In this document: piece after piece, positions 1 to 64,000 of the stretch
Position numbering within the stretch: the stretch's first letter is position 1
Layout of the letters: each line of letters begins with the position of its first letter
Source: an uncultured Gammaproteobacteria bacterium
GTDB lineage: Bacteria > Patescibacteriota > Microgenomatia > JALYQM01
DNA: 64,000 nt
Reading direction: 5' to 3'
Assembly: GCA_964403585.1 (NCBI GenBank)
Contig: CAYOFQ010000001.1
Location: 712,630-776,629 of the forward strand
Made by a program: the position numbers and the translations under genes
The notes under the pieces: generated by a model
Seen by the model: the letters and a program-made list of their open reading frames with translations, nothing else
Database searches by the model: none
Told to the model about the DNA's origin: nothing

Positions 1-1017
1 GTCGAAGGAGGGAAGTACTATGTTGCCTATCCGCCGATGCCAGCAATTATGGCAATTCCGTTTGTCATGTTCTCCATAGCTGACAAAAGCCAAACATTTA
101 TTTCAATCTTATTTGCCTGCTTCAATGGAGTGCTCTTCTATTGGCTGATGAAAAAAATCTATACGCCACGAATTGCGGCCGTTAGTACTGTCTTACTGAT
201 GTTCGGAACCAACCACTGGTATCTCGCTACCGAAGGATCTTCCTGGTATATCGCACATATTTTTGCTGTCTTTTTTCTGCTGTTGGCGCTACTGACATAT
301 CTGAATAAAAATGAAGAGGGCCGGGTGTCTGTGCCGTCTAAGGTTGTGACCTGGTTTTTTGTCGGCGTAAGTGTTGGGGCAGCATACTGGTCCCGCTTAC
401 CGGCTATTCTCGGTGCACCGTTTTTTGTGCTTCTTCCGGTTGTGCAAAAAGAGTTAAGAAAGTACGTCAGACATATTATCGTCTTCTGCATCGGCGTGGG
501 AATTTTTCTGCTGCTCAACTTCGGGTACAATTATATCCGCTTTGGCACCATCAGCGACAAAAGTTATGTGCTGATACCGGGTGTTCTTGATGAGCCCTGG
601 TTTACCGAGGGTATATTTAGCCTCTCGTATCTGCCTAAAAACATTATTTTCTTCTTCACTAAAATGCCGGCGCCATTTCCGGATTTTCCTTATTACAAAC
701 CAACTCTTGAGGGAATGTCCTTCTTCCTGACTTCACCATTTTTTATTTTCCTGCCGTTTATTAAATGGAAACGGCCGGTTGTCTGGTTATCCGTTGTAAT
801 TGGGGTGGTTATGTTAATGCCGGGGTTACTTCACGGAACGCCCGGTTTTGCCCAGTTCGGCTACCGGTTTGCCATGGAGGCCACCCCGTTCTTTTTATTG
901 GCTCTCGGTTCATTTATGGAACGGAAATGGTGGTGGGTAAGTCTACCTTTTATGGTGCTCGCTATCGCTATTAACTATTGGGGAATATACTTCATCCGTA
1001 CCCTCGGCATCCATTAA
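1..1017 (+). CDS. GT-C family membrane glycosyltransferase (ArnT/PMT-like), 5'-truncated by the window edge. The reading frame is open from nt 1.
   Basis: Frame 1 is continuous with the 37..1017 ORF. It is a polytopic membrane protein with repeated hydrophobic segments. The C-terminal region resembles the GT39/ArnT family. Confidence 0.45.
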   Translation, partial: VEGGKYYVAYPPMPAIMAIPFVMFSIADKSQTFISILFACFNGVLFYWLMKKIYTPRIAAVSTVLLMFGTNHWYLATEGSSWYIAHIFAVFFLLLALLTYLNKNEEGRVSVPSKVVTWFFVGVSVGAAYWSRLPAILGAPFFVLLPVVQKELRKYVRHIIVFCIGVGIFLLLNFGYNYIRFGTISDKSYVLIPGVLDEPWFTEGIFSLSYLPKNIIFFFTKMPAPFPDFPYYKPTLEGMSFFLTSPFFIFLPFIKWKRPVVWLSVVIGVVMLMPGLLHGTPGFAQFGYRFAMEATPFFLLALGSFMERKWWWVSLPFMVLAIAINYWGIYFIRTLGIH

Positions 1018-1039
1018 CCAAATACGGTATAATCCGACT

Positions 1040-1924
1040 ATGTACGTTATAACAGGACAAACCGGCACCGGAAAAACTTCACTCGCCTTACAAATTGCCA
1101 GACAGCAGAACGGTGCACTTATTTCAGCTGATTCCCGTCAGGTGTTCACCGGGATGGATATCGGCACCGGTAAGATTGACTCACCTGCGGATTTGGAGTA
1201 CCAGGGCAATACGTGGTATCTCTGCGGCGTGCCCATCTATGGAATAAATCTCATTAATCCTAACCAGGTTTTTAGTGCGGGTGACTTTGCGGCCTACGGA
1301 AGAGAAGTTATTGCCAAAATACAGTCACAGGGAATGTTGCCAATCGTAGTGGGGGGTACCGGATTCTACCTTAAATCGTTACTTGATCCCGACGATACGG
1401 TGTTTATACCCCAAAATGACCAATTGCGGGATACGCTTGAAAAACTGAGTGTAGCCGAATTACAAGCTGCTTTGGCCACCGGCGATCCGGTTAAATTAAG
1501 CAACATGAATAATTCTGACCGCCACAACCCCCGACGATTAGTTCGTGCACTTGAAGTCGCGGAGTGGAAGAAGCAGAATGCCTGCCAGAGACACCCGGCT
1601 ATGGATTTTTCCGGTGACATAACCTGGATCGGGCTAACCGCTCCTAAGGAAACTCTGCTGGAACGCATCACGAAAAGAATTACGCAGATGTTGGAAAATA
1701 ATTTGGAGAATGAAGTTCGCACGCTCGCTTCAAACTATTCGTGGGAAACGCCTGGATTGCAAACCATTGGCTATCGCGAATGGCAGGGATATTTTGCCGG
1801 AGAAAAAACGCTCGAACAGGTCAAACAGAATATGATTACAGCACACCTTCAATATGCACGAAAACAAATGATCTATTTCAAAAGGCTGCCACAAATAGCC
1901 TGGCGCGATATCTCACAACCTTGA
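1040..1924 (+). CDS. miaA: tRNA dimethylallyltransferase
   Basis: The N-terminal P-loop GQTGTGKTSLAL is followed by SADSRQVFTGMDIGTGK and DRHNPRRLVRALEV motifs, which are typical of MiaA. Length is 294 aa. Confidence 0.85.
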   Translation: MYVITGQTGTGKTSLALQIARQQNGALISADSRQVFTGMDIGTGKIDSPADLEYQGNTWYLCGVPIYGINLINPNQVFSAGDFAAYGREVIAKIQSQGMLPIVVGGTGFYLKSLLDPDDTVFIPQNDQLRDTLEKLSVAELQAALATGDPVKLSNMNNSDRHNPRRLVRALEVAEWKKQNACQRHPAMDFSGDITWIGLTAPKETLLERITKRITQMLENNLENEVRTLASNYSWETPGLQTIGYREWQGYFAGEKTLEQVKQNMITAHLQYARKQMIYFKRLPQIAWRDISQP

Positions 1925-1955
1925 CCCGCGTCAGCAAACCCTTTACGCTATAGGT

Positions 1956-3014
1956 ATGGAAATGCGTTCCAAACAAACTATCAACTGGGATATCTCGAGC
2001 TCTGCCATTATCAAAGTACTGGTTACAATTGGCATCATCTTTTTACTGTATTACCTACAGGACGTACTCGTATCATTATTTGTGGCTGTTATATTAATGT
2101 CAGCCATAGCCCCGCTGGTATCAATACTGCGTGATCGGTTTAAGATCTCCACACGGTTCGCAATTACCATTTCCTATTTGTGTACCTTAGCAGTAGTTAT
2201 TACCTTAATCTATCTCGTCGTACCGCCGCTGCTCAGGCAATTAGGCTTGTTCCTTGTCGATCTCCCCAAGTACACCCGGTCGGTTATTTCATCCCTGGGT
2301 TTTTTCAATAATGATACCCAAATAGATATGTACAAAGATAACGTGCTCAACTATTTCAATGAGCAAACCGGAAAGGTCGCCGAAGGTGCCTTCAATGCCA
2401 CAGTCACGCTCTTCTCAAGCGTACTCAGTGCCATCAGTGTAGCGGTATTTACATTTTATCTCTTGCTTGAAAAAGAAGCTCTGCACGGAAGCCCTTTACG
2501 CTTCGTTCCGTGGCTTTCGCATAAACAAAAAAAAGAATTCACGAAACTGCTCAACGAAATTCAGATCCGTCTTGGTCACTGGGCACGCGGTCAAATGTTA
2601 TTGTGTTTTATCGTTGGGACACTTACTTATATTGGCCTATCATTATTACAAATCCAATTCGCTTTGCCGCTCGCTGTAATTGCCGGAATGCTAGAAATTG
2701 TACCAATTATCGGTCCGATAATTTCATCGGTACCTGCAATCATCGTAGTAATGGCTGTTGAGCCGGAAAAAGCGATATTTGTCGTAGCTTTATATCTGCT
2801 GGTGCAGCAACTTGAAAACGGATTTATCGTTCCGCAGGTAATGAAGAAAGCGGTCGGACTGTCGCCGATTATAACGCTGCTCGCTTTAATGATCGGAGAA
2901 AAACTTATGGGAACAACCGGCGCCCTGCTTTCACTCCCTGCGACATCTGCATTGTTGGTAATATTGGATTATTACTCAAAGCAAAAAGACAAACTTTCAA
3001 TCCGATTGGACTAG
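1956..3014 (+). CDS. AI-2E family transporter (PerM/YhhT-like, UPF0118)
   Basis: About 8 TM segments and 352 aa. The conserved C-terminal GLSP...LL region matches the family. Confidence 0.7.
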   Translation: MEMRSKQTINWDISSSAIIKVLVTIGIIFLLYYLQDVLVSLFVAVILMSAIAPLVSILRDRFKISTRFAITISYLCTLAVVITLIYLVVPPLLRQLGLFLVDLPKYTRSVISSLGFFNNDTQIDMYKDNVLNYFNEQTGKVAEGAFNATVTLFSSVLSAISVAVFTFYLLLEKEALHGSPLRFVPWLSHKQKKEFTKLLNEIQIRLGHWARGQMLLCFIVGTLTYIGLSLLQIQFALPLAVIAGMLEIVPIIGPIISSVPAIIVVMAVEPEKAIFVVALYLLVQQLENGFIVPQVMKKAVGLSPIITLLALMIGEKLMGTTGALLSLPATSALLVILDYYSKQKDKLSIRLD

Positions 3015-3015
3015 T

Positions 3016-3648
3016 ATGGATACCTTTACCATTTTTCTGTTCGCAGTTGTACTCTTTGTCGCATTTATCTATTTTCTCCGCCAGTTGCATAGTCAGCCAT
3101 CCCTCGCCGATCATAAAATTTCCAAGCTGTATGTCGATGCCCACATTATCGAACTGGAGGAGAATGACCTGATCATTGACGGGCAAACAAATAACGACAT
3201 TCATCTGGGACATTTTGAAGAGCTTATCGAAGTACTTAACCGGTGCGCGATGTATAAAGAAATTTTCAATAATTACAAAATCTATGTAGCGGTGAACCAT
3301 ATTATTGGTCTGCCGAAACTCCAAAACTATATCCATGGTGAGAATTTCATGACCGTGGAAGAGACGCAGTTTCGTGAAGATCTGAGATATGGTGGTTGTT
3401 ACTTTCAAAACAAAGACGGTGGTGCTATGATTCATGCTATAGGAGAGCCGGATGCTATCCTAAATCTCTGTTCTCAGATTCATGATACCGAAGAGATTCT
3501 TCGGGTATCTCAAAAATGGATAAAACAGGGATACCTTGTTTCCGCTGTAGCAACAGCAGATGTTTATGGCGATAAAAAGAATGTTTTAGTACGCGGCGTA
3601 AAAGAAAAAATGGTCTTTCTAGGACTACTCGCTATTAAAAATTCATGA
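3016..3648 (+). CDS. Hypothetical protein with an N-terminal TM helix and a C-terminal segment resembling a P-type ATPase nucleotide-binding/hinge region. Possible gene remnant.
   Basis: The C-terminus GEPDAILNLCSQI...GYLVSAVATA...MVFLGLLAIKN parallels the KGAPE..C...GxRVLAxA...FxGLxxxxDP block of P-type ATPases. That block includes the bona fide ATPase at 30929..33469. The ORF stops before the DPPR/TGD motifs. Confidence 0.35.
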   Translation: MDTFTIFLFAVVLFVAFIYFLRQLHSQPSLADHKISKLYVDAHIIELEENDLIIDGQTNNDIHLGHFEELIEVLNRCAMYKEIFNNYKIYVAVNHIIGLPKLQNYIHGENFMTVEETQFREDLRYGGCYFQNKDGGAMIHAIGEPDAILNLCSQIHDTEEILRVSQKWIKQGYLVSAVATADVYGDKKNVLVRGVKEKMVFLGLLAIKNS

Positions 3649-3691
3649 ACAGACACTTGTAAATCTTCGGGTTTTGATATATACTTCTATA

Positions 3692-3992
3692 GGCCTTAGG
3701 AAACAGATGGTTAGGTCGGAGTGCTTCGTAAGAAGCACGAAGATCAGGAAAGTCCAGACAGCATAAAGCAAGGGTGCTAAAATTAAATTTTTAGACGCGA
3801 AAGCGCTAGTTAGAGCATCAGAGACAATTAAATTTTCTACTTAAGCTTAGTAGAAGATGGAAGGTGAAAAGGGCAATCCTCCCCGCTGCAATCCTAGACT
3901 GAACCGTTATCAGGTCGCTTGCCGAGGTTCGAATCAGGAGCATTAGATAGATAACCATTAAAACAGAATCTGGCTTACTCGTTTCCTAAGGC
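3692..3992 (+). ncRNA. rnpB: RNase P RNA (bacterial type, compact)
   Basis: The P4 5' strand caGGAAAGTCCagaCagCATAAaGCAaGGGTGCtaa matches the universal AGGAAAGUCCGGGCUCCAUAGGGCAGGGUGCC block. The P4 3' strand ACAGAAtCtGGCTTAc covaries with it (ccaga/tctgg). The terminal P1 pairing is ggccttaggaaac / gtttcctaaggc. Confidence 0.7.
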
Positions 3993-4102
3993 TTTTTTAA
4001 ATCAACACTGCCCAACCCCCAATAATTATTGATTATATTTTATTACAAGAATTCGCGTTCGTGTGGTGTGCACGCTGCGATAGATATTAGTAATTTAAAA
4101 CC

Positions 4103-4197
4103 GCTGTAGCGATTCTTTTCCGTGCGACTTAGGAGAGCATGAAATGCTCGACGCGGAGCGAAGCGGGGAGCAAAGGAAAAAATCGCAAAGAGGTTTT
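4103..4197. repeat. Conserved ~90-nt structured element, copy A (second copy at 52990..53075)
   Basis: The core is gcgat.cttttc.gtgcgact.a + variable hairpin + gc.gAGCGAAGCGGGGAGC.AAAG.AAAA.ATCGCAAA.AGGTTT. The outer stem gcgatNcttttc/gaaaaNatcgc and an internal hairpin are retained with different sequence in the two copies. Confidence 0.5.
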
Positions 4198-4229
4198 AAA
4201 AAGATTAAGAGAATTTAGGAGAAAGTATA

Positions 4230-4963
4230 TGAATACCAAAGCCATTACAACAGAAAAAGAAAACTTAAAAGAAGAGATACAGTCATTCATTCTTGGGGGT
4301 GAACTTAGTCGAAGATTATCATCAACACAGAAAGATCTCTGTATCAAAACATCACTCGCCTTTAACTTAAACCCGTTAAAGAGAGAAGTTCACTTTGTCC
4401 CGTTTAACAACGATATTAAAATTGTTGTCGGGTACGAAGTATATTTAAAGCGGGCAGAGAAGTCCGGCAAACTCAACGGCTGGAGAGTAGATATTGATGG
4501 AGCAGGCTCCAATATGAAAGCAGTTGTCACCATTAACCGTAAAGACTGGGAAAAACCATTCGTGCACGAAGTATTTTTAGTCGAAGCACGCCAGTCAACA
4601 CCACTCTGGCTAAAGATGCCACGCTTCATGCTTAAAAAAGTTGCGATTGCCCAGGCATTTCGCTTAGCCTTTCCGGAAGAACTCGGCGGTCTCCCGTATA
4701 TGCCGGAGGAAGTCGGGTTGGAAGGAGTGACACAACCTGAAGAGAAAAAGAATGTCGCGGTGAATACACCTCCCAAGGTACACCACACTATTCTCACTTC
4801 TGCTCCACGCGCTATTAAATTAGAAAAAATTCAGTGCGAAAAGTGTCAGAGGGAAATTACACCGGGCATCAAAGCCTTTAGTGAAAAGAATTTTGGACGA
4901 GTTTTGTGCATGACGTGTCAGAAAACAGCTAAATCTGCGACTCCTGTACAAGCGACAGCCTAA
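4230..4963 (+). CDS. recT: RecT-family single-strand annealing protein with C-terminal Cys4 zinc-ribbon
   Basis: WLKMPRFMLKKVAIAQAFRLAFPEELGG matches the E. coli RecT HPERMLRHKAMIQCARLAFG block. The C-terminus is CEKCQ...CMTCQ. The start was moved to the M at 4230, which has the aggagaaagtatATG RBS, because 4139..4229 is the repeated element. Confidence 0.7.
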
Positions 4964-4989
4964 ATAACGTTGCGCTGCCCGCAACAACA

Positions 4990-5020
4990 AAAAGCCATCT
5001 CTTTACGGGGTGGCTTTTTT
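4990..5020 (+). terminator. Rho-independent terminator after recT
   Basis: Hairpin agccatctctttacggggtggct followed by TTTTT. Confidence 0.6.
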
Positions 5021-5036
5021 ATAGCACAATTATCCT

Positions 5037-6557
5037 ATGTTAACAAAAATTGCCTCGGCGGCCATCGTCGGCTTAGAGGCAAAACTCGTCACAATTGAAG
5101 TTGACATACAATCACAGGGCTTGCCACACTTCATCATCGTCGGACTTCCCGATAAATCAGTTGATGAATCCAAAGAGCGTGTTCGCAGCGCGATCAAAAA
5201 TAGCGGATTTGAATTTCCAAACAAGAAGATTACCGTCAACATGGCACCTGCCGATGTTTTTAAAGAAGGTTCACGCTTTGATCTGCCACTGGCACTCGGC
5301 ATACTTGCAGCTTCCGGGCAGATCAATAATACCTCTCTCGATACTAAATTATTTTACGGCGAACTCTCTTTAGATGGCACCATCAAACCGGTACGGGGGA
5401 GTGTATTAATTGCAATCTCAGCAAAAGAAGCCGAAATACAAGAGCTGTATGTCCCGGCAGACAATGCTGCCGAAGCCCGTATCATTGAAGGAAGTAAAAT
5501 CTATGCCTGCCAAAAGTTATCGCAGCTTGCCAACTATTTTAATGAAAAAGAAATACTCACCTCTTTCAGTTACATTCCGGCCGGAACTATCAGGCCAACA
5601 ACCAATTCTACCGATATCGCCGAAGTACGAGGACAGCTCCAAGCAAAACGGGCATTGGAAATTAGCGCTGCCGGTGGGCATAACTGCATCTTAATCGGGA
5701 ATCCTGGCGCCGGTAAAACACTCCTGGCAAAAACTTTTCCATCCATTCTGCCGGATATTACTCCCGAAGAATCAATTGAACTCACCAAACTCTACAGTAT
5801 CTCAGGGTACCTTGATCAAAACATGCCCATAATTACTGAGCGGCCATTTCGGCACCCGCACCATACCGGAAGTGTATCTTCAATAGTTGGCGGTGGATCA
5901 AACCCGAAACCGGGTGAAATTTCACTCGCACATCGGGGAGTTTTATTCCTGGATGAATTTCTCGAATTTCCCAAAGCAGTGCTGGAATCATTACGCCAAC
6001 CGCTTGAGGATGGAACGATGACTGTTTCCCGGGCTGCGCTGACGGTAACCTTTCCGGCAAAATTTATTCTGCTGGCCGCCTGTAACCCCTGCCCGTGCGG
6101 CTATGCATTTAGTACCGAAGCAGGAAAACAGTGCACCTGTTCACAACTTCAACTCGCGAACTATCAGAAAAAACTATCCGGACCGATTCTTGATCGCATT
6201 GATCTCCAAATTAAAATCCGCTCAGTACCGGTACACGAATTAACACAGCTGGAAAGGGGAGAATCCTCTCAGGTAATCCGAGACCGGGTACAAGCAGCCA
6301 GAAGTATTCAAAAGGAAAGACTAACGGGATTACATAAATATACCAATGGCGAAATGACCTCTGAAGAGGTCCAAAAACTCTGTTCATTATCAGGTGATGC
6401 CGCCGCGCTTATGAGCCAGGCAGCGGCTAAAATGAATTTATCAGCCCGTTCATATTTTCGGACAATCAAAGTGGCCCAGACTATCGCCGATCTGGCGGGA
6501 GAAACAGTAATTACCCAACAGCATGTCGCCGAATCACTACAGTACCGACTGAGTTGA
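5037..6557 (+). CDS. comM: YifB/ComM family Mg-chelatase-like AAA+ ATPase
   Basis: Lon-like N-terminal domain (LPDKSVDESKERVRSAIKNSGFEFP, DLPLALGILAA). AAA+ Walker A GNPGAGKT. Cys-rich insert CNPCPCGY. Length is 506 aa. Confidence 0.85.
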   Translation: MLTKIASAAIVGLEAKLVTIEVDIQSQGLPHFIIVGLPDKSVDESKERVRSAIKNSGFEFPNKKITVNMAPADVFKEGSRFDLPLALGILAASGQINNTSLDTKLFYGELSLDGTIKPVRGSVLIAISAKEAEIQELYVPADNAAEARIIEGSKIYACQKLSQLANYFNEKEILTSFSYIPAGTIRPTTNSTDIAEVRGQLQAKRALEISAAGGHNCILIGNPGAGKTLLAKTFPSILPDITPEESIELTKLYSISGYLDQNMPIITERPFRHPHHTGSVSSIVGGGSNPKPGEISLAHRGVLFLDEFLEFPKAVLESLRQPLEDGTMTVSRAALTVTFPAKFILLAACNPCPCGYAFSTEAGKQCTCSQLQLANYQKKLSGPILDRIDLQIKIRSVPVHELTQLERGESSQVIRDRVQAARSIQKERLTGLHKYTNGEMTSEEVQKLCSLSGDAAALMSQAAAKMNLSARSYFRTIKVAQTIADLAGETVITQQHVAESLQYRLS

Positions 6558-6595
6558 AGGTCGCCTCAAAACACATTTAGTGATACTATTGAAAT

Positions 6596-7495
6596 ATGAA
6601 AGTATTACTTACCGATGTTACCGGTGTCGTCGGATCGCGTGTTCTGGATATTCTCTTAAAAAAGAATCATGATGTTTACGTTCTGGTGCATAATCCTGCA
6701 CGTCTGGAAGAGTTCCAGCACAAAGGAGTTCATGCCTTGAGCGGCAATGCCGAAGAAAACGGATCGTGGCTTGGCCAGTTACCGGAGGAACTTGATTATG
6801 TGATCAACAGTATCGTCCCCCAACTGCCTGCCCGTGTATCACTCAAGCAAATCGAGGAAACGTACGCACCTCTCATGTTTAATATTACGAAAAATCTACT
6901 CTATGCAGCAACAAAAACTAAAGCCAAACACTTTTACCAAACAGCCGACGCGCACATCTATCTCAATACCGGTAATGTTGTCAACGAACGCACCGGATTC
7001 AACCGCGATGCGGGTAATTACGGCAGACTATTTATGGAGATGATTCCCTATGTGCAAAGTCAGAAGGGAATTCCTGTCACGGTTTGTGTCCATGGACTTA
7101 TATATGATTCAACAGGGAACACCATCCCCGAAATTCCGGCCACTGCCGGACGGTTGCCAATAGTAGGCGGCGGTGAAAACTTTATGCAACTCACCCATGC
7201 TGATGATTTAGCTGCCGGAATAGTATTTGCCATTGAGAAAAATTGTGAGGCGCCTGTACTCAACATTGTTGATGACAAACCGGTAACTCAAAAAGAATTT
7301 ATACAAATACTCGCCATGAAACGTCAGCAAAGTACTGCACCGGTACCAAAATTTTTAGCTACACCCTTATTTGGCGAAGTACTGACTAATACCTTATCTG
7401 AATCGCTCCAGGTTAATAATGATGACCTCAAAGCAATGGGGTATTGGCTGAAATTCCCTGATATACGGGCCGGATTTGCACTCGGACTTACTTGA
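6596..7495 (+). CDS. NAD(P)-binding SDR family protein (NmrA/epimerase-like)
   Basis: N-terminal Rossmann motif LLTDVTGVVGSRV. Length is 299 aa. Confidence 0.6.
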   Translation: MKVLLTDVTGVVGSRVLDILLKKNHDVYVLVHNPARLEEFQHKGVHALSGNAEENGSWLGQLPEELDYVINSIVPQLPARVSLKQIEETYAPLMFNITKNLLYAATKTKAKHFYQTADAHIYLNTGNVVNERTGFNRDAGNYGRLFMEMIPYVQSQKGIPVTVCVHGLIYDSTGNTIPEIPATAGRLPIVGGGENFMQLTHADDLAAGIVFAIEKNCEAPVLNIVDDKPVTQKEFIQILAMKRQQSTAPVPKFLATPLFGEVLTNTLSESLQVNNDDLKAMGYWLKFPDIRAGFALGLT

Positions 7496-7721
7496 TTACC
7501 TTAAAGAAGTAGAGAGCCAGTTCAATTGCAATCGCTGCTCCGCCAACCATCAGCGAACGCTTAATATCGTGGGCGTAGGCAGCAATTTCCTGGGTATTGC
7601 GTTCCGATTGTGAAAGTTTAGCAGTCGATGCTTCCTTACGGACCGTATTTAGCGAGACACCGAGTCCTTCGCTGCTGTTTTTCTTAAGTTCTTCCCGACG
7701 AATTTGTTTTTGTATTGCCAT
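7488..7721 (-). CDS. Small tail-anchored hypothetical protein (77 aa)
   Basis: ORF with a C-terminal TM helix. It overlaps the stop of the convergent gene. RBS is weak. Confidence 0.3.
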   Translation of the reverse strand: MAIQKQIRREELKKNSSEGLGVSLNTVRKEASTAKLSQSERNTQEIAAYAHDIKRSLMVGGAAIAIELALYFFKVIK

Positions 7722-7802
7722 AGCGCAAAGTATATCCTACAAATTCTACCTTGACAAGCAAATATCTCTTTAACTATCATTGAGTAGTATAGGTGCTCAT
7801 TT

Positions 7803-8969
7803 ATGAATACAAAAAAAATAGTTGTTCTCAGCCTCGCCGGCTTGCTTGTACTCGGATTATCAATTTTCGGTGCTTATTCTATAACCAAATATATTAATAC
7901 GCCAAACGGTACCGAACAGACCTCATCCAACACACCCCAGCCAACAATAACCAAAGTTGATGCTGAAAGTTACTGCCCGTTGAACGGCAAAAAATACACC
8001 ACCGACGACCAGCTCGCCTGGGAACAACGACATCCGGTTGCTGTTATGATCGAGAACCATCCGGAATCCCGACCGCAATCCGGATTAACATCCGCCGACG
8101 TCGTCTACGAAGCGGTAGCCGAAGGTGGAATTACCCGCTTTATGGGAGTTTTCCTCTGCGAGCCGACACCCAAAGTAACCGGACCGGTGCGCAGTGCCCG
8201 AACCTATTTCCTTGACTGGCTTTCCGAATACAATGCGTTTTATGCTCACGTCGGCGGTGCTAACTCTGACGGACCAGCCGATGCGCTGCAGCAAATTAAA
8301 GATTATGGCATCAAGGATTTCGACGGGATCGCCGGGAATGTCTCGGTCGGTTTTTATCGTGACGAAAACCGGAATCCCGATGTCGCCTACGAGCACACCA
8401 TGTATCTGGATGTCGACCGTTTGCGCAAATATGCCAAAGACACGTTCAACTGGGATGCTAAAATTAACGGTGCCCGCTGGGACAGCACTTTTGAAAAATG
8501 GAAGTTTATCGACGCTAAAACATCACCAAAGCCGGCTACCAGAGAAAGCTCACCTGCCGCCACAATTGCCTATCAATTTTGGGATACTTCAGCCAATCTT
8601 TTTAATGTCAAATGGACCTATAACCCTCAGACTAAAGAATACTCACGCGAAATGGCCGGTCGACCGCACGTCGACAAAAACAACAATGAGCAAATTAAAG
8701 TTACTGATCTCATCGTAATGCTTCAGGAAGAAAGCCGGGCTGATGACGAGTATCACGACAATTTGCATTTACTATATAAAGACATCGGGACAGGTGAAGC
8801 CTATATCTTTATGGACGGGAACATGATAAAAGGAACATGGAGCAAGTCCGGAAGGACCGCCAAAACCAAATTCCTCGACTCTTTTGGACAAGAAATACCC
8901 TTGGAACGAGGAAAAATCTGGATATCAATCGTCCCGACATACAGTAAGGCTACGATTAAGGTCCAATAA
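7803..8969 (+). CDS. DUF3048 (YerB-like) lipoprotein/secreted protein
   Basis: Signal/TM N-terminus. PVAVMIENHPESRPQSGLTSADVVYEAVAEGGITRFMGVF and RSARTYFLDW blocks are characteristic of DUF3048. Confidence 0.6.
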   Translation: MNTKKIVVLSLAGLLVLGLSIFGAYSITKYINTPNGTEQTSSNTPQPTITKVDAESYCPLNGKKYTTDDQLAWEQRHPVAVMIENHPESRPQSGLTSADVVYEAVAEGGITRFMGVFLCEPTPKVTGPVRSARTYFLDWLSEYNAFYAHVGGANSDGPADALQQIKDYGIKDFDGIAGNVSVGFYRDENRNPDVAYEHTMYLDVDRLRKYAKDTFNWDAKINGARWDSTFEKWKFIDAKTSPKPATRESSPAATIAYQFWDTSANLFNVKWTYNPQTKEYSREMAGRPHVDKNNNEQIKVTDLIVMLQEESRADDEYHDNLHLLYKDIGTGEAYIFMDGNMIKGTWSKSGRTAKTKFLDSFGQEIPLERGKIWISIVPTYSKATIKVQ

Positions 8970-9003
8970 CTCATAACACTACTCCTGCCCGAAAGGAGAA
9001 CCT

Positions 9004-9585
9004 ATGCTGAATGATCTATTTATCTCTAAAGTTCGGGTCAAAATGTTGCAGCTCTTCATGCTGAATCCCACTCAAATGTTCCACGTCCGTGAAATAGTTC
9101 GTCAGGTCGACGAAGAGATCAATGCCGTTCGCCGCGAACTGCAGCGTATGGAAAAGGGTGGCATGGTTCGATCCGAATGGCGTGCCAATCGCCGTTATTA
9201 TGAGTTCCGTAAAGAGTATCTCTTCTATTCCGAACTTCTTGCCATGATGAATAAAATTGGTGGCTTAGGCGGGGAAATTATCCAAAATCGTGCCAAACTC
9301 GGGAAGGTTAAGTTTGCGTTTATCTCAGGAGGGTTCGCCCGCGGCAAAAACCCCGGCCCCAAAGACGTCGAACTCCTCGTAGTGGGAACAATCGTGCTCC
9401 CGGAGCTTTCGGCACTGGTAAAAAATGAAGAAGTGAAGCGCGCTCGAGAAATTAACTATACCGTCATGGCCGAAGATGAGTACAAATACCGCGTTACCCG
9501 TCGTGACCCCTTCATTTTAGACGTTCTGGAACGTCCGCGCATCATGCTGATCGGTGAAGAAGAAGCCCTTTTGGCTGACGTGTAG
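9004..9585 (+). CDS. wHTH + minimal nucleotidyltransferase domain protein
   Basis: N-terminal winged-helix-like region. C-terminal FISGGFARGKNPGPKDVELLVVG resembles the Pol-beta-type NTase GSxARG...D.DL motif. Confidence 0.45.
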   Translation: MLNDLFISKVRVKMLQLFMLNPTQMFHVREIVRQVDEEINAVRRELQRMEKGGMVRSEWRANRRYYEFRKEYLFYSELLAMMNKIGGLGGEIIQNRAKLGKVKFAFISGGFARGKNPGPKDVELLVVGTIVLPELSALVKNEEVKRAREINYTVMAEDEYKYRVTRRDPFILDVLERPRIMLIGEEEALLADV

Positions 9586-9599
9586 AATATCCCATAGTA

Positions 9600-9628
9600 T
9601 TGACATATAGGTTAAAGTGTGGTAATAT
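9600..9628 (+). promoter_or_regulatory. Consensus sigma70-type promoter (TTGACA-17-TAATAT)
   Basis: TTGACA at 9600-9605, a 17-nt spacer, TAATAT at 9623-9628. Confidence 0.55.
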
Positions 9629-9634
9629 AACACT

Positions 9635-10117
9635 ACCTTAAGAGTAGGTGAACTCAATTTGAGCTCAACTCTGCTCGAGAGGGGTGAGTTTAAGCCCACT
9701 TGCACATTCACACGAGAGGCAGATTACTCCTAATCTACGGAACGGGAAGTAGTCCAACGAAGCTTCTTGTTGAATAAACATCAAACCTCGCCACTATGTA
9801 CCGGCTCCTAAAATAGGAGGAAGGTTAAGGCCTCGCAGACCCTGAGCTCAAACTCAGGCCAATTTGCGTAGGTGTTATCTTCATTTTTCTCGAAATATTT
9901 GTTGTGCTAAGCCAAGGTCGCTTCCTTTTATCCGAAGCTCACCTGAACCGCGGCTTGTAGCCCCGGTTGACTAAATTGCCATCTCGGATTTCCGAGTATC
10001 TTTAGCGACTGAGTCTACAAGCCGCGACTCAAAGTGAGTTTGAAACCCTGCAGAGGTTTCAAGTACGTACTCTGTACGTATCAAGGCTATGTGCATCACT
10101 CATAGGAGGCTTTACTC
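9635..10117 (+). promoter_or_regulatory. Long (~480 nt) highly structured non-coding leader / candidate large ncRNA
   Basis: No ORF longer than about 20 codons on the + strand. Several stems are present: a long-range 12-bp helix cgcggcttgtag/ctacaagccgcg (~9950/~10016) that encloses the hairpin ctcggatttccgag, plus hairpins cctgagctcaaactcagg and tgaaacc..ggtttca. Confidence 0.35.
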
Positions 10118-10372
10118 ATGTCCACGATCATCACAACCACCAACACCCGCCCGCTCAACCCGATCCTGACAGCACGCCAGCAGCTTCCCCGCGAAATTCG
10201 CCTCGGCCAGATTTGCTTTTACGAAGGCACCCTCGCCGAACAGGCCGAGTTTGCGCTGGAGATCCTCGAGAATTTCGAAGCTGCGTACGTTCCGTCGGAC
10301 GAAGGTGATGACTCCGATGTCGTTATGACCTGCGAAGGTGAAATCGATATGGGGCCGTGCCTGAACCTGTAA
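10118..10372 (+). CDS. Small acidic hypothetical protein (84 aa), GC-rich coding
   Basis: Strong RBS aggagg with 8-nt spacing. Codon usage is GC-rich (about 57% by eye) against an AT-richer neighbourhood. No homology recognised. Confidence 0.45.
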   Translation: MSTIITTTNTRPLNPILTARQQLPREIRLGQICFYEGTLAEQAEFALEILENFEAAYVPSDEGDDSDVVMTCEGEIDMGPCLNL

Positions 10373-10472
10373 GCTAGACCGGCAGCGCCGATCTGTTGAG
10401 CTTTGGAGCTCTGCTTCACTGCAATATACAGATCGGCGTCAGCCATCAAACAACAAACAAAGGAGAAAAACA

Positions 10473-10589
10473 ATGAACGATAACAAGATACGAGCAAAAG
10501 AAAAGAAAAATAACTTTAGACGTTTGAGTCTAAACTATATTTACCATTTACTTTTACTTCATATTTCTTTTCCACTCCGCCTCTCGTGA
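10473..10589 (+). CDS. Unannotated 38-codon small ORF (MNDNKIRAKEKKNNFRRLSLNYIYHLLLLHISFPLRLS)
   Basis: Consensus RBS aaaggag 7 nt upstream of the ATG. The N-terminus is basic and the C-terminus hydrophobic. It is below the ORF-track length cutoff. Confidence 0.3.
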   Translation: MNDNKIRAKEKKNNFRRLSLNYIYHLLLLHISFPLRLS

Positions 10590-10663
10590 CTTGTTTCTTA
10601 AATATGATAACTATTGTATTTAAAGAACAGGGTAAATAAATTATAATTTAACTAGGTAAAAAT

Positions 10664-11632
10664 ATGACCGAAGTAATTGACTATCCAGGTATTGAAATAA
10701 CACAATACACGCCGCCAAAGGAACGTTTTGTTGTTACGGTTGATCATTCTGAACTTTCGCGTGCGCAAAAAGTCGCAGGTATAGTTAATACTGTGCAACC
10801 CGATTTTGTCCGCGTTGCTCCACAATTTGATAATGAAGGCAAGATTGTTACGAGCTTTGACTTTCACGAAGAAATACCCGGTTGCCGAGGTGAATCAGCC
10901 GATATTTTCATTATGCTTTATGATTTGGCTGAAGCCTTAGAGCTAAGCCCAAAGGTCGAAGATCCAACTTCTACATTTGCGGACCAAGAGCAACAAATAA
11001 ATAATCTCGTGCGAACCAAACTCGATTTGTATCTCGAACAGAAGCGAGCGGTACAAGAAGCGAACCGTGAAGCTGAAAATAATAGACTCAACATCGCGAC
11101 AGAACCTACCTCGGAAGGAATTGACTCTCATATTTATATTGATACTGATCTTGATACTCGTGCCACCCTCCGTTTAGCAGACCGCGCGGCATCACTTGTT
11201 TTTGCAGAATTTATTAGCAACCGCACATTAGATATGTCTGAAGTGCGAAAACTCAGTATGTACCTAAGAATGGATTTGCCTGAATTAATTGTGAATACAG
11301 TCGAGGAAGAAGGCAAAAAGGGTACTCAAACAGCAGATGTGGGCATTAATTTTGCTCAAATCACTGGTCCCGACTCGTCTCAGGTACTCGAAGTAATGGT
11401 ATTTGATAAAAATAACCAATATCCTGAAGAAGTGCTTAAGCAGCTCAACAAGAACGATCTTCCAAAGAGAATCACATCAAGTAAAGAGTCCGAGGTGGAG
11501 GGACAAGATCGGGGCCACGGCTTAGTAAAGGTTATAAGTGACGTAAGAGAAGAGTTGCAAGGAAATATACGATTCGATAATACAGATACAGGCTCGTATG
11601 TGAGGATTACTGTCCCTCTCACTAGAAAATAA
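10664..11632 (+). CDS. Protein with C-terminal HATPase_c (anti-sigma-factor kinase RsbW/SpoIIAB-like) domain and an uncharacterised N-terminal domain
   Basis: C-terminal GHGLVKVISDV...GNIRFDNTDTGSYVRITVPL matches the G2/G3 boxes of GHKL ATPases. An upstream ATLRLADRAASLVFAEF block fits the RsbW-type N-box. Confidence 0.5.
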   Translation: MTEVIDYPGIEITQYTPPKERFVVTVDHSELSRAQKVAGIVNTVQPDFVRVAPQFDNEGKIVTSFDFHEEIPGCRGESADIFIMLYDLAEALELSPKVEDPTSTFADQEQQINNLVRTKLDLYLEQKRAVQEANREAENNRLNIATEPTSEGIDSHIYIDTDLDTRATLRLADRAASLVFAEFISNRTLDMSEVRKLSMYLRMDLPELIVNTVEEEGKKGTQTADVGINFAQITGPDSSQVLEVMVFDKNNQYPEEVLKQLNKNDLPKRITSSKESEVEGQDRGHGLVKVISDVREELQGNIRFDNTDTGSYVRITVPLTRK

Positions 11633-11663
11633 TTCACAAATAGAGTATACTACTATCACATTA

Positions 11664-11689
11664 CATACGTCTCGCAACGTATGTTTTTT
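11664..11689 (+). terminator. Rho-independent terminator
   Basis: acatacgt-ctcgca-acgtatgt hairpin followed by TTTTTT. Confidence 0.5.
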
Positions 11690-11724
11690 GCTGTTATAAG
11701 GATAAAATTGCACAAGGAGTTCAT

Positions 11725-11952
11725 ATGCCCGAATCCCGCAGTCACGGACATTTAATTATCGGAATTGATCAAAGAGGATCCGAAAAAATAGGCCGACCTG
11801 CTTCCGGAAGTGCAACCGAAGGTCCCGCTTTTTTCTTAACCGAGGCACCCCCCGCACGACGCGCACTTGCAGATAATACAGCCATAGACATTAAATCAGG
11901 AACTGGTGCCGGACGGGTGGACATTTCCGGTGGTCCGGTAACGCGTCGCTAA
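11725..11952 (+). CDS. Small Gly/Ala-rich hypothetical protein (75 aa)
   Basis: RBS aaggag. No TM segment, so it is not YajC. It lies immediately upstream of secD. Confidence 0.35.
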   Translation: MPESRSHGHLIIGIDQRGSEKIGRPASGSATEGPAFFLTEAPPARRALADNTAIDIKSGTGAGRVDISGGPVTRR

Positions 11953-11990
11953 TTGACTCTCACCTCAAATAAAAATATAATACCGCCATT

Positions 11991-13403
11991 ATGGCACAAC
12001 ACAACCGCTACGCGAATAAACCGCACACCCAAAAAACAGGACGCCCTATTCGGATGTTCATGTTCGTGCTTCTGGTATTCGTCGCTGCACTTATATATAA
12101 CCTTCCTCAGACTAAAATAAACCAGACAATTTTCGGCAAAAAAATAGAAACAATTGGCGGATATAACATCCTTGGTCGCCCGCTGGAACTCCGCCGCGGC
12201 CTCGATTTACAAGGCGGTGTCCAGTTAACGCTGCAGGCTGATATGAAAAATATCGCCGAAAAGGATCGCCAGCAGGCATTGGATTCGGCTCGTGATGTTA
12301 TTGACCGTCGTGTGAATATGTATGGTGTTTCCGAACCGGTAGTACAGTCCGCAAAATCAGGTAATGATTACCGCGTTATTGTTGAACTCCCCGGCGTCAC
12401 CGATATGGACGAGGCCATGAACCTGGTTGGCCGTACCGCACGGCTCGAATTCCGCGAACCCGACGAGTCAACCGAAAGTGCTGAGGCACAGATGCGTGAA
12501 GCCACTGCTTCGGCAATGTTGGGACTTGATGCTTCGACAGCAGCACAATTAAAAGAGTATATTGCTACACAACCCCGCTACAAATCCACCGAACTTACCG
12601 GAAATGAATTAAAACGTGCAACAGTTACCTTTAGTCCGCAAATCAACGAACCACAGGTGAATTTGGAATTTAAAGATAAAGGAACAAAACTGTTTGCCGA
12701 TCTAACGACTAAATATGTTGGTAAAACTATCGCAATTTATCTTGATGAAGAACAGGTGAGTGCCCCTCGCGTGAATGTACCAATCACCGATGGTAATGCA
12801 GTCATTTCAGGCGGGTTCACCGTTCCACAAGCGCAGCAGCTGGCCACCCAGTTAAACGCCGGTGCCTTACCGGTGCCTATTCAGGTCATAGAACAGCGAA
12901 CCGTCGGCGCAACTCTGGGAAACCAGTCGGTTGAACGCAGTATTATTGCCGGCGCGGTCGGGGTCGGACTCGTCGCGCTGTTCATGTTAGCGTTGTACGG
13001 ATTCCAGGGATTTCTGGCCGACATCGCCCTGGTTCTCTATGCATTGATCTCGTTATTCCTATTCCGGTTTATTCCGGTAACCTTAACCCTGGCGGGAATC
13101 GCCGGATTCATTTTGTCGATTGGTATGGCGCTGGACGCGAATATCCTTATTTTCGAACGTATTCGTGAAGAAATCCGCTGGGGTAAAAGCCGTAAAGAAG
13201 CACTGCGACTCGGATTCAGCCGTGCCTGGTCGTCTATTCGTGACTCCAACGTCTCTTCGCTGATTACCTGTTTTATTCTCTATAGTTTTGGAACCGGTAT
13301 CATTCGGGGGTTTGCACTCACTTTGGCAATTGGTATTTTTGTATCACTGTTTACCGCGATTACGGTAACCAGAACTTTGTTGCACATGTTTTATCGGGAC
13401 TAA
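11991..13403 (+). CDS. secD: protein translocase subunit SecD
   Basis: LDLQGGVQLTLQ and IAIYLDEE...SAPRV motifs. Six C-terminal TM segments of the RND-like SecDF fold. Confidence 0.9.
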   Translation: MAQHNRYANKPHTQKTGRPIRMFMFVLLVFVAALIYNLPQTKINQTIFGKKIETIGGYNILGRPLELRRGLDLQGGVQLTLQADMKNIAEKDRQQALDSARDVIDRRVNMYGVSEPVVQSAKSGNDYRVIVELPGVTDMDEAMNLVGRTARLEFREPDESTESAEAQMREATASAMLGLDASTAAQLKEYIATQPRYKSTELTGNELKRATVTFSPQINEPQVNLEFKDKGTKLFADLTTKYVGKTIAIYLDEEQVSAPRVNVPITDGNAVISGGFTVPQAQQLATQLNAGALPVPIQVIEQRTVGATLGNQSVERSIIAGAVGVGLVALFMLALYGFQGFLADIALVLYALISLFLFRFIPVTLTLAGIAGFILSIGMALDANILIFERIREEIRWGKSRKEALRLGFSRAWSSIRDSNVSSLITCFILYSFGTGIIRGFALTLAIGIFVSLFTAITVTRTLLHMFYRD

Positions 13404-13406
13404 TAT

Positions 13407-14321
13407 ATGAACTTTGTTAAACATAAAAATATCTTCTTCATTATCTCAGGCTTACTGATTTTGCCGGGATTAATTTCGCTATTCACCAAAGGCCTCCGGC
13501 TTGGTATCGATTTTACCGGCGGTACTTTGATGGAAATTAAGAGTGATAAATTTAACTCCGGTAAATCTGACGAGATCCGTAATCTTATTAAGTCTCAGGG
13601 AGTTGAAGTTTCTTCCATTCAACAGTCAGGTGCTAATTCATTCATCATCCGATCCAAAGAAGTTAAGCAGGCTACGGACACAAAAATACTGGAAGAGCTA
13701 AACAAAAAATACGGCAAGGTTGAACAGTCACGCTTTGAAACAGTTGGGCCAACTATCGGTGCCGAATTAACCCGCAATGCCTTTATGGCCGTGGCGGTCG
13801 CGTCTACATTTATTGTGGTGTATATTGCCTGGAGTTTCCGCGAAGTACCGAAACCCGCCTCCAGCTGGAGATTTGGCTTAACGGCCATTGCCGCGCTTCT
13901 GCACGATGCATTATTTGTACTGGGTGTTTTCTCCATCCTCGGCTGGGCGTACGGAGTGGAAATCGATTCGTTGTTTGTTACTGCGTTGCTCACTGTTATC
14001 GGATTTTCGGTTCACGATACGATTGTTGTGTATGACCGGATTCGTGAGAACCTGATCAAAGGCAAGGCTGCTAATTTTGATGACACCGTTAATTTGTCGA
14101 TTTGGGAAACCCTTGCCCGTTCCATTAATACCTCGGCCACTGTTATTATCGTGCTCACCGCGCTACTGCTTTTTGGCGGTGAATCAATCCGCTGGTTTGT
14201 TTTTGCCTTATTGATCGGTATCGTTTCAGGAACCTATTCTTCCATTTTCAACGCTGCTCAATTGCTGGTGTTGTGGGAAGATTATTCCGAACTGAAAACA
14301 TTGCCGAAAAATCAAAAGTGA
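13407..14321 (+). CDS. secF: protein translocase subunit SecF
   Basis: GIDFTGGT motif and C-terminal TM bundle. It follows secD with a 3-nt gap. Confidence 0.9.
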   Translation: MNFVKHKNIFFIISGLLILPGLISLFTKGLRLGIDFTGGTLMEIKSDKFNSGKSDEIRNLIKSQGVEVSSIQQSGANSFIIRSKEVKQATDTKILEELNKKYGKVEQSRFETVGPTIGAELTRNAFMAVAVASTFIVVYIAWSFREVPKPASSWRFGLTAIAALLHDALFVLGVFSILGWAYGVEIDSLFVTALLTVIGFSVHDTIVVYDRIRENLIKGKAANFDDTVNLSIWETLARSINTSATVIIVLTALLLFGGESIRWFVFALLIGIVSGTYSSIFNAAQLLVLWEDYSELKTLPKNQK

Positions 14322-14333
14322 TATAATTAAAAA

Positions 14334-14855
14334 ATGAATATATCAGTTTTGACCCCCGAAACCCCTAAACATGAAGTAATCAATTATTATAAGGATATTC
14401 TCGTATCTCACCACATTGAAATCGACCATATCGAGGACGACCGTCCGTGGGGAGGCGAAATCTGGATCAAAAATAGTGCTTCCCAACCGTTTCAGGATAT
14501 CTATTTTGCCGAGACCCAATACAGTAATGAGGATCTGCAAGGACCGCCGACTCCGAAATTTTTAATCGTGCAACCGGGCCATAAACTTTCCTGGCAGTAT
14601 CACAAGCGCCGTCAGGAAATCTGGCGGGTAGTACACGGCCCGATTGGTGCCATTCTCAATAATTCGGATTTTATGACCGCTATCAATATTTTTACGACCG
14701 GCAGCCTAATCGAGGTTGGTAAGGAAATGCGGCACCGTCTGGTTGGTTTGGATAATTGGGGAGTAGTTGCCGAGATATGGAAGCACAACGACCCGATGAA
14801 CGTTTCAACCGAAGAAGATATTATTAGAATTCAAGACGACTACAAACGAAAGTAG
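14334..14855 (+). CDS. Cupin-type mannose-6-phosphate isomerase (type II PMI C-terminal-domain-like)
   Basis: RPWGGEIWI and PGHKLSWQYHKRRQEIWRVVHG match the type-II PMI cupin signature. Confidence 0.55.
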   Translation: MNISVLTPETPKHEVINYYKDILVSHHIEIDHIEDDRPWGGEIWIKNSASQPFQDIYFAETQYSNEDLQGPPTPKFLIVQPGHKLSWQYHKRRQEIWRVVHGPIGAILNNSDFMTAINIFTTGSLIEVGKEMRHRLVGLDNWGVVAEIWKHNDPMNVSTEEDIIRIQDDYKRK

Positions 14856-14866
14856 AAAGGAAAATT

Positions 14867-16222
14867 ATGCAAGTCGAGCAATCTATTTTTAAAGCATATG
14901 ACATCAGAGGAATTTACGGGCAGACTCTTAATGAAGAGGTGGCTCGAGCAGTTGGAAAAGTATTTTCGAAGGTCGTACCGACAGAGCAGGTGGTAGTTGG
15001 GCGTGATGCCCGTATCTCAAGCCCTGCCTTACACGATGCGCTTATTGATGGTCTTACCAGTGTTGGAGTTTCAGTAATTGATGTGGGTATGGTTTCTACG
15101 GATATGTATTACTTTGCCTGCGCGAGCAAAAATCTTCCCGGGATCATGGTCACCGCCAGCCATAACCCTAAAGAATACAACGGGTTTAAAATGGTCCGCC
15201 GTATTCCATACCTGCTTTCCGGAGACGAAGGAATTCAGGATATCCGCAAATGTATTGAAGCAGACGACTTTCCCTCAGAGTCTGCAACAAAAGGCACCGT
15301 AACCAATGCCAACATTATGGACGAATTTGTACATAAAATTCTTTCCCTGGTACAGGTTTCCGAAATTAAACCATACAAAGTTTTGGCAGACACCGCCAAT
15401 GGAATGGTTGGTCCGTCACTTGTTGAAATATTCAAACATATTCCTCAAGTTCAGCTGGTGCCTATGTATTTCGAACCGGATGGTAATTTCCCCAACCATG
15501 GTGGTGATCCCTTGATGCCGGAAAATCGTCAGGAGTTGCAGGAACGGGTGGTTGCGGAAAATGCCGACTTCGGGTTCGCGTTTGACCCCGACGGTGATCG
15601 ATTCTTCTGCATTGATAAGCGCGGCAGATTTATTTCAGGTGATTTTATGACCGCAATACTTTCCTACTATTTCCTGCAAAAATATCCCCGTTCGACAATA
15701 GTCTACGATATCCGAGCATCTAAAGCTGTTGAAGATACTGTCAACAAATATGGCGGTAAAGCTTTATATAACCGTGTCGGACATGCGTATATCAAAAAGC
15801 GTATGAGTGATGAGAACGCTGTTTTTGGCGGGGAAGTAACAGGACATTATTACTTTAAAGACTTCTTTGGTTGCGATTCGGGTGTTGCACCAATGCTATA
15901 TCTTCTCGATGCACTCTCTCACGGAGAACTTTCCCTTGATCAGGTCGTAGACCAATACGAAGAGCGGTACTTTATTTCGGGTGAGATAAACAATAAAGTT
16001 CCGGATGTTAAAGCAGTACTTTCTAAACTGGAAGAAGTGTACGGATTCAAAGCCAAGGAAGTGATTAAAGTGGACGGAGTAACCTGTGAATTTGAAGACT
16101 GGCGCTTTAATGTCCGTGGGTCCAATACCGAACCGTTAATTCGCCTCAATCTTGAAGCAAAGGATAAAGAAACCATGGAAGCGAAACGGGATGAAGTACT
16201 AAAGGTCATTAAAGGAGAATAA
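14867..16222 (+). CDS. phosphomannomutase/phosphoglucomutase (alpha-D-phosphohexomutase)
   Basis: Active-site TASHNPKEYNGFK and Mg-loop FDPDGDR. Confidence 0.85.
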   Translation: MQVEQSIFKAYDIRGIYGQTLNEEVARAVGKVFSKVVPTEQVVVGRDARISSPALHDALIDGLTSVGVSVIDVGMVSTDMYYFACASKNLPGIMVTASHNPKEYNGFKMVRRIPYLLSGDEGIQDIRKCIEADDFPSESATKGTVTNANIMDEFVHKILSLVQVSEIKPYKVLADTANGMVGPSLVEIFKHIPQVQLVPMYFEPDGNFPNHGGDPLMPENRQELQERVVAENADFGFAFDPDGDRFFCIDKRGRFISGDFMTAILSYYFLQKYPRSTIVYDIRASKAVEDTVNKYGGKALYNRVGHAYIKKRMSDENAVFGGEVTGHYYFKDFFGCDSGVAPMLYLLDALSHGELSLDQVVDQYEERYFISGEINNKVPDVKAVLSKLEEVYGFKAKEVIKVDGVTCEFEDWRFNVRGSNTEPLIRLNLEAKDKETMEAKRDEVLKVIKGE

Positions 16223-16223
16223 T

Positions 16224-16652
16224 ATGGGAGAAGCCGAAGGACAAATTGGTGTAGTTACAGAAAAAAGCGGATGGGAGCCAATCGATATCGATGATCCGCG
16301 TTTTACTGACCCCTCACGAAGACTTGCGGGATCGTACTACGACGCATCTCCTGAGGTTGGTCCGCGAGTAGTTGATTTTATTAAGCTCGCTGATAAAGAC
16401 GGTTTCGACAATTCGGGAAAAGGCTTTTTTGTTGATGCCGGTCAGAGTAGCAAGTTCGCTACGGAAGGTGAGGGGGGTGCAAATATTAGTGTCGTACTGA
16501 TTAAGGATGAAGCTAAACCGGTGTATAAAGTAAAATTATCGTTAAAAGAAAAGAAGAGTGATGGCTATACTCCGGAAGTATATCTTACTAAGCATGCACT
16601 GGATCGCTTTAAACAGTTCTTAAAAGAACCGCCGGAAGAGGCGAGTGAATAA
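16224..16652 (+). CDS. hypothetical protein (142 aa)
   Basis: ORF with RBS. It is apparently translationally coupled to the upstream gene. Confidence 0.4.
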   Translation: MGEAEGQIGVVTEKSGWEPIDIDDPRFTDPSRRLAGSYYDASPEVGPRVVDFIKLADKDGFDNSGKGFFVDAGQSSKFATEGEGGANISVVLIKDEAKPVYKVKLSLKEKKSDGYTPEVYLTKHALDRFKQFLKEPPEEASE

Positions 16653-16670
16653 ACTTTAGCAATGAACTAA

Positions 16671-16697
16671 AAGGGGAGACAAAATCTCCCCTTTTTA
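16671..16697. terminator. Bidirectional rho-independent terminator between convergent genes
   Basis: ggggaga-caaaa-tctcccc hairpin flanked by an A-run and a T-run. Confidence 0.6.
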
Positions 16698-16961
16698 TTC
16701 CTCTGAATCTTTGGAGGTATCTGCTTCATTGACGACTGGCTTGGGAGTTGCTGCTACGCCGGAGTCTTTTTTATACATTTCACCTACCAGCCAGAGCACG
16801 GCTTCTTTTTTATATCGTCGATCACCGCGTTGGTTGATTCGAATAGCTTGGAGCTTTCCGCGTTTTCCCCACCGCTTAAGCGTAATTTTCGATACGCGTA
16901 AAAAGTCTGCTACTTCCTGGATTGTCATTAATTCCGGTAAATCGTCGCCAATTGAGGCCAT
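16695..16961 (-). CDS. HTH (MerR/excisionase-type) DNA-binding protein
   Basis: MTIQEVADFLRVSKITLKRWGKRGKL helix-turn-helix. The start is set at the M with RBS taaggagaattcacATG. Confidence 0.55.
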   Translation of the reverse strand: MASIGDDLPELMTIQEVADFLRVSKITLKRWGKRGKLQAIRINQRGDRRYKKEAVLWLVGEMYKKDSGVAATPKPVVNEADTSKDSEE

Positions 16962-17061
16962 GTGAATTCTCCTTAATGTAATATAACTCATGAATTCATA
17001 ACTAATATATCAAAGGTAATCAGAAGGTATCAAAAATTAAGGCACACAACAAGGGGGAATT

Positions 17062-17097
17062 TATACGAAAAGAGCCGCATCTTTCGACACGGCTCTC
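17062..17097 (-). terminator. Rho-independent terminator downstream of rplL
   Basis: On the minus strand, hairpin agagccg..cggctct followed by TTTTCG. Confidence 0.45.
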
Positions 17098-17145
17098 TAA
17101 TATTTCGGAAGACGCTTAAGCGGTTCCTCAATGATTCATTACAAA

Positions 17146-17541
17146 CTACTTAAGTTCAACTGTAGCACCAGCTTCAGTGAGTTTCTTCTTTGCTTCTTCA
17201 GCTTTCTCTTTGTTAACACCTTCGAGAACTGCTTTTGGAGCTGATTCAACAACAGCTTTAGCTTCAGCGAGTCCGAGTGAAGGAACGAGTTCGCGAACAG
17301 CTTTAATCACAGCGATTTTGTTAGCACCTGCGCCGGTGAGAACAACATTGAATTCTGTCTTCTCTTCAGCCGGAGCTGCGTCACCAGCTGCTGCCGGTGC
17401 TGCGCCTGCCATCATCATAGGAGCTGATGCTGAAACACCAAACTTCTCTTCGAGAGCATGTACTAAATCAGCGAGTTCAAGAACGGAAAGTTCTTCAACA
17501 GCTGCGATAACCTTTTCAACTTTTGCAGATACGTCTGCCAT
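17146..17541 (-). CDS. rplL: 50S ribosomal protein L7/L12
   Basis: Classic L7/L12 N-terminal dimerisation helix, Ala/Pro hinge and C-terminal domain [13 protein letters not shown]...LGLAEAK. Confidence 0.92.
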
Positions 17542-17660
17542 ATGAATTCTCCTTAATGTAATTTAAAATTTCGAATTCACTCCGCGCATGCAATGCGTGG
17601 AGAAAACTCCTTATATTAATTAATCAAATCTCCGACGCGATTTTGAAATCGCGGAGGAAG

Positions 17661-18209
17661 TTAAGCGGCAGCTTTCTTCTCCTGAATCTGGTTTAATGCA
17701 TAAACCAAATTTCGGATGTTACCATTCAATACTCCTACCAAACCGGTAAGAGGTGCTACCAATCCGCCAACAACCTGTCCGCGGAGTTCCTGTTTACCAG
17801 GAAGCTTGCTTAAGGCTTTAACGCGATCGCCGGAAAGAACACTCATTTCGAGAATACCGTTCTTGATAGCCGGAAGATCATTGGATGTGGTTGCGAACTT
17901 AGTGAGAACCTTGAGCGGTCCAACTTCATCGTCATACGAGAAGAGAACGGCGGTTGGTCCGGCGAATGTGTCAGGAGTGACATCAGTCATACCTGCTTCA
18001 TTCAACGCGCGTGCAAAAATAGTGTTTTTTGTAACGCTGTATTCGCCGCTTTCACCAAGTGTCATACGAAGCTCGGAAAGTTTGACCATGCTTAATCCAC
18101 GGTAATCGGTAACGATCATGGATTTGGCGCGGCTAATTTTCTCTTTTATTTCAGCCAAAGTTGCTTCTTTCTTTGGTTTTTGTGACTTCTTATTCGCCAC
18201 TTTTGCCAT
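17661..18209 (-). CDS. rplJ: 50S ribosomal protein L10
   Basis: N-terminus MAKV...EIKEKISRAKSMIVTDYRGLSMVKLSELR is typical of L10. It lies immediately upstream of rplL. Confidence 0.9.
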   Translation of the reverse strand: MAKVANKKSQKPKKEATLAEIKEKISRAKSMIVTDYRGLSMVKLSELRMTLGESGEYSVTKNTIFARALNEAGMTDVTPDTFAGPTAVLFSYDDEVGPLKVLTKFATTSNDLPAIKNGILEMSVLSGDRVKALSKLPGKQELRGQVVGGLVAPLTGLVGVLNGNIRNLVYALNQIQEKKAAA

Positions 18210-18431
18210 AGTGTGTATTCACCTGCCCTTCATATGGATACCTATAAATACTAAAAAACGCCTGCTAAAGAGGCGTAACGAGACAAATTCGTGGGATAAC
18301 ACACCTGAAAACAGGAGAATTACCGGATTTTGAGCCTCGGTAGTCATGAAATTCATATTAAGCCTTTCGGCGACTACTGTCCTTAGCCTTGAAATTATAC
18401 CTGAAATATAGCCAAAAAGTCAACTAAAAGC

Positions 18432-19061
18432 CTATTCGGAGTGGGTCCGGCGCACCAACCAGCCATAATTCCCGTGATTAGTGAGGCTATATACCGCAGT
18501 TGTTGGAGCATCAGCTAAAGCAACCCGTACAACGGGCTCGAAATAGAGTCCGTGGATCATCAGGCTTCCGGCAACTTCAACGGGCTGAGTTATTATTAGT
18601 CGCAATTGCTGTTTTGGCTGCTCGTCATCTGAAATCGCTTCAGTTAGGTGGAAATTAGGATTCACCCTAGCACGGTACTCAGTATAACTCGTAAAATGCT
18701 CTTCTATTTGACCGAGCTGATATGAAGCAAAGGTAATCCTATCCAGATTAAGTTTTCTTGTCGGAGGTTCTACGCCATTCCCTCGTATAAGCTGAGCATA
18801 CCGACTACTGATACCATCAAGTATCGCGTAACTACCGTGACCGGACTCTGCGGTACGCATTCTGAGGGCACGCTTGTATCCCCATATCCGGTCGTCATAT
18901 CTCCCGGGTAGCACGGTTATTCTCCGCAAACCGTCATCACTCTGTCTCCGTATCTGATGGACTTCCATACCGGCGTTTTTGAACAACTGCATCAATGTCG
19001 CTTGTTCAACATCCTGATTGCCGGGAAGATTTTGTACGAGGTCTAATTGAGGAGTCTCCAT
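18432..19061 (-). CDS. hypothetical protein (209 aa)
   Basis: ORF only. No family recognised. Confidence 0.4.
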   Translation of the reverse strand: METPQLDLVQNLPGNQDVEQATLMQLFKNAGMEVHQIRRQSDDGLRRITVLPGRYDDRIWGYKRALRMRTAESGHGSYAILDGISSRYAQLIRGNGVEPPTRKLNLDRITFASYQLGQIEEHFTSYTEYRARVNPNFHLTEAISDDEQPKQQLRLIITQPVEVAGSLMIHGLYFEPVVRVALADAPTTAVYSLTNHGNYGWLVRRTHSE

Positions 19062-19178
19062 AAGTGGAGGAATTCTACACCGATCATTGGTTTATTTCAA
19101 GGACACTAATGACTTGAGTGTTGTTTCGGAGAGTTTTCGGGTATAGTATAATTGATGAACTGCCGCTAATATACACTC

Positions 19179-20201
19179 ATGAAACAAATCTTCGTCAAAG
19201 ACCTCAAGCCTGGTGCAACTTTCTCCAATATTCCTTTTGTGGTAATCAAATTTGAAAAGAAGCTCACGAAAACCGGTAAAGACTATATCGACATCACTAT
19301 CGGTGATCGTTCCGGGAGTATCGTCGGCAAAATCTGGAACGACAAATATGATGCCTGCTCGGTAGACAAGTTAAAAGATGGTGTCGTTGTGTTACTCTCC
19401 GGAACTGTTGGCGAGTTTATGAGCAAGGCGCAGGTTACAGTATCAATGGCAATTCTGGCTGATGCCTACGACGAAGAGGATTTTGTTCCGGTAACTAAAA
19501 AGAACATTGAAGATTTGATCGGCTACCTGCACGAGCAAATTGAAACAATCAACGATCGACACTTGAGAAAGTTATTGCGCAATATGCTGGGTGACGAAAA
19601 GTTCATGACTATTTTTAAGCGCACGCCGGCCGCCATGAAAATGCATCACGCGTACATGGGTGGATTGCTCGAGCACATTTGTGAAATGTTACAATTCGCT
19701 ATCCCGATGTGCGAAGCGTACCAGCCGTGTAATTGTGATCTGGTTAAAGCAGGCATTATTCTGCATGATATCGGCAAAACCGAAGAAATTATCTGGAAAA
19801 ACATGTCTATCGAGTATTCCGACCGGGGAAAACTGCTCGGGCATATTCAAATCGGACTCCAAATAATCGATAAGTACAAGCAGGCGGATTTCGATGGTGA
19901 ATGTCTCCAATTGCTGCAACACATCATTTTGGCGCACCACGGTAAACTCGAATATGGCGCGGTGGTCGTTCCGGCAACCATTGAAGCTAAAATAGTATCC
20001 CTGGCCGACGACGCTTCGGCTAAATTACGCGGGTACATGACCTTATACGAAGACGGTGTGAACAACGGCGCATCATTCTCGGAATATAGCCGCGCTCTCG
20101 AAACGATGGTCTATGTCAAAGAATATCAATCGGCGTTAGAACAGTTCATTGAAAAGGCCGAGGAAACCAACCAGCGATTGGAACAACTGGAATTGATATA
20201 A
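19179..20201 (+). CDS. yhaM: YhaM-like 3'-5' exoribonuclease (OB-fold + HD domain)
   Basis: N-terminal OB fold. HD motifs HHAYMGGLLEH, ILHDIGK, LAHHGKLEYG. Confidence 0.65.
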   Translation: MKQIFVKDLKPGATFSNIPFVVIKFEKKLTKTGKDYIDITIGDRSGSIVGKIWNDKYDACSVDKLKDGVVVLLSGTVGEFMSKAQVTVSMAILADAYDEEDFVPVTKKNIEDLIGYLHEQIETINDRHLRKLLRNMLGDEKFMTIFKRTPAAMKMHHAYMGGLLEHICEMLQFAIPMCEAYQPCNCDLVKAGIILHDIGKTEEIIWKNMSIEYSDRGKLLGHIQIGLQIIDKYKQADFDGECLQLLQHIILAHHGKLEYGAVVVPATIEAKIVSLADDASAKLRGYMTLYEDGVNNGASFSEYSRALETMVYVKEYQSALEQFIEKAEETNQRLEQLELI

Positions 20202-20221
20202 AATAGCTGTACACTAGTGGT

Positions 20222-20674
20222 ATGGAACAGGAATTAATCGTAACCCCTAAGCCTCGCGAAAAAAGAAAAGCCATCGAACTCCTGAGCGATGAAGAGATAC
20301 ATGATTTCCGCCAAAATGTTTTCGACGCGTTAAAGCAGAAATTAGAGCAATTTAGCATCCAAGACGATATGGAAGAGCATTACCGTAAGACAAACTGGGA
20401 AAGTAAAGACCGCGCCATACTCGGCATCAGTGATAAAACAGGTAAAAACAACATCGATTTATTCTTCACGGCTCTTAAAGAAGAAAATGAGTTAACTTCT
20501 TTCTGCTTATCTGTCATCGATCGAAAATCACAACGAAAAGACCGGATCGCTTTTTTCAAGGGTTCACACGTCATAGTTATCGAAAGCGAAAATGAACACA
20601 ATATCTCTCCTTTGGATACACTGAAAAAAGATGAGTTTGAAGACGTGATAAATCTGATAAAAGATTATAAATAG
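20222..20674 (+). CDS. hypothetical protein (150 aa)
   Basis: ORF only. Confidence 0.35.
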   Translation: MEQELIVTPKPREKRKAIELLSDEEIHDFRQNVFDALKQKLEQFSIQDDMEEHYRKTNWESKDRAILGISDKTGKNNIDLFFTALKEENELTSFCLSVIDRKSQRKDRIAFFKGSHVIVIESENEHNISPLDTLKKDEFEDVINLIKDYK

Positions 20675-20686
20675 ATAGTAGCTAAA

Positions 20687-23404
20687 CTACTTCTTTTTTC
20701 TCTTTTTATATTCTACAACTCCATTGAGGTCATCTTCGATAATTTCTGTATACGTTTTCATCCAGGTTTCAAATTGTTCGCCATCGATAATTCGCTTTGC
20801 TTTCTTATGGAGCAGCTCGTTCATAATTTCTGTTAAACTTTCCGGACCTTCAATTTCATATTTCTTTAACCCGATCCGGTACGTGTCTTTGGTGCCTAAT
20901 CGCTTAAGTGTTCTAAATGCTTTTTGCAACTCACGGTCGTAATCGGCCAAAGTGGCTTCTGCCCGACAGTAAAGAGACCATGTCTGGATGAGCGGTTCAA
21001 TCGCATTGTAATATTTATCGGTTAGCTTATTTGATTCTTCCACCCCTATACGTTCACTAGGGAACTGTCGAATATTATAAATAAACTCATGCCATAATGT
21101 TGGAACATCTGCAGGTTCAAGTCTGACTCTAAACACCTGATATTTTCCGTCGGGATGATCGGTAATACCTACCACTCCAAGGTTATCGACCATTTTATGA
21201 ATATCGAAATTATCTACTGTCTGGTTACGGGGGCGGGCAGTATCAAAACCTAAAGAGACGAGGTCTTCCATTTTTTCGCGAACCTCACTTTCTGCTATAG
21301 AAGTTGGACATACTGAAACCATTCCTCCGGACTGAGCAATCAGATTGACTGCTCTTTGAAAAGTACGTGCTGGTTTTTCTACCAACCGCTCAGTTGTCAT
21401 TCCAAGTGGAGCTGTGTATAACGCGGTCATAGCCAGTCCACGTCGTGCACGATCAAGCTCTCCGGATGTCTCTCGAATATATCGTTCGTAATATTCTTTA
21501 CCGAACAAATTTGAGTGAAGTAGGGGCAACATCGCAATCACCACCGATTGCAAATTATCATCACGTATATCGGCAGGTTTCCAAAGCGCTTCCCTGGCAT
21601 TGACCAGTAACTGAAAGTCGGTTGTATTATTGGCCATCGCGAGAACTTGTGCCATTACCACCGACTCATTAAATTTATACCGACGTTTTGTCAATTTAGG
21701 AACACCGCCCTCAGGATCCTCTTCGATCTCATCGCGATCAAAGTAAACGCGCGGTATTTCCAAATGCAAATATTCTGTCGCAACTGCCTCCATCAACGGG
21801 TAGTGGCGTGGCGGCAGTTTCTCTTTAGGCGGCAAACCGTTTTGTCGGCGAACTTCAGCATAATCGTGTTCGCCATTAAGAATCTTAGGAAAAGGGGCAA
21901 TGCGTATCGGCTCTTTGGCGTACTGTGCAACGTAATCACGAATTCCTAATGCAGTGTCGACCACATACGGTAGAACTGGTGCACCGTTCCAACGATGATT
22001 AACTTTAAAGTGCACATCGGCGTTCACGGCATTGAAAGTCAGGCACCAATCCGCGTCCGCAGTGTTCCCTAAGGACTGGGGGTCGTGGGTATTCCAGGCT
22101 GACAAATCTTCGTTATCAAAATACTGAGGAAAATGGTGATCGGGAGGCTCCGAGCGGTGATAATTTACTATGTACTGCGGCTTGTTGCGATAAAAAGCAG
22201 CATATAATGGTTGGTCCTTACGGTCATTTGAATAACATTGCCGGTGCAATGCCGCCCGCTGTACTCCGTCGATTTTAAGAAAATGAAATGGTTTAACGCG
22301 AACGAAATCATATATACGATTCATGATTTCCTCTCTGCGTACATCAGGATCTCCAATTTTAAGGAGGCTCTCTACATCGGTGGAGAAGTCAGCACGATAC
22401 TCCTCATCGAGTAAAATGGTCATCCGAAAGCTCTTTTTTGCGTCTTCAAATTCTGCCCGGTCTTTTTCATCTAAATTCGGTTGAGCACTTTGAGCTTCAA
22501 TATAGCGAAGATGATGGTCTATGTGCGCATGGATCAACCCTGCAGTTACTGCTGGAGCTTCTGTTTTTAACATCATCCATTGGTCTTTATCGTGATATCT
22601 AAAACTCCATCGGTATTTAGCAGATTCGGTATCTAACCGTCGGTCAACCTCTTTGCGTAATTCGAACCAGCGGCTTAAATCGTCCAGCCAACCGGCACGC
22701 ATCCCGGCCGAAAAGTTCAGAATGGCAACGTTAACAAAACTGAACGGTTCGCTCGCGCCAGAGCAGAATTCAAGATATTTACGAGCTGCTACACGGCTCG
22801 CTTTGACATCTTCAACAAACTCTTTGGTGTAGTAAAACGGTTTGTTTTCTGACTCAGTGGTATAAAACCACGATACCCCCTCTCGAAGATGTGCATACAA
22901 CACTTTAAGCATCGCAGCTTTGTCCTGCGCCGAAGCTTGACTCGAATAGCTCTCATCAGAAGTAACCGTGTCTATCAATTTTTCATAAGTACTGATAGCC
23001 TCTCCCGGCGAAGTAGCCATATCCAGATGATCAATAGCTTCGACAATGCTTTGTTTTATTTCCGGACGGAGTGCTTCATACGCTAATGCTGTCTGCTGAA
23101 CATTGAGCTGACTTGTGTCCTTCAGCATTTCGGCAATAACGCGCTGGTGCTCAACAACTTGCTGAATACGCTGCGAGGTTGTTTCAAGATCTGTTTCATT
23201 GATGATAGAGGCATCCTTCAACTGTTTAAGGTGCAGGAGCGCCGACCCCCTGATAGTATCAATACTGTGCGAGTCCCGTGCATTTATTAACAAAGTTGCA
23301 CTTAACCATTCAACTTGTTTAGAAGGCGAAAGACCATCCGGTACCTCACCCCGTTTTGCTTCCTGTGCGATCACATCAATTGGCTGTGCTTCAGAATCTG
23401 ACAT
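20687..23404 (-). CDS. large hypothetical protein (905 aa), ORFan
   Basis: Long uninterrupted ORF with native codon usage. No recognisable domain. Confidence 0.55.
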   Translation of the reverse strand: MSDSEAQPIDVIAQEAKRGEVPDGLSPSKQVEWLSATLLINARDSHSIDTIRGSALLHLKQLKDASIINETDLETTSQRIQQVVEHQRVIAEMLKDTSQLNVQQTALAYEALRPEIKQSIVEAIDHLDMATSPGEAISTYEKLIDTVTSDESYSSQASAQDKAAMLKVLYAHLREGVSWFYTTESENKPFYYTKEFVEDVKASRVAARKYLEFCSGASEPFSFVNVAILNFSAGMRAGWLDDLSRWFELRKEVDRRLDTESAKYRWSFRYHDKDQWMMLKTEAPAVTAGLIHAHIDHHLRYIEAQSAQPNLDEKDRAEFEDAKKSFRMTILLDEEYRADFSTDVESLLKIGDPDVRREEIMNRIYDFVRVKPFHFLKIDGVQRAALHRQCYSNDRKDQPLYAAFYRNKPQYIVNYHRSEPPDHHFPQYFDNEDLSAWNTHDPQSLGNTADADWCLTFNAVNADVHFKVNHRWNGAPVLPYVVDTALGIRDYVAQYAKEPIRIAPFPKILNGEHDYAEVRRQNGLPPKEKLPPRHYPLMEAVATEYLHLEIPRVYFDRDEIEEDPEGGVPKLTKRRYKFNESVVMAQVLAMANNTTDFQLLVNAREALWKPADIRDDNLQSVVIAMLPLLHSNLFGKEYYERYIRETSGELDRARRGLAMTALYTAPLGMTTERLVEKPARTFQRAVNLIAQSGGMVSVCPTSIAESEVREKMEDLVSLGFDTARPRNQTVDNFDIHKMVDNLGVVGITDHPDGKYQVFRVRLEPADVPTLWHEFIYNIRQFPSERIGVEESNKLTDKYYNAIEPLIQTWSLYCRAEATLADYDRELQKAFRTLKRLGTKDTYRIGLKKYEIEGPESLTEIMNELLHKKAKRIIDGEQFETWMKTYTEIIEDDLNGVVEYKKRKKK

Positions 23405-23452
23405 ACTAATTCAATAATGTTATTATATAAAGCAAGAGAACAAATAATCCAT

Positions 23453-23806
23453 ATGGCACTCAATCAATATTACGGCAATGCAATCTGGACCAACCACGCG
23501 CTTGAGCGTATTGGCCAGCGCGGGCTCACACAGGAACTCGTCTGGAAAGCCTTTAACATGCCGGAAAAATCACTTCAGGGTAAAAATCCGGGAACTATGG
23601 AATACCAGCGGACGTTCGGTAAATCTGTAGTCACCGTTATTGCTAAACAGAATGAGAAGCGGGAATGGTTAATTCTTTCCTGCTGGATCGACCCGCCGCT
23701 GCCCGGTTCAATCGATATTAAAAAGCGGGAAGAGTGGAAGAAATACAAAAAAGCTGGTTTCTGGGGTAAATTTTGGTTGACTTTAAGAAAGCAACTCGGG
23801 TTATAA
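23453..23806 (+). CDS. DUF4258-like small protein (HAxER motif; toxin-like domain)
   Basis: WTNHALERIGQRGLTQELVWKAF...VVTVI fits the DUF4258 HAxxR pattern. The start is set at the internal M. Confidence 0.45.
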   Translation: MALNQYYGNAIWTNHALERIGQRGLTQELVWKAFNMPEKSLQGKNPGTMEYQRTFGKSVVTVIAKQNEKREWLILSCWIDPPLPGSIDIKKREEWKKYKKAGFWGKFWLTLRKQLGL

Positions 23807-23813
23807 TGAGTGC

Positions 23814-26297
23814 ATGTCTATCCCAGAATACGGCACTCCTGACATTCGCAAAGAAGCCGAACGCAAGTACGGCAATATCGAAGCTAATCAGAAAGATACA
23901 CTTCGACAAGAATTCTCCTCAATGCTGGAGAAGGTTGACCGCGAAGATCTTCGTCAAACAGTCCTTTGGGACATTCAACATAATGCTGAAGATATCAGCC
24001 GAATGTTACAAAAACTCAACAAATATAAACTTAAAAACGGTGAATCCCATCCACTTGACCTGTGTCTGGTATTGCTTACCGCCGCCGGAGCCGACATGGA
24101 CGGGTTAGAAATACAAAAGAAGGAGCCAGATCCAAGTGAAAAAGTTACCAGCATCGAAGTTCCATTTAAAAATGAGCTATTAAAAATCGAAAATGTTTGG
24201 CAATCGGTAAGAAGATCGCGCGAAAAAGTATTTGATGAATACGGGAATTCTGTGCAGAGAGAGTATCTTATAACTGAGTTTAAATTAAGCGACTGTATTC
24301 GTATCGACACACAGGATAAAAACTTAAGCTCACGGGAGGAATTTTTAGCCAGGGCAATGACGCAATATTTACAGATGCGCTATCAGTGGGACAGCAATAT
24401 CTTTCAGGATAAGAAGTACCAGGTAATTAAGGAATTAAACGATGATGAAACCAAACTTGTAGACAGCGTTTTTGATGAGTTGGATATTAGCAAAAAAGAG
24501 CAGTACAGCTTCGAGGGACTGTCTAAAAAGAATATCGAGAAAAGAGTTGTATTCAATAAGAGTTTGTTCTGGAATAAAGGGCATTCTTCCGAAAGGCGAC
24601 GATATTCCAGTCTCGACAATGTCGTACTTTCTTTAGGTATCGGGCAAATGCTGACACGCGATTCAGTCGTTGTTAACGGGCACCACGGTTGGTGCGGTGA
24701 CCCGGAGGCGATGATGGGGATAGTAGCTCAGACGATGTACAAAGCCAACCGGGCCCTTGCTGCGCAGGAGGGGAGGGGTAAGTATACCAGTGTGGTAGGC
24801 ATTACAGCCGAAAATCTGGGTATAGTCCCAATTCCTGAGGAGAAGCAACTACATAAACGGTTCATGGAAAAATTAAAGCGCCGATTTGGGAAAATTCAAA
24901 ACCCAAACTTGTCGGAAGGTTTTTTCAAAGAATTTCGTTACGCAGAGACTTCCGAGAGGGCTGCTTTTGATCCTGAGACATACGGTCGTGACATGGAGTG
25001 GACAGCCAATCATATTTTCGGATTACTTGGCCAAAAAGATGGAGAAGGGCCTAAAAACTTATGGATCGGGTGGTCGTATGGTGGTGCCGGCGCAGAAGAA
25101 TTCGCAGCACGAATTTTGTCCCGTGTTGAAGATAACTGGATGGATCAAGCTCCAAAACTCTATGCAACTCTCGGTGCAGAGTATCAACGCTGTATTGACC
25201 TTATTAATGATGACAAGTCGACACCCGACCTGCTTAAGCGAACAGCAGTACTGTATCCTGTGTTACGGAAACTGCATCAGGTACTTCAGGATCCGCATTT
25301 GCCCGAGTTCAAAGACTGGCAACATGTCGGTGCTCCTGATCTCATAGTCTTACCACATGCTTCGGCGGTTAATGACACCTGTGATTTTTTAGGGCCAGGG
25401 CGACTGGATGCTTTCCTGAAGAAGTTCGGCGAATTTTCCGCGAGTGCGGGCTCAGGATTTTTGGTAGGCACGGGAACCGGGTTGCATCGTGTTCGGGCGA
25501 CAGGCTTAGCCCCAGTCCGTTGGGCCTTAGAAGGTATTGCCGGTGTCTACACTAAAATGATTCTTTATACAGGCACAATCCAGCCCGAGGAACGGGAAGA
25601 GCTTGATCGCATTGGAAAACGCCACAAAGTAAACTATTCTTCACCAATTAACGGACAGGATGTCGTCGGTGAACAATCCCGGGGATTGCGCCTTTATAAA
25701 GGGAAATCTGAGGAGGCCTCACGATTACTCCGCACTCATCAGCTATTCGTTATGCATGCCATGGGCTATGGTGATTTTTTGGTTAACTTTAAAAAATGGT
25801 CCAATTCTCAAGCCAATTCCGACACTGATATGCTAACCACAGTCGACGATTTCGGTCACAGTATTGTTGCTAAAAAAGAACATAAGGAACGGATGCCGAT
25901 AGACATGTATATTGAAGCTTCAAAGACACAGTTATACGCCTTCCGCGAGAAAATGAAACAATTGGCGGGATTAAACATAGGATTTTCACCGGGAAGAGAC
26001 TTTATTAACGCTGAGGAAACGGATTTATTCGGGCGTTTTGTTGAGAGTAACTGGGATTTGACCCTACGTCATCTCGACGAGCCTACGGTCTTGGCGCGTA
26101 AAGAAATCTATGAGGATGTCGATAAGATCTTTATTAATGATCCGCAGTTGGGCCTTCGGGCGATGCAAGTATTAGAAGAACATGAACCCCACCTGTTTAT
26201 GCCCCGACCATTAAAGCCAACCGATAACCGTGGAGCACTCATGCGTCTGGAAAACATCAGGAGCAAAATTGCCGCTTCGCTATTAAGTGTGATTTAA
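23814..26297 (+). CDS. large hypothetical protein (827 aa), ORFan
   Basis: Long ORF that starts 8 nt after the DUF4258 gene. No recognisable domain. Confidence 0.55.
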   Translation: MSIPEYGTPDIRKEAERKYGNIEANQKDTLRQEFSSMLEKVDREDLRQTVLWDIQHNAEDISRMLQKLNKYKLKNGESHPLDLCLVLLTAAGADMDGLEIQKKEPDPSEKVTSIEVPFKNELLKIENVWQSVRRSREKVFDEYGNSVQREYLITEFKLSDCIRIDTQDKNLSSREEFLARAMTQYLQMRYQWDSNIFQDKKYQVIKELNDDETKLVDSVFDELDISKKEQYSFEGLSKKNIEKRVVFNKSLFWNKGHSSERRRYSSLDNVVLSLGIGQMLTRDSVVVNGHHGWCGDPEAMMGIVAQTMYKANRALAAQEGRGKYTSVVGITAENLGIVPIPEEKQLHKRFMEKLKRRFGKIQNPNLSEGFFKEFRYAETSERAAFDPETYGRDMEWTANHIFGLLGQKDGEGPKNLWIGWSYGGAGAEEFAARILSRVEDNWMDQAPKLYATLGAEYQRCIDLINDDKSTPDLLKRTAVLYPVLRKLHQVLQDPHLPEFKDWQHVGAPDLIVLPHASAVNDTCDFLGPGRLDAFLKKFGEFSASAGSGFLVGTGTGLHRVRATGLAPVRWALEGIAGVYTKMILYTGTIQPEEREELDRIGKRHKVNYSSPINGQDVVGEQSRGLRLYKGKSEEASRLLRTHQLFVMHAMGYGDFLVNFKKWSNSQANSDTDMLTTVDDFGHSIVAKKEHKERMPIDMYIEASKTQLYAFREKMKQLAGLNIGFSPGRDFINAEETDLFGRFVESNWDLTLRHLDEPTVLARKEIYEDVDKIFINDPQLGLRAMQVLEEHEPHLFMPRPLKPTDNRGALMRLENIRSKIAASLLSVI

Positions 26298-26344
26298 ATC
26301 TCAGTGCTCCCACTTGCATCTCTCCAACATTTGATCAACAATAA

Positions 26345-28630
26345 TTGTATATGGAAAAATTACTTGTCTGGTTTCATGAAGTTGGTAAAAACGATGTTGG
26401 TTTAGTTGGCGGAAAAGGTGCTAACTTAGGCGAAATGACTCAGGCAGGGATACCGGTTCCTCCCGGATTTATTGTCACCGCTGAGAGCTGGTACCAGTTC
26501 ATTGACGAAACCGGCCTGCGCAAAGAGATTAAATCGCATTTGCAGGGGCTTGATGTCGGCGACTCAAAAAAACTCCAGAAAGTATCCGAAGAAATTAAGT
26601 GGTTAATTACTTCAACCAAAACACCAAAGTATCTTGAAGATAAAATTAAAGAGTATTATCGCCAGTTGTCCAACGGCACGAATATGTTAGTGGCAGTACG
26701 CTCATCAGCCACTGCCGAAGATCTTCCCGATGCCTCATTTGCCGGGCAACAGGCAACGTTTCTAAATATCCGCGGCGAAGAGGAAGTAGTACGAACCGTC
26801 AAGAAATGTTGGGCATCGTTGTTTGAAGCACGCGCAATTTTTTATCGTACCGAACAGAAATTCGACCACTTTAAAGTCGGCATTGCCGTACCGATACAAA
26901 AAATGGTCCAGTCCGATGTCTCCGGTATCATGTTCTCAATTAATCCGGTAACCAATGATAAAAATACCATTATTATCGAAGCAATTTACGGTCTTGGTGA
27001 ATACATTGTCGGTGGTAACGTTAATCCGGATCACTATGAAGTCGACAAGAAAACGCTCTCAATCAAAGATAAAATTATTGTTCCGCAGACACACAAATTA
27101 GTCAAAATGGGTGACGGTGGCAATGATGACCAGCCGGTGCCCGAAGAATGGCAGAACATTCAGAAGTTGTGGGATGAATCTATCCCGCCACTGGCCGAAC
27201 TCTCCCGCAAACTCGAGGAACACTATGGCAAGCCACAGGACAGCGAATGGGCTGTCGAAAAGGGACAGATCTTTATCGTCCAAACACGACCGATTACAAC
27301 CGTTAAAGCAGTCGAAAAAGTAAACGCAGCTTCGGTTAGTGCCGACACCCAGGCCGTTTTGAATACTCCGGCTATTGTTACCGGGGCGGCTGCTTCGCCC
27401 GGTGTCGCTGCCGGACCGGTCGTTGTTATTCATTCACCAAACGACATTGATCAGGTAAAGCAAGGTGATGTACTCGTAACTGAAATGACCACTCCGGATT
27501 TCGTGCCGGCTATGAAGCGCGCCGCGGCGATTGTTACTGATCTCGGCGGCAGAACCTGTCATGCGGCCATTGTTTCCCGTGAATTGGGAATCCCGTGCGT
27601 AGTTGGTACCAACAATGCAACACAGGTACTCAAATCCGGCCAGATGATCACCGTCAATGGTTCAGGTGGAACCGTCCATCAGGGCGGTGTTGCCCATATG
27701 AGCGACCAGAAAGCCAAATCCGAGCAGGAAGAGCACGAAGCCGAGCGACTAAACACACATACGAAAGTATATGTGAACTTAGCCGAACCGGAACTGGCTT
27801 CAGAAATAGCTGCAAAGCATGTTGATGGTGTTGGCTTATTGCGCGCTGAATTCATGATTGCCGGAATTGGTGTCCATCCGAAAAAACTTCTTAAGGAAGG
27901 CCGTGGTCAGGAATTTACCGACAAATTAGCTGAAGGCTTAAAACAGTTCTGTGAAGCGTTCGATCCACGACCAATTATCTACCGCGCCACCGATTTTAAA
28001 ACCAACGAGTACCGTTCATTAGAAGGCGGTGCCGAATTCGAACCGGAAGAACCAAATCCGATGCTCGGGTATCGAGGTTGCTTCCGCTATATCAACGATC
28101 CCGAGGTCTTCCGGCTTGAAGTGGAAGCGATCAAAAAAGTCCGCAACGAATACGGGTTTAAAAATCTTCACTTGATGATTCCGTTTGTCCGGACAGTTGA
28201 TGAATTAGTTAAAGTTAAGCACATCTTAAATGAGTTTGGACTTCGCCGCTCTTCAACCTTTAAACTGTTAATGATGGTCGAGATACCTTCAAACGTTTTA
28301 TTGCTCGATGAGTTCCTCGATGTTGGCGTCGATGGTGTTTCTATTGGTTCGAACGATCTGACCATGCTTATTCTGGGTACCGACCGTGATAACAACGAAG
28401 TCGCCGGCGAGTTTGATGAGCGAAACGAAGCAGTGATGTTAGCACTGGAACATATCGTCAAAACTTGCAAGAAACATCATGTCATTTGCGGTATTTGCGG
28501 CCAGGCGCCTTCCGTATATCCGGAGATTACTGAGAAATTGGTGGAATGGGGAATTACCTCAGTATCCGTATCTCCAGATATGATTGGGCATACCCGGAAA
28601 ATTGTCAGCCAGATCGAAAAACAAAAATAG
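26345..28630 (+). CDS. ppsA: phosphoenolpyruvate synthase (pyruvate, water dikinase)
   Basis: ATP-grasp N-terminus KNDVGLVGGKGANLGEM. Phosphohistidine domain GGRTCHAAIVSRELGIPCVVG. PEP-utilising C-terminal domain. Confidence 0.85.
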   Translation: MYMEKLLVWFHEVGKNDVGLVGGKGANLGEMTQAGIPVPPGFIVTAESWYQFIDETGLRKEIKSHLQGLDVGDSKKLQKVSEEIKWLITSTKTPKYLEDKIKEYYRQLSNGTNMLVAVRSSATAEDLPDASFAGQQATFLNIRGEEEVVRTVKKCWASLFEARAIFYRTEQKFDHFKVGIAVPIQKMVQSDVSGIMFSINPVTNDKNTIIIEAIYGLGEYIVGGNVNPDHYEVDKKTLSIKDKIIVPQTHKLVKMGDGGNDDQPVPEEWQNIQKLWDESIPPLAELSRKLEEHYGKPQDSEWAVEKGQIFIVQTRPITTVKAVEKVNAASVSADTQAVLNTPAIVTGAAASPGVAAGPVVVIHSPNDIDQVKQGDVLVTEMTTPDFVPAMKRAAAIVTDLGGRTCHAAIVSRELGIPCVVGTNNATQVLKSGQMITVNGSGGTVHQGGVAHMSDQKAKSEQEEHEAERLNTHTKVYVNLAEPELASEIAAKHVDGVGLLRAEFMIAGIGVHPKKLLKEGRGQEFTDKLAEGLKQFCEAFDPRPIIYRATDFKTNEYRSLEGGAEFEPEEPNPMLGYRGCFRYINDPEVFRLEVEAIKKVRNEYGFKNLHLMIPFVRTVDELVKVKHILNEFGLRRSSTFKLLMMVEIPSNVLLLDEFLDVGVDGVSIGSNDLTMLILGTDRDNNEVAGEFDERNEAVMLALEHIVKTCKKHHVICGICGQAPSVYPEITEKLVEWGITSVSVSPDMIGHTRKIVSQIEKQK

Positions 28631-28643
28631 AGAAAATACCTGA

Positions 28644-29717
28644 TTAGAGCGAAGCTAAGACTGCCTGGTCGGGCTGAGGAAGTGCGGTATCCGGTACTGT
28701 ACGCGCCAGATCATTAATTTTTGTCCGAACAGCTACCTTTTCGTCTGCGGTCCCGAAAGACAACTGAAAAACTTCTTCGGTCGATAGTTGGGTAACGCCT
28801 TTATACCATATCTTTGTATCGCGAATGCTTGCATCATAGTTCGAGAATACGCCTCGAAGTTCAGCTTGTACTCCCGGTGGAAACCGGTGCACATTTTTTT
28901 CGAAGCGAACCTGCTGCCCAAGGGCGAAACCGTACTGAAACTTAAATGCGTTCACCAGCGTATTTTTATGCTGGGCAAAATCCGTGTCCCGGGTCGCCAA
29001 GGAATCGTAGGTACGGTATCGGGTAAGTAATCGCCTGGTAATAAAGAAATTATCTTCGATTGCCAATTGCACGGCTGTTTCCAGCAAACTTTCAGTGCTC
29101 CCGATACCGGGATCTGCCAGGTCGGCCATGGCGGTAAGATATGTCGAATATGCCGAATCAGACTTAAGGTTAGGTTGGCGTACGGTAAACAATTTGCGTG
29201 AAGCATCCTGCTCCACCGGGTTAAGCATGGTAAATTCGGGTATTGTTGCCAGTACTGCTTCTTTTGCCAAAGCTATATGTCGCTCGGTGTAATAAACAAT
29301 GCCTTCAGGGCTATTGTTTGCCTCAGTCATCCAGTTAATAATAAGCTGAGCAGATTCTACCTCGTTATATCCTCGTCGATTGGCACCCCGAGCATCTTTT
29401 TCGACAACACTATCGTGTCCGGCGATAAATAAGCGGGAAAGAATGAGTTCATCTTCGGGGATCTGATTACCATCCGGAGCCCGTTTTATCGCCTCAATCA
29501 TTCGTCCGTTAACCATGAGTAACGCTACGGTATGATCAAGTTTATGATACTCTCGCCGGTATTCGGGTAGCGTATAGGGGTCTTTAACCGGTTGAGACTC
29601 ACCAAAATCTTTGCGGAGCTTATTTAAAAAGAAAGCAACGCCTTCCTCGGTTTTTGTTCGTAACTCTTCTTCACTTGCTTCTCTTCTCAGTGGGGTTTCG
29701 TGTTGCTCATCGCTCAT
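28644..29717 (-). CDS. hypothetical protein (357 aa), possibly HD-domain-like
   Basis: The H...HD spacing (LDHTV...FIAGHDSV) is weak evidence only. Confidence 0.4.
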   Translation of the reverse strand: MSDEQHETPLRREASEEELRTKTEEGVAFFLNKLRKDFGESQPVKDPYTLPEYRREYHKLDHTVALLMVNGRMIEAIKRAPDGNQIPEDELILSRLFIAGHDSVVEKDARGANRRGYNEVESAQLIINWMTEANNSPEGIVYYTERHIALAKEAVLATIPEFTMLNPVEQDASRKLFTVRQPNLKSDSAYSTYLTAMADLADPGIGSTESLLETAVQLAIEDNFFITRRLLTRYRTYDSLATRDTDFAQHKNTLVNAFKFQYGFALGQQVRFEKNVHRFPPGVQAELRGVFSNYDASIRDTKIWYKGVTQLSTEEVFQLSFGTADEKVAVRTKINDLARTVPDTALPQPDQAVLASL

Positions 29718-29759
29718 AAAGCAAAATAAAGTATACTATACTGATCTAATATATACACC

Positions 29760-30305
29760 ATGAAACAATTTCTCGGTCTCATTTTATTTTTGGTATGGAG
29801 CATCATCGCGCCAGCTACTAATTCATACGCTCATACGGTGCACACCAGCGGCTCTATTAGCGCTATATTACACATTGCCGCTGACGATGATCCGATTGTA
29901 GGGGAACCAACCCGCCTGATTTATACAATTAAGGATGCAAATAGAAAATTCTCAGCTGAAAAATGCGAGTGCAAAGTTGAAATCAGCACCAACGGCACGG
30001 TTATTGAAAATAAGTTGTTATCCCGCGACAATAATTCCGAACAATCACTAGATTTCACTTTTAAACAAAAAGGAATCTATACAATTACGCTAAGCGGGAG
30101 TGCCCGGGATAATTCATTTGAACAATTCCAAATCAAAAATGAAATCCGGGTCTCGCGCGAAAATGCCAATTCCTCAATTATGAACCTTATCATTGCCTAT
30201 CTACCGATATCTGCGCCAATCGCCGCCGCGGTAGCTTATACCGTAGTATTATTATTGGGTGGAAAAAAGGAATCCAAATTAAACACAGAAGGAGTTACAC
30301 CGTGA
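29760..30305 (+). CDS. secreted/membrane-anchored hypothetical protein. Mature N-terminus is predicted to start with His.
   Basis: Signal peptide ...SYA|HTVHT. C-terminal TM helix. Confidence 0.45.
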   Translation: MKQFLGLILFLVWSIIAPATNSYAHTVHTSGSISAILHIAADDDPIVGEPTRLIYTIKDANRKFSAEKCECKVEISTNGTVIENKLLSRDNNSEQSLDFTFKQKGIYTITLSGSARDNSFEQFQIKNEIRVSRENANSSIMNLIIAYLPISAPIAAAVAYTVVLLLGGKKESKLNTEGVTP

Positions 30306-30928
30306 ACCATAAAATAACCAGAAGTATTATTGCTGCAATTATCCTGATCGCAGGCTCGGTATCACCGTCATATGCACACGTTACCGTTCGGCCAAACGAA
30401 GTTGGAGTTGGTCAATTTATTACCTTTACCATGGGAGTTCCGCCCGAAAAAAAGGTTCCCACAACTGAAATACGTCTGGTAATTCCCGACGGGCTTGAGT
30501 CGATTCGGCCGTTAGTTAAACCGGGGTGGAAAATAGAAATGAAAAAAGAGAGCGACAAAGAAGACGCCCGGATAACCGAAATCCTTTGGACCGGTGGTGC
30601 GATTCCTTCCGATCAGAAAGACGAATTCTCGTTCAGTGCTAAAGCTCCGGCCAAAGCAACAACCCTGCAATGGAAGGCCTACCAGACCTATTCCGACGGT
30701 ACCATCGTTGCCTGGGATCAGCCTCCGGCGGAGTCGGAGACAGAAGCAAAAGATGAAAACAAAGGCCCGTATTCGCAGACTAAAATTATTGACGATCTGG
30801 TAACTGCTGATACTGCTAAGCCGCAAACAGCCGGGCAATCAGCCGACAAATCATTCACTCAATACATGTCTCTTGCCGCCCTGGCACTGTCGATCATCTC
30901 GTTGGCACTGGCTATCCGCAAGAAATAA
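30302..30928 (+). CDS. YcnI-like (DUF1775) copper-binding cell-surface protein
   Basis: Signal peptide ...SYA|HVTVRP with the mature N-terminal His typical of YcnI. C-terminal TM anchor. Confidence 0.55.
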   Translation: MNHKITRSIIAAIILIAGSVSPSYAHVTVRPNEVGVGQFITFTMGVPPEKKVPTTEIRLVIPDGLESIRPLVKPGWKIEMKKESDKEDARITEILWTGGAIPSDQKDEFSFSAKAPAKATTLQWKAYQTYSDGTIVAWDQPPAESETEAKDENKGPYSQTKIIDDLVTADTAKPQTAGQSADKSFTQYMSLAALALSIISLALAIRKK

Positions 30929-33469
30929 CTACTTCTTATGAAACGAGAAATAATAGTGTTTAACAACTTCAGTAATCGAGATATACGTAACTAATACAAT
31001 CGCGATTAAAGTGAGATGTGTCCAGCTTGGTGCAACAAACTGGAAGATATTCCTGCCCACAAAGGTAAACGGCAACACAACCGTTACTATCGCCGCAACT
31101 CCGGTTAAAAGTAATACCAGGAAAGACGGTGGTTTAGCCCGCAGAAAAAATAGCCGCGTGCGGACCGAGAAAAGGAACAGCAGTTCGGTCAGAACGCTCG
31201 CCACAAACCAGTTCGTGCGTAAAACACCCGGTTCCTGATGGCGGAACATACTGAATACAATAAAATCAAACACCGTACTGGTAATACCGAGAACGGTAGC
31301 AATCAGCGCAATATCCCGGACATCATAACTTTTAGGCCGTTGCACATCCTCCTCATCAACATTGTCGGCCGCGATCGAAATCATCGGGAAGTCGGATAAT
31401 AAATTACAGAGCAACAATTGAACCGGCAACATTGGCAGATAATCCAAAATCAGCGAGGCAACCGCCACGGCATAGAAATTACCGAAGTTGGAAGCTAACG
31501 TCGCGCGAACATATTTAAGTGTATTGGCAAATACCGCGCGCCCTTCCTGAATACCATCCACAATAACGGTCAGTGAATGCTTTAGTAACACAATGTCCGC
31601 TGCTTCACGGGCAACGTCGGAAGCACTGTCAACCACGAGCCCGACATTCGCAATTTTCAACGCCGGCGCATCGTTAATACCTTCACCTAAAAATCCAACT
31701 TCATGAGTATGTTGTAAAATTTGAATAATCGTATATTTTTGTTCCGGTGTCACACGGGCAAAAACAGCGCAGTTCTGCACCTGTGTCATCTGCTCTTCAT
31801 GCGACATCCTCTCGACCTGTTCTCCGGTCAGCACATCGGTATTAGAAGAGGTGAGCCCGATCTGGTAGGCAACCGCGCCGGCAACTTCCGGACTATCACC
31901 AGTGAGAATTTTAACCTGCACACCCAGGGAGTTCGCTTTCTTAATTGCTTCAACTGCGGTCGGCTTAATCGGATCTACAAACGAAAGCAACCCTACTAAC
32001 TGCAGGTCGGTCTCGGCCTGCAACAGGTCATCGGGAGCGGTTGTCCCACAATCTTTGTATGCCACGGCAATAGCACGCTTTCCCTGACTTCCCATCGCTG
32101 CAATCCACTGCTTCAGTTCTTCCACCGTTTGACTCGCCAGACCGGAAGATATATGCACAATATCCTCAGCCGCTCCACGAACAATCAGAGAATACGTTCT
32201 GTCTTTCTCGACCAGCATGCTGTTCCTCCGGCGGTGCGGATCAAAGGGAATTTCGTCAACTCGTTTGTACTCTCGAAGCGTACTGCGTTCATCTTCGGAA
32301 ATAGCCTGATGAATTGCCAGATCAAAAGCGTTATTCGGCAATCCTTTTGTCTCATCCAAAAACGGCGCGGCCAGGCTGGCAAAATGCAAAACATTCTGGT
32401 CTCCTAAAGATTTTATTTCGGCAACCTGCAGCTTATTCTGCGTCAACGTCCCCGTTTTATCGGTACACAAAATCTCAATACTCCCCAGATCTTCAATCGC
32501 CGAGAGCCGCTTAACCACAACTTTATTCTTAGCCAAAGATACCGCCCCGCGCGACAGGGAAAAGGTCATGACTACCGGAAGCGCTTCGGGAATAACACTT
32601 ACCGCGAGTGCGATTGAGAAAATAATCAGCTCGGTCAATCGCGATCCGCTCCCATCCGGACTATTAACTCCCTTTATAAACAAGTTTGCAAAGAAGACAA
32701 AAACCAGCGTCACAATAACCAGATTGAGAATAAACTTACTTAATTTATTAATACTTTTATCAAACGAACTCCGGTGTTTGGTTTGGGTAGCCAGATGGGT
32801 AATATCCCCCAAATTGGTCTGTGAACCCGTTAAGAGCACCACACCGGTAGCTTTTCCACTTACAACGGTCGTCCCGGAGAACATAATATTCGAAGCTTTA
32901 TAAATATCCTCTGTTGGCTGGCTCAACGTCTCGCTGGTTTTCTGTACCGGTACCGATTCACCGGTCAGAATTGACTCGTCAACAGTGAGATCTTTGTGCG
33001 CAACAACACGTACATCGGCCGGGATAATATCTCCGGTTTCCAGAATAATCACATCACCCGGTACCAGTTCCGAACTGTCAATCACCGTTTCTTTACTTTC
33101 ACGGATTACCCGCGCCCGGCGTACAATAAATTTTTTCAACAACGCCAACGACTGAGCAGAATGATATTCCTGGTAAAATCCGAGAACCGTATTAATAGTA
33201 ATAAACAGCACAATCAAATAAGCATCGGTGCGTTCACCAAGAATAAATGCTAAAAACGCCGAAAGAAATAACAGATAAATAAACGGTGACGCAATTTGTC
33301 GCAACAATAATTCCTTAACACTGGTATCTTTACCTTTTATCTCATTCTTGCCATATTTTTGCTGCCGCTCTTTGACAGTTTTTTCGTTTAACCCGGCCTC
33401 TTTAGAGGTAGTAAAGTCGCTGAATAATTCGGTAAGGGGTTTGGAAGTAAACGGTGAGAATGATGCCAT
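30929..33469 (-). CDS. cation-transporting P-type ATPase, type II (Mg2+/Ca2+-like)
   Basis: TGES, DKTGTLT, PEALP (TM4), TGDSPEVA and GDGINDAPAL motifs. Length is 846 aa. Confidence 0.85.
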   Translation of the reverse strand: MASFSPFTSKPLTELFSDFTTSKEAGLNEKTVKERQQKYGKNEIKGKDTSVKELLLRQIASPFIYLLFLSAFLAFILGERTDAYLIVLFITINTVLGFYQEYHSAQSLALLKKFIVRRARVIRESKETVIDSSELVPGDVIILETGDIIPADVRVVAHKDLTVDESILTGESVPVQKTSETLSQPTEDIYKASNIMFSGTTVVSGKATGVVLLTGSQTNLGDITHLATQTKHRSSFDKSINKLSKFILNLVIVTLVFVFFANLFIKGVNSPDGSGSRLTELIIFSIALAVSVIPEALPVVMTFSLSRGAVSLAKNKVVVKRLSAIEDLGSIEILCTDKTGTLTQNKLQVAEIKSLGDQNVLHFASLAAPFLDETKGLPNNAFDLAIHQAISEDERSTLREYKRVDEIPFDPHRRRNSMLVEKDRTYSLIVRGAAEDIVHISSGLASQTVEELKQWIAAMGSQGKRAIAVAYKDCGTTAPDDLLQAETDLQLVGLLSFVDPIKPTAVEAIKKANSLGVQVKILTGDSPEVAGAVAYQIGLTSSNTDVLTGEQVERMSHEEQMTQVQNCAVFARVTPEQKYTIIQILQHTHEVGFLGEGINDAPALKIANVGLVVDSASDVAREAADIVLLKHSLTVIVDGIQEGRAVFANTLKYVRATLASNFGNFYAVAVASLILDYLPMLPVQLLLCNLLSDFPMISIAADNVDEEDVQRPKSYDVRDIALIATVLGITSTVFDFIVFSMFRHQEPGVLRTNWFVASVLTELLFLFSVRTRLFFLRAKPPSFLVLLLTGVAAIVTVVLPFTFVGRNIFQFVAPSWTHLTLIAIVLVTYISITEVVKHYYFSFHKK

Positions 33470-33510
33470 ATACCAGTAGTATACCGCGGAGTTACATCTA
33501 CAGCGAGAGT

Positions 33511-34524
33511 TTAGTGAATGATAACCGAATTAGAATTACTTGAATTAGTAATAGTCGTTGTCGCCGAACCGGTTGCCGTATTCACATCCCCGCCGGAATT
33601 ATTGCCCGTATTCACAGTATTATTCACCGTTGTTGTCTGTGTTGAAGTATTGCTTTGATTAACCGTAGTTGAGCTGTTGTTGTTTATGATTATGACGTTA
33701 GTAGAACCACTACCGTTTCCGGTATTACCGATTCCTGACGGGCTAGGGTGGAAAGTCGACGATGCTGTTGGGGAGGGAGTGGTGGTAGGATCGGAGGTTG
33801 AAGATGGAGATGGTGAGGCTGTTGCCGAGGAAGTCGGACTTGCTGAGGCAGAAGCTGATGGGCTGGGAGTAAATGTTGCAGTTGAAATTTGAAGATTAAA
33901 AAGCGGCTTGGTTAAATGAAAGTAAGCTAATACTGAATCCGGTGAAATGGATAACCACAATAAAACTCCAACTACCACTCCGATAATTGGTTTATTTTTG
34001 GAAAAATTAAAATTAAGTTTAAAATCAAGTTTTTTCATCTCTCGGATAATTATCCAGCTTTCATGAATAATTATAAGTATCGAAGGCACAAGAATAAAGA
34101 AGAGCAGACCTAAAGGATTTTTAGTTGATTCCTGAAGAAATCCAACATAGGGAAGCGTTAGTACAACTTTCCCGACAATATCGTTTTTGCTTACAGTCTT
34201 TGGATCTATTTCTTTGTTCGCGTCTCCTTTAGTTAGGTAGTAATTATGAGCAAAAATTACTCGGTGGGTTACTAAATTGGATCCGAGACGATAGGTCACG
34301 ATGTCATTTATATAATAATCAGCTTGCGAGAGCACAACCACGGCACTGCCAACACCAATAGCGGGCGTCATTGAACCGGAAACAACGGAGAGTAATTTAA
34401 TTTGAGAAGTGTGAGAGAACTTGGAATACAGCGCCACGACTCCAATCGTAGCAACCACTACTAAAAACACGACACTCATCACTTCATAAGAAGTAAATAG
34501 TAATTTTCTCCAGTTTAGTTTCAT
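33511..34524 (-). CDS. sipW: SipW-type (S26B) signal peptidase I with long C-terminal TM plus Ser/Pro/Thr/Asn-rich extension
   Basis: The SGSMTP catalytic-serine box and the H of VTHRV are characteristic of SipW/archaeal-type SPases. The 337-aa length reflects a low-complexity tail of about 150 aa. Confidence 0.65.
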   Translation of the reverse strand: MKLNWRKLLFTSYEVMSVVFLVVVATIGVVALYSKFSHTSQIKLLSVVSGSMTPAIGVGSAVVVLSQADYYINDIVTYRLGSNLVTHRVIFAHNYYLTKGDANKEIDPKTVSKNDIVGKVVLTLPYVGFLQESTKNPLGLLFFILVPSILIIIHESWIIIREMKKLDFKLNFNFSKNKPIIGVVVGVLLWLSISPDSVLAYFHLTKPLFNLQISTATFTPSPSASASASPTSSATASPSPSSTSDPTTTPSPTASSTFHPSPSGIGNTGNGSGSTNVIIINNNSSTTVNQSNTSTQTTTVNNTVNTGNNSGGDVNTATGSATTTITNSSNSNSVIIH

Positions 34525-34579
34525 ATTTTCCTTTATTCATTGCGCAGTGGCCACTACGCAATGTAAAAGGACTAAACCT

Positions 34580-35269
34580 TTATGTTGAGGATACCGGATT
34601 CCAGTTAGTTGCCGGTGAAGGCGAGACTGCCGGATCGGAACCTTCCTTCTGCATACCGAACAACTCAATCGGTGTTGTGTATGTCTTTCCTGCTAAGCCT
34701 GAATCAGCTGTTGCTGGCAGGGTTACTGTTACAGCAAATACGGAATAATACCCTGGATCCATGGCTGGCTCTTGTTCGAGAATTAAGAACGGTGTTGTAT
34801 TAGCACTGTCAAAATCACCGCCTCGAAGTGCTACATCCTGCCATTCTGCTTTAGCTGTATCGGCTGGACCATAAACTAGAGGTTCAGCAAACCCAGCTGG
34901 TCGGCTAAGTCCTGCACAATTTCCGGCCGAAGGGTTCAAAATAGCATCAAGTTGTAAAGCGTTCCCAAGAGCACCATCACCTGAATCAGGATTCGAGCGA
35001 TAGATCTTGTAGCGTCCTGGCACATCACTGTTATTTCGTATCCACAAACAACGTGTCGCTGATTGTCCCGGGCGAAGTCCATTCTGCACAAAAGCAGCTA
35101 CAGATGCTCCTGCAGTGTCAGTCATCACAAATTGGAAATCAAGATCTCCAGCAGTAGATAACGTGTTATCAGCAATTGTTTTTGTATCGGTAAAAAATGC
35201 CAGTGTCGCGGTGGTAGCAAGCGCCATCACAACGCCAATGGTAAACAAACTAAGAAGTATACGTGTCAT
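34580..35269 (-). CDS. TasA/camelysin family secreted protein (SipW-cognate signal peptide)
   Basis: N-terminus ...ALATTATLAFFTDT... matches the AFF(T/S)D SipW-dependent signal and TasA fold family. Confidence 0.6.
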   Translation of the reverse strand: MTRILLSLFTIGVVMALATTATLAFFTDTKTIADNTLSTAGDLDFQFVMTDTAGASVAAFVQNGLRPGQSATRCLWIRNNSDVPGRYKIYRSNPDSGDGALGNALQLDAILNPSAGNCAGLSRPAGFAEPLVYGPADTAKAEWQDVALRGGDFDSANTTPFLILEQEPAMDPGYYSVFAVTVTLPATADSGLAGKTYTTPIELFGMQKEGSDPAVSPSPATNWNPVSST

Positions 35270-35414
35270 TTATTATTTCACCTCCTTCCAAAAAAGAATT
35301 CACAGTAGGATAGATAAACGCGGTAAGGTGAAAGTTATTCTAGGAGTATGAGAGTTGTTGATAACTCTATAAATAGCGTAGTGCTATTAAAGCTACAATG
35401 TCAATAGAGGAGAA

Positions 35415-35627
35415 TTATAACGAGCCAAGTTGATGGTGTTCGATTGGTTGATACAGACCAACGGCATCCTTGCCATGATCGGCACTCGCAGGTTGACCAA
35501 CTTTCCATCCCATACGAACCATTCGCACCAGATCTTCATTTTTCAGTGTATCATCGCAGAACCAGCGGAAGTTCCGTTGGACTGCAGTTTCACGAGTCAA
35601 CGTAGTATCGACAGAAATTGTACTCAT
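35415..35627 (-). CDS. small hypothetical ORF (70 aa)
   Basis: ORF upstream of the tasA-like gene. No clear RBS. Confidence 0.2.
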   Translation of the reverse strand: MSTISVDTTLTRETAVQRNFRWFCDDTLKNEDLVRMVRMGWKVGQPASADHGKDAVGLYQPIEHHQLGSL

Positions 35628-35668
35628 AGCTTTGGCAGTGTGCCTAAGAATTATGATATCATAAAGGT

Positions 35669-36664
35669 ATGATTGATTCAGAATTTCACTTTATTGATGG
35701 TGATGAAAAACCGGATATCGACGAGATGGAAGGATATTTTCAGGCAAGGTTAAAAGGTACAGCCTGGGAAGGTATTACCATAAACCGGGATAAAAAAGAT
35801 GGTAACTATGTCATCACATCACTTGGAAAAACCGAACATACTTTTGCAGGAGAAGTGCCTGCTACAATGCTTATCTCGCGGGAAGGGCGAAAACTCATCC
35901 ATGACAATCGCGGGTTGCTTCAGGACATTGTATTCGGTCCTGAAGATGCAGAACTGATTGGCGAAGGTATGGAGGGTAAAGTGTATGCTATTATGCTCGA
36001 CGTCGGAGCTACTCAAAAGGAATATGCACTAAAATATATCTTTCCTGTAATGCCGGATGCTGTCGATTCTGCGTACATTTTTATGCCCGGTATTCAGACA
36101 ATGCGGCTGATGCAGCAGGCAGAAAAAGAAAAACCTGTTCACGGACTCAAATACGCAGTCCCGGTATTGGCGACAATAGATATGACATTGAGCCCCTATA
36201 TTGAGAATAATACTAATTTATCAGACATTTTGGATTATTACGCGCAGGTTATAAAATACAATCGTTCAAGCCACGGTACATTGCATGATCAGCCAAGAGA
36301 TACAACGCATGACATGATCGATGAAATTGCTCACTATGACAGGCAACACTCTTCTGATGACAGTAAATTTATGACCCAGGTTAATATTTGCCTGGAAAGA
36401 GCGGAGACTCAATTAAGTACCTGGATGCAAGAGAAAAAGCGACAAGATCCTGTGCTCCAGGCTGCCCGAATAGACCCGATAAGAGAAACCGGTATCCCAC
36501 AGAGCACGCTGATCACCTTGAAGCCCCTCTATGACTTATTTACGAAATTCAAAACTGACCCGTCGTTCAACGCCGGAAACCCAGAATTTATGGACGAGCT
36601 TATGCAGATGTGCACCGTAGTAGAAATGACCACCGGTATTGTTGAGAACAGAGGGTCACAGTAA
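35669..36664 (+). CDS. hypothetical protein (331 aa)
   Basis: ORF only. Confidence 0.45.
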   Translation: MIDSEFHFIDGDEKPDIDEMEGYFQARLKGTAWEGITINRDKKDGNYVITSLGKTEHTFAGEVPATMLISREGRKLIHDNRGLLQDIVFGPEDAELIGEGMEGKVYAIMLDVGATQKEYALKYIFPVMPDAVDSAYIFMPGIQTMRLMQQAEKEKPVHGLKYAVPVLATIDMTLSPYIENNTNLSDILDYYAQVIKYNRSSHGTLHDQPRDTTHDMIDEIAHYDRQHSSDDSKFMTQVNICLERAETQLSTWMQEKKRQDPVLQAARIDPIRETGIPQSTLITLKPLYDLFTKFKTDPSFNAGNPEFMDELMQMCTVVEMTTGIVENRGSQ

Positions 36665-36686
36665 AAACATACCTGCCCTGCCGAAA

Positions 36687-36920
36687 TTATTTGTTTCCTG
36701 CAATTTTAAGTTTACTGATCGCAAAGTAAGACACAATAAAAAGAGAGACAAGCATAAGGATATTAACGAAGTATTGTAATACCATGTACGGCCCGGGGTC
36801 GAAGTCAACAGTTGCATAATCCGGTGGCCCAACGTCAGGAAATAACGGCGTGAGAGATAGTAAATAATAAAGAAAACTGGCAGACACACCAGAAATAAGC
36901 AGTTTAAGTACTTTCACCAT
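36687..36920 (-). CDS. small membrane protein (77 aa)
   Basis: Two predicted TM helices. Confidence 0.3.
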   Translation of the reverse strand: MVKVLKLLISGVSASFLYYLLSLTPLFPDVGPPDYATVDFDPGPYMVLQYFVNILMLVSLFIVSYFAISKLKIAGNK

Positions 36921-37076
36921 AATAAAACTATAACAAAAAAGGGAAGTAAATTACAGAAAACAGCAAAAGACAGAACAAAAACTACAACAATAGAGAACCT
37001 CCGGGACGTGGTGCGCGAAACGCGCATGTGCTCGCGCACCACATCTTTACAAGGTTGGCCGGAGTCCGGTAAGGTG

Positions 37077-37724
37077 CTAACTATCCTCAATACTGATCAC
37101 ACGTCGGCCGATTTCGAGACCCAGGAAATAGGTTAGCACGGCATCGCCGCGCGTAATCCTAGTATACGGGATTCCGAACCACGAGCAACGCTCGACTATC
37201 CGGACAGCAGTAAGCTGACCGTGGGTATTCAGTGCCCAGCGGCCGGAAGCAAGTCGAGCTTGCTCTGTGACGGTCGGCCGGCGCGACTGGAAATCGCCGA
37301 TACTTAGCTGAGATCGAACGCGCGGATTCTCTTCGAACGGCATGAAGTCTACGATGCTGAACAGCGACGCCGGCCATTGAGTGAAGTCCAATTGTCGTAA
37401 ATCACCCATTACTGCGGAGAATTCGCCGATCAGCGCCAGTAGCTCAAGCGTGGTTCGCTCAGTCTCCTCAGCGTCTACGTCGAGCGCTAACTCCTGCTCT
37501 CGTAAGAGGCGCATGTAGTGCTCTTGTGGGGTCCGTGCCAGGATGAGGAGTGGTCGCCCGAGCAGCAGTTGAATGTTAGCCTTGTGGAGTAGGTAGTCAG
37601 TAAACCTCCGCTCAGTAAGTGCCGTCCAGGCCAATTTCGCCTCGGAAACTTGCGAGGTATTCTCGTGCTCGATATCCTTGAGTCGGAGGATCATCCCGAA
37701 GGCGACGTCTCTGGTGGGGTCCAT
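37077..37724 (-). CDS. hypothetical protein (215 aa) in GC-rich island
   Basis: ORF in GC-rich sequence (about 55% vs about 40% in sampled 60-mers). No family recognised. Confidence 0.45.
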   Translation of the reverse strand: MDPTRDVAFGMILRLKDIEHENTSQVSEAKLAWTALTERRFTDYLLHKANIQLLLGRPLLILARTPQEHYMRLLREQELALDVDAEETERTTLELLALIGEFSAVMGDLRQLDFTQWPASLFSIVDFMPFEENPRVRSQLSIGDFQSRRPTVTEQARLASGRWALNTHGQLTAVRIVERCSWFGIPYTRITRGDAVLTYFLGLEIGRRVISIEDS

Positions 37725-37739
37725 AGGTGTACTCCTTTT

Positions 37740-38183
37740 TTAACGTATCGGGCCAAGTCGAATAATGAGTCTGACCTTGAGGAAATTAAACTCCATCTCC
37801 ACCAGGTAGCGGGCGGAACGGTCAGCGATGTAATAGCTGGTCGATCGGGAAATGCTGATCGGGAACGGAATGCGTGGGCGGCCGGTGGCTCTTCCTTTGG
37901 CAGCCCAGAACGGAATCGCTCCGCTCTTTGGCGACTCAATCAGCAACCATCGCAGATACCACGGGATGAGCGGCATGCCGTCCATAAGTAGGCTATCAGC
38001 ATCAATTCCACTATCGGGAAATACCTCACGTCCGGTGAGGTTTACCGACGGGAACTTTTGCTTCAGCGCTCTCATTCGGATCATGCGTATCATCGCCTCG
38101 GATCTGTCTCGGTCAAGCACATACTGCACGAATTCGTCGAACAGTCTCTCCAGCTCCTCCTGAGGATCGGTTTGGGAAACCAT
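37740..38183 (-). CDS. hypothetical protein (~147 aa) in GC-rich island
   Basis: The start is set at the M with RBS gagagg. It is separated by 16 nt from the downstream gene, so they are probably co-transcribed. Confidence 0.4.
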   Translation of the reverse strand: MVSQTDPQEELERLFDEFVQYVLDRDRSEAMIRMIRMRALKQKFPSVNLTGREVFPDSGIDADSLLMDGMPLIPWYLRWLLIESPKSGAIPFWAAKGRATGRPRIPFPISISRSTSYYIADRSARYLVEMEFNFLKVRLIIRLGPIR

Positions 38184-38600
38184 TTGGCACCTCTCATACA
38201 TATAGCGCACCTATCAGCTCATCAATCGATCGGGCAAGTGCCCTTGTGCTGTAGGTCTTCTATCCAAGAAGTAAAGCGCTTCACGCGTTCGAGGAATCAA
38301 ACGAATAAAGCACCTTACTTCTTGGGGTGTCTGTCTTTTGCTGTTAAGGAACAAAATGCTGAAAGAACGTCGAAATCAAGCCCAATTGAGCTCAAAAGGA
38401 CAGACTTTTAGCTCTACTATTATATCACATTTGAGCTCAGAAGTAAATACTATAGGTTAATTTTTAGTTATGGAAAAGGCACTAAGGTTTGGTATAGACA
38501 GTATAGTTACGAAAAAAGCTTCGAGGCGAGGTGTCGTTGCCGACCCCAAGCTGAAACCTCTCGCACTGTATCCAGTCCCCTTAGTGCCTGATCCTGCACA

Positions 38601-39056
38601 TCATTCGCGTAACCGCCGAGCGGCAGACTCATGTATAGCCACCAGCCAGTGCACCAGACGCCGGTAGGCATCGTAGTGGTTGGCCAGGAGCTTAATGCAC
38701 TCCCAAACGATCACGACGGTGACATACGTCTGGGTACTGATTTGCCGACTCCCGTCGACGCCCGCGTTCCACCCGACCACAATTATGCCAATAAACAGCA
38801 CCGACCACAGCACGTCGCGGAACAGGTAGCCAACTGATAGCGGCTGCGGCTCGGGCGCCAGGTGGATAAGAATTCCGTACAGTTTTGCGAACTCGTCGAT
38901 TTTACCGGCGAACTCCTTGCGGTATCTGGGATGCCGTAACATGCTCATCATGAGAACTCCAAACGACACCAGTACCAACAGGCAACTCAGGCTATTGTCC
39001 AGGAGAAAATTCACCATCTCAGTGCTCCTTTTACTTATCGACATTCGAAACGGCAA
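38601..39056 (-). CDS. membrane protein (island)
   Basis: Multiple TM helices. Confidence 0.4.
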   Translation of the reverse strand: MPFRMSISKRSTEMVNFLLDNSLSCLLVLVSFGVLMMSMLRHPRYRKEFAGKIDEFAKLYGILIHLAPEPQPLSVGYLFRDVLWSVLFIGIIVVGWNAGVDGSRQISTQTYVTVVIVWECIKLLANHYDAYRRLVHWLVAIHESAARRLRE

Positions 39057-39206
39057 ATACGCTATGGTAACGTGCAGGAGTTAACTATCTCCCTACTATC
39101 TTGCGCAGACTGTGCCTTGTAACCATGAAGCCGTTAACGGCTATCACAATCCAAAACACAAGCTGCGGTAAGCAGAAGAGAGCATAGTTCCGGCAATGGG
39201 AAGCGG

Positions 39207-39698
39207 CTAGCGACGGATACGGGTAAACGTGATCTGGATTGTGCGACCCTGCAGGTCGTCCCGGTCGATGAACAACACCAGGGAGATGTCCTGAGACGCT
39301 CCCTTCAAGTGAAAGTTGTCCGGAGCGTTGCCTATCCACAAGTCGGGATCGACCTGCTCGAAGTAACCATCGTCCAGCCCTGGAGTGACTATCTCCACTG
39401 ACCTAGGATAGATCAGCGTCCAATAGTCGTCCTCCCACGGGTTGTTCGCGAGCAGGTTGTTCATCCAGAACCGGCCAGTTGCATCGAACCGGGCTTTGAT
39501 CCGGAGCGGCTCGGAGGCCGTTATCTGCACCGTCTCTCCGGCTGTGTATACTTCATTCGTACCGAACGTCGAAATTTGCCAGTTGCCCGGTGCAACGACG
39601 ATAGTAACCGTATCAGGCTGTGCCCGAGCCGCCTGGGGGAGTGCCAACGCGATTGTCGTGATGATCAGAATCAGCGGGGTGATCAGACGTCTTCTCAT
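39207..39698 (-). CDS. secreted hypothetical protein (island)
   Basis: Signal peptide ...AARA|QPD. Confidence 0.45.
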   Translation of the reverse strand: MRRRLITPLILIITTIALALPQAARAQPDTVTIVVAPGNWQISTFGTNEVYTAGETVQITASEPLRIKARFDATGRFWMNNLLANNPWEDDYWTLIYPRSVEIVTPGLDDGYFEQVDPDLWIGNAPDNFHLKGASQDISLVLFIDRDDLQGRTIQITFTRIRR

Positions 39699-39808
39699 GA
39701 GGATGCTCCTCTGCTTACAAAAGATAGTAGGGACAATCAGCGCTTCAATACTTTAAAGTTCTGACTGTCACTACTAAGGTAATAGCATGGTAAGGTGCAA
39801 AAGGGAAG

Positions 39809-39882
39809 TGCTCCCGATGTGACTCGAACACATGACCTACTCCTTAGAAGGGAGTTGCTCTATCCAGCTGAGCTACGGGAGC
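39809..39882 (-). tRNA. tRNA-Arg (anticodon TCT)
   Basis: Cloverleaf has 7-bp acceptor gctcccg/cgggagc, D-loop AGCTGGATA, anticodon stem actcc/ggagt with loop cTTCTaa, and T-loop TTCGAGT. No encoded CCA. Confidence 0.85.
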
Positions 39883-39936
39883 GTAAAAGCACGACTAATT
39901 ATACCAATTCAGAAGGGTTTCTGCTACACTATTTAT

Positions 39937-40302
39937 ATGACAGATCTTTATTTTACTTTCTTATCCATTCATATTTTAGGTGCCGTCAGCCTTTTTGCCT
40001 GGATTTTCTTCGCCCTTCTATCGCTTAAAGTTACAACCCTGATGAGTTATCGAAAACAGGCCATGATTATTTCAATTAACGGCGGAGTACAGCTTGTCAC
40101 CGGCTCGCTGGTCGGATTGGCGCACCACGGAAACCCTGTTACGTTCTGTGCCAAAATTGGCTTATATTTGGCCGTTATTGCGGTTACCGAACTGGCTTTG
40201 TACTGGAAAATGCAACACAAAGAGGCCTTCCCGGCTGCCACGGTGTATTCTACGCTGACAATAGGCATGCTCTTTGCCGTAATGACGGTTATTTCCTTTT
40301 AA
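39937..40302 (+). CDS. small membrane protein (~121 aa)
   Basis: Four TM helices. The start is set downstream of the tRNA. Confidence 0.4.
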   Translation: MTDLYFTFLSIHILGAVSLFAWIFFALLSLKVTTLMSYRKQAMIISINGGVQLVTGSLVGLAHHGNPVTFCAKIGLYLAVIAVTELALYWKMQHKEAFPAATVYSTLTIGMLFAVMTVISF

Positions 40303-41294
40303 AGTAGTTCCTGGAGTTGCCGTCCGATCTTCCCGTGGTCGTGGCGAATCGTATCCAGTTTATTCCAGATCTCGCGCTTTTCACCGGCCGATTCGGCAAA
40401 ATCCGCAACAATAACCTGAAAGGGCAGTGTATTCAATTTTTCCATTTCGCGGTCATCAGGATTAATAACATGGATACCGTCGGCAGCATATTTTGCCAGC
40501 ACTGTTTCGGTGAGATGAGTGCTCTTATTAACCAGCGCGTAATCCAAAACACCGCTCCCTAAAAACTCCGACATCTTGGTAACATAGTCAAAGGCGGAAT
40601 AAGTATCAGTTTGTCCCGGCTGTGTGGTGGTGTTTGCAACATACACGACAGTACCGTTAGTTTCAGCTAACGCTTCACGGATCCCGCCAAACACTAACGT
40701 AGCCATAATACTGGTATAAAAACTTCCCGGACCAATAACTACCAGATCGGCAGTTCTGATTTCATCTAATACTACCTCGGTAGCCCGGGCATCCTCATCA
40801 GACAAAAAAAGTCGTTTAATCGGCGACTTGTTTAACCCCCGTGTTTCCAGTTCGTTGCGGGTAATAGTTCCGTCTTCCAGTTCCGCACATAAATCGACAT
40901 TCGCGTCAGAAACAGGTACAACCCGTGCAATGCACCCGACTAATTCCTGCAATTCATCTACCGCTACTGAAAAACTTCCCTCCATTTGCGCCAAAGCAGC
41001 AATAATCAGATTACCAACGGCCATCCCTTCAAGTTGCGGAACGCCGTCTCCATTAAAACGGTGTTGTAAAAGGCGGGGAATCAACCGCTCATGGTCGTAA
41101 GCCAAATTAGAAATAGTATTGCGGATATCTCCGGGAGCAGGAATATTCCCGATCGACCGGGCAACACCGGTACTTCGACCACAATCGGTAGTACCGACAA
41201 TCGCAGTCATTTGCGAAAAATAGGACTGGCAGGAAAGAATTATTTGCGTAGTGCCGTTGCCCCCGCCTAGAGCAACTAATTTTTTATCATGCAT
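40299..41294 (-). CDS. yvcK: YvcK-like gluconeogenesis factor (CofD/UPF0052 family)
   Basis: N-terminus KLVALGGGNGTTQIL. Family-typical GDIRN and GPGSFYTS motifs. Confidence 0.8.
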   Translation of the reverse strand: MHDKKLVALGGGNGTTQIILSCQSYFSQMTAIVGTTDCGRSTGVARSIGNIPAPGDIRNTISNLAYDHERLIPRLLQHRFNGDGVPQLEGMAVGNLIIAALAQMEGSFSVAVDELQELVGCIARVVPVSDANVDLCAELEDGTITRNELETRGLNKSPIKRLFLSDEDARATEVVLDEIRTADLVVIGPGSFYTSIMATLVFGGIREALAETNGTVVYVANTTTQPGQTDTYSAFDYVTKMSEFLGSGVLDYALVNKSTHLTETVLAKYAADGIHVINPDDREMEKLNTLPFQVIVADFAESAGEKREIWNKLDTIRHDHGKIGRQLQELL

Positions 41295-41315
41295 ATAACG
41301 TAGTATACTAATGCT

Positions 41316-42083
41316 ATGACAAAAGAGCCAACAGAAAAATTATACGGGGAGTATTACAAACTGGATGCACACAAAGTTGAAAAAAGGGCGTACAATTTAT
41401 TTTTCGACGTTTTAAAACAGCAGAATTTTGACAAAACTAAAGCAACCTATGTATTTGATGTCGACCATACCTTACTAAATGTTAACCATCTGAAAGAGGT
41501 ATTTAATCACGCCTTTGCTACATTTGACCCTGTCTTTAGCCCGTCGGTATGGCTGGACACCTATCCCCAGGCGAAAACTAAAGAAAACTATTACGATTAT
41601 ACACAGCACATGGCTATTCTGGCCCAAAAATCTGAAGGCAATAAAGAAGAATTAATGCGTTTGATGGAGCGGACTGTGGCACAAGCTATACCCGAAATGA
41701 TCCACCCGAATTTACTCTGGCAAATGCAGGACGAGCGGGATCATATTAATGTGGTCCTCGCGACTGCGGGCGAAACGCTTTATCACCGCTTGAAAATTAG
41801 AGCGCTGCTCGCATACCTACCAGTCTTGCCAAATGCAATCATTTATATAGAGCGAACAAGTAAGGGCGATGCGCTTAATGAACTATATAAATACTTCAAA
41901 CTGCCTGATGAACATGAAACGTATCTCTTTGACGACAACCCCTCGGAACTGGAAGATGTCCACCAACACTGCAAGGGCAAAAAGATCCATCTGATCAGAG
42001 TTCGTCAGGTCAACGGTCATTACAACGATAAAGTCCTTGCAAACCTGATTAGGGCTGAAGAGTGGAATTATAGTAATCACTAG
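41316..42083 (+). CDS. hypothetical protein, possibly HAD-like (DxDxT)
   Basis: FDVDHTL fits HAD motif I. The rest is not recognisable. Confidence 0.35.
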   Translation: MTKEPTEKLYGEYYKLDAHKVEKRAYNLFFDVLKQQNFDKTKATYVFDVDHTLLNVNHLKEVFNHAFATFDPVFSPSVWLDTYPQAKTKENYYDYTQHMAILAQKSEGNKEELMRLMERTVAQAIPEMIHPNLLWQMQDERDHINVVLATAGETLYHRLKIRALLAYLPVLPNAIIYIERTSKGDALNELYKYFKLPDEHETYLFDDNPSELEDVHQHCKGKKIHLIRVRQVNGHYNDKVLANLIRAEEWNYSNH

Positions 42084-42116
42084 ACAAGATCTCCAGGATA
42101 CTTCTATACTGAAAAG

Positions 42117-44399
42117 GTGATAGCTTTTAAACATACCAAAGCACTCCATATACTCCTTGTCACGGTTATCGTAACCAGCCTGCTGGCAGTTATGAGCAAT
42201 TATGGACGTGAATTGAGTTATGGACAAACTATCAATCCTGCCGGTTGTTACACCTATGTTGTTACGGATAAAAATAACTCGAGTGTCAAGTTTATGGCTA
42301 TAAACTTAAATACAAGAGTACTCACTCCTTTGTCAGCAACCTACTCCGGAGATGATATTTTCGAATCCCTTGCTATAGATCCAACCAACAAAGTTCTCTA
42401 TACCGTTTCGTTAAGTGGGTATTCATCTCCCGGTCGACTGTATAAAGTCGATGGTACTACCGGAGCCGTTACATTAGTTGGTAACACCGGCTACACCAGC
42501 GTTTCTGCGCTGTCATTTAAGCCGGATGGCACCCTATGGGGCTGGGATGAAACGAAAGGTTTAATTAGTATTAACAAAACCACTGGTGCTGCAACATTGT
42601 CCTATTCAACTGTCAGGGATTTCGGTGGTATGGCGTGGAACACTGCCGGCACAGTGCTATACTTATCTCTCGAAAATAAGGAATTGTGGACTTATACTCC
42701 TTCCACAAACACACTTTCAAGAATTGCTACCAATCTTCCCTATGAAGGCGACTCATTAGCCATGAGACCCGACGGAGTATTGCTTGGCGGAAACGGTAAC
42801 GGTGGTTCAGGTCAGGTAACCATTTACTCCTACAATACTTCAACTAAGACCTCCAGCAATGTGATCTCGATTGCAAGCGACTACGATGATGTTGAGGATA
42901 TTGCCTGGCCACAGAGCTGCGGAAATCCATATAGCCCAACACCCAGCCCGACACCGAGCCGCACACCAACACCGACACCTACTCCGTCACGAACCCCTAC
43001 ACCTACTCCGACACCCACACCAACGCCTACGCCATCACCGACCCCAACTCCTACGCCTGCCTGTGCTCCGAATTGCTCAACAAAAGAAATCGGTACTATT
43101 AATCCGCTATTCAACACCTTCTCCGCCGACGGTGACAACACCATTGAAATGAATGATCCGGACACCTGGGTTCGCTTAACAATTCAGGGCCCGAGCCCGC
43201 TTGCCTCAAGCAATGTCATTGTCAGTGAACGAATTGATACCACCAACTTTACAATTAACTCGCCCTACCACACCTCAGCGTCAGACTACAGTATTAAAGT
43301 TACCAAGAAGAGCGGTGCCACAGAAAACGATATAACCTGTGCCGATAGTGGCGACGCGGATGCAATACCTGATTGTGTGACCAGGCTCCCAGCCAGCGGA
43401 TCGATTACCGGACTCAATGTTACCTTAACGAATGTTTTAGCTGCCGATGTACATTACATCTACTTTAAAGTGACACCGGTTCGATCGTTAAGTTCTGCGG
43501 AAATTGACAGCAGTACCAGCCAAATTGAATATGTTGGCTTTGGCGCAACCAATCCGAACCGGCTTGTGTCTTTGGATATGCACCAGGTAAACATTAATTC
43601 GGGACCCTCATTCTTCCAGGTATATAATGGCGATGTCTACACCGCATCAACCGATACATCGGTCGCGGTAGAATCGAAACTGCCCCTCAATACTGCTTTT
43701 GACCCAACCAATAAATCCATAATTATCGCCAAAGGCGGCTCCAACTGGGGAAATGGGCGAGTTAATACCAAAGGGTGGGATATCAGCAATTACAATAGAG
43801 TAGACAATAGCGATTTTGATTATGATGTTTATGCAGCACGCTATGCCGAACAAATCAAAGCGGTAGATATAACCAACCTTGGATACGCAGCCCTTACGAC
43901 TTCAGGTTATTATATTGATACGAACGCTACGGCTGCAGGGTATTCATTAACATTAGGGAATACCTGGAGTGGGATAAATATCCAGGGGAAGCAACTTGTA
44001 GTATTTGTACCCGGAGATCTGTTTATCAATAAATCATTTACAATTCAAAAAGACGGATTAAGTTCGATTATCTTTATCGTCAAAGGTAATATCGGAATCG
44101 ATCCGGATGTGACCAAAGTAGAGGGTATGTATATTGCCGAACAGGGGAAAATTGATACATCGTGTCGAGGAACATTTACGCTATCTCTCTGCGCTCCGGA
44201 TAGTACAAATTCATTATCCAACAAACAATTAGCACTCGAAGGGTTTTTCTATTCTGACGACGGTGGATTCAACCTGGATCGTAAGCCAACCTCAACGACC
44301 ACTGCCGGAGAAATATTCACCTTACGCCCGGATCTCTTAATTAATGCCATGACTTCGGTTGGACTGAAGCAATATGCCTGGACAGAAAATGTGCAGTAA
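42117..44399 (+). CDS. large secreted cell-surface protein with Pro-Thr/Pro-Ser repeat linker
   Basis: N-terminal TM/signal anchor. [17 protein letters not shown]... low-complexity linker near residues 270-320. Confidence 0.55.
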
Positions 44400-44402
44400 T
44401 CT

Positions 44403-44912
44403 ATGACTTCAAAAATCCTTCTGCTCGTATTAATGCTCTACTGGTGCTACTGGTTACTCTTTCCGCGCGGTAATCCCTGGATCTTTCTTGATGGCGTTAA
44501 CTTGATCTTTCATGAAGCTGGCCATGTGATCTTTATGATTCTCGGTCAATTCATGATGGTGCTTGGAGGATCATTAACCCAGTGTTTGATTCCCACACTA
44601 ATCGGAGTTTATTTTATTGTCAAAAAACAATGGTATTCGGCTAATTTCTGTTTATTTTGGCTTGGCGATAATCTGATTAATGTCAGTGTATATATAAAAG
44701 ATGCCCGTTCAATGATTCTTCCGCTTTTAGGTGGTGATACCAGCGGACACGACTGGCACTGGCTGCTGAATACGTTAAATCTGCTCGAATACGATCAACA
44801 AATTGGCGGTTTTGTCTGGGGGTGTGGAGCGCTTGGTGTGCTCACATCAATCGGATTGGCTATTTATTTGATTATGCTACACCACCTGGACAGAGAAATA
44901 GCCGTAGCTTAA
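44403..44912 (+). CDS. polytopic membrane protein with HEAGH (HExxH) motif
   Basis: Four to five TM helices. FHEAGHVIF in the first cytoplasmic-side loop. Confidence 0.4.
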   Translation: MTSKILLLVLMLYWCYWLLFPRGNPWIFLDGVNLIFHEAGHVIFMILGQFMMVLGGSLTQCLIPTLIGVYFIVKKQWYSANFCLFWLGDNLINVSVYIKDARSMILPLLGGDTSGHDWHWLLNTLNLLEYDQQIGGFVWGCGALGVLTSIGLAIYLIMLHHLDREIAVA

Positions 44913-44929
44913 AATCAAGACAAACATCT

Positions 44930-45549
44930 ATGAACCACCTCATTTTAGCGTCAACTCCCCCCGCCGCAAAGAGATTCTCAGTTGGCTTGGTATGCCGTTC
45001 GATACAGTCAGTCCCGAGGTTGACGAAGAAGCAGTCATAAACCCAAACGCTGAGCAATTATGTATGACATTAGCAGAAGCAAAAGCGCAAAATATAGCGC
45101 AAAACCGCCGCAAAGGACTGGTAATCGGTTCAGATTGCGTTGGCGATTGTGCAGGTGAAATAATCGGCAAACCACGCGACAAAGCACACCAGCGGCAAAT
45201 GCTCGAAAAATTTCAGGCAACGCCAACTGACTGGTACACCGGGGTATGTATTATCGACGCTTCAACCGGGCGAAAAATAATCAGAGCGGATAAATCGACA
45301 CTCTACATGCCCAGATTAGACCCTGTCCATCTGGAGCACTATATCAATACTGTTGACAGTTCAGGCAAAGCCGGAGGTTTTGGGATTCAGGAAGAAGATG
45401 GCTTCTTTGTTGAAAAAATTGAAGGAAGCTTTACTAACATTATGGGGTTCCCGATTTGCCTGGTTGCCGGAATGCTGCAGGAGTTTGGTCTTCAAATACC
45501 CGTAAATGTCCATCAGGTAGCAATGGAGCATATCGGGAGAGAGTGCTAA
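44930..45549 (+). pseudogene. maf: Maf-like nucleoside triphosphate pyrophosphatase, interrupted by a frameshift in a C6 homopolymer
   Basis: The ATG at 44930 gives MNHLILAST.... After the C-run at 44957-44962 the conserved SPRRKEILSWLGMPFDTVSPEVDEE continues in the frame of the 44992 ORF. Adding one C or removing two restores a full Maf. The downstream core IGSD and GKP are intact. Confidence 0.6.
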
Positions 45550-45552
45550 TTG

Positions 45553-46461
45553 TTATTCTGCCTGCTTACCTAAAACTTTCTGATCAAATACATCTTGATC
45601 AATTTGAAACGAATTAATAAGTCTAATCATATTCTTTTCGGCATCAAATGAATCTCTTTCATCAAGCCCGACCCCGCGCACTTGCCCGATAAAACCGGTT
45701 ACGAGTGGTAACCCTAACCCGACAATACCTTCGGGCAACGTAAGATTACCTCTGATATTGGCGTAGCCGATAAATGCAGCCATGGTTGCTCCATAGCTTC
45801 CGACCGTTAGCGCAACGGTACGTCCCAATTTATAAATTTGCTTATTCTTATGTTCATACTCATGGGCTAATGTTCCCGCCATTTCCCGCTGGGCCGCATG
45901 CTTTAATAGCCGGCCATAAAATTGCAAAGCATGTTCCCGTTGTTCCTCAAGTGGAACACCGGGCATAAGTGTTCCCTCATAGGCAGCCCACAAATACTCG
46001 TCCCTTCGTGTCTTGTTACCTGAAAAAAGCGGTTTCTCTTCACGGCCGGACAATTTATACGGCCAAAAGCCCGGCCACAGTGTCCGATACACTTTCGAAT
46101 CCTGAAATTTTTGCCACCAGCTGTCTTTGTGCACTCGCTCAACTACAGGCGTGTCATCTTCTTCCCGATACATCCAGTTAGTTATATCCGTATACACATG
46201 ATTGAGTCTGCGTGCGATAGCGTTTTCGTAGATAGTGATCCGGTTTGTGAGCCTATTTAACGCTCCAACTACAGTAGTTTTGCTCTCACCGGACAATTGC
46301 AATGGAATCCTTACGTTATCCGGGTATCCCAAATTGCGCAGGCCTTCGGCTAACTTTTGCTGGTCAATCCTAAAAAGCGAACTTCCCGGAGAGAGTTCTT
46401 TATATGTAACTTCTATAGGATTAAATGATTTTTCACTATTACCTGGTGACTCTGCTTCCAT
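45553..46461 (-). CDS. hypothetical protein with HEYEH (HExxH) motif, putative metallopeptidase-like
   Basis: LAHEYEH is followed by a hydrophobic segment. Confidence 0.4.
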   Translation of the reverse strand: MEAESPGNSEKSFNPIEVTYKELSPGSSLFRIDQQKLAEGLRNLGYPDNVRIPLQLSGESKTTVVGALNRLTNRITIYENAIARRLNHVYTDITNWMYREEDDTPVVERVHKDSWWQKFQDSKVYRTLWPGFWPYKLSGREEKPLFSGNKTRRDEYLWAAYEGTLMPGVPLEEQREHALQFYGRLLKHAAQREMAGTLAHEYEHKNKQIYKLGRTVALTVGSYGATMAAFIGYANIRGNLTLPEGIVGLGLPLVTGFIGQVRGVGLDERDSFDAEKNMIRLINSFQIDQDVFDQKVLGKQAE

Positions 46462-46506
46462 GTTTAGATAATATCAGGTACAAAAGAATTGCTCAATTAT
46501 ATACTA

Positions 46507-48531
46507 TCAACGCTGAGTACTTTCTAATGTAAACGGAATCGAAGAAATAGATTGCACCCCCGGTTGTTCAAGCCGAATTTCATCCCGGGCGATTACATAC
46601 GGCCGAAGAGGTGGAAATATTCCGAGAAGCCGGGAGGCCTGGTTAACTGAGCGAACCAGCCGGTGTGTTTCGCGCCAGAGCGCATGATTGCGCTTGGAAT
46701 AATCCGGCTCCAGCCACTCATCCGCTACAAAGTTCCCCTGATCATGCAATTGAACGGCCGAATCGTCATTTACGATAATATTCTCAAAGAAGAAGTTGAA
46801 CACTTCCGGAGAAAGCGACTCACGTGTTGTAGCGAGGGCAAGTAGCCCGGCATAGACATCGGCATAGTCTGCCGGACGGTACAAGTTACGGGTATACATA
46901 TGAATAGCATTTTGTACAGCAGCCGGCATTTCCAGCGGATCCGCGTGCAGGCGTGCAACACGCAGTGCCTGTGGATGACTTACACCGACATAGTGTAAAT
47001 CAACAACCTTACCGGTAATGTCTTTGATATCAAGTTTATACACATACGGCAGTCTGACTACCGGGCTGCGTGTGGTTTGTCCGTCCAGTAGAAAATAAAT
47101 ATAACGATCGGTTTTTAACGGCTGATTAATATTATCTACCGCACGAAGTCCCTCCTGTCCAAGTAACCGTAACTGCAATGAATGCGCCTCACGCTGCAGC
47201 TCTTCAAGTTCTGCTGCAGTATACGCGCCCGTGTCCAATTGAGCTCTCCGCATGAGTGTGCCGAGCGAAGTCTCGGAAAGCGATGCAAAAACCTGAGCAG
47301 CAGCTGTTTGTTCCAGCGCATGCGCTTCCTGATTAAGTACCCAAAAACCCGGCACTAGGCGATCGAGATCGTTATGTGGACTGTAATGCGCTACCGAATG
47401 GATTCGGGGCAAAATAAGTTCACGAATATAGTCCTGATCGGCAATAAATTCAGCAGGTGCCTTTCCGTACTCACTTAAAACAGCTGGCAGCCTTCGCTCC
47501 AATTGATGATACTGCGCTTCCATATCCCGTGGTCTGCGCCAGTAAAGAACATCTAGATCGCGAATCCACTCGCGGGGATATGTTCGTACTGCAGTCTGAA
47601 ATACGTTATGATTAAATATTCTCTCACGCAACCGGCGCTTCAAAACAGCCTTGCGCTCTCGATAGTCTTCGAACTGCTCGGCCAGATAGTCGAGATCGAT
47701 TAGGCCATCTTTTAACGTATCACTGTTGATACTTGATGCATCGATCAGCATCTGCTGGGCTTCAGTTAATTCTACTGACGACCGTCCCATACGGTGATAG
47801 GATTCAACTGCCCGTTGGAGGGATACATTTGCAAACGTTTGTAAAAATAGGTTGCCAATAGTTCGGCGGGCCGGTCTGGTTGACTCTCTCCAGGCTAACT
47901 GCAAACTCCGCAGATACCGTACGATAGCCGCAGCTGGCAAAGACGTATCTTGAGAATTGATTTGCAACTCGGGTGAGAGCTGCCTGGTCAGTGTCCGGTA
48001 GGCAAGGTCATGAGTAACCGAAGCACGTACCATCAGCACATAGCCGTTAAAATCATTCTGGTTAAATTCGGACGGACCACCATTTGGTCCGGTATCCTGT
48101 TTGTATCGCTCGGGACGAGTATCCATTTTATCAGCGTCGTACAGGAGTGACGTGGTGAGATGTCGGGGGTCTTTCCACTGCTCTTTTGCTTTACTGTGAT
48201 CCTGAATTGCTTGAACAATGTCGGCGATGTCGTCAGGTGATAACGGTAAGTTAACTGCTTCTCGTTCCAGAATTGCAGTCGTACTTTCAGAGTTACCCAC
48301 TAAACGGTGAAAATCATGCAAGAGCACTGCCACCCTGGCCTTAAACAAATCATGCCGCCGTATTGAGCCCGGTTGTACCTGCTCAAGTGCATCAAGATTA
48401 CCTATAACGGCATCAACGTGCACACGCCCGTGTACACGGTCTGTTTCGGGATAGCGGTCAATAAAGCGCAGGTAAAGGGCCTGAAAAGCCGTTTCATACT
48501 GATGTTCAGAATGTACCGATTCCATAAGCAA
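46507..48531 (-). CDS. large hypothetical protein (674 aa)
   Basis: ORF only. Confidence 0.5.
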   Translation of the reverse strand: MLMESVHSEHQYETAFQALYLRFIDRYPETDRVHGRVHVDAVIGNLDALEQVQPGSIRRHDLFKARVAVLLHDFHRLVGNSESTTAILEREAVNLPLSPDDIADIVQAIQDHSKAKEQWKDPRHLTTSLLYDADKMDTRPERYKQDTGPNGGPSEFNQNDFNGYVLMVRASVTHDLAYRTLTRQLSPELQINSQDTSLPAAAIVRYLRSLQLAWRESTRPARRTIGNLFLQTFANVSLQRAVESYHRMGRSSVELTEAQQMLIDASSINSDTLKDGLIDLDYLAEQFEDYRERKAVLKRRLRERIFNHNVFQTAVRTYPREWIRDLDVLYWRRPRDMEAQYHQLERRLPAVLSEYGKAPAEFIADQDYIRELILPRIHSVAHYSPHNDLDRLVPGFWVLNQEAHALEQTAAAQVFASLSETSLGTLMRRAQLDTGAYTAAELEELQREAHSLQLRLLGQEGLRAVDNINQPLKTDRYIYFLLDGQTTRSPVVRLPYVYKLDIKDITGKVVDLHYVGVSHPQALRVARLHADPLEMPAAVQNAIHMYTRNLYRPADYADVYAGLLALATTRESLSPEVFNFFFENIIVNDDSAVQLHDQGNFVADEWLEPDYSKRNHALWRETHRLVRSVNQASRLLGIFPPLRPYVIARDEIRLEQPGVQSISSIPFTLESTQR

Positions 48532-48634
48532 AAGACTATTATATCAAATAGTCTTTTTGCTTATGAGAATGACACAACCTAATCCAGTTCAAAGGTAAAG
48601 TCGTCAACGTACACTTTAGTAGCTACCCATAGGG

Positions 48635-48709
48635 TGGAGCGGAGGAAGAGATTCGAACTCTCGACGTTCACCTTGGAAGGGTGACATTCTACCACTGAAT
48701 TACCTCCGC
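48635..48709 (-). tRNA. tRNA-Gly (anticodon TCC), CCA encoded
   Basis: gcggagg acceptor. D-stem attc/gaat. Anticodon stem tcacc/ggtga with loop cTTCCaa. T-loop TTCGAAT. Discriminator U followed by CCA. Confidence 0.85.
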
Positions 48710-48749
48710 ACGAGATCAAGAAGTATCATACCAAATTCCCCATTCTATA

Positions 48750-49016
48750 TCAATGAGACTGCTCCAGACGCCTAAGTACCGACGCCGAGGGGCGATTAAG
48801 CTGATACGCGACGCGGAGGGCCTCCCGAAAATGATCAGCCGCCCGGCCGATCGCCTCAGGAACGCCAATATTTTCGTGGGCATTTTTCAACCCCACTTCA
48901 GCTAAGTGCAATTCGTAGTCTGCGCCTCTTTCCCGACGGGAAATCCAACGTTCCATACCAGAATATTCTAGCACTGCCCGAGTAATCCGCAACTTTACAT
49001 GAGTGCTATAATACAT
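48750..49016 (-). CDS. small GC-rich hypothetical ORF (88 aa) next to tRNA-Gly
   Basis: ORF only. Confidence 0.3.
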   Translation of the reverse strand: MYYSTHVKLRITRAVLEYSGMERWISRRERGADYELHLAEVGLKNAHENIGVPEAIGRAADHFREALRVAYQLNRPSASVLRRLEQSH

Positions 49017-49024
49017 ACAAAATT

Positions 49025-50251
49025 TTACTTAAGAGTTATATCCTGGGCACTCAATTTATCCTGTTTGACGACTTCTCCGGGAGAAGTGTACGAATGATAG
49101 GCGAGTTTCCGCCCCGGATAGATACTCGTATGGACGCCGGTGCGGACATGATCTCCAACAATCGCACCCAAATGATACAAGCCTGTATCGATTAAATTTT
49201 CTTTAACGTTGACTTTTATTTCACCGCGATCATGTCGTCGATCTGCAGTAACTGTGCCGCCACCGAAAATAATATTATTTCCCAGCACGCTGAATCCGAC
49301 AAAGGATAGGTGTTCGATATTGACCTTATTGCCAATCGAAGAATGCTCAATTTCCACCGAACTGCCGATTTTGCAGTAGTCGCCAATATCAACATTGCCG
49401 CGCAAATAGGTATGCGGACCAATAACACAGTTCTCACCAATAATGACATTACCGTCAATATATGTCCCGGACTTTACGACAGTACCTTTGCCGATAATGA
49501 CATTGCCTTTAATGACAACGTTGTCCTCAATCTCACCCTGAATATCCCGTTTGATTTCCGGCATCAGCCGTTCATTGGCTGTTAATATAGACCAGGGATA
49601 ACCGATAGTTAGCCAGTAGCCATTAACAGTCACGATCTCCATCGGATATTCCTGACAATAAGCAGTTAATACATCCGTCAATTCATATTCACCGCGTTTG
49701 GAAAGGGGAATAGTTTTAGTGAACTTGAAAACATTTTTATCGAGATTAAACACACCGATGTTCGCACTGTTGCCTACATATTCATTCGGCTTTTCCACAA
49801 TGTTGTCCAGGGTTCCGTCAGCTTTCGTACGTAAAATACCGAAAATTTGCCAGTTGTCCACGGGTTTGCCGGCTATACTGCGATCATACTTCACCGATTC
49901 CTCATAAAAAACCGGATCGTAGATATCATCACCGTAAATCATCAGGAATTTATCATTGTGAATCGCATCCTCAGTTACTTTAAGCGCGTGCCCGGTACCG
50001 AGCGGTTCATGCTGGCGCACATAGTAGACCGGCTTGCCTTCAAAAGAATCTCCAATAGCCGATTCTATCTGCTCGTGCATATACTCGACCACCAGAATAT
50101 ATTCATTAACAAACGGTGCCAGATTGCGCATGTTATGGTATAAAACACTCTTCCCGGCAACTTTTAGTAATTGTTTTGGAACGGTTTTGGTAAGCGGCTC
50201 AAGACGGGTACCTTTTCCCGCGGCGAGGATAATGGCTGATCGGTCTGACAT
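49025..50251 (-). CDS. bifunctional-type sugar-1-phosphate nucleotidyltransferase with left-handed beta-helix acyltransferase domain (GlmU-like)
   Basis: N-terminus AIILAAGKGTRLEPLT. C-terminal hexapeptide repeats (VIIGKGTVV..., NVIIGENCVIG...). Confidence 0.7.
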   Translation of the reverse strand: MSDRSAIILAAGKGTRLEPLTKTVPKQLLKVAGKSVLYHNMRNLAPFVNEYILVVEYMHEQIESAIGDSFEGKPVYYVRQHEPLGTGHALKVTEDAIHNDKFLMIYGDDIYDPVFYEESVKYDRSIAGKPVDNWQIFGILRTKADGTLDNIVEKPNEYVGNSANIGVFNLDKNVFKFTKTIPLSKRGEYELTDVLTAYCQEYPMEIVTVNGYWLTIGYPWSILTANERLMPEIKRDIQGEIEDNVVIKGNVIIGKGTVVKSGTYIDGNVIIGENCVIGPHTYLRGNVDIGDYCKIGSSVEIEHSSIGNKVNIEHLSFVGFSVLGNNIIFGGGTVTADRRHDRGEIKVNVKENLIDTGLYHLGAIVGDHVRTGVHTSIYPGRKLAYHSYTSPGEVVKQDKLSAQDITLK

Positions 50252-50356
50252 ACGATTTCTCCTTAATGGGAAAACTCCCTATAGAAGTAAATCATACACC
50301 AAAAGCGCCCATCTGAAAAAGATGAGCGCTTAAGAAGGTATATTTACTACCTATAA

Positions 50357-52321
50357 TTATCTAACGTAAAAACTGACCCGATCAACATTTACTTCAAACG
50401 TTGAGCCGGCGGTTTTGTAGTATTGAATTCCGGTATACTTTACTGCGCTTGAAGAAGGTGTATAGACAAACCAGTCGATGTGCGTACCGGCGGCAGCTGC
50501 ACCTAACCATTGACCTGAAATCCAGTTACCGTTGGCATCATATTCGTCCAGGTAATACCCGAACTCTCCGGTACCGGTACCAACTATGACACAGGTTCCG
50601 AAATCATAGGTCTTAGTACTGTCAACCGCGATCAACTTTGTATTTACAAGATGCACGTTGACTGTGTTATTTGCCTTCATAATAATACTTTCCGCTCCGG
50701 AGCAACCTTTCGAATTCGTGTCATAGATTACTGAAGCATCATCGGCTTTCCAGTACAGTGCAAATCCGTTTTCCGCTGCACCCATATTAGAGTTGCGTAC
50801 TAAATTCGTACCAACAGGGCTTGGTGTCGGCACTACGGTCGCTGTGGCGGTAGGAGAAGGAGAAACAGTCACTGTTGGGCTCGGTGAAACGCTCGGTCTC
50901 GGAGTCGCACTGGCACTCGCTGTCGGTGTTACCGATGGCTTTGGTGTGGCACTGGCCGAAGCGGTTGGAGTTGCCGAGGCTGTAGCAGTCGGTGACGCGG
51001 ATTCTGTCGGACTTGGGCTCACTGAAGGAGCCGGTGTTGCACTTGGCGGAGGGGTAACCGTACTGTCAGTGAATACTTTGTACATCTCGACATTATCAAC
51101 ATAGATACGTCCGGATGATCCGGCGGTCATATAAACTTCCAGCATCATGGTTGAAACATTCCATGAGGTCGGCTGGTAGACAAAACCGAATTCATTCACG
51201 TCGTTGCTCTTATTGGTATCGTTATTAAACATACCACGCAACCATTTACCTGAAATCCAGTTACCCTGAGCATCATACTCATCAACATAGAAACCGTATT
51301 CTCCGGTCTTCCATCCCACCTGGTTAACAAAGGCTTTAAATGCGTACGTATCGTTGGCCGACACAGCAATCTTCTTACTGAACAGGTGTACGGCGGTGGA
51401 AGTACCGTTTAAGGCAACCGAACTTTTTGAATTAGGCATAGCACCGTTGGTATTGGTATCGATTTTTACCTGGGTACTATTTTCAGTAGTCCAGCCGGCG
51501 GTCATTCCACTTTCAAAAGAAGAATTATCAAATATATTAGTCTGGTTAACTTTAATCATGTCTTTAACCTGAGACACTTTGATCCCGCTTGATTTAACGT
51601 AATCGGCGATAGACTTAAGGGTACTTTCAGTGACGTCGTATTGATCTGACGCTTTACTTGAAACTACTTCATGGAAAACCAGCACCAGCCAGGTATTAGT
51701 TGCTTTGGCGTGATCAACCCAACCCTTAACTTGAGTTACCGTAGTGGATTTCTCAACAGATTGAACATTGATCATATATCTGTTGTACGGGAAGATATTA
51801 TCGCTTTCACGGTCATGGAAAGGACGATGTGCCTCGAACTGCTTGGCAATTGCCGAAACAACCCGATTATCATAGTCTCCATACGGTGTAGCAAACGAAA
51901 CAGGATTGATACCATGAGAAACTAAATCCTTTTTCGATTGTTCCACTTCATATTTAATTTGAGAGTCTGAGAGCGTACTCATCAACGGATGCGTAACGGA
52001 ATGGCTTCCGATCTCCCAACCGTATTTATTTTGCAAATCCTGAGTTTGAGTCCAGGACATGTAGCCGGATTTACCCATATACCCGGTATTGGCATACATA
52101 ACGCCTTTGATACCGCGGTCTTTAAGTATCGGCATGGCTCTGGTATAGGTGCTGGATAAAGCATCATCAAATGTAAATGATACTGCAGCCTGCGGAGCAT
52201 AAACCTGCGCGGAATACACTTCACTGGCCATAATGCCGGCAAACTGAGCTAAAGCCATCGCAGTACCAACGGCAACTGCGGCGATACGTTTAACTGATTC
52301 TTTGGTAAATGTATTTTTCAT
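50357..52321 (-). CDS. polysaccharide deacetylase (CE4/NodB) with C-terminal carbohydrate-binding-module-like domains and Pro/Thr linker
   Basis: Signal peptide. NodB motifs TFDDALSS and GSHSVTHP. PT-rich linker. Two beta-rich repeats that share a YVDEYDAQGNWISG / YLDEYDANGNWISG block. Confidence 0.75.
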   Translation of the reverse strand: MKNTFTKESVKRIAAVAVGTAMALAQFAGIMASEVYSAQVYAPQAAVSFTFDDALSSTYTRAMPILKDRGIKGVMYANTGYMGKSGYMSWTQTQDLQNKYGWEIGSHSVTHPLMSTLSDSQIKYEVEQSKKDLVSHGINPVSFATPYGDYDNRVVSAIAKQFEAHRPFHDRESDNIFPYNRYMINVQSVEKSTTVTQVKGWVDHAKATNTWLVLVFHEVVSSKASDQYDVTESTLKSIADYVKSSGIKVSQVKDMIKVNQTNIFDNSSFESGMTAGWTTENSTQVKIDTNTNGAMPNSKSSVALNGTSTAVHLFSKKIAVSANDTYAFKAFVNQVGWKTGEYGFYVDEYDAQGNWISGKWLRGMFNNDTNKSNDVNEFGFVYQPTSWNVSTMMLEVYMTAGSSGRIYVDNVEMYKVFTDSTVTPPPSATPAPSVSPSPTESASPTATASATPTASASATPKPSVTPTASASATPRPSVSPSPTVTVSPSPTATATVVPTPSPVGTNLVRNSNMGAAENGFALYWKADDASVIYDTNSKGCSGAESIIMKANNTVNVHLVNTKLIAVDSTKTYDFGTCVIVGTGTGEFGYYLDEYDANGNWISGQWLGAAAAGTHIDWFVYTPSSSAVKYTGIQYYKTAGSTFEVNVDRVSFYVR

Positions 52322-52331
52322 ATGATTTTAT

Positions 52332-52964
52332 TTACGCCTTAGCATTCAGCTGCGTAATCTCCTTAAGCGTAGCTTTAATAATCAGGCGTTTTTCATCAAA
52401 GAAACCATTACAGGTAATAAGCGTTAACTCACGACCTTCGCCTGGCTTCATAACCTCTACATTTTTCGGGTTAGTGGTACTAATTTCACTTACTTCATAG
52501 GTAAACTGGTAGGTTGAGGTTTGTACATATACCAGATCTCCCTTTTTAAGCTGAGACATTGGCCGGAAAGCATCCGGCTTATTATGACCAAAAAGTACAC
52601 TGTTTCCGACATCACCATTAAACGGAGATGTTTCTTCAGCAAAGTTTGCAACACCTTCATCAACCGCCCAGGTACCGTTCTGCATCGGTTGTGACACAAT
52701 CGGTAATCCAAGCGTTAGGGAAGGAATAACTAACCGCTTCGGTTTGCCCGGCTCATCAATCTTTTGAAACGGGACGGATTTAATCGTCTCATTCGACTGT
52801 TTCTCCACAACAACATCTACAGTTTTTGGCTGAGACGCCTGCATGAACGGAGCCGCAAATGACCGTACCTGCCAAAAAACAAGTACCGTTGCGAAAACCG
52901 TAACGAGTATGGCCGGTTTCGAGGCCTTAACAAAAGATAATGAGCGGGCAATAGTGTTTTTCAT
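52332..52964 (-). CDS. sortase family transpeptidase
   Basis: N-terminal TM anchor. LFGHN and TLITC catalytic Cys motif. Confidence 0.8.
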   Translation of the reverse strand: MKNTIARSLSFVKASKPAILVTVFATVLVFWQVRSFAAPFMQASQPKTVDVVVEKQSNETIKSVPFQKIDEPGKPKRLVIPSLTLGLPIVSQPMQNGTWAVDEGVANFAEETSPFNGDVGNSVLFGHNKPDAFRPMSQLKKGDLVYVQTSTYQFTYEVSEISTTNPKNVEVMKPGEGRELTLITCNGFFDEKRLIIKATLKEITQLNAKA

Positions 52965-52989
52965 ATAACCTTTTTATATTTAAACCGAT

Positions 52990-53075
52990 GCTGCGATGCT
53001 TTTCTGTGCGACTAAGCCAGGTAATCCTGGCGCAGAGCGAAGCGGGGAGCTAAAGAAAAGATCGCAAATAGGTTT
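52990..53075. repeat. Conserved ~90-nt structured element, copy B (see 4103..4197)
   Basis: Same core as copy A. The variable hairpin is ccagg-taat-cctgg instead of gagcat-gaa-atgctc. Confidence 0.5.
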
Positions 53076-53086
53076 AAATTCATATA

Positions 53087-53278
53087 TTAGTTATTTTTCT
53101 TTGCATTTTTGTAATAACGAACAACTACACTTACTGAGTACATAAGACTCAATACTGATACGGCTGCAAAAGCCATAGCAAGATTGTAGTTAACGTTTCT
53201 TGACCAAAGGTACATAGCACCTGAAGTCATAGGTAACGCTGTCGCTGCAGCAAGTGTGACACCACCTGTGTATGACAT
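53087..53278 (-). CDS. small two-TM membrane protein (IcaD/PgaD-like position)
   Basis: The start is set at the M with RBS aaaaggag. It lies immediately downstream of the GT2 gene. Confidence 0.4.
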   Translation of the reverse strand: MSYTGGVTLAAATALPMTSGAMYLWSRNVNYNLAMAFAAVSVLSLMYSVSVVVRYYKNAKKNN

Positions 53279-53289
53279 AAAAACTCCTT

Positions 53290-54588
53290 TTACCTGGTTC
53301 CCCATCCCATGGAGTAACCAGCCTTTAAAAATAATGAACTTATCTGTTTATCGATTTTTTCGGCCCAGGCGCCAGTCGTGAGAAGCTTGCGCACGAGCTT
53401 GGTATAAACAATAAACAAATACGAACCCAAGAGACCAACAGTTAAAATGTTGGCATAGATAAATTCAGGAATAATCGTAATTCTCAAAATCCAATCCCAG
53501 ATATCCGCATCCTCGTAACTCTTTAGAGTTAAAACGCTAAATGAAAATCCAACAATAAATTGTGTAATCGCAGTCATTGCAATCACCCAGGTAATGATCG
53601 GGTAACTATTCTGCGCCGGAATCATGAACGCCAGAATAACGCTGACAAACGTCGCAATAAACATAAAGTGTCCAATAACATCCTGGAATATTGCGGGTAA
53701 GTACCGTTCTTTAGCTAAAATTTCTAACCCGCCCACTGACCAGCGGATACGTTGCTTCCAGAGTGCGGTGAAATTTTCCGGAACATCGGTCCAGGCTGCT
53801 GCATGAGTCGCAAATTTAACATCGTATCCGGCTTTTTTAATCCGGGCGGTCATGTCATAGTCTTCGATTAAGTGTCCGGTAGCAAAGGATCCGACCTTCA
53901 TAATAGCTTCATAGCGGAAGGCGGAAAGCATACCGTGCATAACCAGCGGACCATTAACAAAACCTGATTCGGCCTTTCGAATGACGTTGTATCCATGATA
54001 TTCCAATCCCTGGAGTCGGGTTAATAAGTTCTTATTCTTATTCCAGGCTCGGGCCTGAGAACAAACAGCCCCAAGGCGTTCATCACGCATCATTTCCGAA
54101 GCCATGTGACCGATAGTATATTCATTAATTTGAACATCATCATCCAATGTAAAAATAACGTCAGCAACCATGTTGTTCTCTTTAATGTGTGTCAACGCCA
54201 AGTTGATCGCACCGGCTTTAAGATAGTTAGTCGGTGTTTTAAGGACGGTTACCCGGTCAGAGATTCCTTTTATTGAATCAAAAACGGCATCGTATTCTGC
54301 TGGAGACGAATCGTTAACCACTATTACTTGTGCTTTATGGTTATAGGTAACGATGTCTGAAACAAGTTGGGTAAGGGCTTTACCACCTTTATATGAAGGG
54401 ATAATCGCGATCGAACTGACATTCGGTACAATATAAAACTCCTCGTACGTTTTAGGGGCTACGAAGTAGGAAAGGTTTTTGGCAACTTTCTTAGTTGAGC
54501 TCAAAGCACCTTTTTCTTCAGGTACCGCGCTGTAGCTTTGGACCTGAACTTTGATTGCATTTGACGGTTTTTGATAGAAATTTTTCAT
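53290..54588 (-). CDS. family 2 processive glycosyltransferase (IcaA/PgaC/cellulose-synthase-like)
   Basis: DxD motifs plus the QRIRW signature of processive GT2 synthases. C-terminal TM helices. Confidence 0.8.
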   Translation of the reverse strand: MKNFYQKPSNAIKVQVQSYSAVPEEKGALSSTKKVAKNLSYFVAPKTYEEFYIVPNVSSIAIIPSYKGGKALTQLVSDIVTYNHKAQVIVVNDSSPAEYDAVFDSIKGISDRVTVLKTPTNYLKAGAINLALTHIKENNMVADVIFTLDDDVQINEYTIGHMASEMMRDERLGAVCSQARAWNKNKNLLTRLQGLEYHGYNVIRKAESGFVNGPLVMHGMLSAFRYEAIMKVGSFATGHLIEDYDMTARIKKAGYDVKFATHAAAWTDVPENFTALWKQRIRWSVGGLEILAKERYLPAIFQDVIGHFMFIATFVSVILAFMIPAQNSYPIITWVIAMTAITQFIVGFSFSVLTLKSYEDADIWDWILRITIIPEFIYANILTVGLLGSYLFIVYTKLVRKLLTTGAWAEKIDKQISSLFLKAGYSMGWGTR

Positions 54589-54791
54589 AAATACCTATAC
54601 TGAACCTAACTAGACTATAGTAAAATGAGCTAGAATAAGCTCAAACTAACTATAATAGGCTGGATTATAGCAGAAAATAGGCTAAAAGTCAAATGCTATA
54701 GGATAGAACACCTCAAACTACAATGACCTATATCACATAAATAAATGCTCAGAGCATTACCTTGTGCTATTAACCGTGATAGAATAAAAGG

Positions 54792-56018
54792 ATGAACAAG
54801 TTATCTTTGTTAGTGTTGGTGACTATTATTCCGATTTCACTGAGCTCCTGTGCCGGAAAACCCGCTGCAAGTAGACCGACCGCAATTCCGACCATAGCCC
54901 CAACAGCCCCTCCAACGAACGATTCGACCGCCTCGATAAGTGCGCAACCTTCCACGCCCGGAGTAAACAATACCGGCCTCCCGCTAACCGTTCCTGCCGG
55001 TTTCACGCTCAGTACCTATACCAAAAACTTGGGGAATCCGCGCGTAATTATAGTCGATTCGGCTAATACAGCTCTGGTCAGTATTCCTGCCCAGGGAAAA
55101 GTTGTGGCAATCAAAGACGGGGGAGAACAGCAAAAAGTGCTGATTGATAAACTCAATGCACCCCACGGCCTGGCGCTTTACTGCGAAGATCTTTGTCAGC
55201 TATATGTTGCCGAAACCAACGGTGTGACCCAATTCCAGTACAACCCTGAAACGGTCAGCGTATCCAATAAAACTAAAATTCTGGATCTGCCAACCGGAGG
55301 CCGGCATACCACCCGCAGCCTGCTCATTAAAAAGACTGAAACCGGACGAAAACTGCTCATTTCCATTGGCTCTGCGTGTGATGTCTGCGTAGAAAAAGAT
55401 ACTCGTCGCGGCACGGTTATGGTGGCCGACCTGGACGGTAAAAATGCCCGAGCATATGCCACCGGTTTACGCAACTCGGTCTTTATGATTGAGCAGCCGG
55501 GAAGCAACAAAGTCTGGGCGACCGAAATGGGTCGTGACTTTCTCGGTGACGATCTGCCACCTGATGAAATAAACATCCTCGAAGACGGTAAAAATTACGG
55601 GTGGCCACTCTGTTATGGTAAAAACGTCCATGATACCGACTTCGATAAAAAAATAGATGTGAACAATCCGTGTAAGGAGCCTGCGTATACGCCTGCGCAT
55701 ATCGATCTGCAGGCACATTCAGCTCCACTTGGCTTAGCCTTCACCCCAGACCAGTGGCCTCAGCAGTTCAAAGATAATGTGCTGGTATCCTACCACGGCT
55801 CGTGGAACCGGAGCCAGGCAACAGGATATAAGGTAGTGAGATTTAGCCTTGATCAACAAGGAAATTATCAAAGTAGAGAAGATTTTATCACCGGTTGGCT
55901 GGATAAAGAGGGAAAATCGATCGGCCGCCCGGTAGACTTACGCACTGACAATAAAGGTAATGTATTAATCAGCGACGATAAGTTAGGGAATATCTACAAA
56001 CTGTCTGTGACTCAGTAA
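54792..56018 (+). CDS. lipoprotein, PQQ-dependent sugar (glucose/sorbosone) dehydrogenase-like beta-propeller
   Basis: Lipobox LSSC. The NYGWP motif is typical of soluble GSDH family proteins. Confidence 0.65.
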   Translation: MNKLSLLVLVTIIPISLSSCAGKPAASRPTAIPTIAPTAPPTNDSTASISAQPSTPGVNNTGLPLTVPAGFTLSTYTKNLGNPRVIIVDSANTALVSIPAQGKVVAIKDGGEQQKVLIDKLNAPHGLALYCEDLCQLYVAETNGVTQFQYNPETVSVSNKTKILDLPTGGRHTTRSLLIKKTETGRKLLISIGSACDVCVEKDTRRGTVMVADLDGKNARAYATGLRNSVFMIEQPGSNKVWATEMGRDFLGDDLPPDEINILEDGKNYGWPLCYGKNVHDTDFDKKIDVNNPCKEPAYTPAHIDLQAHSAPLGLAFTPDQWPQQFKDNVLVSYHGSWNRSQATGYKVVRFSLDQQGNYQSREDFITGWLDKEGKSIGRPVDLRTDNKGNVLISDDKLGNIYKLSVTQ

Positions 56019-56019
56019 G

Positions 56020-56286
56020 CTATTTAGTCTTCTTGTCACCCCAGCGCCATTCCGGTTTTTCTCCGGTAGCGAAACATACCACAAGCAATACGACCGTAAA
56101 AATGAAGACCGATGTCAAGAAGTTTATAATAATGCTCGGCACCGAGTGTGTGAAGATATTGAAGCTGAAAAACTCAAAAAGAATTGCAATAACATAGACA
56201 GCAATGACCGCCCAACCCTGCCAGGTAACCGGAGTCCACCCCCAACCATACTTTTTTGCCTTAAACCACACCTTTTGGTCATTCAT
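56020..56286 (-). CDS. small membrane protein (88 aa)
   Basis: Two TM helices. Confidence 0.35.
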   Translation of the reverse strand: MNDQKVWFKAKKYGWGWTPVTWQGWAVIAVYVIAILFEFFSFNIFTHSVPSIIINFLTSVFIFTVVLLVVCFATGEKPEWRWGDKKTK

Positions 56287-56298
56287 AAAAATAGTATA

Positions 56299-57123
56299 TC
56301 ACTCCTTATCCGGAATGCTATATATTCCTTGATCGTCAGAGACAATACCGTCTCTGATCATTCCTGATACTATTTTTCTGAGCCGATCTTCATCTGTTCC
56401 GGTTGCATTGTACAAAGAGTCGAAATCAAGGCGGGGAGTATCCAGCAGCAACCGCACTATTTCACCGCGAATCTTGCGGTCCGAACCGAGAAAAGAGGAT
56501 TGTTTAGAATAATGGGCACTTTTCCTTCCGGGATTGGGCAGTGTCTTTTTTAGCATTACCCCGTAATCCATTAATGCATAGTACCACTCCCGTGGTTGTT
56601 CCGGGGCAACGGTCGCTGCCACTAAGGGCTCAATTTCTCTGTCAGTAATTTCAGTCCGATCGGCGAAAAAATGGTGAATAAATACAGTACGAATATTAGT
56701 CTCAATAAATACAGAAGGTAGATTATACGAATACGTATACACAGCGCAGGCCGTAGCATAGCCAATTCCGGGCAAAGCATCGAGCTCTTCAATCGAATTG
56801 GGTACTTTGCCTCCATGTTCGAGAACAACCTTTTGTGCCAATTTCATTAAATATAAAGCGCGTCGATTATATCCGAGCCCTTGCCACAACTTCAGGACAT
56901 CAGTCAGCGATGCCTTGGCCAATACCTCTACGGTCGGAAATTCTTCCAGAAATGCCAGGTACTTAGGAACCACCCGATCGGTTTGCGTTTGCTGCAGCAT
57001 CAGTTCGGAGACAATAATTGCGTAAGGATCGGTAGTTTCGCGCCAGGGAAAGGATCGTTTATGTGTTTTGTAGTAATTCCAAACTCGTTGCTGGAACTCA
57101 ATTAAATTATTTTGGTCAGTCAC
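56299..57123 (-). CDS. HhH-GPD base-excision DNA glycosylase, MutY-like N-terminal domain without Fe-S cysteine cluster
   Basis: VSELMLQQTQTDRVVPKYLAFLEEFPT...LWQGLGYNRRA...LPGIGYATACAV parallels MutY. There is no Cys-x6-Cys-x2-Cys-x5-Cys block. Confidence 0.7.
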   Translation of the reverse strand: MTDQNNLIEFQQRVWNYYKTHKRSFPWRETTDPYAIIVSELMLQQTQTDRVVPKYLAFLEEFPTVEVLAKASLTDVLKLWQGLGYNRRALYLMKLAQKVVLEHGGKVPNSIEELDALPGIGYATACAVYTYSYNLPSVFIETNIRTVFIHHFFADRTEITDREIEPLVAATVAPEQPREWYYALMDYGVMLKKTLPNPGRKSAHYSKQSSFLGSDRKIRGEIVRLLLDTPRLDFDSLYNATGTDEDRLRKIVSGMIRDGIVSDDQGIYSIPDKE

Positions 57124-57252
57124 ACAAGGAGTATACTATACCTATGAAGCTCTCCGGGAAACAAATGATCAGTCTCGTTCTCACCATCAACACCATTATT
57201 ATGCTGCTGATAGCCTGGTATATTTATACCCACTCTCCGTATTTCAAGTGAA

Positions 57253-57783
57253 TTAGAGTCTGTCCTTAGCTTTCAGAGCTTCAAGTTCCCGCATTACCAG
57301 CTGTAATTGCTTCTCAATTGTCTCAAGTGCTTTGTTGGTATTGGCAACATGGGCATCATGCTCATCCTGTTCTTCTTCTTCACTCATTTCCTGAACCTGA
57401 TCATGAATTTTATCAACATCACCCTCAATCTCATCAACATCTTTCGAGATTTCTTCGACATCGTCGCCAATCTCGCCGACGTCTTCCTGAATATCTTCAA
57501 CATCCTCCTGAATTTCATCAATATCTTTCTCTACGTCCTGAAGACTTTGTGTATTCCGGTTAACGGTCATCTGAATGAAAATTGCCAGATAAATAGCCTC
57601 CAGCGATACCGCTGTCGTCAAAATAAGCAAAATTGATTCGAAGCTAACTCCAAATAGTCGTAGGGCAAATATGGCAATAAAAAGAATGGTATGGACAATT
57701 ATCGAGATCGGGGTACCTACCCAGTCGGTAAGTTTGGTTGAAAGCTTCTCAAGTGGTGTAACTTCGCGTGGTTTATAAGTCAT
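57253..57783 (-). CDS. DUF1003-like membrane protein with acidic coiled-coil tail
   Basis: Two TM helices. A repeated acidic segment D(V/I)(E/D)EI..DV spans residues about 95-140. Confidence 0.5.
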   Translation of the reverse strand: MTYKPREVTPLEKLSTKLTDWVGTPISIIVHTILFIAIFALRLFGVSFESILLILTTAVSLEAIYLAIFIQMTVNRNTQSLQDVEKDIDEIQEDVEDIQEDVGEIGDDVEEISKDVDEIEGDVDKIHDQVQEMSEEEEQDEHDAHVANTNKALETIEKQLQLVMRELEALKAKDRL

Positions 57784-58249
57784 ATTTACCTCCGGACACG
57801 TAACAAGACTCTCCTGTAGAAAGAAGAATATGTGTATGTAAAATACTGATTAATTGCACTTTCCGAGGCTCGTTTTGTAATCTGAAGCTTTAACAACTAT
57901 TATTATACCAAAAAGCAATCCTATAGTAAACACCATATGATGCACTACTCACATATATATTGTCTACCATCCAATCAGATATGTCCACTGCGTGTATACC
58001 TAGTAGCGCATAAAGTAATTTTATGATATACTATAGGCCAGTAATATGTTATTACTGTGGATTGAGTTGGTACTCAATTCGGGCCGTTCATTAACAACAA
58101 AAGACAGGATAGGCACAAAAATGCCTATTATGGAATTCTCCCTTAAATTCCTCTCACGCTGTTAAAGTCGAACTAAGTGCTGGACTACGGCTCGAGTATT
58201 TTGTTCGACTTTAATAAGGAAGGAGGTGAAATATACTATGTCTCTAGGA

Positions 58250-58492
58250 ACTAAAACGGGAACTCCGACGAGTTATGACGAGCGAAGCGCACACCCGCTC
58301 ACACACGCAACGTACGACGCTCTGGTCGACAGACTGGGAGCTTTGGCCGTGGCCGAAATGAGCGAGCAGCAGCTCGCCGCACTGGTCGCCGGAGGCGAGC
58401 CGATTGACGAATCTGAAGCAGGCATGCTCAAAGGAGTGGCATCTATGGCCACACTAATGGGCGCCAGCAGTCAGGCGGTCGGCAAGGCGTAG
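58250..58492 (+). CDS. small GC-rich hypothetical ORF (~80 aa) downstream of tRNA-Pro
   Basis: RBS aggaaggagg. A 12-bp inverted repeat lies in the leader. The track's start is GTG, so the ATG at 58250 was used. Confidence 0.3.
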   Translation, partial: TKTGTPTSYDERSAHPLTHATYDALVDRLGALAVAEMSEQQLAALVAGGEPIDESEAGMLKGVASMATLMGASSQAVGKA

Positions 58493-58671
58493 GAGCAAGA
58501 GACAGAAGGGAGAGAGGAACGGCGTAACCATGCCACACTGCGACTCGGTCAGCCGTGCTGACAGTTTCCGCGCTGTGCGTGTGTTGTACCGCTCCTTTTA
58601 CCCTTCTGTCTTTTGTTGTCCCTTTTTTGAAGAATCTCTTGTATAAATGAAGAAATTTAGGAATTAACTTG

Positions 58672-58744
58672 TCGGGGCGACATGACTCGAACATGCGACC
58701 TCATGGTCCCAAACCACGCGCTCTACCAACTGAGCTACGCCCCG
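58672..58744 (-). tRNA. tRNA-Pro (anticodon TGG)
   Basis: C1-G72 acceptor cggggcg/cgccccg is common for tRNA-Pro. Anticodon loop tTTGGga with G37. T-loop TTCGAGT. Confidence 0.85.
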
Positions 58745-58938
58745 TAAACGCTATTTTAACAATTTAGTTGAGGCATAGCAAGCATACTCTTTAGGTAAGG
58801 CATTTCTCTAAATTTTGGATACAATAGAGGAAAGATAGGAAAGAGAGATGTGGTCGACGCTGTGCGTTTGCGCGCGAGGCGCCGACCACGGTGTGTTTGG
58901 TTCTCTCTAAAAAGTTACTAGTCGGAAAATATCTTCAC

Positions 58939-60198
58939 TTACATGTTGAAATAGTCCGGTAGACCCCGCGGCATTTGCGGAGAACCGTAAAAGGTCCGCT
59001 GAAAGTGAATTATTTCGTCCGAGCTGAGCTGTTCGACTACTTGACTGATAAAAGACTTGTAACACCCGTAGGTGTACGAGTTCTTGTCAATAAAGTAGAT
59101 CGGTGTGCCGGGAGCTTCTCGACTCATTAAGTCGTTCAGTATTAGTAAAAGTACTGTAGCCCAACCGTCTCCTGCGATATATTGTCCACCTGCTGTGACT
59201 TTGCTGACAGATACGTAGGTGTCGACCCATTCCTCGGCGACGTCTCCGGACTCGCCTTTAATGATATCGCCGTATGCGTATGCGACCCGAGTGTTACTCG
59301 AGCGCTCCCAGATTTCAACCCTGATCTTTTCGCTCGGCCAATCCGAACTGGGGTTCCGAAGAACACGCAACTCAAACAGGTCGTTGTTGAAACCTCCAAA
59401 CCGCTGCATTAACTGGCAAGGATCGTTTGGTGGGGGTGTAGGGAATGAAAGCTCGTCTTCACCAACTTTTTCCCTGCTGGAACCCTCTACCTGTTCGGCG
59501 GCGAGTGACCATTGTCGTGCGTTTGCCCGAACTCGCGACTTAGCGATGTTCTCATGCGGTGAATATGGAGGGATTGTTTGCCCCCACATATCCGCGGTCT
59601 TGAGTGATTCACCGATCTGGTGAATCACGGCATAGGCTATTATACCTACGCCAACCGCCGCGACTGCCACCAGAATTACCGGCGTGCTTGCTGCCAGCAA
59701 GGCTCCCGATACAGCAGCGGCCACAAGGACCGTGCCGATGTAGGCTCCGCCTGGTATTGGAACTCCATTTCCCACGCCAGCAAGATTGAAAGGAATTTGT
59801 TTGAGGTTCGGGTCGTGCACCTTGAATTCAAACAAGTTGCCTTTTCGGGTTGAAGTGGGATTTATGGTTAACGAGTTACCCGAAGATAGGTCAGACGGGT
59901 CAAGCGGAAACACTGGCTGGTTAAGCATCGGCGCCATTTCGCTCGGCGCGTACATGCTTGCCCCATCCTCCATGATGAAAAGAAGGTCGTCCCTCTGGAA
60001 CACTGACCCGTTTGCAAGGGCCGTGCCCCAAAAGACATCCAGACGGACGTACGAATCTCCCTCAGGCCCATCGGCCCAGGGGAGCATGACCTGGTATTGG
60101 TTTGCTTCCGGTTTGGGACTAGCCTGGACCGAAGCACCCATCGACGCGAGCACCAACAGCGCACTCAATGCGAAAATCCAGAATGCCCTATGTTTCAA
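58939..60198 (-). CDS. secreted hypothetical protein with central TM segment (419 aa)
   Basis: Signal peptide. GC-elevated coding. Confidence 0.5.
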   Translation of the reverse strand: MKHRAFWIFALSALLVLASMGASVQASPKPEANQYQVMLPWADGPEGDSYVRLDVFWGTALANGSVFQRDDLLFIMEDGASMYAPSEMAPMLNQPVFPLDPSDLSSGNSLTINPTSTRKGNLFEFKVHDPNLKQIPFNLAGVGNGVPIPGGAYIGTVLVAAAVSGALLAASTPVILVAVAAVGVGIIAYAVIHQIGESLKTADMWGQTIPPYSPHENIAKSRVRANARQWSLAAEQVEGSSREKVGEDELSFPTPPPNDPCQLMQRFGGFNNDLFELRVLRNPSSDWPSEKIRVEIWERSSNTRVAYAYGDIIKGESGDVAEEWVDTYVSVSKVTAGGQYIAGDGWATVLLLILNDLMSREAPGTPIYFIDKNSYTYGCYKSFISQVVEQLSSDEIIHFQRTFYGSPQMPRGLPDYFNM

Positions 60199-60328
60199 AG
60201 TACCATTCTCCTAATGCTGTTAAAGAACCAAACACATCCTATAGTATATCATAATATGATAATCAGATCAATTATTGATACTACGTTGAGAGATTTCTTT
60301 AAGAAAAGATCGAGAGTTTGGCTAAAAT

Positions 60329-60781
60329 CTATTCAGAAGTTTCTTTACCATTAGTCCAATCGGCTACTCTACGGATCAATGCGGCGTAATTACCTAAACG
60401 TGAAGCCACTTCCAATGTAGTAGCCATTCGTGATCCAATACCGGTTTGCTTCATAAGCTCATGCAGTCTCTTCCGCTGCCCCATTACTGTCAAATCATAT
60501 TCCATCTGGGCGGGATTCTCGCCGTCTTGCGAACCGTGTCTTGCGATATCCTGTAAAGGCGCTGCTTCGTGCAATATAAGCCCGATTTCCGCCACTTGTC
60601 GTAAAACCCCTGCCGCTTTGATCGCCCTGAAAAACTTATCTTGCGCTAGAGTAAGCCGCCTTCGACTTTCCGGGGTATCGGCAAATCCTAACAAATCTGC
60701 ACGACTATTCAACAACCAATTCAAATGGGGCTCAAGTGTACGATCGCCTAAATCTTCCCGCAATAATAAAGTTTCCGGCAT
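60329..60781 (-). CDS. hypothetical protein (150 aa)
   Basis: ORF only. Confidence 0.4.
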   Translation of the reverse strand: MPETLLLREDLGDRTLEPHLNWLLNSRADLLGFADTPESRRRLTLAQDKFFRAIKAAGVLRQVAEIGLILHEAAPLQDIARHGSQDGENPAQMEYDLTVMGQRKRLHELMKQTGIGSRMATTLEVASRLGNYAALIRRVADWTNGKETSE

Positions 60782-60789
60782 AAATTCTC

Positions 60790-61224
60790 CTAATAACCTC
60801 TCCTTGATAACGCTTCGCGGACCGCCAGCGCGTACGAAGTTGTGTAATCACCCTTGCGCTTAGCAAAAGCTGTTACATCAGAAGCTGACAAAGTCAGAGC
60901 ATGAGTTCCAATAAGATCTGAAATTTGCTGCTCAGCTTGCTCCCGCACTCGTCCATATACTAAACCAATTCCCGGGGTATCACATCCGATATCAGGCATA
61001 CCACCGACAAGAATCGGGCTGGACATATGCAAATGTTCACCAATTTCAATAATACGCCGTAAAACTTCATCTCCGGCACTTTGAAGTGCGGTAAAGACTT
61101 CATTGTCGCCAACCGTATAAACCACACGGCTCCACTTCGCGTCTAATTGAGTACGGGAACGGGAGGACAGGTCGATAGAAGTAACTATTCTTTCAGCGAT
61201 AAGCTGTCTATTGAAGACATACAA
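60790..61224 (-). CDS. hypothetical protein (144 aa)
   Basis: It ends 4 nt before the tRNA-Leu 3' end. Confidence 0.4.
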   Translation of the reverse strand: MYVFNRQLIAERIVTSIDLSSRSRTQLDAKWSRVVYTVGDNEVFTALQSAGDEVLRRIIEIGEHLHMSSPILVGGMPDIGCDTPGIGLVYGRVREQAEQQISDLIGTHALTLSASDVTAFAKRKGDYTTSYALAVREALSRRGY

Positions 61225-61228
61225 TACG

Positions 61229-61311
61229 TGCCGGGAGAGGGAGTCGAACCCTCACGCCTTTGAGGGCGAGGGATTTTAAGTCCCTTGCGTCTGCCATTCC
61301 GCCACCCCGGC
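61229..61311 (-). tRNA. tRNA-Leu (anticodon TAA), type II with long variable arm
   Basis: GCCGGGGTGGCGGAATGGCAGACGC... parallels the E. coli tRNA-Leu architecture. Anticodon loop cTTAAaa. Variable arm cgccctcaaaggcgtg. Confidence 0.85.
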
Positions 61312-61379
61312 TCATAAACTTTCATTATTCTATCAGGTTATTGCAAAAGGGAAAAGAGTTACTTAAAATACGCCAACCC

Positions 61380-61916
61380 ATGGCATACCAGGAAGCATTA
61401 CGATCACTTTTGCGATACGTTAACCAAGGACGGGGGGAGAATGGCGGCCCTTGTGTGCCTTTCAGCGTGGAATGTCTATTCCCATCCCGAGTGAATCTTC
61501 CACCACGTTTCTACGCCTTAGCAGGTGAAAGAGGTATGGCGGTCGAGGAAATCATCCCACCATTAACTCAAGCCGGAATACTATATGTAACTGAGTTTAA
61601 TACTCCCTTAACCGCGGATAGCAAGAGAACATTAAGGGAAGTACTGGATGATCCTGCAATTCCGGGAATTTTAGTACGCGAGCTAGCGCAAGAAGAATCA
61701 CACCTATTCTCTGTTCAGGGGCCAGCAACACGCATACTCGGTCGATACCGGGTATACGATACCGGTACTAGAAAACTTTCGTATTATGCCTGGGCAGGAA
61801 GTATCCTAAAACGAGCACTGACGCGTGTTCCAGACGAACAGTATATCGGGGTAGTACACAAAGGTCCAAACTGGGGAGATCAAAAGGCGCTGAGAAGACT
61901 CGGCGGCAAAGTATAA
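61380..61916 (+). CDS. hypothetical protein (~178 aa)
   Basis: The start is set at an internal M that clears the tRNA. Confidence 0.4.
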   Translation: MAYQEALRSLLRYVNQGRGENGGPCVPFSVECLFPSRVNLPPRFYALAGERGMAVEEIIPPLTQAGILYVTEFNTPLTADSKRTLREVLDDPAIPGILVRELAQEESHLFSVQGPATRILGRYRVYDTGTRKLSYYAWAGSILKRALTRVPDEQYIGVVHKGPNWGDQKALRRLGGKV

Positions 61917-62642
61917 CTACACTTCCCAAGTTTCCACCACTTCAACATCGGTACCTGGGTTTTCGCGCGTCGGCCGCAGTATTCGTACACCTGCTGGCAT
62001 CTCAGGATTTGCCCAGTAATACAGTGTTTCTGCGTCAGTCAGAGTCATGTTCACGCACCCGTGCGACATCGGATGACCGAAATTATTATGCCAGTAGGTG
62101 CTGTGGAAACTGATCGCCTGGTCAAAAAACTGGACGAACTGAACGTTAGGCAGGTAATAATACGTACCGAGTGCCCGGTCGCCGCCTTTCATCGCCTGCG
62201 AGCGAACTTTGTACCAGATCTTAAAATTCCCCGTGCGGGTGCGTCCGTACAGTCCGGTGGAAACCAGGAAATTAAAGACAACCCGGTTCCCTTCGTACGC
62301 ATAGACACGCTGATCCTCCAGATCCACAACAATACGCTTCTTTTCTGTTGAAGAACCGAGAACCGCTAGTGTTGGAGCCGGTTTATAGGCTAATGACCGC
62401 AGAGTATCAGTCGGAGTAACAAATTCGGTATTATTAAATATATAGGTGTTTTCACCCTCTTTGAAATTACCATCCTGGTTCAGAACATTTTCCTGAACGT
62501 ATTTATCCGTAAGCAGTTCATTAACCGGCTCAGCTGCTTTTACCAGGCCACTATTTGCGGGGAGATGCAGCACTTTTAATCCGCCCACCATAATTCCGGC
62601 TGCTAAGAGGAAAAAAGATATAACTAAAACCTGAGGTTTCAT
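61917..62642 (-). CDS. L,D-transpeptidase (YkuD domain)
   Basis: Catalytic HSTYWHNNFGHPMSHGCVNM motif. N-terminal signal/TM. Confidence 0.75.
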   Translation of the reverse strand: MKPQVLVISFFLLAAGIMVGGLKVLHLPANSGLVKAAEPVNELLTDKYVQENVLNQDGNFKEGENTYIFNNTEFVTPTDTLRSLAYKPAPTLAVLGSSTEKKRIVVDLEDQRVYAYEGNRVVFNFLVSTGLYGRTRTGNFKIWYKVRSQAMKGGDRALGTYYYLPNVQFVQFFDQAISFHSTYWHNNFGHPMSHGCVNMTLTDAETLYYWANPEMPAGVRILRPTRENPGTDVEVVETWEV

Positions 62643-62643
62643 A

Positions 62644-63144
62644 TTATTGCTTTGGCACCGCTACTTTTGGATTTTTGCGTAGCATTGCTACACCAAAACC
62701 TGCACAGCTAATGATTACCAAGAATATGATAATACTGAGAACGATACTTGGTCCACTGGGAGGTTGGGAATCGGTAGAGGCCTGGACCTCACCGGTCGGC
62801 TGCGGAGTTGCGGTCGGCATGAGTGTAGGAGTGGGTGTCGGTGAAGCAGTAACTGTCGGACTCGGTGATGCTGTTTTTACGACCGGTTTTTTTGTTGCCG
62901 CCGCGGTTGGCTTCGCAGTAGCAGTTGTCGAAGGAGAAGGCGACACCGATGGACTTGGTGAAACCGACGCACTGGCACTTGGCGAAGGTGTTGTTGTAAC
63001 AGTCGGACTTGGTGACGGTGTTGCCGTTACGTCCGGCGAAATATCAATAGCGGGCATGCCGCTTGGCGTTTGAGCATTCACCGGAACTACTACAACCAGC
63101 AACAAAAGTAAGGCGCAAAGCGCAATGGCAGTACTTTTTATCAT
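62644..63144 (-). CDS. Ser/Pro/Thr-rich surface protein with N-terminal signal and C-terminal TM plus basic tail
   Basis: Low-complexity TPSPSPT repeats. The start is set at MIKSTAIALCALLL. Confidence 0.45.
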   Translation of the reverse strand: MIKSTAIALCALLLLLVVVVPVNAQTPSGMPAIDISPDVTATPSPSPTVTTTPSPSASASVSPSPSVSPSPSTTATAKPTAAATKKPVVKTASPSPTVTASPTPTPTLMPTATPQPTGEVQASTDSQPPSGPSIVLSIIIFLVIISCAGFGVAMLRKNPKVAVPKQ

Positions 63145-63175
63145 GCATTTATAGTACGCATTTGAATCTGTCGTG

Positions 63176-64000
63176 TCAATTGTTCTTGATCGCATGACCG
63201 CCAAACCGATTTCGTAATACGGCGACAACTTTTGCCGAGAACGAATCTTCCTGCCGGGAGCGATACCGGACAAAAAGTGAGTGGGCCAGAGTAGTAAGAG
63301 GCACTTTATATTGCAATGCTGTTTCCACCGACCACTGTGCTTCACCATTATCCTCAACATATCCTTTAACTGCAGTTAAGTCATTATCTTCCTTAAAGGC
63401 GTCTTCCGCCAAATGCATCAGCTTTGATTGAATAATACTTCCGCTATTCCAGATATCGGCTATTTCACCTAAGTTCAAGCCGGGGTAAGGACCATGCTTT
63501 ATAAGTTCAAAGCCCTCACCCATTGCCTGTAGAAAGCCATATTCAACGGCGTTGTGCACCATCTTCACAAAGTGACCGGCACCGGCCGGGCCAACATACT
63601 TGTAACCGTTTACTACCGAAAGCGACTCAAACAGCGGGCGCAGTTCCTCAAAAACTTCTTTTTCACCGCCAATCATTAAACACGCACCACTGCGGGCTCC
63701 ACCCGGACCGCCACTGGTACCGCTATCCAGGAAGTGAATTCCCAACTCGGCGCATTTTTCCGCTCGTCGTTTTGAATCATTAAAGTTGGAGTTTCCACCA
63801 TCAATAATAATGTCACCCTTCTTTAAATGTGAAACCAGATTATGCGAACCAAATAACATATCTTCGGTAACATCACCGGCAGTTAACATAATCCAAATTA
63901 CTTTTCGTTCATCAACCAATTGTGATACGACATCCGCCGGCGAATTTGCGGCTGTGGCACCGGCTTTAACGACTTCCTCAAGAGGCGCAGGTGATCTGTT
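63176..64000 (-). CDS. 6-phosphogluconate dehydrogenase-like NAD-binding protein (decarboxylating, YqeC/Gnd-like), 5' end beyond window
   Basis: IIDGGNS, GTSGGPGGARSGACLMIGG and GAGHFVKMVHNAVEYG motifs. The frame stays open to nt 64000. The apparent track start is a non-ATG codon. Confidence 0.7.
   Translation of the reverse strand, partial: NRSPAPLEEVVKAGATAANSPADVVSQLVDERKVIWIMLTAGDVTEDMLFGSHNLVSHLKKGDIIIDGGNSNFNDSKRRAEKCAELGIHFLDSGTSGGPGGARSGACLMIGGEKEVFEELRPLFESLSVVNGYKYVGPAGAGHFVKMVHNAVEYGFLQAMGEGFELIKHGPYPGLNLGEIADIWNSGSIIQSKLMHLAEDAFKEDNDLTAVKGYVEDNGEAQWSVETALQYKVPLTTLAHSLFVRYRSRQEDSFSAKVVAVLRNRFGGHAIKNN

Follow-up and report, generated by a model that had tools for sequence, protein, structure and literature searches.

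Results

Gene content and layout of the locus

The interval between positions 20687 and 26297 of the window (the whole 64,000-nt stretch of contig CAYOFQ010000001.1 that was analyzed) is probably not one functional unit and instead brings together a solitary core gene (S), variable slots on either side of it, a giant hydrolase-like protein (B), and a second giant protein that could not be assigned (A). The first-pass annotation of this DNA had described two giant open reading frames of 905 and 827 aa flanking a gene of 117 aa, and the coordinates of all three were confirmed, with 409 nt between the start codons of A and B (Table 1).

Table 1. Coordinates of the genes, sites, and proposed catalytic elements at the locus
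Feature	Position	Strand	Description
YhaM-like 3'-5' exoribonuclease	19179-20201	plus	340 aa, OB fold and HD domain; backbone, left edge of slot 1
150-aa ORF, uncertain reality	20222-20674	plus	inside slot 1; orphan, low GC
Giant protein A	20687-23404	minus	905-aa ORF; occupant of slot 1, divergent from S
Promoter-like site for S	23398-23426	plus	CTGACA - 17 nt - TATTAT, TG ahead of second hexamer
S	23453-23806	plus	117 aa, basic, pI 9.9, stand-alone DUF4258/BECR-type protein
Giant protein B	23814-26297	plus	827-aa ORF; occupant of slot 2; putative α/β-hydrolase-fold serine hydrolase
Proposed hydrolase core of B	24645-25913	plus	residues 278-700
Proposed oxyanion HG of B	24684-24689	plus	coordinates computed from alignment residues
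Proposed nucleophile elbow GWSYGG of B	25068-25085	plus	Ser421 = 25074-25076
Proposed Asp654 of B	25773-25775	plus	from alignment residue
Proposed His682 of B	25857-25859	plus	from alignment residue
PEP synthase / pyruvate phosphate dikinase (PPDK) family	26345-28630	plus	761 aa as listed; backbone, right edge of slot 2

The small open reading frame was listed as 23417-23806 (129 aa); its second ATG, at 23453, was taken as the real start because every homologue begins there. The promoter-like site overlaps both the upstream ATG of this open reading frame and the 5' end of A; with 10 of 12 matches it is the top plus-strand site here, in a region where the count of promoter-like sites is not above chance. 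S and B are probably co-transcribed in this genome, as had been proposed before, because only 7 nt separate the stop codon of S from the start codon of B and no plus-strand terminator-like site lies between them.

Of the two backbone genes bordering the slots, the YhaM-like gene encodes a protein matching Pfam HD (6e-15) and an OB fold, and its match to NCBIfam YhaM (NF010007, E = 3.9e-48) extends over the full model length, yet falls under the equivalog cutoff. Homologues of the PPDK-family protein start at the ATG at 26351 and not at the listed start; this protein matches Pfam PPDK_N (5e-112), PEP-utilizers, and PEP-utilizers_C, and is 91-93% identical in the related loci L001, L004, and L005.

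S is a conserved core gene with changing neighbors

Against the DUF4258 model (PF14076), S itself scored 18.2-18.5 bits (E ~0.003), under the Pfam gathering cutoff of 25 bits, in an alignment covering positions 1-67 of the 71 in the model. Because 29 of 30 relatives with 56-80% identity match DUF4258 (best E = 1.3e-5; six also match PBECR3) and a precomputed annotation assigns two relatives, P0017 and P0045, to PF14076, homology of S to DUF4258/BECR was accepted by transitivity at the superfamily level. The earlier description of S as a DUF4258-type protein with a HAxER motif holds through these relatives, and the motif reads NHALER in S. Residues H15, A16, R19, and R23 are invariant in the 30-sequence alignment and form the H-A-x-x-R-x-x-x-R helix motif. 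The protein carries the invariant motifs WTNHAxxRxxxRG and WIDPPLPG and a basic C-terminal tail (AGFWGKFWLTLRKQLGL). DUF4258 has been placed among the RelE/ParE-superfamily toxins of type II toxin-antitoxin systems, in which the usual gene order is antitoxin followed by toxin, and activity is known for none of its proteins (PMC11980606); the family was later moved to a colicin-like branch overlapping Ntox49 (bioRxiv 10.64898/2026.08.28.747851).

Homologues of S comprise 237 protein clusters, in all of which the protein is free-standing, and are present in 55 species genomes; overall, the gene occurs in hundreds of genomes of Patescibacteria (Microgenomates-type). Among the best 120 of the 237, identities are 57-80% and lengths 113-134 aa. 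No second copy was found in the window and none on viral contigs. When the window was compared with L001, L004, L005, L006, and L060, S was 74, 80, 77, 70, and 60% identical, the YhaM-like protein 82, 82, 82, 69, and 57%, and L10 86, 85, 90, 76, and 60%, respectively. S is about as conserved as the neighboring YhaM-like and L10 genes, a pattern that is core-like and not mobile-toxin-like.

Examination of 56 loci revealed no conserved partner or neighbor gene of S. The commonest neighbor, TruB, was present at 14 of the 56 loci; recurrent neighbors are TruB (3e-29) and RNase H (1e-17), and here the YhaM-like gene. The gene downstream of S differs between loci or is absent. In L006, S has only the YhaM-like gene, which ends 1 nt before it, and PPDK at its sides; in L034, its neighbors encode beta-helix, dockerin, and FG-GAP proteins of 914 and 1155 aa.

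A search for an antitoxin or immunity partner of S, which the first-pass annotation had recommended, yielded no antitoxin-sized gene beside S in the window, and there is no room for one because the spacers measure only 48 nt upstream (all non-coding, towards A) and 7 nt downstream. S does not have the adjacent, conserved small antitoxin of a type II toxin-antitoxin system, nor the patchy distribution, mobility, and fast turnover of such systems, being syntenic within lineages. It is also not the C-terminal toxin of a large delivered protein accompanied by an immunity gene, as polymorphic toxins are.

The slots beside S hold different genes in related genomes

Gene maps and BLAST were used to compare the slots across the eight genomes or contigs (the window, L001, L004, L005, L006, L059, L060, and L064) that share the backbone rplJ/L - YhaM-like RNase - slot 1 - S - slot 2 - PPDK. 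Slot 1 contains an A-like gene on the opposite strand, an unrelated family (C) on the same strand, or nothing, and slot 2 contains B in either orientation, another α/β-hydrolase, or nothing. Family C replaces A, on the other strand, in L004, L005, L060, and L064, and overlaps the start of S by 4 nt in L004 and L060. The 7-nt gap between S and B recurs in L001 and L059; B is absent from L005, and in L060 and L064 it is inverted and converges with S. Neither giant is present in L006. S has at least one large neighbor in seven of the eight. In the MAG RI947, an S homologue lies ~120 locus tags from a B relative and is not linked to it. Remote homology among A, B, and C was rejected, with profile-profile probabilities <1%.

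Divergence across the region is bimodal: core genes are 62-98% identical (core proteins of the closest genomes, 82-98%) versus 23-46% for A, B, and a ~210-aa neighbor. The nearest relative of B, in L001, shares 46% identity with it; for A and its relatives the value is 23-38%. The partial S of L059 agrees with that of the window at 59 of 68 residues and the S of L001 at 53 of 68, while the L059 B is 27% identical to the window B, versus 46% for the L001 B. B occupies the same slot over a deep split across which PPDK is 72% identical, and it appears to have been inherited vertically in place.

Accessory-gene turnover is general across the whole region and not limited to the two slots. A Gabija-like pair lies ~5 kb away in L005. 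The slots bear no integrase, tRNA, repeat, or GC signature of a genomic islet: no flanking repeats surround the locus, no tRNA adjoins it (Rfam hits in the window are four tRNAs only, all distant from the locus), and A and B show no GC anomaly. Viral contigs contained no relatives of A or B. The 150-aa ORF in slot 1 has a GC content of 0.38, compared to ~0.45 in its neighbors, and gave one weak PHROG match (E = 0.011); no homologue was found in the related loci, and it is missing from L001, in which the YhaM-like gene directly adjoins the A-like one. That it is a leftover of a displaced family C gene was rejected.

Giant protein B carries the residue pattern of α/β-hydrolases

Both giants are close to being ORFans, as originally described: B has 7-8 relatives among 1.84 billion protein representatives, and A has only two detectable homologues, P0004 (38% identity) and L001-960 (23%, over the C-terminal 316 aa). 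Their lineage restriction was likewise borne out by the distribution, and both also evolve very fast. Family searches with full-length B (Pfam, NCBIfam, PADLOC, PHROGs, and PDB) gave chance-level matches only (e.g., DUF1539, E = 0.014), and full-length B profiles found nothing significant in PDB and Pfam.

When eight B-family sequences (18-47% identity) were aligned, 17 columns were invariant, and eight of these are H291-G292, W420-S421-x-G423-G424, D654, and H682, in the canonical order of the α/β-hydrolase triad with its upstream HG. Position 419 is G in seven of the eight sequences and C in one, consistent with a nucleophile elbow, and the low-confidence AlphaFold secondary structure places a strand at 415-419, ahead of Ser421, and a helix at 425-464. 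The earlier remark that the giants have no recognisable motifs is correct for A; for B it had to be given up in view of these residues.

A core profile of B, trimmed of insertions by alignment occupancy, matched 4x00_A, a putative hydrolase of solved structure in the PDB, at E = 0.008, a value that depends on the trimming. The match comprised two collinear stretches, the elbow and the Asp...His region, in which D654 and H682 fall opposite the Asp and His of 4x00_A. Among the matches listed for this profile, 9 of 11 are α/β-hydrolases aligned at their own nucleophile elbow. Abhydrolase_6 was the top Pfam match for two of the eight B-family cores, at sub-threshold values (E = 0.026 and 0.078). 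The slot 2 protein of L004 passes the Pfam Abhydrolase_6 threshold; when L004-664 was considered as a candidate diverged B, the nucleophile elbow was the sole aligned part (probability 1.3%). More distant relatives of B lie within glycan and cell-envelope biosynthesis operons. Taken together, the sequence data suggest, with marginal support, that B is probably a huge and very rare serine hydrolase with a putative α/β-hydrolase fold.

No match for A was found in Pfam, NCBIfam, PDB, PADLOC, or PHROG, and two metagenome scans and a viral scan contained no relatives, but conserved blocks are present in its sequence. The segment HAHIDH (residues 292-297) was considered as the metallo-beta-lactamase motif HxHxDH and rejected: P0004 does not retain D296, L001-960 lacks the histidines, and a helix is predicted for the segment. 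The structure prediction recommended in the first-pass annotation was carried out with AlphaFold2 on two-sequence alignments and gave unusable models of A (pLDDT 41) and B (mean pLDDT 34); the accompanying Foldseek searches were meaningless for both, that with B returning no match at E ≤ 0.001. Hydropathy, which tests for secretion only crudely, predicted neither a signal peptide nor a membrane segment in A or B, and their N-termini are acidic or polar, leaving the proposal that the giants are classical surface factors unsupported.

Discussion

Proposed history and function of the locus

We propose that S is a solitary, domesticated DUF4258/BECR-type core-genome protein of a Microgenomates-type CPR lineage, usually found in operons with RNA-metabolism genes (YhaM-like here, TruB or RNase H elsewhere) near rplJ/rplL. 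It would act on a specific cellular RNA, or bind RNA, and would not be a growth-arresting toxin; we infer this RNA role solely because of its fold-family membership and its neighborhood. The slots on either side would accommodate large, fast-evolving accessory genes without secretion signals, which are gained, lost, inverted, and replaced among relatives. Slot 1 may first have held the unrelated family C (~700 aa), whose genes point the same way as S and often run into its start, with A taking its place on the opposite strand in the sub-lineage of the window. This replacement would have severed S from its upstream operon, leaving it with a promoter-like site of its own.

Slot 2 holds what is presumably an older occupant, B, for which Ser421, Asp654, and His682 are proposed as catalytic residues and HG 291-292 as the oxyanion element. 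The additional ~280 N-terminal and ~130 C-terminal residues and the long internal insertions probably serve in substrate targeting. Most likely, B would cleave or transfer an ester-linked acyl group, and the glycan and cell-envelope operons around its distant relatives give a weak hint at the substrate. A, being intact and of conserved length, would be a functional yet unassignable protein.

The first-pass annotation had interpreted the arrangement as a toxin coupled to a giant, in which the giant serves as a carrier or surface factor of an effector/delivery pair, or in which both form a toxin-antitoxin addiction module. Such a coupling would agree with the classification of the S family with type II toxin-antitoxin toxins, with its overlap with the polymorphic-toxin domain Ntox49, and with the 7-nt spacing of S and B in the window, L001, and L059. 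However, S has neither an antitoxin-sized gene nor room for one, has no conserved partner in 56 loci, and stands alone in L006, while A and B are elsewhere replaced, inverted, absent, or unlinked. S is moreover housekeeping-like and syntenic, unlike mobile toxin-antitoxin modules; it is a free-standing protein of 117 aa and does not form the C-terminal end of a large secreted one, and neither signal peptides nor membrane segments are predicted for the giants. The annotation had named housekeeping homologues of A or B, or loss of the DUF4258 relation, as grounds for abandoning the idea; no such homologues were found and the relation holds, but the distribution already largely refutes the model, which we regard as very unlikely. 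We give even less credence to the idea that the giants have no function, as reading frames that are spurious or decaying under relaxed constraint. Their extreme rarity, fast divergence, and poor AlphaFold confidence would fit decay, but uninterrupted ORFs of 725-960 aa are retained in every lineage, the catalytic-type residues of B are invariant across 18-47% identity, and A has conserved blocks.

The retention of at least one large gene beside S in seven of the eight backbone genomes or contigs, the translational coupling suggested by the 4-nt overlap of C and S in L004 and L060, and the fact that B keeps its slot even when inverted could indicate a clade-specific module, in which the large flanking proteins (C or A, and B) work with S, for example as an RNA- or envelope-directed machine with fast-evolving large subunits. 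We consider this unlikely: L006 lacks both giants and L005 lacks B, A and C are unrelated and on opposite strands, S is far more widespread than A, B, or C and has unrelated neighbors elsewhere, and S and the B relative are unlinked in RI947. It is likewise doubtful that the locus is a hot-spot of conflict genes, with A, B, and C as host-interaction effectors or anti-phage defence proteins diversifying under selection and recombination at a fixed site. Hydrolase effectors are common in conflict systems, and the giants are extremely divergent compared to the flanking core and differ in presence, orientation, and identity among close relatives. The L059 genes are incongruent, with S nearer to the window than that of L001 and B farther from it, and the Gabija-like pair of L005 is close by. 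Nevertheless, A, S, B, and their counterparts matched no PADLOC model; PHROG matches, viral copies, mobile-element repeats, a GC anomaly, and secretion signals were not found; gene turnover is region-wide and not slot-specific; and B seems to have descended vertically within its slot across the deep split.

A further reading, which we put forward as an improbable speculation, is a fixed-site diversity cassette of a sort as yet undescribed in CPR bacteria. An essential, domesticated BECR-type RNA enzyme, S, would anchor two slots for giant effectors that lack secretion signals, among them B, as a new family of giant serine hydrolases, and the fold-unknown A and C. Pressure from hosts or phages would drive their replacement or diversification by recombination. 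If this were true, the place between indispensable genes would shield the cassette from loss.

Under the preferred reading of a solitary core gene between variable slots, a large CPR lineage has apparently domesticated a toxin-type DUF4258/BECR domain as a stand-alone core gene, beside RNA-processing genes, and a conserved member that is not toxic would be a good starting point for finding the activity of the family. As a putative, extremely rare family of giant α/β-hydrolases, B offers a testable enzymatic handle on the "dark" large proteins of CPR bacteria. The locus also illustrates how adjacency can mislead, as the pattern of a toxin beside a giant ORFan dissolves over about 60 related loci, and it calls for caution in annotating effectors and addiction modules in uncultured bacteria.

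Comparison with known systems

S shares nearly the whole domain model and the H-x3-R-x3-R helix with the DUF4258 family, from which it differs in its extra invariant WIDPPLPG segment and basic C-terminal tail and in a score of its own that falls short of the Pfam threshold. Unlike DUF4258 toxins, S has no upstream antitoxin, is as conserved as housekeeping genes are, and is syntenic with RNA-metabolism genes; unlike polymorphic toxins of the Ntox49 type, it is free-standing and not fused to a large secreted protein.

Compared to α/β-hydrolases of the Abhydrolase_6/Abhydrolase_1 type with a BioH-like GWSxGG elbow, B has the canonical motif order and local context. Its Asp follows a hydrophobic strand, a GH comes ~28 residues later, and the best profile matches are to esterases, at the catalytic sites of these enzymes. 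However, B is 827 aa long, compared to ~260-300 aa, and no curated model recognises it at threshold. The distance from HG to Ser, usually about 65-70 residues in α/β-hydrolases, is 130 in B, and that from Ser to Asp is ~230. B also has a large, conserved N-terminal domain (residues ~40-280).

In CPR and other ultra-small bacteria, giant proteins restricted to a lineage usually act at the surface or in host interaction. A and B resemble them in large size, lineage restriction, and missing annotation, but have no signal peptide, membrane segment, repeat, or adhesin domains; the beta-helix, dockerin, and FG-GAP neighbors of S in L034 (914 and 1155 aa) are truly proteins of this kind. Variable gene slots between conserved core genes are known, for example as hot-spots of defence or effector genes. 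The present slots have the same fixed, conserved core flanks, and their content likewise differs in presence, orientation, and family among close relatives; they depart from such islets in having no integrase, tRNA, repeat, or GC signature and no known defence or phage families, and in the apparent vertical descent of B at one site across a deep split.

Layout of the locus and rarity of the giant genes

The three reading frames lay where the first-pass annotation had placed them and had the sizes it gave: the divergent giants A and B, and between them S, a protein of 117 aa when read from the second ATG (23453), the start position shared by every homologue. The non-coding spacer between A and S was only 48 nt, and the S stop and the B start were 7 nt apart with no plus-strand terminator-like site found between them, consistent with the proposed co-transcription of S and B, which is probable. 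An additional ORF before the 3' end of A (GC 0.38, against about 0.45 for its neighbours) had no homologue in any related locus and may be recent or spurious.

Features of the window and of the compared loci
Feature	Locus	Position	Strand	Size or content
A	window	20687-23404	minus	905 aa
B	window	23814-26297	plus	827 aa
Small ORF between A and B	window	23417-23806 (as listed)	plus	129 aa
Promoter-like site	window	23398-23426		CTGACA, 17 nt, TATTAT, TG preceding; overlaps first ATG of small ORF
ORF between YhaM-like gene and A	window	20222-20674		150 aa
Protein between rplJ and YhaM-like gene	window	18432-19061	minus	209 aa
rplJ-rplL and the gene order after it	window	16695-17541		HTH_17/MerR-type small gene downstream of rplL
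Slot between PPDK and P-type ATPase	window	28644-30928		fast-evolving 357-aa protein; 181-aa protein with apparent signal peptide; DUF1775 protein
Same slot	L004	14701-17561		two unrelated proteins, 519 and 438 aa
Same slot	L005	12700-12729		empty
Gabija-like defence pair	L005	15673-18811		AAA_15/OLD-TOPRIM ATPase (574 aa), then UvrD-type helicase (474 aa)
Peptidase_M78 (ImmA/IrrE-type) gene and small ORF, between HTH gene and rplL	L001	2174-3035
Same pair	L004	3728-4625
Surface-type giants downstream of S	L034	10408-16661		beta-helix and dockerin, 914 aa; FG-GAP and dockerin, 1155 aa
Same giants	L043	10410-16683
Two proteins heading a glycan cluster	L061	425-5645		845-889 aa
Same proteins	L067	1-4080		845-889 aa
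Partial S and adjacent B homologue	L059	1-2899		S fragment of 68 aa
Region compared with L059 and L001	window	23600-26297

The ORFan status of both giants was borne out. Neither had a meaningful match in Pfam, NCBIfam, PADLOC, PHROG or PDB sequences, and among 5.8 billion proteins a word-indexed search retrieved, for each, itself and one homologue only (P0002 for B, 46% identity; P0004 for A, 38%). When 1.84 billion cluster representatives were searched exhaustively by HMMER with the B profile, 8 proteins in all were recovered. Very distantly related to A was its counterpart in locus L001, the third of these proteins (23% identity across the C-terminal 316 residues); two metagenome scans and one viral scan added none. 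No GC deviation, flanking repeats or viral relatives were found for A or B. One NCBI contig of 1,573,555 bp carries both, a size that is large for a Patescibacteria genome; related MAG records are often titled 'uncultured Gammaproteobacteria', evidently a mislabel given gene content and relatives.

A showed no conserved catalytic-type motif, no membrane or signal features, and no match of its profile in the PDB. The sequence HAHIDH (residues 292-297) was considered as a catalytic motif and rejected, not being conserved in relatives. The ORF is intact in three lineages (876-960 aa), and blocks including DYQLLVxAxExLWKP and GLAxTALYTAPLG are conserved, which argues that A is functional.

B as a putative giant α/β-hydrolase

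Alignment of the eight B-family sequences (18-47% identity to B) left only 17 invariant columns, including H291-G292, W420-S421-x-G423-G424, D654 (with L656) and H682. The surrounding contexts (VVVNGHHGWxGD, hhGITADNMGI, LWIGWSYGGAGA, GxxDxLV and a GH about 28 residues past the Asp) are typical of α/β-hydrolases. The structure predictions proposed earlier for Foldseek comparison gave an unusable model for A (AlphaFold pLDDT 41) and a low-confidence one for B, in which a strand (415-419) preceded Ser421 and a helix (425-464) followed it.

Full-length B profiles found nothing significant in the PDB or Pfam, which we attribute to long insertions (130 residues from HG to Ser, 233 from Ser to Asp). 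The core was therefore trimmed to alignment columns filled in at least seven of the eight sequences (residues 278-700), a criterion free of hydrolase knowledge. Abhydrolase_6 was the top Pfam match for two of the eight cores (E = 0.026 and 0.078), and the best PDB match of the trimmed-core profile was the putative hydrolase 4x00_A (E = 0.008) in two collinear stretches, one aligning the elbow (VGWSLGGAV) and the other placing D654 and H682 against GAQDALV...DSGHAPF. Nine of the 11 PDB matches listed were α/β-hydrolases, each aligned at its own nucleophile elbow, including BioH, pimeloyl-ACP methyl ester esterase, PHB depolymerase, dienelactone hydrolases and PETase. From these sequence features, B is probably a giant serine hydrolase or acyltransferase of the α/β-hydrolase fold; it is also extended at the C-terminus and has, towards the N-terminus (residues ~40-280), a conserved domain of unknown fold.

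Hydropathy indicated no membrane segment in B, and its N-terminus is acidic; the protein is predicted to be cytoplasmic unless exported via an unrecognised route. The relatives farthest from B (P0129 and P0130, E ~2.5e-4) have their genes 1-2 nt behind one for a GT2 glycosyltransferase, in clusters holding PMT_2, MurJ, GT2, an epimerase, Polysacc_synt and LytR_cpsA_psr, which hints at an envelope-glycan substrate for B, although the relatives concerned are remote. Glycan clusters with distant B relatives are headed in L061 and L067 by two unannotated proteins that match nothing in Pfam and show no similarity by BLAST to A, B or the slot 1 family C described below.

Conservation and neighbours of S

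Homologues of S formed 237 protein clusters, of which the best 120 listed were 113-134 aa long with 57-80% identity; the MAGs of origin carried labels such as Patescibacteria, Levyibacteriota, Daviesbacteria, Roizmanbacteria and Woesebacteria. A pattern scan with one genome per species gave 55 S loci. W12, T13, H15, A16, R19, R23, Q27 and the block W78-x-D80-P81-P82-x-x-G85 were invariant in a 30-sequence alignment. S itself scored 18.2-18.5 bits against DUF4258, under the Pfam threshold of 25 bits; as DUF4258 was matched by 29 of the 30 family members (best E = 1.3e-5), and the BECR nuclease family PBECR3 by six as well, the DUF4258 call of the first-pass annotation is right at superfamily level.

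Genes were called in all S loci and compared. No gene accompanied S generally among 56 loci. Outside the clade the commonest neighbour was TruB directly upstream (14/56 loci, 8 immediately adjacent), and RNase H, MsrA and SOD were among the other recurrent ones. In Levyibacteriota-type genomes (L009, L014, L015, L016 and others) S directly follows truB (gap -4 to 24 nt) with RNase H nearby, which suggests an RNA-related role. Across loci S was mostly co-oriented and tightly spaced with RNA-metabolism genes (YhaM-like, TruB, RNase H) and lay near rplJ/rplL. Together with the basic pI (9.9) and the retained invariant His/Arg helix, this context leads us to infer an RNA-directed housekeeping role for S. 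In L034 and L043, S is followed by giant surface-type proteins sharing their C-terminal half at 57-62% identity.

The closest genomes share the backbone rplL - rplJ - ~210-aa protein - YhaM-like RNase (340 aa) - slot 1 - S - slot 2 - PPDK (758 aa), found in eight genomes or contigs; the YhaM-like call rests on NCBIfam NF010007 (E = 3.9e-48, full model length, under the equivalog cutoff). As the proposed distribution survey found, A-like and B-like proteins occur in few lineages, B being inverted or absent elsewhere.

Occupants of the two slots flanking S
Locus	Slot 1	Slot 2
Window	A (minus) and orphan 150-aa ORF	B
L001	A-like, 960 aa (minus)	B-like, 862 aa
Sample SRR25018341 (L002, L059)	A-like, 876 aa, separate contig	B-like, 896 aa, 1 nt after S
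L004	family C, 760 aa, same strand as S	664-aa protein above Pfam Abhydrolase_6 threshold
L005	family C, 752 aa	empty
L060	family C, 691 aa	B-like, inverted, convergent with S
L064	family C, 734 aa	B-like, inverted, convergent with S
L006	empty	empty

The four C proteins are mutually homologous (21-68% identity), and in L004 and L060 the C gene runs 4 nt into the start of S; profile-profile comparison found no relationship among families A, B and C. In L006, 1 nt separates the YhaM-like gene from S and 43 nt separate S from PPDK. In the MAG RI947, roughly 120 locus tags separate the B relative RI947_665 from the S homologue RI947_545.

The usual bacterial arrangement is rplKAJL-rpoBC. In the window, rpoB/rpoC do not follow rplJ-rplL; the HTH_17/MerR-type gene and then plus-strand sugar-phosphate mutase genes do, in the same order in L001 and L060. 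The Peptidase_M78 gene and small ORF of L001 and L004 have no window counterpart.

Divergence across the region

Identity (%) to the window protein (-, no value)
Protein	L001	L004	L005	L006	L060	L064
L12	96	93	98	-	84	-
L10	86	85	90	76	60	-
YhaM-like	82	82	82	69	57	58
PPDK	92	91	93	83	72	72
S	74	80	77	70	60	62
B	46	no match	absent	absent	25	22

Set beside L12, L10, the YhaM-like protein and PPDK, S behaves like a housekeeping protein in its sequence divergence. A, B and the ~210-aa protein form a distinct fast-evolving class; the last, which has no family match, is 25-27% identical to its L001, L004 and L005 counterparts between genes at 82-90%. All shared genes compared showed the same bimodal divergence, with many presence/absence differences across the whole region, so accessory turnover is general in these genomes and not peculiar to the flanks of S. 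Gene content also varies in a third slot, which separates PPDK from a P-type ATPase. The Gabija-like pair of L005 lies ~5 kb from the S locus and is absent from the window.

Proposed history and alternative explanations

We favour reading S as a core-genome protein of BECR type that has been domesticated and stands alone. The ancestral operon of the clade was probably YhaM-like - C - S, as the C-S overlaps suggest. In the window sub-lineage A, on the opposite strand, would have taken the place of C, and this would account for the separate promoter-like site of S, which now lies within the 5' end of A. In slot 2, B would be the older occupant, inherited in place with very fast divergence; one branch would have inverted it, two would have lost it, and in L004 it would have been replaced or have diverged past recognition. 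Co-transcription of S and B in this genome follows from position and is not read as conserved functional coupling.

The first-pass annotation was right that the giants are lineage-restricted and that a DUF4258-type small gene lies between them; its coupling of a toxin to a giant, as a delivery/effector or addiction arrangement, is very unlikely. That model fails every comparative test: the 48-nt and 7-nt spacers and the 56 loci yielded no antitoxin or conserved partner, S is conserved like a housekeeping gene and stands alone in L006, and B is elsewhere inverted, absent or unlinked. Nor did the checks for export support it, with no membrane segment in either giant and no signal feature in A. 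A clade-specific functional module of S and its large neighbours is unlikely, even with at least one large neighbour kept in 7/8 genomes or contigs with the backbone and the overlap of C with S.

Extreme divergence would also be compatible with a conflict or diversity hot-spot, as would an incongruence in L059, where the short S fragment is closer to the window (59/68 residues, 87%) than that of L001 (53/68, 78%) and B is farther (27% versus 46%), possibly from recombination or episodic acceleration; with no defence models, mobile signatures or secretion signals, we consider this quite unlikely. Non-functional decay of the giants is very unlikely, given intact long ORFs and invariant catalytic residues. 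The picture that remains is a very rare, putative giant α/β-hydrolase family (B), an unassignable orphan giant (A) and a conserved solitary BECR-type gene (S).

The locus is not categorically new. DUF4258 is a BECR-fold family among type II toxin-antitoxin toxins, in the order antitoxin-toxin and with unknown activity (PMC11980606), and a newer placement puts it in a colicin-like branch overlapping Ntox49 (bioRxiv 10.64898/2026.08.28.747851). The invariant residues of B run in the order known from the α/β-hydrolase fold, in which the oxyanion HG that follows strand 3 comes first, then the nucleophile elbow, the acid and the histidine.

Follow-up and report, generated by a model that had tools for sequence, protein, structure and literature searches.

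Directly past the 3′ end of a tRNA-Arg(TCT) gene of an uncultured gammaproteobacterium lies a GC-rich block of about 2.8 kb, which raises the question of whether this DNA was acquired, by what route, and what it encodes. We analyzed the block within a window of 64,000 nt (the whole stretch of DNA under study), for which an initial reading made from the letters of the DNA alone (hereafter the sequence-only reading) had proposed a decayed or minimal acquired element carrying four minus-strand ORFs, two of which could form a defence or toxin-antitoxin-like module. The first part of that interpretation stands, whereas the second found no direct support. The island is foreign in composition, its coding signals are intact, it is absent from two relatives, it sits at an insertion hotspot, and it holds no integrase. 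We consider it probable that the segment at about 36948–39808 was acquired horizontally; most likely it is the cargo remnant of an integrative element at the tRNA-Arg(TCT) flank.

Composition and genes of the island

Positions 37000–39807 have a GC content of 0.527; the remainder of the window has 0.451. Relative to the full set of non-overlapping 2808-bp windows, whose highest value is 0.499, the island has a z of 4.7. The tetranucleotide L1 distance separating the island from the host is 0.354, whereas host windows give 0.189 ± 0.020 (z = 8.3), and the dinucleotide delta* of the island gives a z of 2.9. Windowed GC and tetranucleotide analysis thus shows that composition is not uniform along the window, and confirms the GC-rich block of about 2.8 kb that had been noticed beside the tRNA gene. 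Coding parts of the island have a GC content of 0.54–0.57, in agreement with the earlier estimate of about 55%, whereas the flanking genes, put at about 40%, range from 0.38 to 0.47 (window mean, 0.454). In 100-nt bins, GC rises sharply at 37000, from 0.28 (36901–37000) to 0.57 (37001–37100), a step that falls at the outer edge of a hairpin at 37005–37045. An AT-rich spacer at 38300–38500 (GC 0.31–0.41) divides the island into two halves.

The four island ORFs show the normal coding pattern GC1 > GC2 < GC3, with GC3 values of 0.63–0.71 against 0.441 ± 0.044 in host genes (z = 4.3–6.1). All four are preceded by an AAGGAG-type Shine–Dalgarno (SD) sequence 7–8 nt upstream, as compared with 8 of the 44 other genes of the window (Fisher p ~0.0025, calculated by hand). 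Most host genes in the window carry a TATAAT-like box immediately 5′ of the ATG and read as leaderless. By these criteria, all four ORFs of the minus strand have the look of genuine genes of foreign origin. Both island junctions are base-for-base identical in independent Logan assemblies of two SRA runs (L001 and L002), and the island is therefore no assembly chimera.

Next to the tRNA gene, a 163-aa ORF (39207–39698, minus strand; GC3 0.71; SD GAGGAG 7 nt upstream) is predicted to encode a secreted protein with an N-terminal, signal-peptide-like hydrophobic segment. It is followed by a 138-aa ORF (38601–39017, minus strand; GC3 0.71; SD AAGGAG) for a predicted membrane protein with at least two hydrophobic helices, and the two genes, each with its own SD site, may form one transcription unit. 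A long imperfect hairpin lies 3′ of the 163-aa gene (39066–39190, minus strand; fold z = −4.5); its arms at 39090–39102 and 39168–39180 are also complementary to 39706–39733 in the 5′ UTR, and its end bears GGTAACGTGC (39066–39075), a near-copy of a junction repeat, X, described below. In free energy the long 3′ hairpins of the island rank lowest, yet z-scores comparable to theirs are reached by about 8 of 50 host 3′ flanks, and for this reason these hairpins were not used as evidence for the island.

The other half contains a two-gene pair. The first gene encodes a basic protein of 147 aa (pI 9.6; 37740–38183, minus strand; GC3 0.63; SD GAGAGGTG) and the second an acidic protein of 215 aa (pI 5.5; 37077–37724, minus strand; GC3 0.63; SD AAGGAG). 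The start of the second lies 15 nt past the stop codon of the first; the sequence-only reading had all four minus-strand ORFs right and gave this gap as 16 nt. A promoter-like site on the minus strand, TTTACT-17-TATAAT with a TG extension, runs from 38447 to 38419 (within 38386–38447) in the AT-rich spacer and matches at 10 of 12 positions. One palindrome, TTGAGCTCAG (38431–38440), falls inside the promoter spacer and another, TTGAGCTCAA (38386–38395), lies just downstream; both are candidate operators. The 5′ UTR of the pair (fold z = −6.0) holds a near-perfect 62-nt hairpin at 38264–38325, in the region 38264–38345, with an inverted near-copy of repeat X at 38310–38319. At the far end, the palindrome 37008–37018/37032–37042 is exactly as had been described and folds into a strong hairpin (37005–37045, minus strand; 11–14-bp stem, 13-nt loop, then a U-rich tail; −45.5 kcal/mol, z = −3.25), which is likely the terminator of the operon. 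Transcription of this second unit would start at the extended −10 promoter under the TTGAGCTCA palindromes and pass through a long structured leader and both genes to the hairpin at 37008–37042.

The tRNA-Arg flank in this genome and in relatives

The tRNA-Arg(TCT) gene is intact (39809–39882, minus strand, with the ARAGORN boundary at 39808/9; Rfam tRNA, 69.8 bits) and is 97% identical to the tRNA of a relative, L003. The proximal boundary of the island lies at the 3′ end of this gene, and ARAGORN, Rfam and the GC profile agree with the earlier statement that the island begins right past it. Rfam returned only tRNAs, plus one sub-threshold, microRNA-like hairpin match.

At the proximal junction (39789–39809), a 10-nt repeat X, GGTAAGGTGC (39789–39798), directly adjoins an 11-nt repeat Y, AAAAGGGAAGT (39799–39809), whose first base is the tRNA discriminator base. 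Distal copies of both are present: X at 37068–37077, adjoining the stop codon of the 215-aa gene, and Y at 36937–36947, within the host-type promoter TGTTATAGT of a leaderless 77-aa gene. These nested direct repeats were found post hoc, with chance expectations of about 2–3% and about 1% per 201-nt window, and as marks of integration bracketing the island they are suggestive, not proven. A long repeat of the tRNA 3′ end was not found with a 42-nt probe at up to 3 mismatches; the claim that this end has no direct repeat thus holds for long repeats but not for the short ones of 10–11 nt around the island. Serine integrases are known to leave no long direct repeat, which fits the lack of one here. 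The sequence just beyond distal repeat Y resembles a stretch downstream of the tRNA in L003 (L003 11517–11540; p ~0.04). The empty site predicted from these junctions, CGGGAGCACTTCCC-N(0-12)-TATAGTTTTA, was sought in metagenomes with 0 matches. We also considered population heterogeneity at the junction, as Logan contigs end inside tRNA-Arg. This was rejected: contigs also end inside tRNA-Pro, and the break is mid-tRNA, not at the junction.

The locus was compared with the only two usable relatives, L003 and L004, each at about 65% CofD identity; a CofD search of JGI metagenomes for closer relatives gave a best identity of 38%. The order HAD–CofD–membrane gene–tRNA-Arg is kept in both, and L003 also keeps the ATPase and PPDK genes further on. 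Flanking synteny is thus preserved, and none of the four island genes is present at the syntenic locus of either relative; since both are distant, their absence there speaks to variability of the locus and not to the direction or date of the event. Directly past the tRNA, L004 (CAZHTP010000002.1) carries a 506-aa Resolvase+Recombinase protein, an XRE regulator and a UvrD-like helicase, and L003 carries a HepT and MNT toxin-antitoxin pair. Because each relative carries different DNA at this position, we regard the tRNA-Arg flank as an insertion hotspot. The whole interval from tRNA to ATPase (33511–39807) differs from L003, including a part with host-like GC, so that the GC-rich block makes up only one layer of a variable stretch.

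Cargo proteins and rival explanations

The homology search of the four proteins gave no credible relatives in the databases searched. As the sequence-only reading had stated, none belongs to a recognisable family: no credible match was obtained in Pfam, NCBIfam, PHROGs, PADLOC or the PDB, the best PADLOC match for the pair being PDC-M54B (E = 0.042, 10.4 bits, 43 residues). Word-index searches of 5.8 billion clusters, less sensitive than HMMER, recovered the 147-aa and the 215-aa proteins themselves only. A full HMMER search of 1.84 billion representatives with the 215-aa protein found no credible homologue, returning itself and a weak match to P0008, a 963-aa repeat protein. P0008 was rejected because its match (residues 113–147, hit six times, E = 5e-5) was judged a repeat-amplified chance match. 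IMG/VR scans with the 215-aa and 147-aa proteins gave no matches; neither did tblastn of the 215-aa protein against plasmids or of both proteins against phages, nor a blastn comparison of the island DNA with plasmid and phage sequences. For the 138-aa and 163-aa proteins, the absence of relatives is based on singleton 90% clusters, the family libraries, the PDB and IMG/VR scans, and for the 163-aa protein also on tblastn against plasmids and phages; a concatenated query of the two gave no matches and did not recover their own two sequences either, so that its positive control failed. The island proteins have no paralogues among the proteins of a second GC-rich pocket beside tRNA-Pro or elsewhere in the window. 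Nothing similar was present in any database searched, which leaves no basis for naming a donor lineage.

In the island, Pfam, NCBIfam and PHROGs revealed neither an integrase nor an excisionase, whole or as a remnant, and tblastn found no trace of the L004 recombinase; the earlier report of no integrase gene is upheld. This weighs against an integrative element, as do the missing long repeat of the tRNA 3′ end (the short repeats being moderately unlikely by chance and found post hoc), the failure to find an empty site in the metagenome scan, and the AT-rich spacer and inverted-repeat motif, which also fit a mosaic origin. The proposal of a decayed or minimal acquired element nevertheless agrees with the foreign composition, GC3 and initiation signals, with absence in two relatives and with the other inserts at the same flank. 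Under the scenario we favor, an integrative element would have been inserted at the tRNA flank through site-specific recombination, and its recombinase would have been lost afterwards, leaving cargo only.

The mosaic alternative holds that at least two independent insertions occurred, the 163/138-aa block by the tRNA and a 1387-bp unit (36959–38345) around the two-gene module, the latter of the same family as a 528-bp unit beside tRNA-Pro (58093–58620) that holds a GC-rich ORF of 84–88 aa. A perfect 16-nt inverted repeat brackets the 1387-bp unit, its left arm AACAGCAAAAGACAGA at 36959–36974 and its right arm TCTGTCTTTTGCTGTT at 38330–38345, directly past the 62-nt hairpin. A 14-nt inverted repeat (58094–58107/58606–58619) brackets the other. 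Where 0.05 copies would be expected, the 64 kb contain exactly 4 of the 14-mer CTGTCTTTTGYTGT, arranged as two (−)...(+) inverted pairs that each enclose GC-rich genes without detectable relatives, and the 14-mer is absent from every locus fetched from other organisms, L003 and L004 included. Both units share one layout (motif, hairpin, leader, SD and ORF or ORFs, hairpin, 33–42 nt, motif). The AT-rich spacer has a host-type extended −10 promoter and a weak likeness to L003 tRNA-downstream sequence, and excising 36959–38345 would set that promoter before the native 77-aa gene. On the other hand, reading of the flanks (...ACAGAA|...|AAGGAA... and ...TTCATT|...|CCCTTT...) revealed no target-site duplication at either unit; there is no transposase, only two units were seen, within 64 kb of a 1.57-Mb genome, and 3′ structure as strong as that of the island is seen in about 8 of 50 flanks of host genes. 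Being T-rich and placed at terminator tails, the motif may be a shared terminator-tail sequence and not an element end; it agrees, but for 2 mismatches, with a host terminator at 11680. We consider the mosaic unlikely, and still more doubtful the extension of it to an undescribed, recombinase-less family of cassettes with AACARCAAAAGACAG...CTGTCTTTTGYTGT inverted-repeat ends and subterminal hairpins, which would carry GC-rich, SD-led genes without relatives into intergenic sites near tRNAs and count the 147/215-aa module and the 84–88-aa ORF unit as members. An array of integron cassettes without integrase (CALIN-like), its long imperfect hairpins serving as attC-like sites, would account for ORFs in one orientation without detectable relatives, for structured regions of about 100–130 nt that start at or near the stops of the 163-aa, 138-aa, 215-aa and 88-aa genes, and for a short core, GATAGTTA...GCACSTTACC, repeated at two cassette boundaries. 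It is the least probable of the readings considered: an RYYYAAC/GTTRRRY core pair was not seen at the hairpin ends, read by eye (a weak test), the closest agreement being 6 of 7 positions on one side; a Pfam scan of 27 window ORFs (about half of all) revealed nothing like IntI; the genes are each led by an SD of their own, and one unit also has a promoter; and 3′ flanks just as structured occur at several host genes.

A further proposal concerns what the 147/215-aa pair does: it might be a toxin-antitoxin or anti-phage module in which the 147-aa protein represses its own promoter through the TTGAGCTCA palindromes. The genes are co-directional and 15 nt apart, one product is basic and the other acidic, two palindromes overlap the promoter, and the hotspot is one where L003 carries HepT/MNT. 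AlphaFold2 single-sequence models were unusable (pLDDT 32.7 for the 215-aa and 44.3 for the 147-aa protein); in the model of the 147-aa protein, the first 50 residues form a helical hairpin (pLDDT 61–72). All of these supporting features are generic, both proteins exceed typical type II sizes, and no homologues were found that would show the pair conserved in other settings. No test supported the module put forward by the sequence-only reading (PADLOC, with its best E of 0.04, Pfam, NCBIfam, PHROGs and PDB all lacked a credible match), and we hold this function to be improbable. Finally, the block could consist of native ancestral genes of unusual composition, or of mis-assembled or contaminant DNA. 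Host genes also lack Pfam families in 6 of 10 cases scanned, so the want of a family is not special to the island, and the ribosomal-protein region at 15601–18400 reaches a similar dinucleotide deviation. These points are outweighed by a GC3 that lies 4–6 SD above every other gene, by the foreign SD usage, by a tetranucleotide distance far beyond any host window, by the absence of the four genes from syntenic relatives and by junctions reproduced exactly in two other assemblies. A native or artefactual origin is thereby largely refuted and very improbable.

Meaning and comparison with known systems

Taken as the cargo remnant that we favor, the islet serves mainly as a tidy example from a lineage with very sparse sampling. 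All four of its proteins look fully functional and match no family library or PDB sequence, which makes them candidates for new protein families, and its SD-led genes in a mostly leaderless-looking host are a natural test of foreign translation signals. One inverted-repeat motif surrounds two unrelated GC-rich modules by two tRNAs; the pattern, should it extend across the genome, would suggest a new cassette-type mobile element.

Several known systems resemble parts of the locus. Like MITE-like or TIR-bounded elements, the two units have 14–16-nt inverted repeats around cargo without relatives at two places, but they have neither target-site duplication nor transposase, and their motif may equal a terminator tail. 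With CALINs the island shares long hairpins past the ORFs and a common ORF orientation, and differs in the lack of the attC core consensus and of an IntI gene here. The 147/215-aa pair is a tightly spaced, co-directional two-gene module at the same hotspot as the type II pair HepT/MNT of L003, and has palindromes over its putative promoter; unlike type II pairs, it lacks any toxin or antitoxin domain that can be recognised, its proteins are larger and they have no homologues. The large-serine-recombinase element of L004 has a recombinase, an XRE regulator and a UvrD-like helicase that the island lacks, and no protein in common with the window, but it shares the attachment point, both loci diverging right past ...GGGAGCAC of the tRNA.

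The closest parallel is with tRNA-linked islands and integrative elements, among which prophage DLP12 of E. coli K-12 occupies argU, the gene for tRNA-Arg(UCU). From these the islet differs in having no integrase or excisionase and no repeat of the tRNA 3′ end longer than 15 nt, in its size of 2.8 kb, and in probably being immobile now. It resembles them in its position directly 3′ of tRNA-Arg(UCU), its atypical composition, its absence from relatives and a cargo of no assigned function, and perhaps in its short direct repeats at both ends. In kind, it is ordinary: a small genomic islet at a tRNA hotspot.

Composition and gene content of the GC-rich block

The sequence-only reading had placed a GC-rich block against the 3' end of tRNA-Arg(TCT), and this block is real and sharply bounded. 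Between 37000 and 39807 the GC content is 0.527, against 0.451 for the remaining window (z = 4.7 in 2808-bp windows, all others being at most 0.499); in 100-nt bins it rises from 0.28 (36901–37000) to 0.57 (37001–37100) and drops again at 39701–39800. The tetranucleotide distance of the island to the host is 0.354, compared with 0.189±0.020 in host windows (z = 8.3), and its dinucleotide relative abundance shows a smaller deviation (z = 2.9). Since tRNA-Arg(TCT) has its 3' end at 39808/9 (39808/9–39882, minus strand), the island begins at the tRNA 3' end. An AT-rich spacer at about 38300–38500 (GC 0.31–0.41) splits it in two. The island region and both junctions are 100% identical in two Logan assemblies, each built from a different SRA run, and the island is thus not a chimera. 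Among host windows, the largest dinucleotide deviation was seen at 15601–18400; a 98-aa HTH_17/MerR-type DNA-binding protein is encoded at 16695–16991 on the minus strand (Pfam E = 2e-9), next to what we take, by eye, to be the ribosomal L10 and L7/L12 genes.

Gene calls in public assemblies agree with four minus-strand ORFs of 163, 138, 147 and 215 aa. All four follow the pattern GC1 > GC2 < GC3, with GC3 values of 0.63–0.71 against a mean of 0.441±0.044 for the 49 other window ORFs measured (z = 4.3–6.1). Each also carries a strong Shine-Dalgarno sequence 7–8 nt ahead of its ATG (GAGGAG, AAGGAG, GAGAGGTG, AAGGAG), compared with 8 of the 44 other window genes examined (Fisher p about 0.0025, hand-calculated). 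For most host genes a TATAAT-, TATACT- or TATAGT-like box, in many cases TG-extended, lies within a few bases upstream of the ATG, and Shine-Dalgarno sequences precede only 12 of the 48 genes examined window-wide, five of these 12 being GC-rich outlier genes, which suggests that host gene expression is mainly leaderless. Because composition, GC3 and translation signals all deviate, we conclude that the four genes are intact but foreign.

Hydropathy analysis found a signal-like segment at the N-terminus of the 163-aa protein and at least two membrane-spanning segments in the 138-aa protein, in line with the secreted and membrane labels proposed for them earlier. The 147-aa protein (37740–38183) is basic (pI 9.6) and the 215-aa protein (37077–37724) acidic (pI 5.5). 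That the four ORFs belong to no recognisable family was borne out: searches of Pfam, NCBIfam, PHROGs, PADLOC and PDB sequences gave no match at a meaningful level, all four proteins form singleton clusters at 90% identity, and nothing similar to the island was found in phage records, plasmid records or IMG/VR contigs. Against 5.8 billion clusters the 215-aa and 147-aa proteins matched only themselves. An exhaustive HMMER search of 1.84 billion representatives added one weak match to the 215-aa protein, which was discounted as a homologue because it was repeat-amplified. AlphaFold single-sequence models were too poor for use. In one batch of ordinary host proteins, 6 of 10 had no Pfam family either, so that lacking a family is by itself nothing unusual in this lineage. 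The find would gain in interest should any of the four proteins turn out to be the founder of a new family.

The tRNA-Arg flank in relatives and the island junctions

We compared the locus with those of two relatives, L003 (JALYQM010000015.1) and L004 (CAZHTP010000002.1), which gave the best CofD identities (66% and 65%, respectively) in a set of one genome per species; the lineage is thinly sampled, and in JGI metagenomes the best identity was 38%. In both, the HAD-like gene, CofD, the small membrane protein and tRNA-Arg(TCT) follow one another as in the window, and further along L003 a P-type ATPase (71% identity) and PPDK (91%) are also kept. The DNA immediately after the tRNA differs in all three genomes. 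In L003 the flank carries a toxin-antitoxin pair of HepT ribonuclease and MNT nucleotidyltransferase (11752–12383) and a small secreted protein, after which comes the ATPase. In L004, 11474–20988 is likely an intact integrative element, its far end lying outside these coordinates; its first gene, which encodes a large serine recombinase of 506 aa and overlaps the tRNA 3' end with its own 3' end, is followed by a 71-aa XRE regulator, many small (membrane) ORFs, a 540-aa protein without a family and a UvrD-like helicase. In the window, five genes of host-like or slightly AT-leaning composition separate the four GC-rich genes from the ATPase. Since the DNA after the tRNA differs and includes the L004 element, the tRNA-Arg(TCT) flank is a hotspot used by a real integrative element in this lineage. 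The GC-rich block is the layer nearest the tRNA within a larger variable interval. No traces of the L003 or L004 element proteins were found in the window.

The rest of the tRNA-Arg-to-ATPase interval, 33511–36920, is absent at the L003 locus and has a host-like or slightly low GC content. It encodes a 337-aa S24/S26 signal-peptidase-like protein (Pfam E = 5.8e-5) and a 229-aa neighbour with an AFFTD-type signal, presumably TasA-like; their genes have GC3 values of 0.36 and 0.33, about 2–2.6 SD under the mean. This stretch may be an older, separate acquisition.

The earlier statement that the tRNA 3' end has no direct repeat holds for a long repeat, none of which was found, but not for short ones, which are present and nested. 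Read on the minus strand, the tRNA is followed from its discriminator base by the 11-nt repeat ACTTCCCTTTT (39799–39809), then by the 10-nt repeat GCACCTTACC (39789–39798) and the four genes. At the distal end, GCACCTTACC recurs at the stop codon of the 215-aa gene (37068–37077), followed by 120 nt with a hairpin and a U-rich tail, a second ACTTCCCTTTT (36937–36947) and TTGTTATAGTTTTATT-ATG, the ATG being that of a native 77-aa gene. Empirically, matches of at least 11 nt to the tRNA-end region occur in about 1% of 201-nt windows, and of at least 10 nt in about 2–3%. Near-copies of the 10-nt repeat lie at 39066–39075 and, inverted, at 38310–38319, and 4 of its 7 matches with at most one mismatch in the whole window are inside the island. 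Outside the distal 11-nt repeat, TTTACTTCCC...TATAGTTTTA resembles L003 sequence about 20 nt past the tRNA (tied for best local alignment in 6.8 kb; p about 0.04), as expected if this stretch was once the tRNA-proximal flank. The junction pattern, with repeats found post hoc, is suggestive only, and would fit a site-specific insertion in which the core is 11 nt long and the arm sites are repeated. The empty site before insertion would then read ...CGGGAGCACTTCCCTTTTTTGTTATAGTTTTATTATG and the circular junction across the 11-nt repeat ...CTGTAATTTACTTCCCTTTTGCACCTTACCATGC; a search for the empty site in metagenomes found none.

Predicted expression of the two-gene module

Judged from sequence, the 147/215-aa pair would be transcribed from an extended -10 promoter (TTTACT-17-TATAAT with TG; 38447 to 38419, minus strand), rated good and situated in the AT-rich spacer. 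The palindrome TTGAGCTCA occurs twice, once inside the promoter spacer and once just downstream, the TTGAGCTCAA palindromes being those at the promoter site of the pair. A 62-nt hairpin (38264–38325) forms part of the predicted leader, which spans roughly 230 nt and is strongly structured overall (z = -6.0). The operon would end at the 37008–37042 hairpin and its U-rich stretch (fold z = -3.25), which would explain as a terminator the far-edge palindrome (37008–37018 / 37032–37042), located exactly as first described. This anatomy is compatible with an autoregulated two-gene module; function is not indicated by these features, and the toxin-antitoxin or defence role proposed for the pair, with generic support only, is speculation.

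At 39706–39733, the 5' UTR of the 163-aa gene, Shine-Dalgarno sequence included, shows complementarity in 26 of 28 positions to a pair of segments in the gene's own 3' flank (within 39090–39180), with a 65-nt insertion between them. This could be a relic of inverted duplication or reflect long-range mRNA pairing.

An inverted-repeat motif and the tRNA-Pro pocket

A perfect 16-nt inverted repeat surrounds the two-gene module, with AACAGCAAAAGACAGA at 36959–36974 and its complement at 38330–38345. This motif, CTGTCTTTTGYTGT (14–16 nt), recurs at 58093–58108 and 58605–58620, with weaker copies at 58491–58506 and 11680–11695, and is absent from the relatives' loci. Its core 14-mer has four copies in the window against 0.05 expected, the second inverted pair lying at 58094–58107 / 58606–58619.

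A second GC-rich pocket, 58021–60254, extends on both sides of tRNA-Pro(tgg) (58671–58744, minus strand), and a perfect, extended -10 promoter-like 17-nt inverted repeat, TTATGATATACTATAGG (58021–58037 / 60238–60254), surrounds it entirely. Inside the second motif pair lies an 84–88-aa ORF (58226/58238–58492, plus strand; GC 0.58, GC3 0.60), 50 nt from the tRNA-Pro 3' end; on the other side of the tRNA is the gene for a 419-aa secreted protein (58939–60198, minus strand; GC3 0.57). Neither protein has a Pfam match or similarity to the tRNA-Arg island proteins. At 58162–58215 (plus strand), a 14-bp stem, TTAAAGTCGAAC...GTTCGACTTTAA, closes directly on the Shine-Dalgarno sequence of the 84–88-aa ORF (leader fold z = -6.6) and may occlude its ribosome-binding site.

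Full copies of the motif always form inverted pairs around GC-rich modules without detectable relatives, near tRNA genes, and in both motif-bounded units one hairpin lies immediately inside the upstream arm and a second 33–42 nt inside the downstream arm, as might be expected of a mosaic of cassettes bounded by the motif. We consider such a mosaic unlikely, however, as a mobile-element reading finds neither a target-site duplication nor a transposase, the motif is T-rich and placed like a terminator tail, an ordinary host terminator differs from it by two mismatches, and structured 3' flanks follow about 8 of 50 host genes as well. The motif could be the end sequence of a family of cassettes or a shared terminator tail; the upside would lie in inverted-repeat cassettes proving to be a genome-wide family.

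For the tRNA-Arg island itself, its foreign composition, GC3 and Shine-Dalgarno sequences, together with the variability of the locus in L003 and L004, support the original view of an acquired, decayed or minimal element. It is a small, integrase-free islet at a tRNA hotspot, of a kind already known.

Follow-up and report, generated by a model that had tools for sequence, protein, structure and literature searches.

A sortase-bearing exopolysaccharide-type gene cassette of Patescibacteria-like bacteria and its candidate LPxT mini-protein substrate

What does a sortase do inside a cluster of genes for making an exopolysaccharide? The question matters in the ultra-small CPR/Patescibacteria, which are attached to other cells and whose surface building is little understood. 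In the window analysed here (the whole stretch of DNA, 64,000 nucleotides long) such a cluster was found, and we read it as a conserved set of four genes for synthase-dependent exopolysaccharide production in CPR/Patescibacteria-like bacteria, in which a small protein is the dedicated substrate of the embedded sortase, a reading to which we give slightly better than even chances. A cassette that combines a PNAG-like synthase, a dedicated sortase and an LPxT mini-protein would represent a concrete and testable mechanism of surface-polymer attachment and would widen sortase biology past protein and pilus anchoring. Neither the cassette nor a sortase within a PNAG-type operon was found described in the open-access literature.

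The cluster is tight and reads on the minus strand in the order GT2, 63-aa gene, sortase and CE4, with glmU past the hairpin that follows CE4 (Table 1). Every gene listed by the first-pass annotation was recovered in place, all on the minus strand. The promoter-like site lies about 75 nt 5' of the GT2 start codon, and the core operon probably ends at the terminator-like hairpin positioned 3' of the CE4 stop, co-transcription being judged here from gene spacing and consensus scans only. The same annotation had carried the operon on through GlmU to the small GC-rich ORF, and at this end it had to be shortened. The glmU gene is split from CE4 by the strong hairpin and a promoter-like site, is adjacent to the cassette in the closest clade only, and is probably transcribed separately or by read-through. 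The closest relatives lack the 88-aa ORF, which is outside the system; the tRNA-Gly(tcc) 3' of glmU is kept in relatives.

Table 1. Features of the locus, with positions numbered from the first nucleotide of the window.
Feature	Position	Strand	Details
Structured element, copy 1	4094..4200	-	between two plus-strand genes, adjoining a RecT-family gene
tRNA-Gly(tcc)	48635..48709	-	own promoter-like site at 48725-48753
88-aa ORF in GC-rich stretch	48750..49016	-	no family
Archaeal-type bifunctional GlmU	49025..50251	-	TIGR03992, 424.1 bits (cutoff 292.1)
Terminator-like hairpin	50303..50331	-	12-bp stem, -25.4 kcal/mol, z -6.7, then UUUUGG
Secreted CE4 polysaccharide deacetylase, 654 aa	50357..52321	-	signal peptide; CE4 domain aa ~43-260
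C-terminal parts of the CE4 protein			repeat 1 aa ~264-416; PT-rich linker aa ~420-502; repeat 2 aa ~505-654
Sortase, 210 aa	52332..52964	-	His127 (LFGHN), Cys185 (TLITC), Arg193 (KRLIIK)
Structured element, copy 2	52978..53079	-	long hairpin in the 122-nt gap (52965-53086) between small gene and sortase gene
63-aa membrane protein, GT2 partner	53087..53278	-	no Pfam or NCBIfam family
Basic tail RYYKNAKKNN of the small protein	53090-53119	-	after the hydrophobic segment
Hydrophobic segment of the small protein, aa 33-53	53120-53182	-	12-aa spacer after LPMTSG
LPMTSG of the small protein, aa 15-20	53219..53236	-	instance of the invariant LPxT[S/A/T][A/G]
Processive family-2 glycosyltransferase (GT2), 432 aa	53290..54588	-	assigned from motifs and family scores
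Promoter-like site TTGACT-17-TATAAT	54664..54692	-	upstream TG; 11/12 matches; consensus scan only

The gene order in relatives, which had been proposed as a check, was found to be the same (GT2, a 62-64-aa ORF, sortase, CE4-CBM) in seven further lineages (L001/L002, L003, L070, L004, L068, L069 and L071). Identity to the window across these cassettes ranges from 36 to 85% for the GT2 and from 29 to 78% for the sortase, and the small gene and the sortase gene of the relatives overlap or lie 4-19 nt apart. The sortase, which keeps its slot in relatives, is a real, if atypical, part of the system, as had been claimed. The homologues that carry names belong to Kaiserbacteria, Parcubacteria and 'Patescibacteria group'. 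The accessory proteins of other clusters (TIM-barrel GH-like and sorted Gly-rich proteins) are not encoded in the window.

To characterize the synthase we compared its motifs and family scores. The GT2 carries D93, DDD149-151, ED242-243 and QRIRW279-283, and the catalytic motifs D, DxD, (T)ED and Q(R/Q)xRW are invariant across an alignment of 21 sequences; three to four membrane segments are found at the C-terminus and none at the N-terminus. Among NCBIfam families the best match is PgaC_IcaA (TIGR03937), with 132.2 bits, far below the equivalog cutoff of 422.3, against 60 bits for NodC, which ties with the XrtG-associated GT2 family TIGR03111 in second place, and 26 bits for CelA. All 21 family members match PgaC_IcaA, which yields the lowest best E-value. 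A profile comparison by hhalign aligned the window GT2 with E. coli PgaC at 99.4% probability, the two sequences being 25% identical. In one relative a GT2-NTP-transferase domain fusion was observed.

The deacetylase matches PF01522 with 74.6 bits (cutoff 23.1) and contains TFDD50-53, HSVTH107-111 and LVFHE214-218. Its C-terminal repeats, about 150 aa each, are separated by a Pro/Thr/Ser/Ala linker; repeat 1 aligns with 126 of the 136 profile positions of CBM_4_9 (PF02018) at E 1.3e-4, its 22.8 bits falling short of the cutoff of 25.9, and repeat 2 gave no match to that model. The IcaB (TIGR03933) and PgaB (TIGR03938) models, the latter also requiring a C-terminal GH153, gave 33 bits (cutoff 248) and 29 bits (cutoff 322), respectively, the similarity to E. 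coli PgaB is confined to the TFDD region, and the best NCBIfam family for the CE4 domain is HfsH, with 86 bits against a cutoff of 400. The CE4 proteins examined carry signal peptides. With GT2 and CE4 far below the family cutoffs and no PgaD similarity in the small protein, the proposed membership in the ica/pga family was not sustained. Of the complete make, deacetylate and anchor logic that had been read into the locus, the make-and-deacetylate part is borne out by a processive GT2, a small membrane partner and a secreted CE4 with CBM-like repeats. The product of the cassette would be a GlcNAc-type surface polysaccharide, made and then deacetylated, and PNAG is a plausible candidate for this polymer.

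The small protein starts at an ATG at 53278, preceded by an AAGGAG box and located 11 nt past the GT2 stop; the ORF listing also holds a 72-aa form from an in-frame ATG further upstream. In each of the 12 clusters examined it is encoded immediately downstream of the GT2, and it is thus, like PgaD and IcaD, a conserved small membrane protein that follows its synthase gene. BLASTP against E. coli PgaD revealed no similarity (E = 19), and profile searches of Pfam and NCBIfam assigned no family. The first-pass annotation had described a two-TM protein in the IcaD/PgaD position, of which the position stands, whereas only one of the two membrane segments passes the Kyte-Doolittle threshold; the N-terminal one, with a mean of about 1.0, lies under it. 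AlphaFold predicted a two-helix hairpin at low confidence (pLDDT 67), in which a helix of residues 5-25 pairs with the C-terminal helix. Homology is lacking even between PgaD and IcaD, each the small membrane partner of its own GT (PMC7112194), and the 63-aa protein, judged by its sequence and position, is a putative third, unrelated small partner of a GlcNAc synthase beside them.

The most constrained feature of this protein is its LPxT motif. The family comprises 124 distinct sequences, 34 of them with LPxT, and in an alignment of 29 sequences (27-90% identity) the sole invariant columns are L15, P16, T18 and N58. Among the 34 sequences, L, P and T are invariant, the Thr is followed by S, A or T and in one case by G, and the motif lies 14-18 residues from the N-terminus in all but three (31/34). 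L and R[YF] stand at a constant distance of 37-39 residues, and the last 12 residues hold 2-5 Lys/Arg, so that a hydrophobic segment and a positive tail follow the motif at fixed spacing as in a sorting signal. No signal peptide was detected in the small protein, and only 14-18 residues precede the motif.

The sortase scored 87.3 bits in the PF04203/TIGR01076 test (cutoff 26.6) and has the catalytic His, Cys and Arg as well as an N-terminal membrane anchor (TM at aa ~11-31). Its scores against sortase classes A-F (NCBIfam NF0337xx) are all about 59 or lower, with cutoffs of 140-166; classes C and E are the best, with 59.4 and 58.9 bits, each against a cutoff of 160. All 13 homologues returned either belong to cassettes of this kind or come from contigs whose length does not show the context, and none was seen outside a cassette down to 29% identity. 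The catalytic residues are retained in the active members. Where sortases are encoded near sortase-less clusters, their identity is only 27% and they lie beside large substrates of their own. By these comparisons the cassette enzymes appear to be a sortase subfamily dedicated to the GT2/small protein/CE4 cassette. We also observed another window protein that ends in KPQTAG, a TM segment and IRKK. The CE4-CBM protein was considered as a sortase substrate and rejected, with a C-terminal sorting signal in none of nine homologues.

The LPxT motif is present in all seven active-sortase clusters with known context and missing from each of the four clusters (L040-L043) that have no sortase embedded in them. 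This co-occurrence, together with the conservation of LPxT in a sorting-signal layout, indicates that the small protein is probably the substrate of the embedded sortase. The small protein of L071 carries a fused sortase-like domain that has lost His and Cys, and its motif has decayed to LPAS; by this fusion the basic tail also comes to lie on the cytoplasmic face of the membrane anchor of the sortase. Members of the family also exist that have neither LPxT nor a sortase, so that serving as a sortase substrate is not the family's primary role, and since the sortase-bearing clusters possibly descend from a single ancestor, the co-occurrence of sortase and LPxT may count as few independent events.

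Three other explanations of the cassette were weighed against this reading. That the locus is an ordinary ica/pga-type PNAG operon, with an IcaD/PgaD analogue and a housekeeping sortase that anchors unrelated surface proteins as a bystander, is in our judgement improbable: PgaC_IcaA does top the families of the GT2, PgaD and IcaD lack homology even to each other, sortases are common in CPR genomes (PMC6744442) and the KPQTAG protein of the window counts in its favour, but every equivalog cutoff is missed widely, the same sortase slot is occupied in seven lineages by proteins not seen elsewhere, and it is the divergent sortases near the sortase-less clusters that have large substrates of their own. 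We see a better, though still minor, chance that LPxT is an uncleaved structural or docking feature of a two-helix subunit, the sortase, whether active or not, serving as a scaffold of the synthase complex or acting on another acceptor-donor pair. The AlphaFold hairpin has LPxT within its first helix, and if that helix spans the membrane the motif would lie within the bilayer, which is not the classical working place of a sortase; the protein has no signal peptide, position 5 departs from LPXTG, and the fused, catalytically dead sortase domain of L071 implies that physical association matters. However, a sortase reads precisely L, P and T, which are also the only invariant residues in the N-terminal part, active sortases keep His, Cys and Arg while the motif decays where catalytic residues are lost, and the N-terminal segment is under the TM threshold. 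We would hold about as tentatively that the polymer is beta-1,4-linked (chitin- or chitosan-like, by a NodC/NodB logic) and not beta-1,6 PNAG. The NodC model matches all 21 GT2 family members, the Pfam chitin-synthase model matches the window GT2, and the solved structures nearest to it by sequence are chitin synthases and one hyaluronan synthase. Among the extra glycosidase genes of relatives (GH18 in L004, GH10 in L068) the GH18 points to beta-1,4 chemistry, and modules of the CBM_4_9 type typically bind beta-1,4 and beta-1,3 glycans. Against this, the PgaC_IcaA score is more than double that of NodC (132 vs 60 bits), and the structural ranking is uninformative on linkage, the PDB holding no PgaC for comparison.

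The gap between the small gene and the sortase gene raises a separate question. The structured element there had been described as the second copy of a 90-nt sequence; the second copy is real, the core of copy 1 being 88% identical to it, and the length is about 102 nt. In copy 2 the 20-mer of the 5' internal loop, GCUCCCCGCUUCGCUCUGCG, is conserved, the inner hairpin is variable, and the motif AGUCGCAC lies on the 3' side. The two copies are the only ones in the window, and both fold more stably than shuffled sequences (z -5.8 and -4.7). The stems covary and the loop 20-mer is conserved across phyla, with GC-rich relatives in other phyla. L001/2 and L003 lack the element in this gap, the L003 genome having a copy at another site, and its place in the operon design that had been proposed could not be upheld: it is a lineage-specific occupant, apparently the insertion of a dispersed structured element. 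A two-block pattern scan of genomes returned one true copy (L006), and the window has no region orthologous to its site; matches in L005, L007 and L008 were dismissed as chance in high-GC genomes. Copies other than copy 2 lie in unrelated contexts, next to recT on the opposite strand, upstream of an aldolase gene, and in the rne-rplU and fabH-fabK spacers. Several further candidates were set aside. The L001/2 spacer as a decayed element scored within the shuffle range in local alignment, the exception being 14 nt that match the copy 1 inner hairpin; coding potential of the element was rejected, as a plus-strand ORF from 4139 crosses copy 1 only and is unconserved in other copies; and scans of IMG/VR gave nothing or chance matches only. 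No description of the 20-mer was found in the open-access literature.

It is improbable that the element is a cis-regulatory RNA of the operon, for instance a riboswitch or attenuator for sortase and CE4. It does lie in sense orientation in an intercistronic gap, with a very stable fold and covarying stems, and L001/2 have a hairpin and U-run at the same site, but the closest relatives lack the element in this gap, the other copies occur in unrelated contexts, and neither the two copies nor 12 related loci matched any covariance model of Rfam 15, whether at gathering thresholds or with E allowed up to 10. A REP/ERIC/MITE-like dispersed repeat, acting at the level of DNA or single-stranded DNA and spreading by insertion with an incidental effect on the operon, is a serious contender, to which we assign somewhat less than an even chance. 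Presence or absence at the copy 2 site is polymorphic, the copies are few, dispersed and of mixed orientation (5 sense, 2 antisense to their neighbours) with inverted-repeat ends, several derive from one metagenome (L014, L028, L029), and the complementary strand contains GCGAAGC, a DNA motif that forms a stable mini-hairpin. A direct repeat of 8 nt, TATATGAA, is present at 53079-53086 and 52960-52967; of the MITE characters, inverted ends and polymorphism are present, and the direct repeat is found at copy 2 only, where it does not abut the 3' end. On the other side, a selected RNA would more typically show what is seen here, a 20-nt loop kept across phyla and stems that covary freely; the GCUCCCC strand has 7 G-U cells against 2 A-C cells, no direct repeat flanks the other two copies, no transposase is nearby, and phage, plasmid and viral collections gave no similarity. 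Whatever its nature, the element is a candidate new cross-phylum RNA or DNA motif, absent from Rfam. Its likeliest effect here would be to uncouple the small gene from the sortase gene, and hence to reduce expression of the sortase compared with that of GT2 and the small protein.

Returning to the sortase-substrate reading, the following sequence of events may be proposed. From its motifs and family scores, the PgaC/IcaA-like GT2 would polymerise a UDP-GlcNAc-derived chain and export it through its own C-terminal membrane domain. The neighbouring GlmU, though not a conserved member of the module, could supply UDP-GlcNAc. The secreted CE4, held on the polymer by its CBM-like repeats, would strip part of the N-acetyl groups. 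The 63-aa protein, adjacent to the synthase gene in every cluster, would act as the small membrane partner of the synthase and, in the sortase-bearing branch, also as the dedicated substrate of the embedded sortase, which would cut after the invariant Thr of LPxT[S/A/T][A/G] and transfer a 17-18-residue N-terminal peptide to an amine acceptor, speculatively a peptidoglycan precursor or a glucosamine residue bared by CE4. These data suggest a previously undescribed link between protein sorting and polysaccharide synthesis. A bolder version, in which a sortase recruited to polysaccharide biogenesis cuts a synthase subunit at LPxT and joins its N-terminal peptide to peptidoglycan or to CE4-unmasked glucosamine amines, the peptide perhaps holding or priming the nascent chain, we regard as unlikely but worth stating. 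If true, the exopolysaccharide would be tethered covalently to the cell surface through a sortase reaction, with a substrate that has essentially no protein passenger; this would be a new mode of glycan anchoring.

The cassette was compared with several known systems. Like PgaABCD of E. coli and IcaADBC of Staphylococcus, it follows a synthase-dependent logic, with a processive GT2 (D, DxD, ED, QxxRW), an adjacent small integral-membrane partner and a CE4 de-N-acetylase outside the cell. Unlike them, its GT2 is only 25% identical to PgaC (132 vs 422 bits) and lacks N-terminal TM helices, its small protein is unrelated to PgaD and bears LPxT, a sortase is an integral member, its CE4 has CBM_4_9-like repeats in place of the PgaB GH153, and neither a PgaA porin nor IcaC is present. 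HfsH, the holdfast deacetylase that is the best match of the CE4 domain (86 bits), and NodB-type CE4 enzymes share the TFDD, HxxxH and LxH motifs; HfsH is cytoplasmic and acts on a lipid-linked oligosaccharide, whereas the cassette enzyme, far under the cutoff of 400, has a signal peptide and CBM-like repeats. The element resembles REP/BIME, ERIC and Correia-type repeats in being an imperfect palindrome of about 100 nt, intergenic or intercistronic and variable between close relatives, and such repeats can change mRNA stability within operons; it differs from them in its very low copy number, its loop conserved across phyla with covarying stems, and the lack of any transposase or RAYT gene seen. 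As in SrtB-IsdC and in the pairs of pilus class C sortases and pilins, a specialised sortase stands beside what is, in the cassette, its probable own substrate, in which a variant of the motif precedes a hydrophobic segment and a basic tail, but the putative cassette substrate has no signal peptide and almost no passenger and doubles as a synthase partner, and the sortase fits no NCBIfam class A-F. A parallel in logic is offered by the exosortase G (XrtG) and PEP-CTERM/exosortase systems (Haft; TIGR03111), in which a sorting transpeptidase, a cognate signal protein and a PgaC-like GT2 likewise occur together, and which link protein sorting to exopolysaccharide production (PMC1569441; PMC12854382), a link known from genomics for twenty years with no mechanism. 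The cassette, in contrast, has a classical sortase (PF04203, a Cys transpeptidase with an extracellular domain) and not an intramembrane exosortase, and its signal is LPxT, not PEP-CTERM or Firmicu-CTERM, with a passenger of only 14-18 residues.

The first-pass annotation had listed a set of minus-strand genes between 48.6 and 54.7 kb, and every one of them is present. The core is a four-gene cassette comprising a GT2 synthase, a 63-aa small protein, a sortase and a CE4 deacetylase with CBM-like repeats (CE4-CBM). Among the 12 gene neighbourhoods inspected, the order GT2 / 62–64-aa ORF / sortase / CE4 was found again in L001/L002, L003, L070, L004, L068, L069 and L071, so that this order recurs in seven further lineages. 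GT2 identity to the window is 85% in L001/L002, 81% in L003, 59% in L070 and 47% in L004, and falls to 41% in L068, 40% in L069 and 36% in L071, where the GT2 is partial. Patescibacteria are rich in GT2 homologues, and the named matches include Kaiserbacteria and Parcubacteria.

Features of the cassette, its surroundings and related loci (window positions unless a locus is named; L-numbers are loci or contigs of relatives or other genomes)
Feature	Position	Strand	Description
GT2 synthase	53290-54588	-	432 aa; Pfam Glyco_trans_2_3 and related models; QRIRW at aa 279-283, DDD and ED motifs
Small ORF	start ATG 53278	-	63 aa; AAGGAG box; 11 nt past GT2 stop
Gap, small ORF to sortase		-	122 nt
Sortase	52332-52964	-	210 aa; PF04203; LFGHN, TLITC, KRLIIK
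CE4 protein	50357-52321	-	654 aa; start 10 nt past sortase stop
GlmU, archaeal-type	49025-50251	-	TIGR03992, 424 bits (cutoff 292)
88-aa ORF	48750-49016	-	GC-rich stretch; no family matched
tRNA-Gly	48635-48709	-	tRNA gene
Element copy 2	52978-53079	-	fold z -5.8
Element copy 1	4094-4200	-	fold z -4.7
RecT-family recombinase gene	4229-4963	+	PF03837, 82 bits; adjoins element copy 1
210-aa ORF	3016-3648		neighbour of RecT-family gene; no family matched
Hairpin between CE4 and glmU	50303-50331	-	12 bp; -25.4 kcal/mol, z -6.7; then UUUUGG
Promoter-like site	50291-50319	-	overlaps the hairpin past CE4
Hairpin and U-run	54626-54643	-	within ~75-nt leader between promoter-like site and GT2 start
RBS/start-codon repeat (families D4, D7)	16945-17566; 50235-50268		~34 nt in common, CATxxGAATTCTCCTTAATG on the plus strand
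Pro/Thr-linker-coding repeats (families D1, D3, I1)	50840-50947; 62821-63015; 33811-33846; 42998-43033
DUF1775 (YcnI-like) protein	30302-30928	+	C-terminus AKPQTAG, 11-aa spacer, TM, IRKK
Fusion protein	L071 379-1260		in-frame, small protein and sortase-like domain
TIM-barrel protein	L004 6894-7946; L042 10257-11618; L043 6473-7609		conserved, secreted; weak glycoside-hydrolase signals; accompanies GT2 cluster
Neighbour proteins	L040 11032-12819; L041 7615-8421		end in Gly-rich linker, [AT]PN[AT]G, TM, basic tail
Spacer	L001/L002 9503-9584		GC-rich hairpin and U-run, where the window holds the element
Same-architecture element	L010/L023		between RNase E-like gene and rplU
Same-architecture element	L029		between fabH and fabK, antisense
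Same-architecture element	L012/L037
Same-architecture element	L014		between nusB and xseA

The sortase subfamily appears dedicated to the cassette, since every relative that could be placed occupies the same slot, down to 37% identity (29% in L071); L068, L069 and L070 were found through their sortases and not through the GT2. In the more distant GT2 clusters L040-L043 the GT2, small ORF and CE4-CBM genes are kept, except that L041 is without CE4, and the sortase is absent from the slot in all four. In two of these four, a remote sortase homologue is encoded a few genes off, next to a large surface protein or to a protein ending in APNAG, a TM segment and a basic tail. The [AT]PN[AT]G motif ending neighbour proteins of L040 and L041 may represent a different sortase motif of those lineages. 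Extra genes accompany other clusters: the TIM-barrel protein, whose GH2, GH5 and DUF4434 matches are all below cutoff, GH18 with a second GT2 (L004), or GH10 (L068). None of these accessory genes lies within the window. In one lineage an NTP-transferase domain is fused to the GT2, which would fit a link to sugar-nucleotide supply.

The small protein matches no Pfam or NCBIfam family and has no similarity to PgaD; it nevertheless belongs to a real family. A word-indexed search returned 53 members and exhaustive HMMER searching over 1.84 billion representatives returned 75, giving 124 distinct sequences of two types when pooled. The Kaiserbacteria type (M-x-N-[FL]-[NH]-G-G ... P-L-G-M-Y-A-G-Y-L-L) is without LPxT, and the LPxT type (34 distinct sequences, including that of the window) follows M-x-[DN]-Y-G-x-G-x-x-L-[GA]-A-A-T-x-L-P-x-T-[S/A/T]-[A/G]. 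Across a 29-sequence alignment (27-90% identity) no column is invariant except L15, P16, T18 and N58. Of the 34 sequences, 31 carry the motif 14-18 residues from the N-terminus, the distance from its L to the R[YF] past the hydrophobic segment is constant at 37-39 residues, and the final 12 residues hold 2-5 Lys/Arg. Motif, hydrophobic segment and basic tail would thus follow the tripartite plan of a cell-wall sorting signal; the window peptide around the candidate site is AAATALPMTSGAMY. The DUF1775 protein has a second sorting-signal-like C-terminus, of the same PxT[A/S]G flavour.

LPxT is present in all seven clusters of known context with a predicted active sortase (LPMTSG in the window, L001/2 and L003; LPATSG in L070; LPVTSG in L004; LPATSA in L068 and L069) and absent in all four without an embedded sortase, a match that is complete across the readable neighbourhoods. 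In the natural L071 fusion the sortase-like domain has other residues in place of the catalytic His and Cys (IFADD, LTIITA), and LPxT has decayed to LPAS. The fusion implies that the basic tail and linker are cytoplasmic, so that the stretch immediately preceding the hydrophobic helix would face outward, as the sortase domain does. The CE4-CBM proteins were ruled out as substrates, since they carry signal peptides but lack a sorting signal. Several points speak against the small protein as substrate: it is without a signal peptide, only its C-terminal segment exceeds the Kyte-Doolittle threshold, and the residue past Thr is not Gly. An AlphaFold model (29 sequences, pLDDT 67) makes residues 5-25 a helix that packs against the one at the C-terminus; LPxT would be buried if the helix of residues 5-25 spans the membrane. 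The sortase-bearing clusters are possibly one clade, in which case few independent events may lie behind the association. We give the small protein about an even chance of being the substrate of the embedded sortase, and think it unlikely that the transfer anchors the polymer.

The best curated NCBIfam family of the GT2 is PgaC_IcaA at 132 bits, far under the equivalog cutoff of 422 bits, followed by NodC and the XrtG-associated GT2 (60 bits) and CelA (26 bits); this model matches 21 of 21 diverse members of the GT2 family. Comparison with E. coli PgaC gave an hhalign probability of 99.4% at 24% identity and, by pairwise BLASTP, 25% identity (E 2e-23). Its nearest relatives in PDB are chitin and hyaluronan synthases (E ~1e-3). 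The hydropathy scan detected no N-terminal and three to four C-terminal TM segments. The CE4 domain matches HfsH best (86 bits), with PdaB, IcaB and PgaB next in order; no score comes near the respective cutoff, and the domain's resemblance to E. coli PgaB is confined to the TFDD region. The protein carries a signal peptide, the catalytic motifs TFDD, HSVTH and LVFHE, and two ~150-aa repeats (repeat family D2; DNA 78% identical over 73 nt) with a Pro/Thr/Ser/Ala linker between them, repeat 1 matching CBM_4_9 just under the Pfam cutoff. Since the GT2 is closest to PgaC_IcaA and the CE4 domain has these family matches, our best inference for the product is a GlcNAc-based, partly de-N-acetylated polymer. 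A beta-1,4-linked product instead of a beta-1,6-linked one is a live alternative. The make-and-deacetylate logic of the first-pass annotation holds as far as best family and the presence of a CE4 go, with all equivalog cutoffs missed. Pro/Thr-linker repeats recur in several window genes, so several of its secreted proteins have PT-rich linkers in common.

Consensus scans and spacing point to GT2 / small / sortase / CE4 as the most likely core transcription unit and to glmU as a neighbour, since the GT2 is preceded by a near-consensus promoter-like site, and a hairpin and a promoter-like site lie between CE4 and glmU. The overlap of these two suggests that glmU forms its own unit. Among the neighbourhoods inspected glmU is adjacent only in L001-L003, and its proposed operon membership is not supported. 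The RBS/start-codon repeat precedes three minus-strand genes, glmU among them, and the leader hairpin before the GT2 may be an attenuator. In L001-L003 the flanking glmU and tRNA-Gly are both conserved, but the 88-aa ORF has no counterpart there at either the protein or the DNA level; the region resembles a ~270-nt insertion specific to the lineage.

The gap between the small and sortase genes holds a structured element that the annotation had taken into the operon design, a view the relatives argue against. The same gap is a stop/start overlap in L003 (TAATG) and an overlap in L069, measures 4-19 nt in L004, L068 and L070, and in L001/2 is an unrelated spacer of 82 nt that carries a hairpin and U-run. 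The element is not part of the cassette but a separate structured motif that happens to sit there, at an intercistronic site that seems to attract hairpins. At this locus it would uncouple the small gene from the sortase gene, which would favour small protein over sortase, as for a consumed substrate versus a catalytic enzyme.

The two copies share a core identity of 88%, and a covariance-model search of the window found these two only. A third lies in L006, another contig of L003's MAG, upstream of a LacD-like aldolase. In the three-sequence alignment 30 of 30 proposed pairs form in all, with both sides changed in 8, and no shuffled or slid control approaches this pairing. The conserved parts are unpaired (internal loop, 5' side GCUCCCCGCUUCGCUCNGCG, 3' side AGUCGCAC), and the inner hairpin changes completely from copy to copy. 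When metagenomes were scanned for the 20-mer, most matches were chance ones in GC-rich DNA, but a set of the same architecture also came up: pyrimidine-rich/purine-rich stem, 20-mer, variable hairpin, AG(U/C)(C/G)GCA. Against the full model, L010 and L029 reach 32 bits (E ~1e-6 to 1e-5). Adding them, in an alignment fitted to the model, gives pairing in 94.5% of cells and double changes at 23 of 30 pairs. On the GCUCCCC strand G-U cells are in excess over A-C cells (7 to 2), which weakly supports this strand as the structured one. The element could be either a selected RNA, acting as a small RNA or as a hairpin for mRNA stability or processing, or a repeat of the REP/MITE kind. Orientation to neighbouring genes is sense in five cases and antisense in two; copy 2 together with 11 further nt is flanked by a direct repeat of 8 nt, TATATGAA, and the other copies have none similar. 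There was no match in Rfam, no counterpart in phage, plasmid or IMG/VR collections, and the motif was not found in any paper. L014, L028 and L029 are GC-rich contigs of one metagenome (Ga0129317), each with a diverged 20-mer element; they share further intergenic repeats, seen as recurring pseudo-peptides such as PVFSSSQEEK, and their genomes seem rich in dispersed repeats.

The observation of this gene cluster with its embedded sortase was confirmed, and its interpretation in part supported. Our literature search found no description of this cassette, and CPR bacteria are enriched in sortases (PMC6744442). The cassette resembles Pga and Ica systems in its synthase, small partner and CE4, but fails every equivalog test and is without PgaA, IcaC and the PgaB hydrolase domain. 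As PgaD and IcaD are unrelated to one another (PMC7112194), a third unrelated small partner comes as no surprise. For the sortase, the nearest conceptual precedent is the link of exosortase/PEP-CTERM to EPS loci (PMC1569441), above all the XrtG system, which combines a sorting enzyme, a protein with a C-terminal signal and PgaC-like GT2s (PMC12854382), although enzyme class, signal and minimal passenger all differ in the cassette. We read the system as a putative new form of the synthase-dependent machinery that makes GlcNAc polymers, equipped with a dedicated pair of sortase and LPxT mini-protein.
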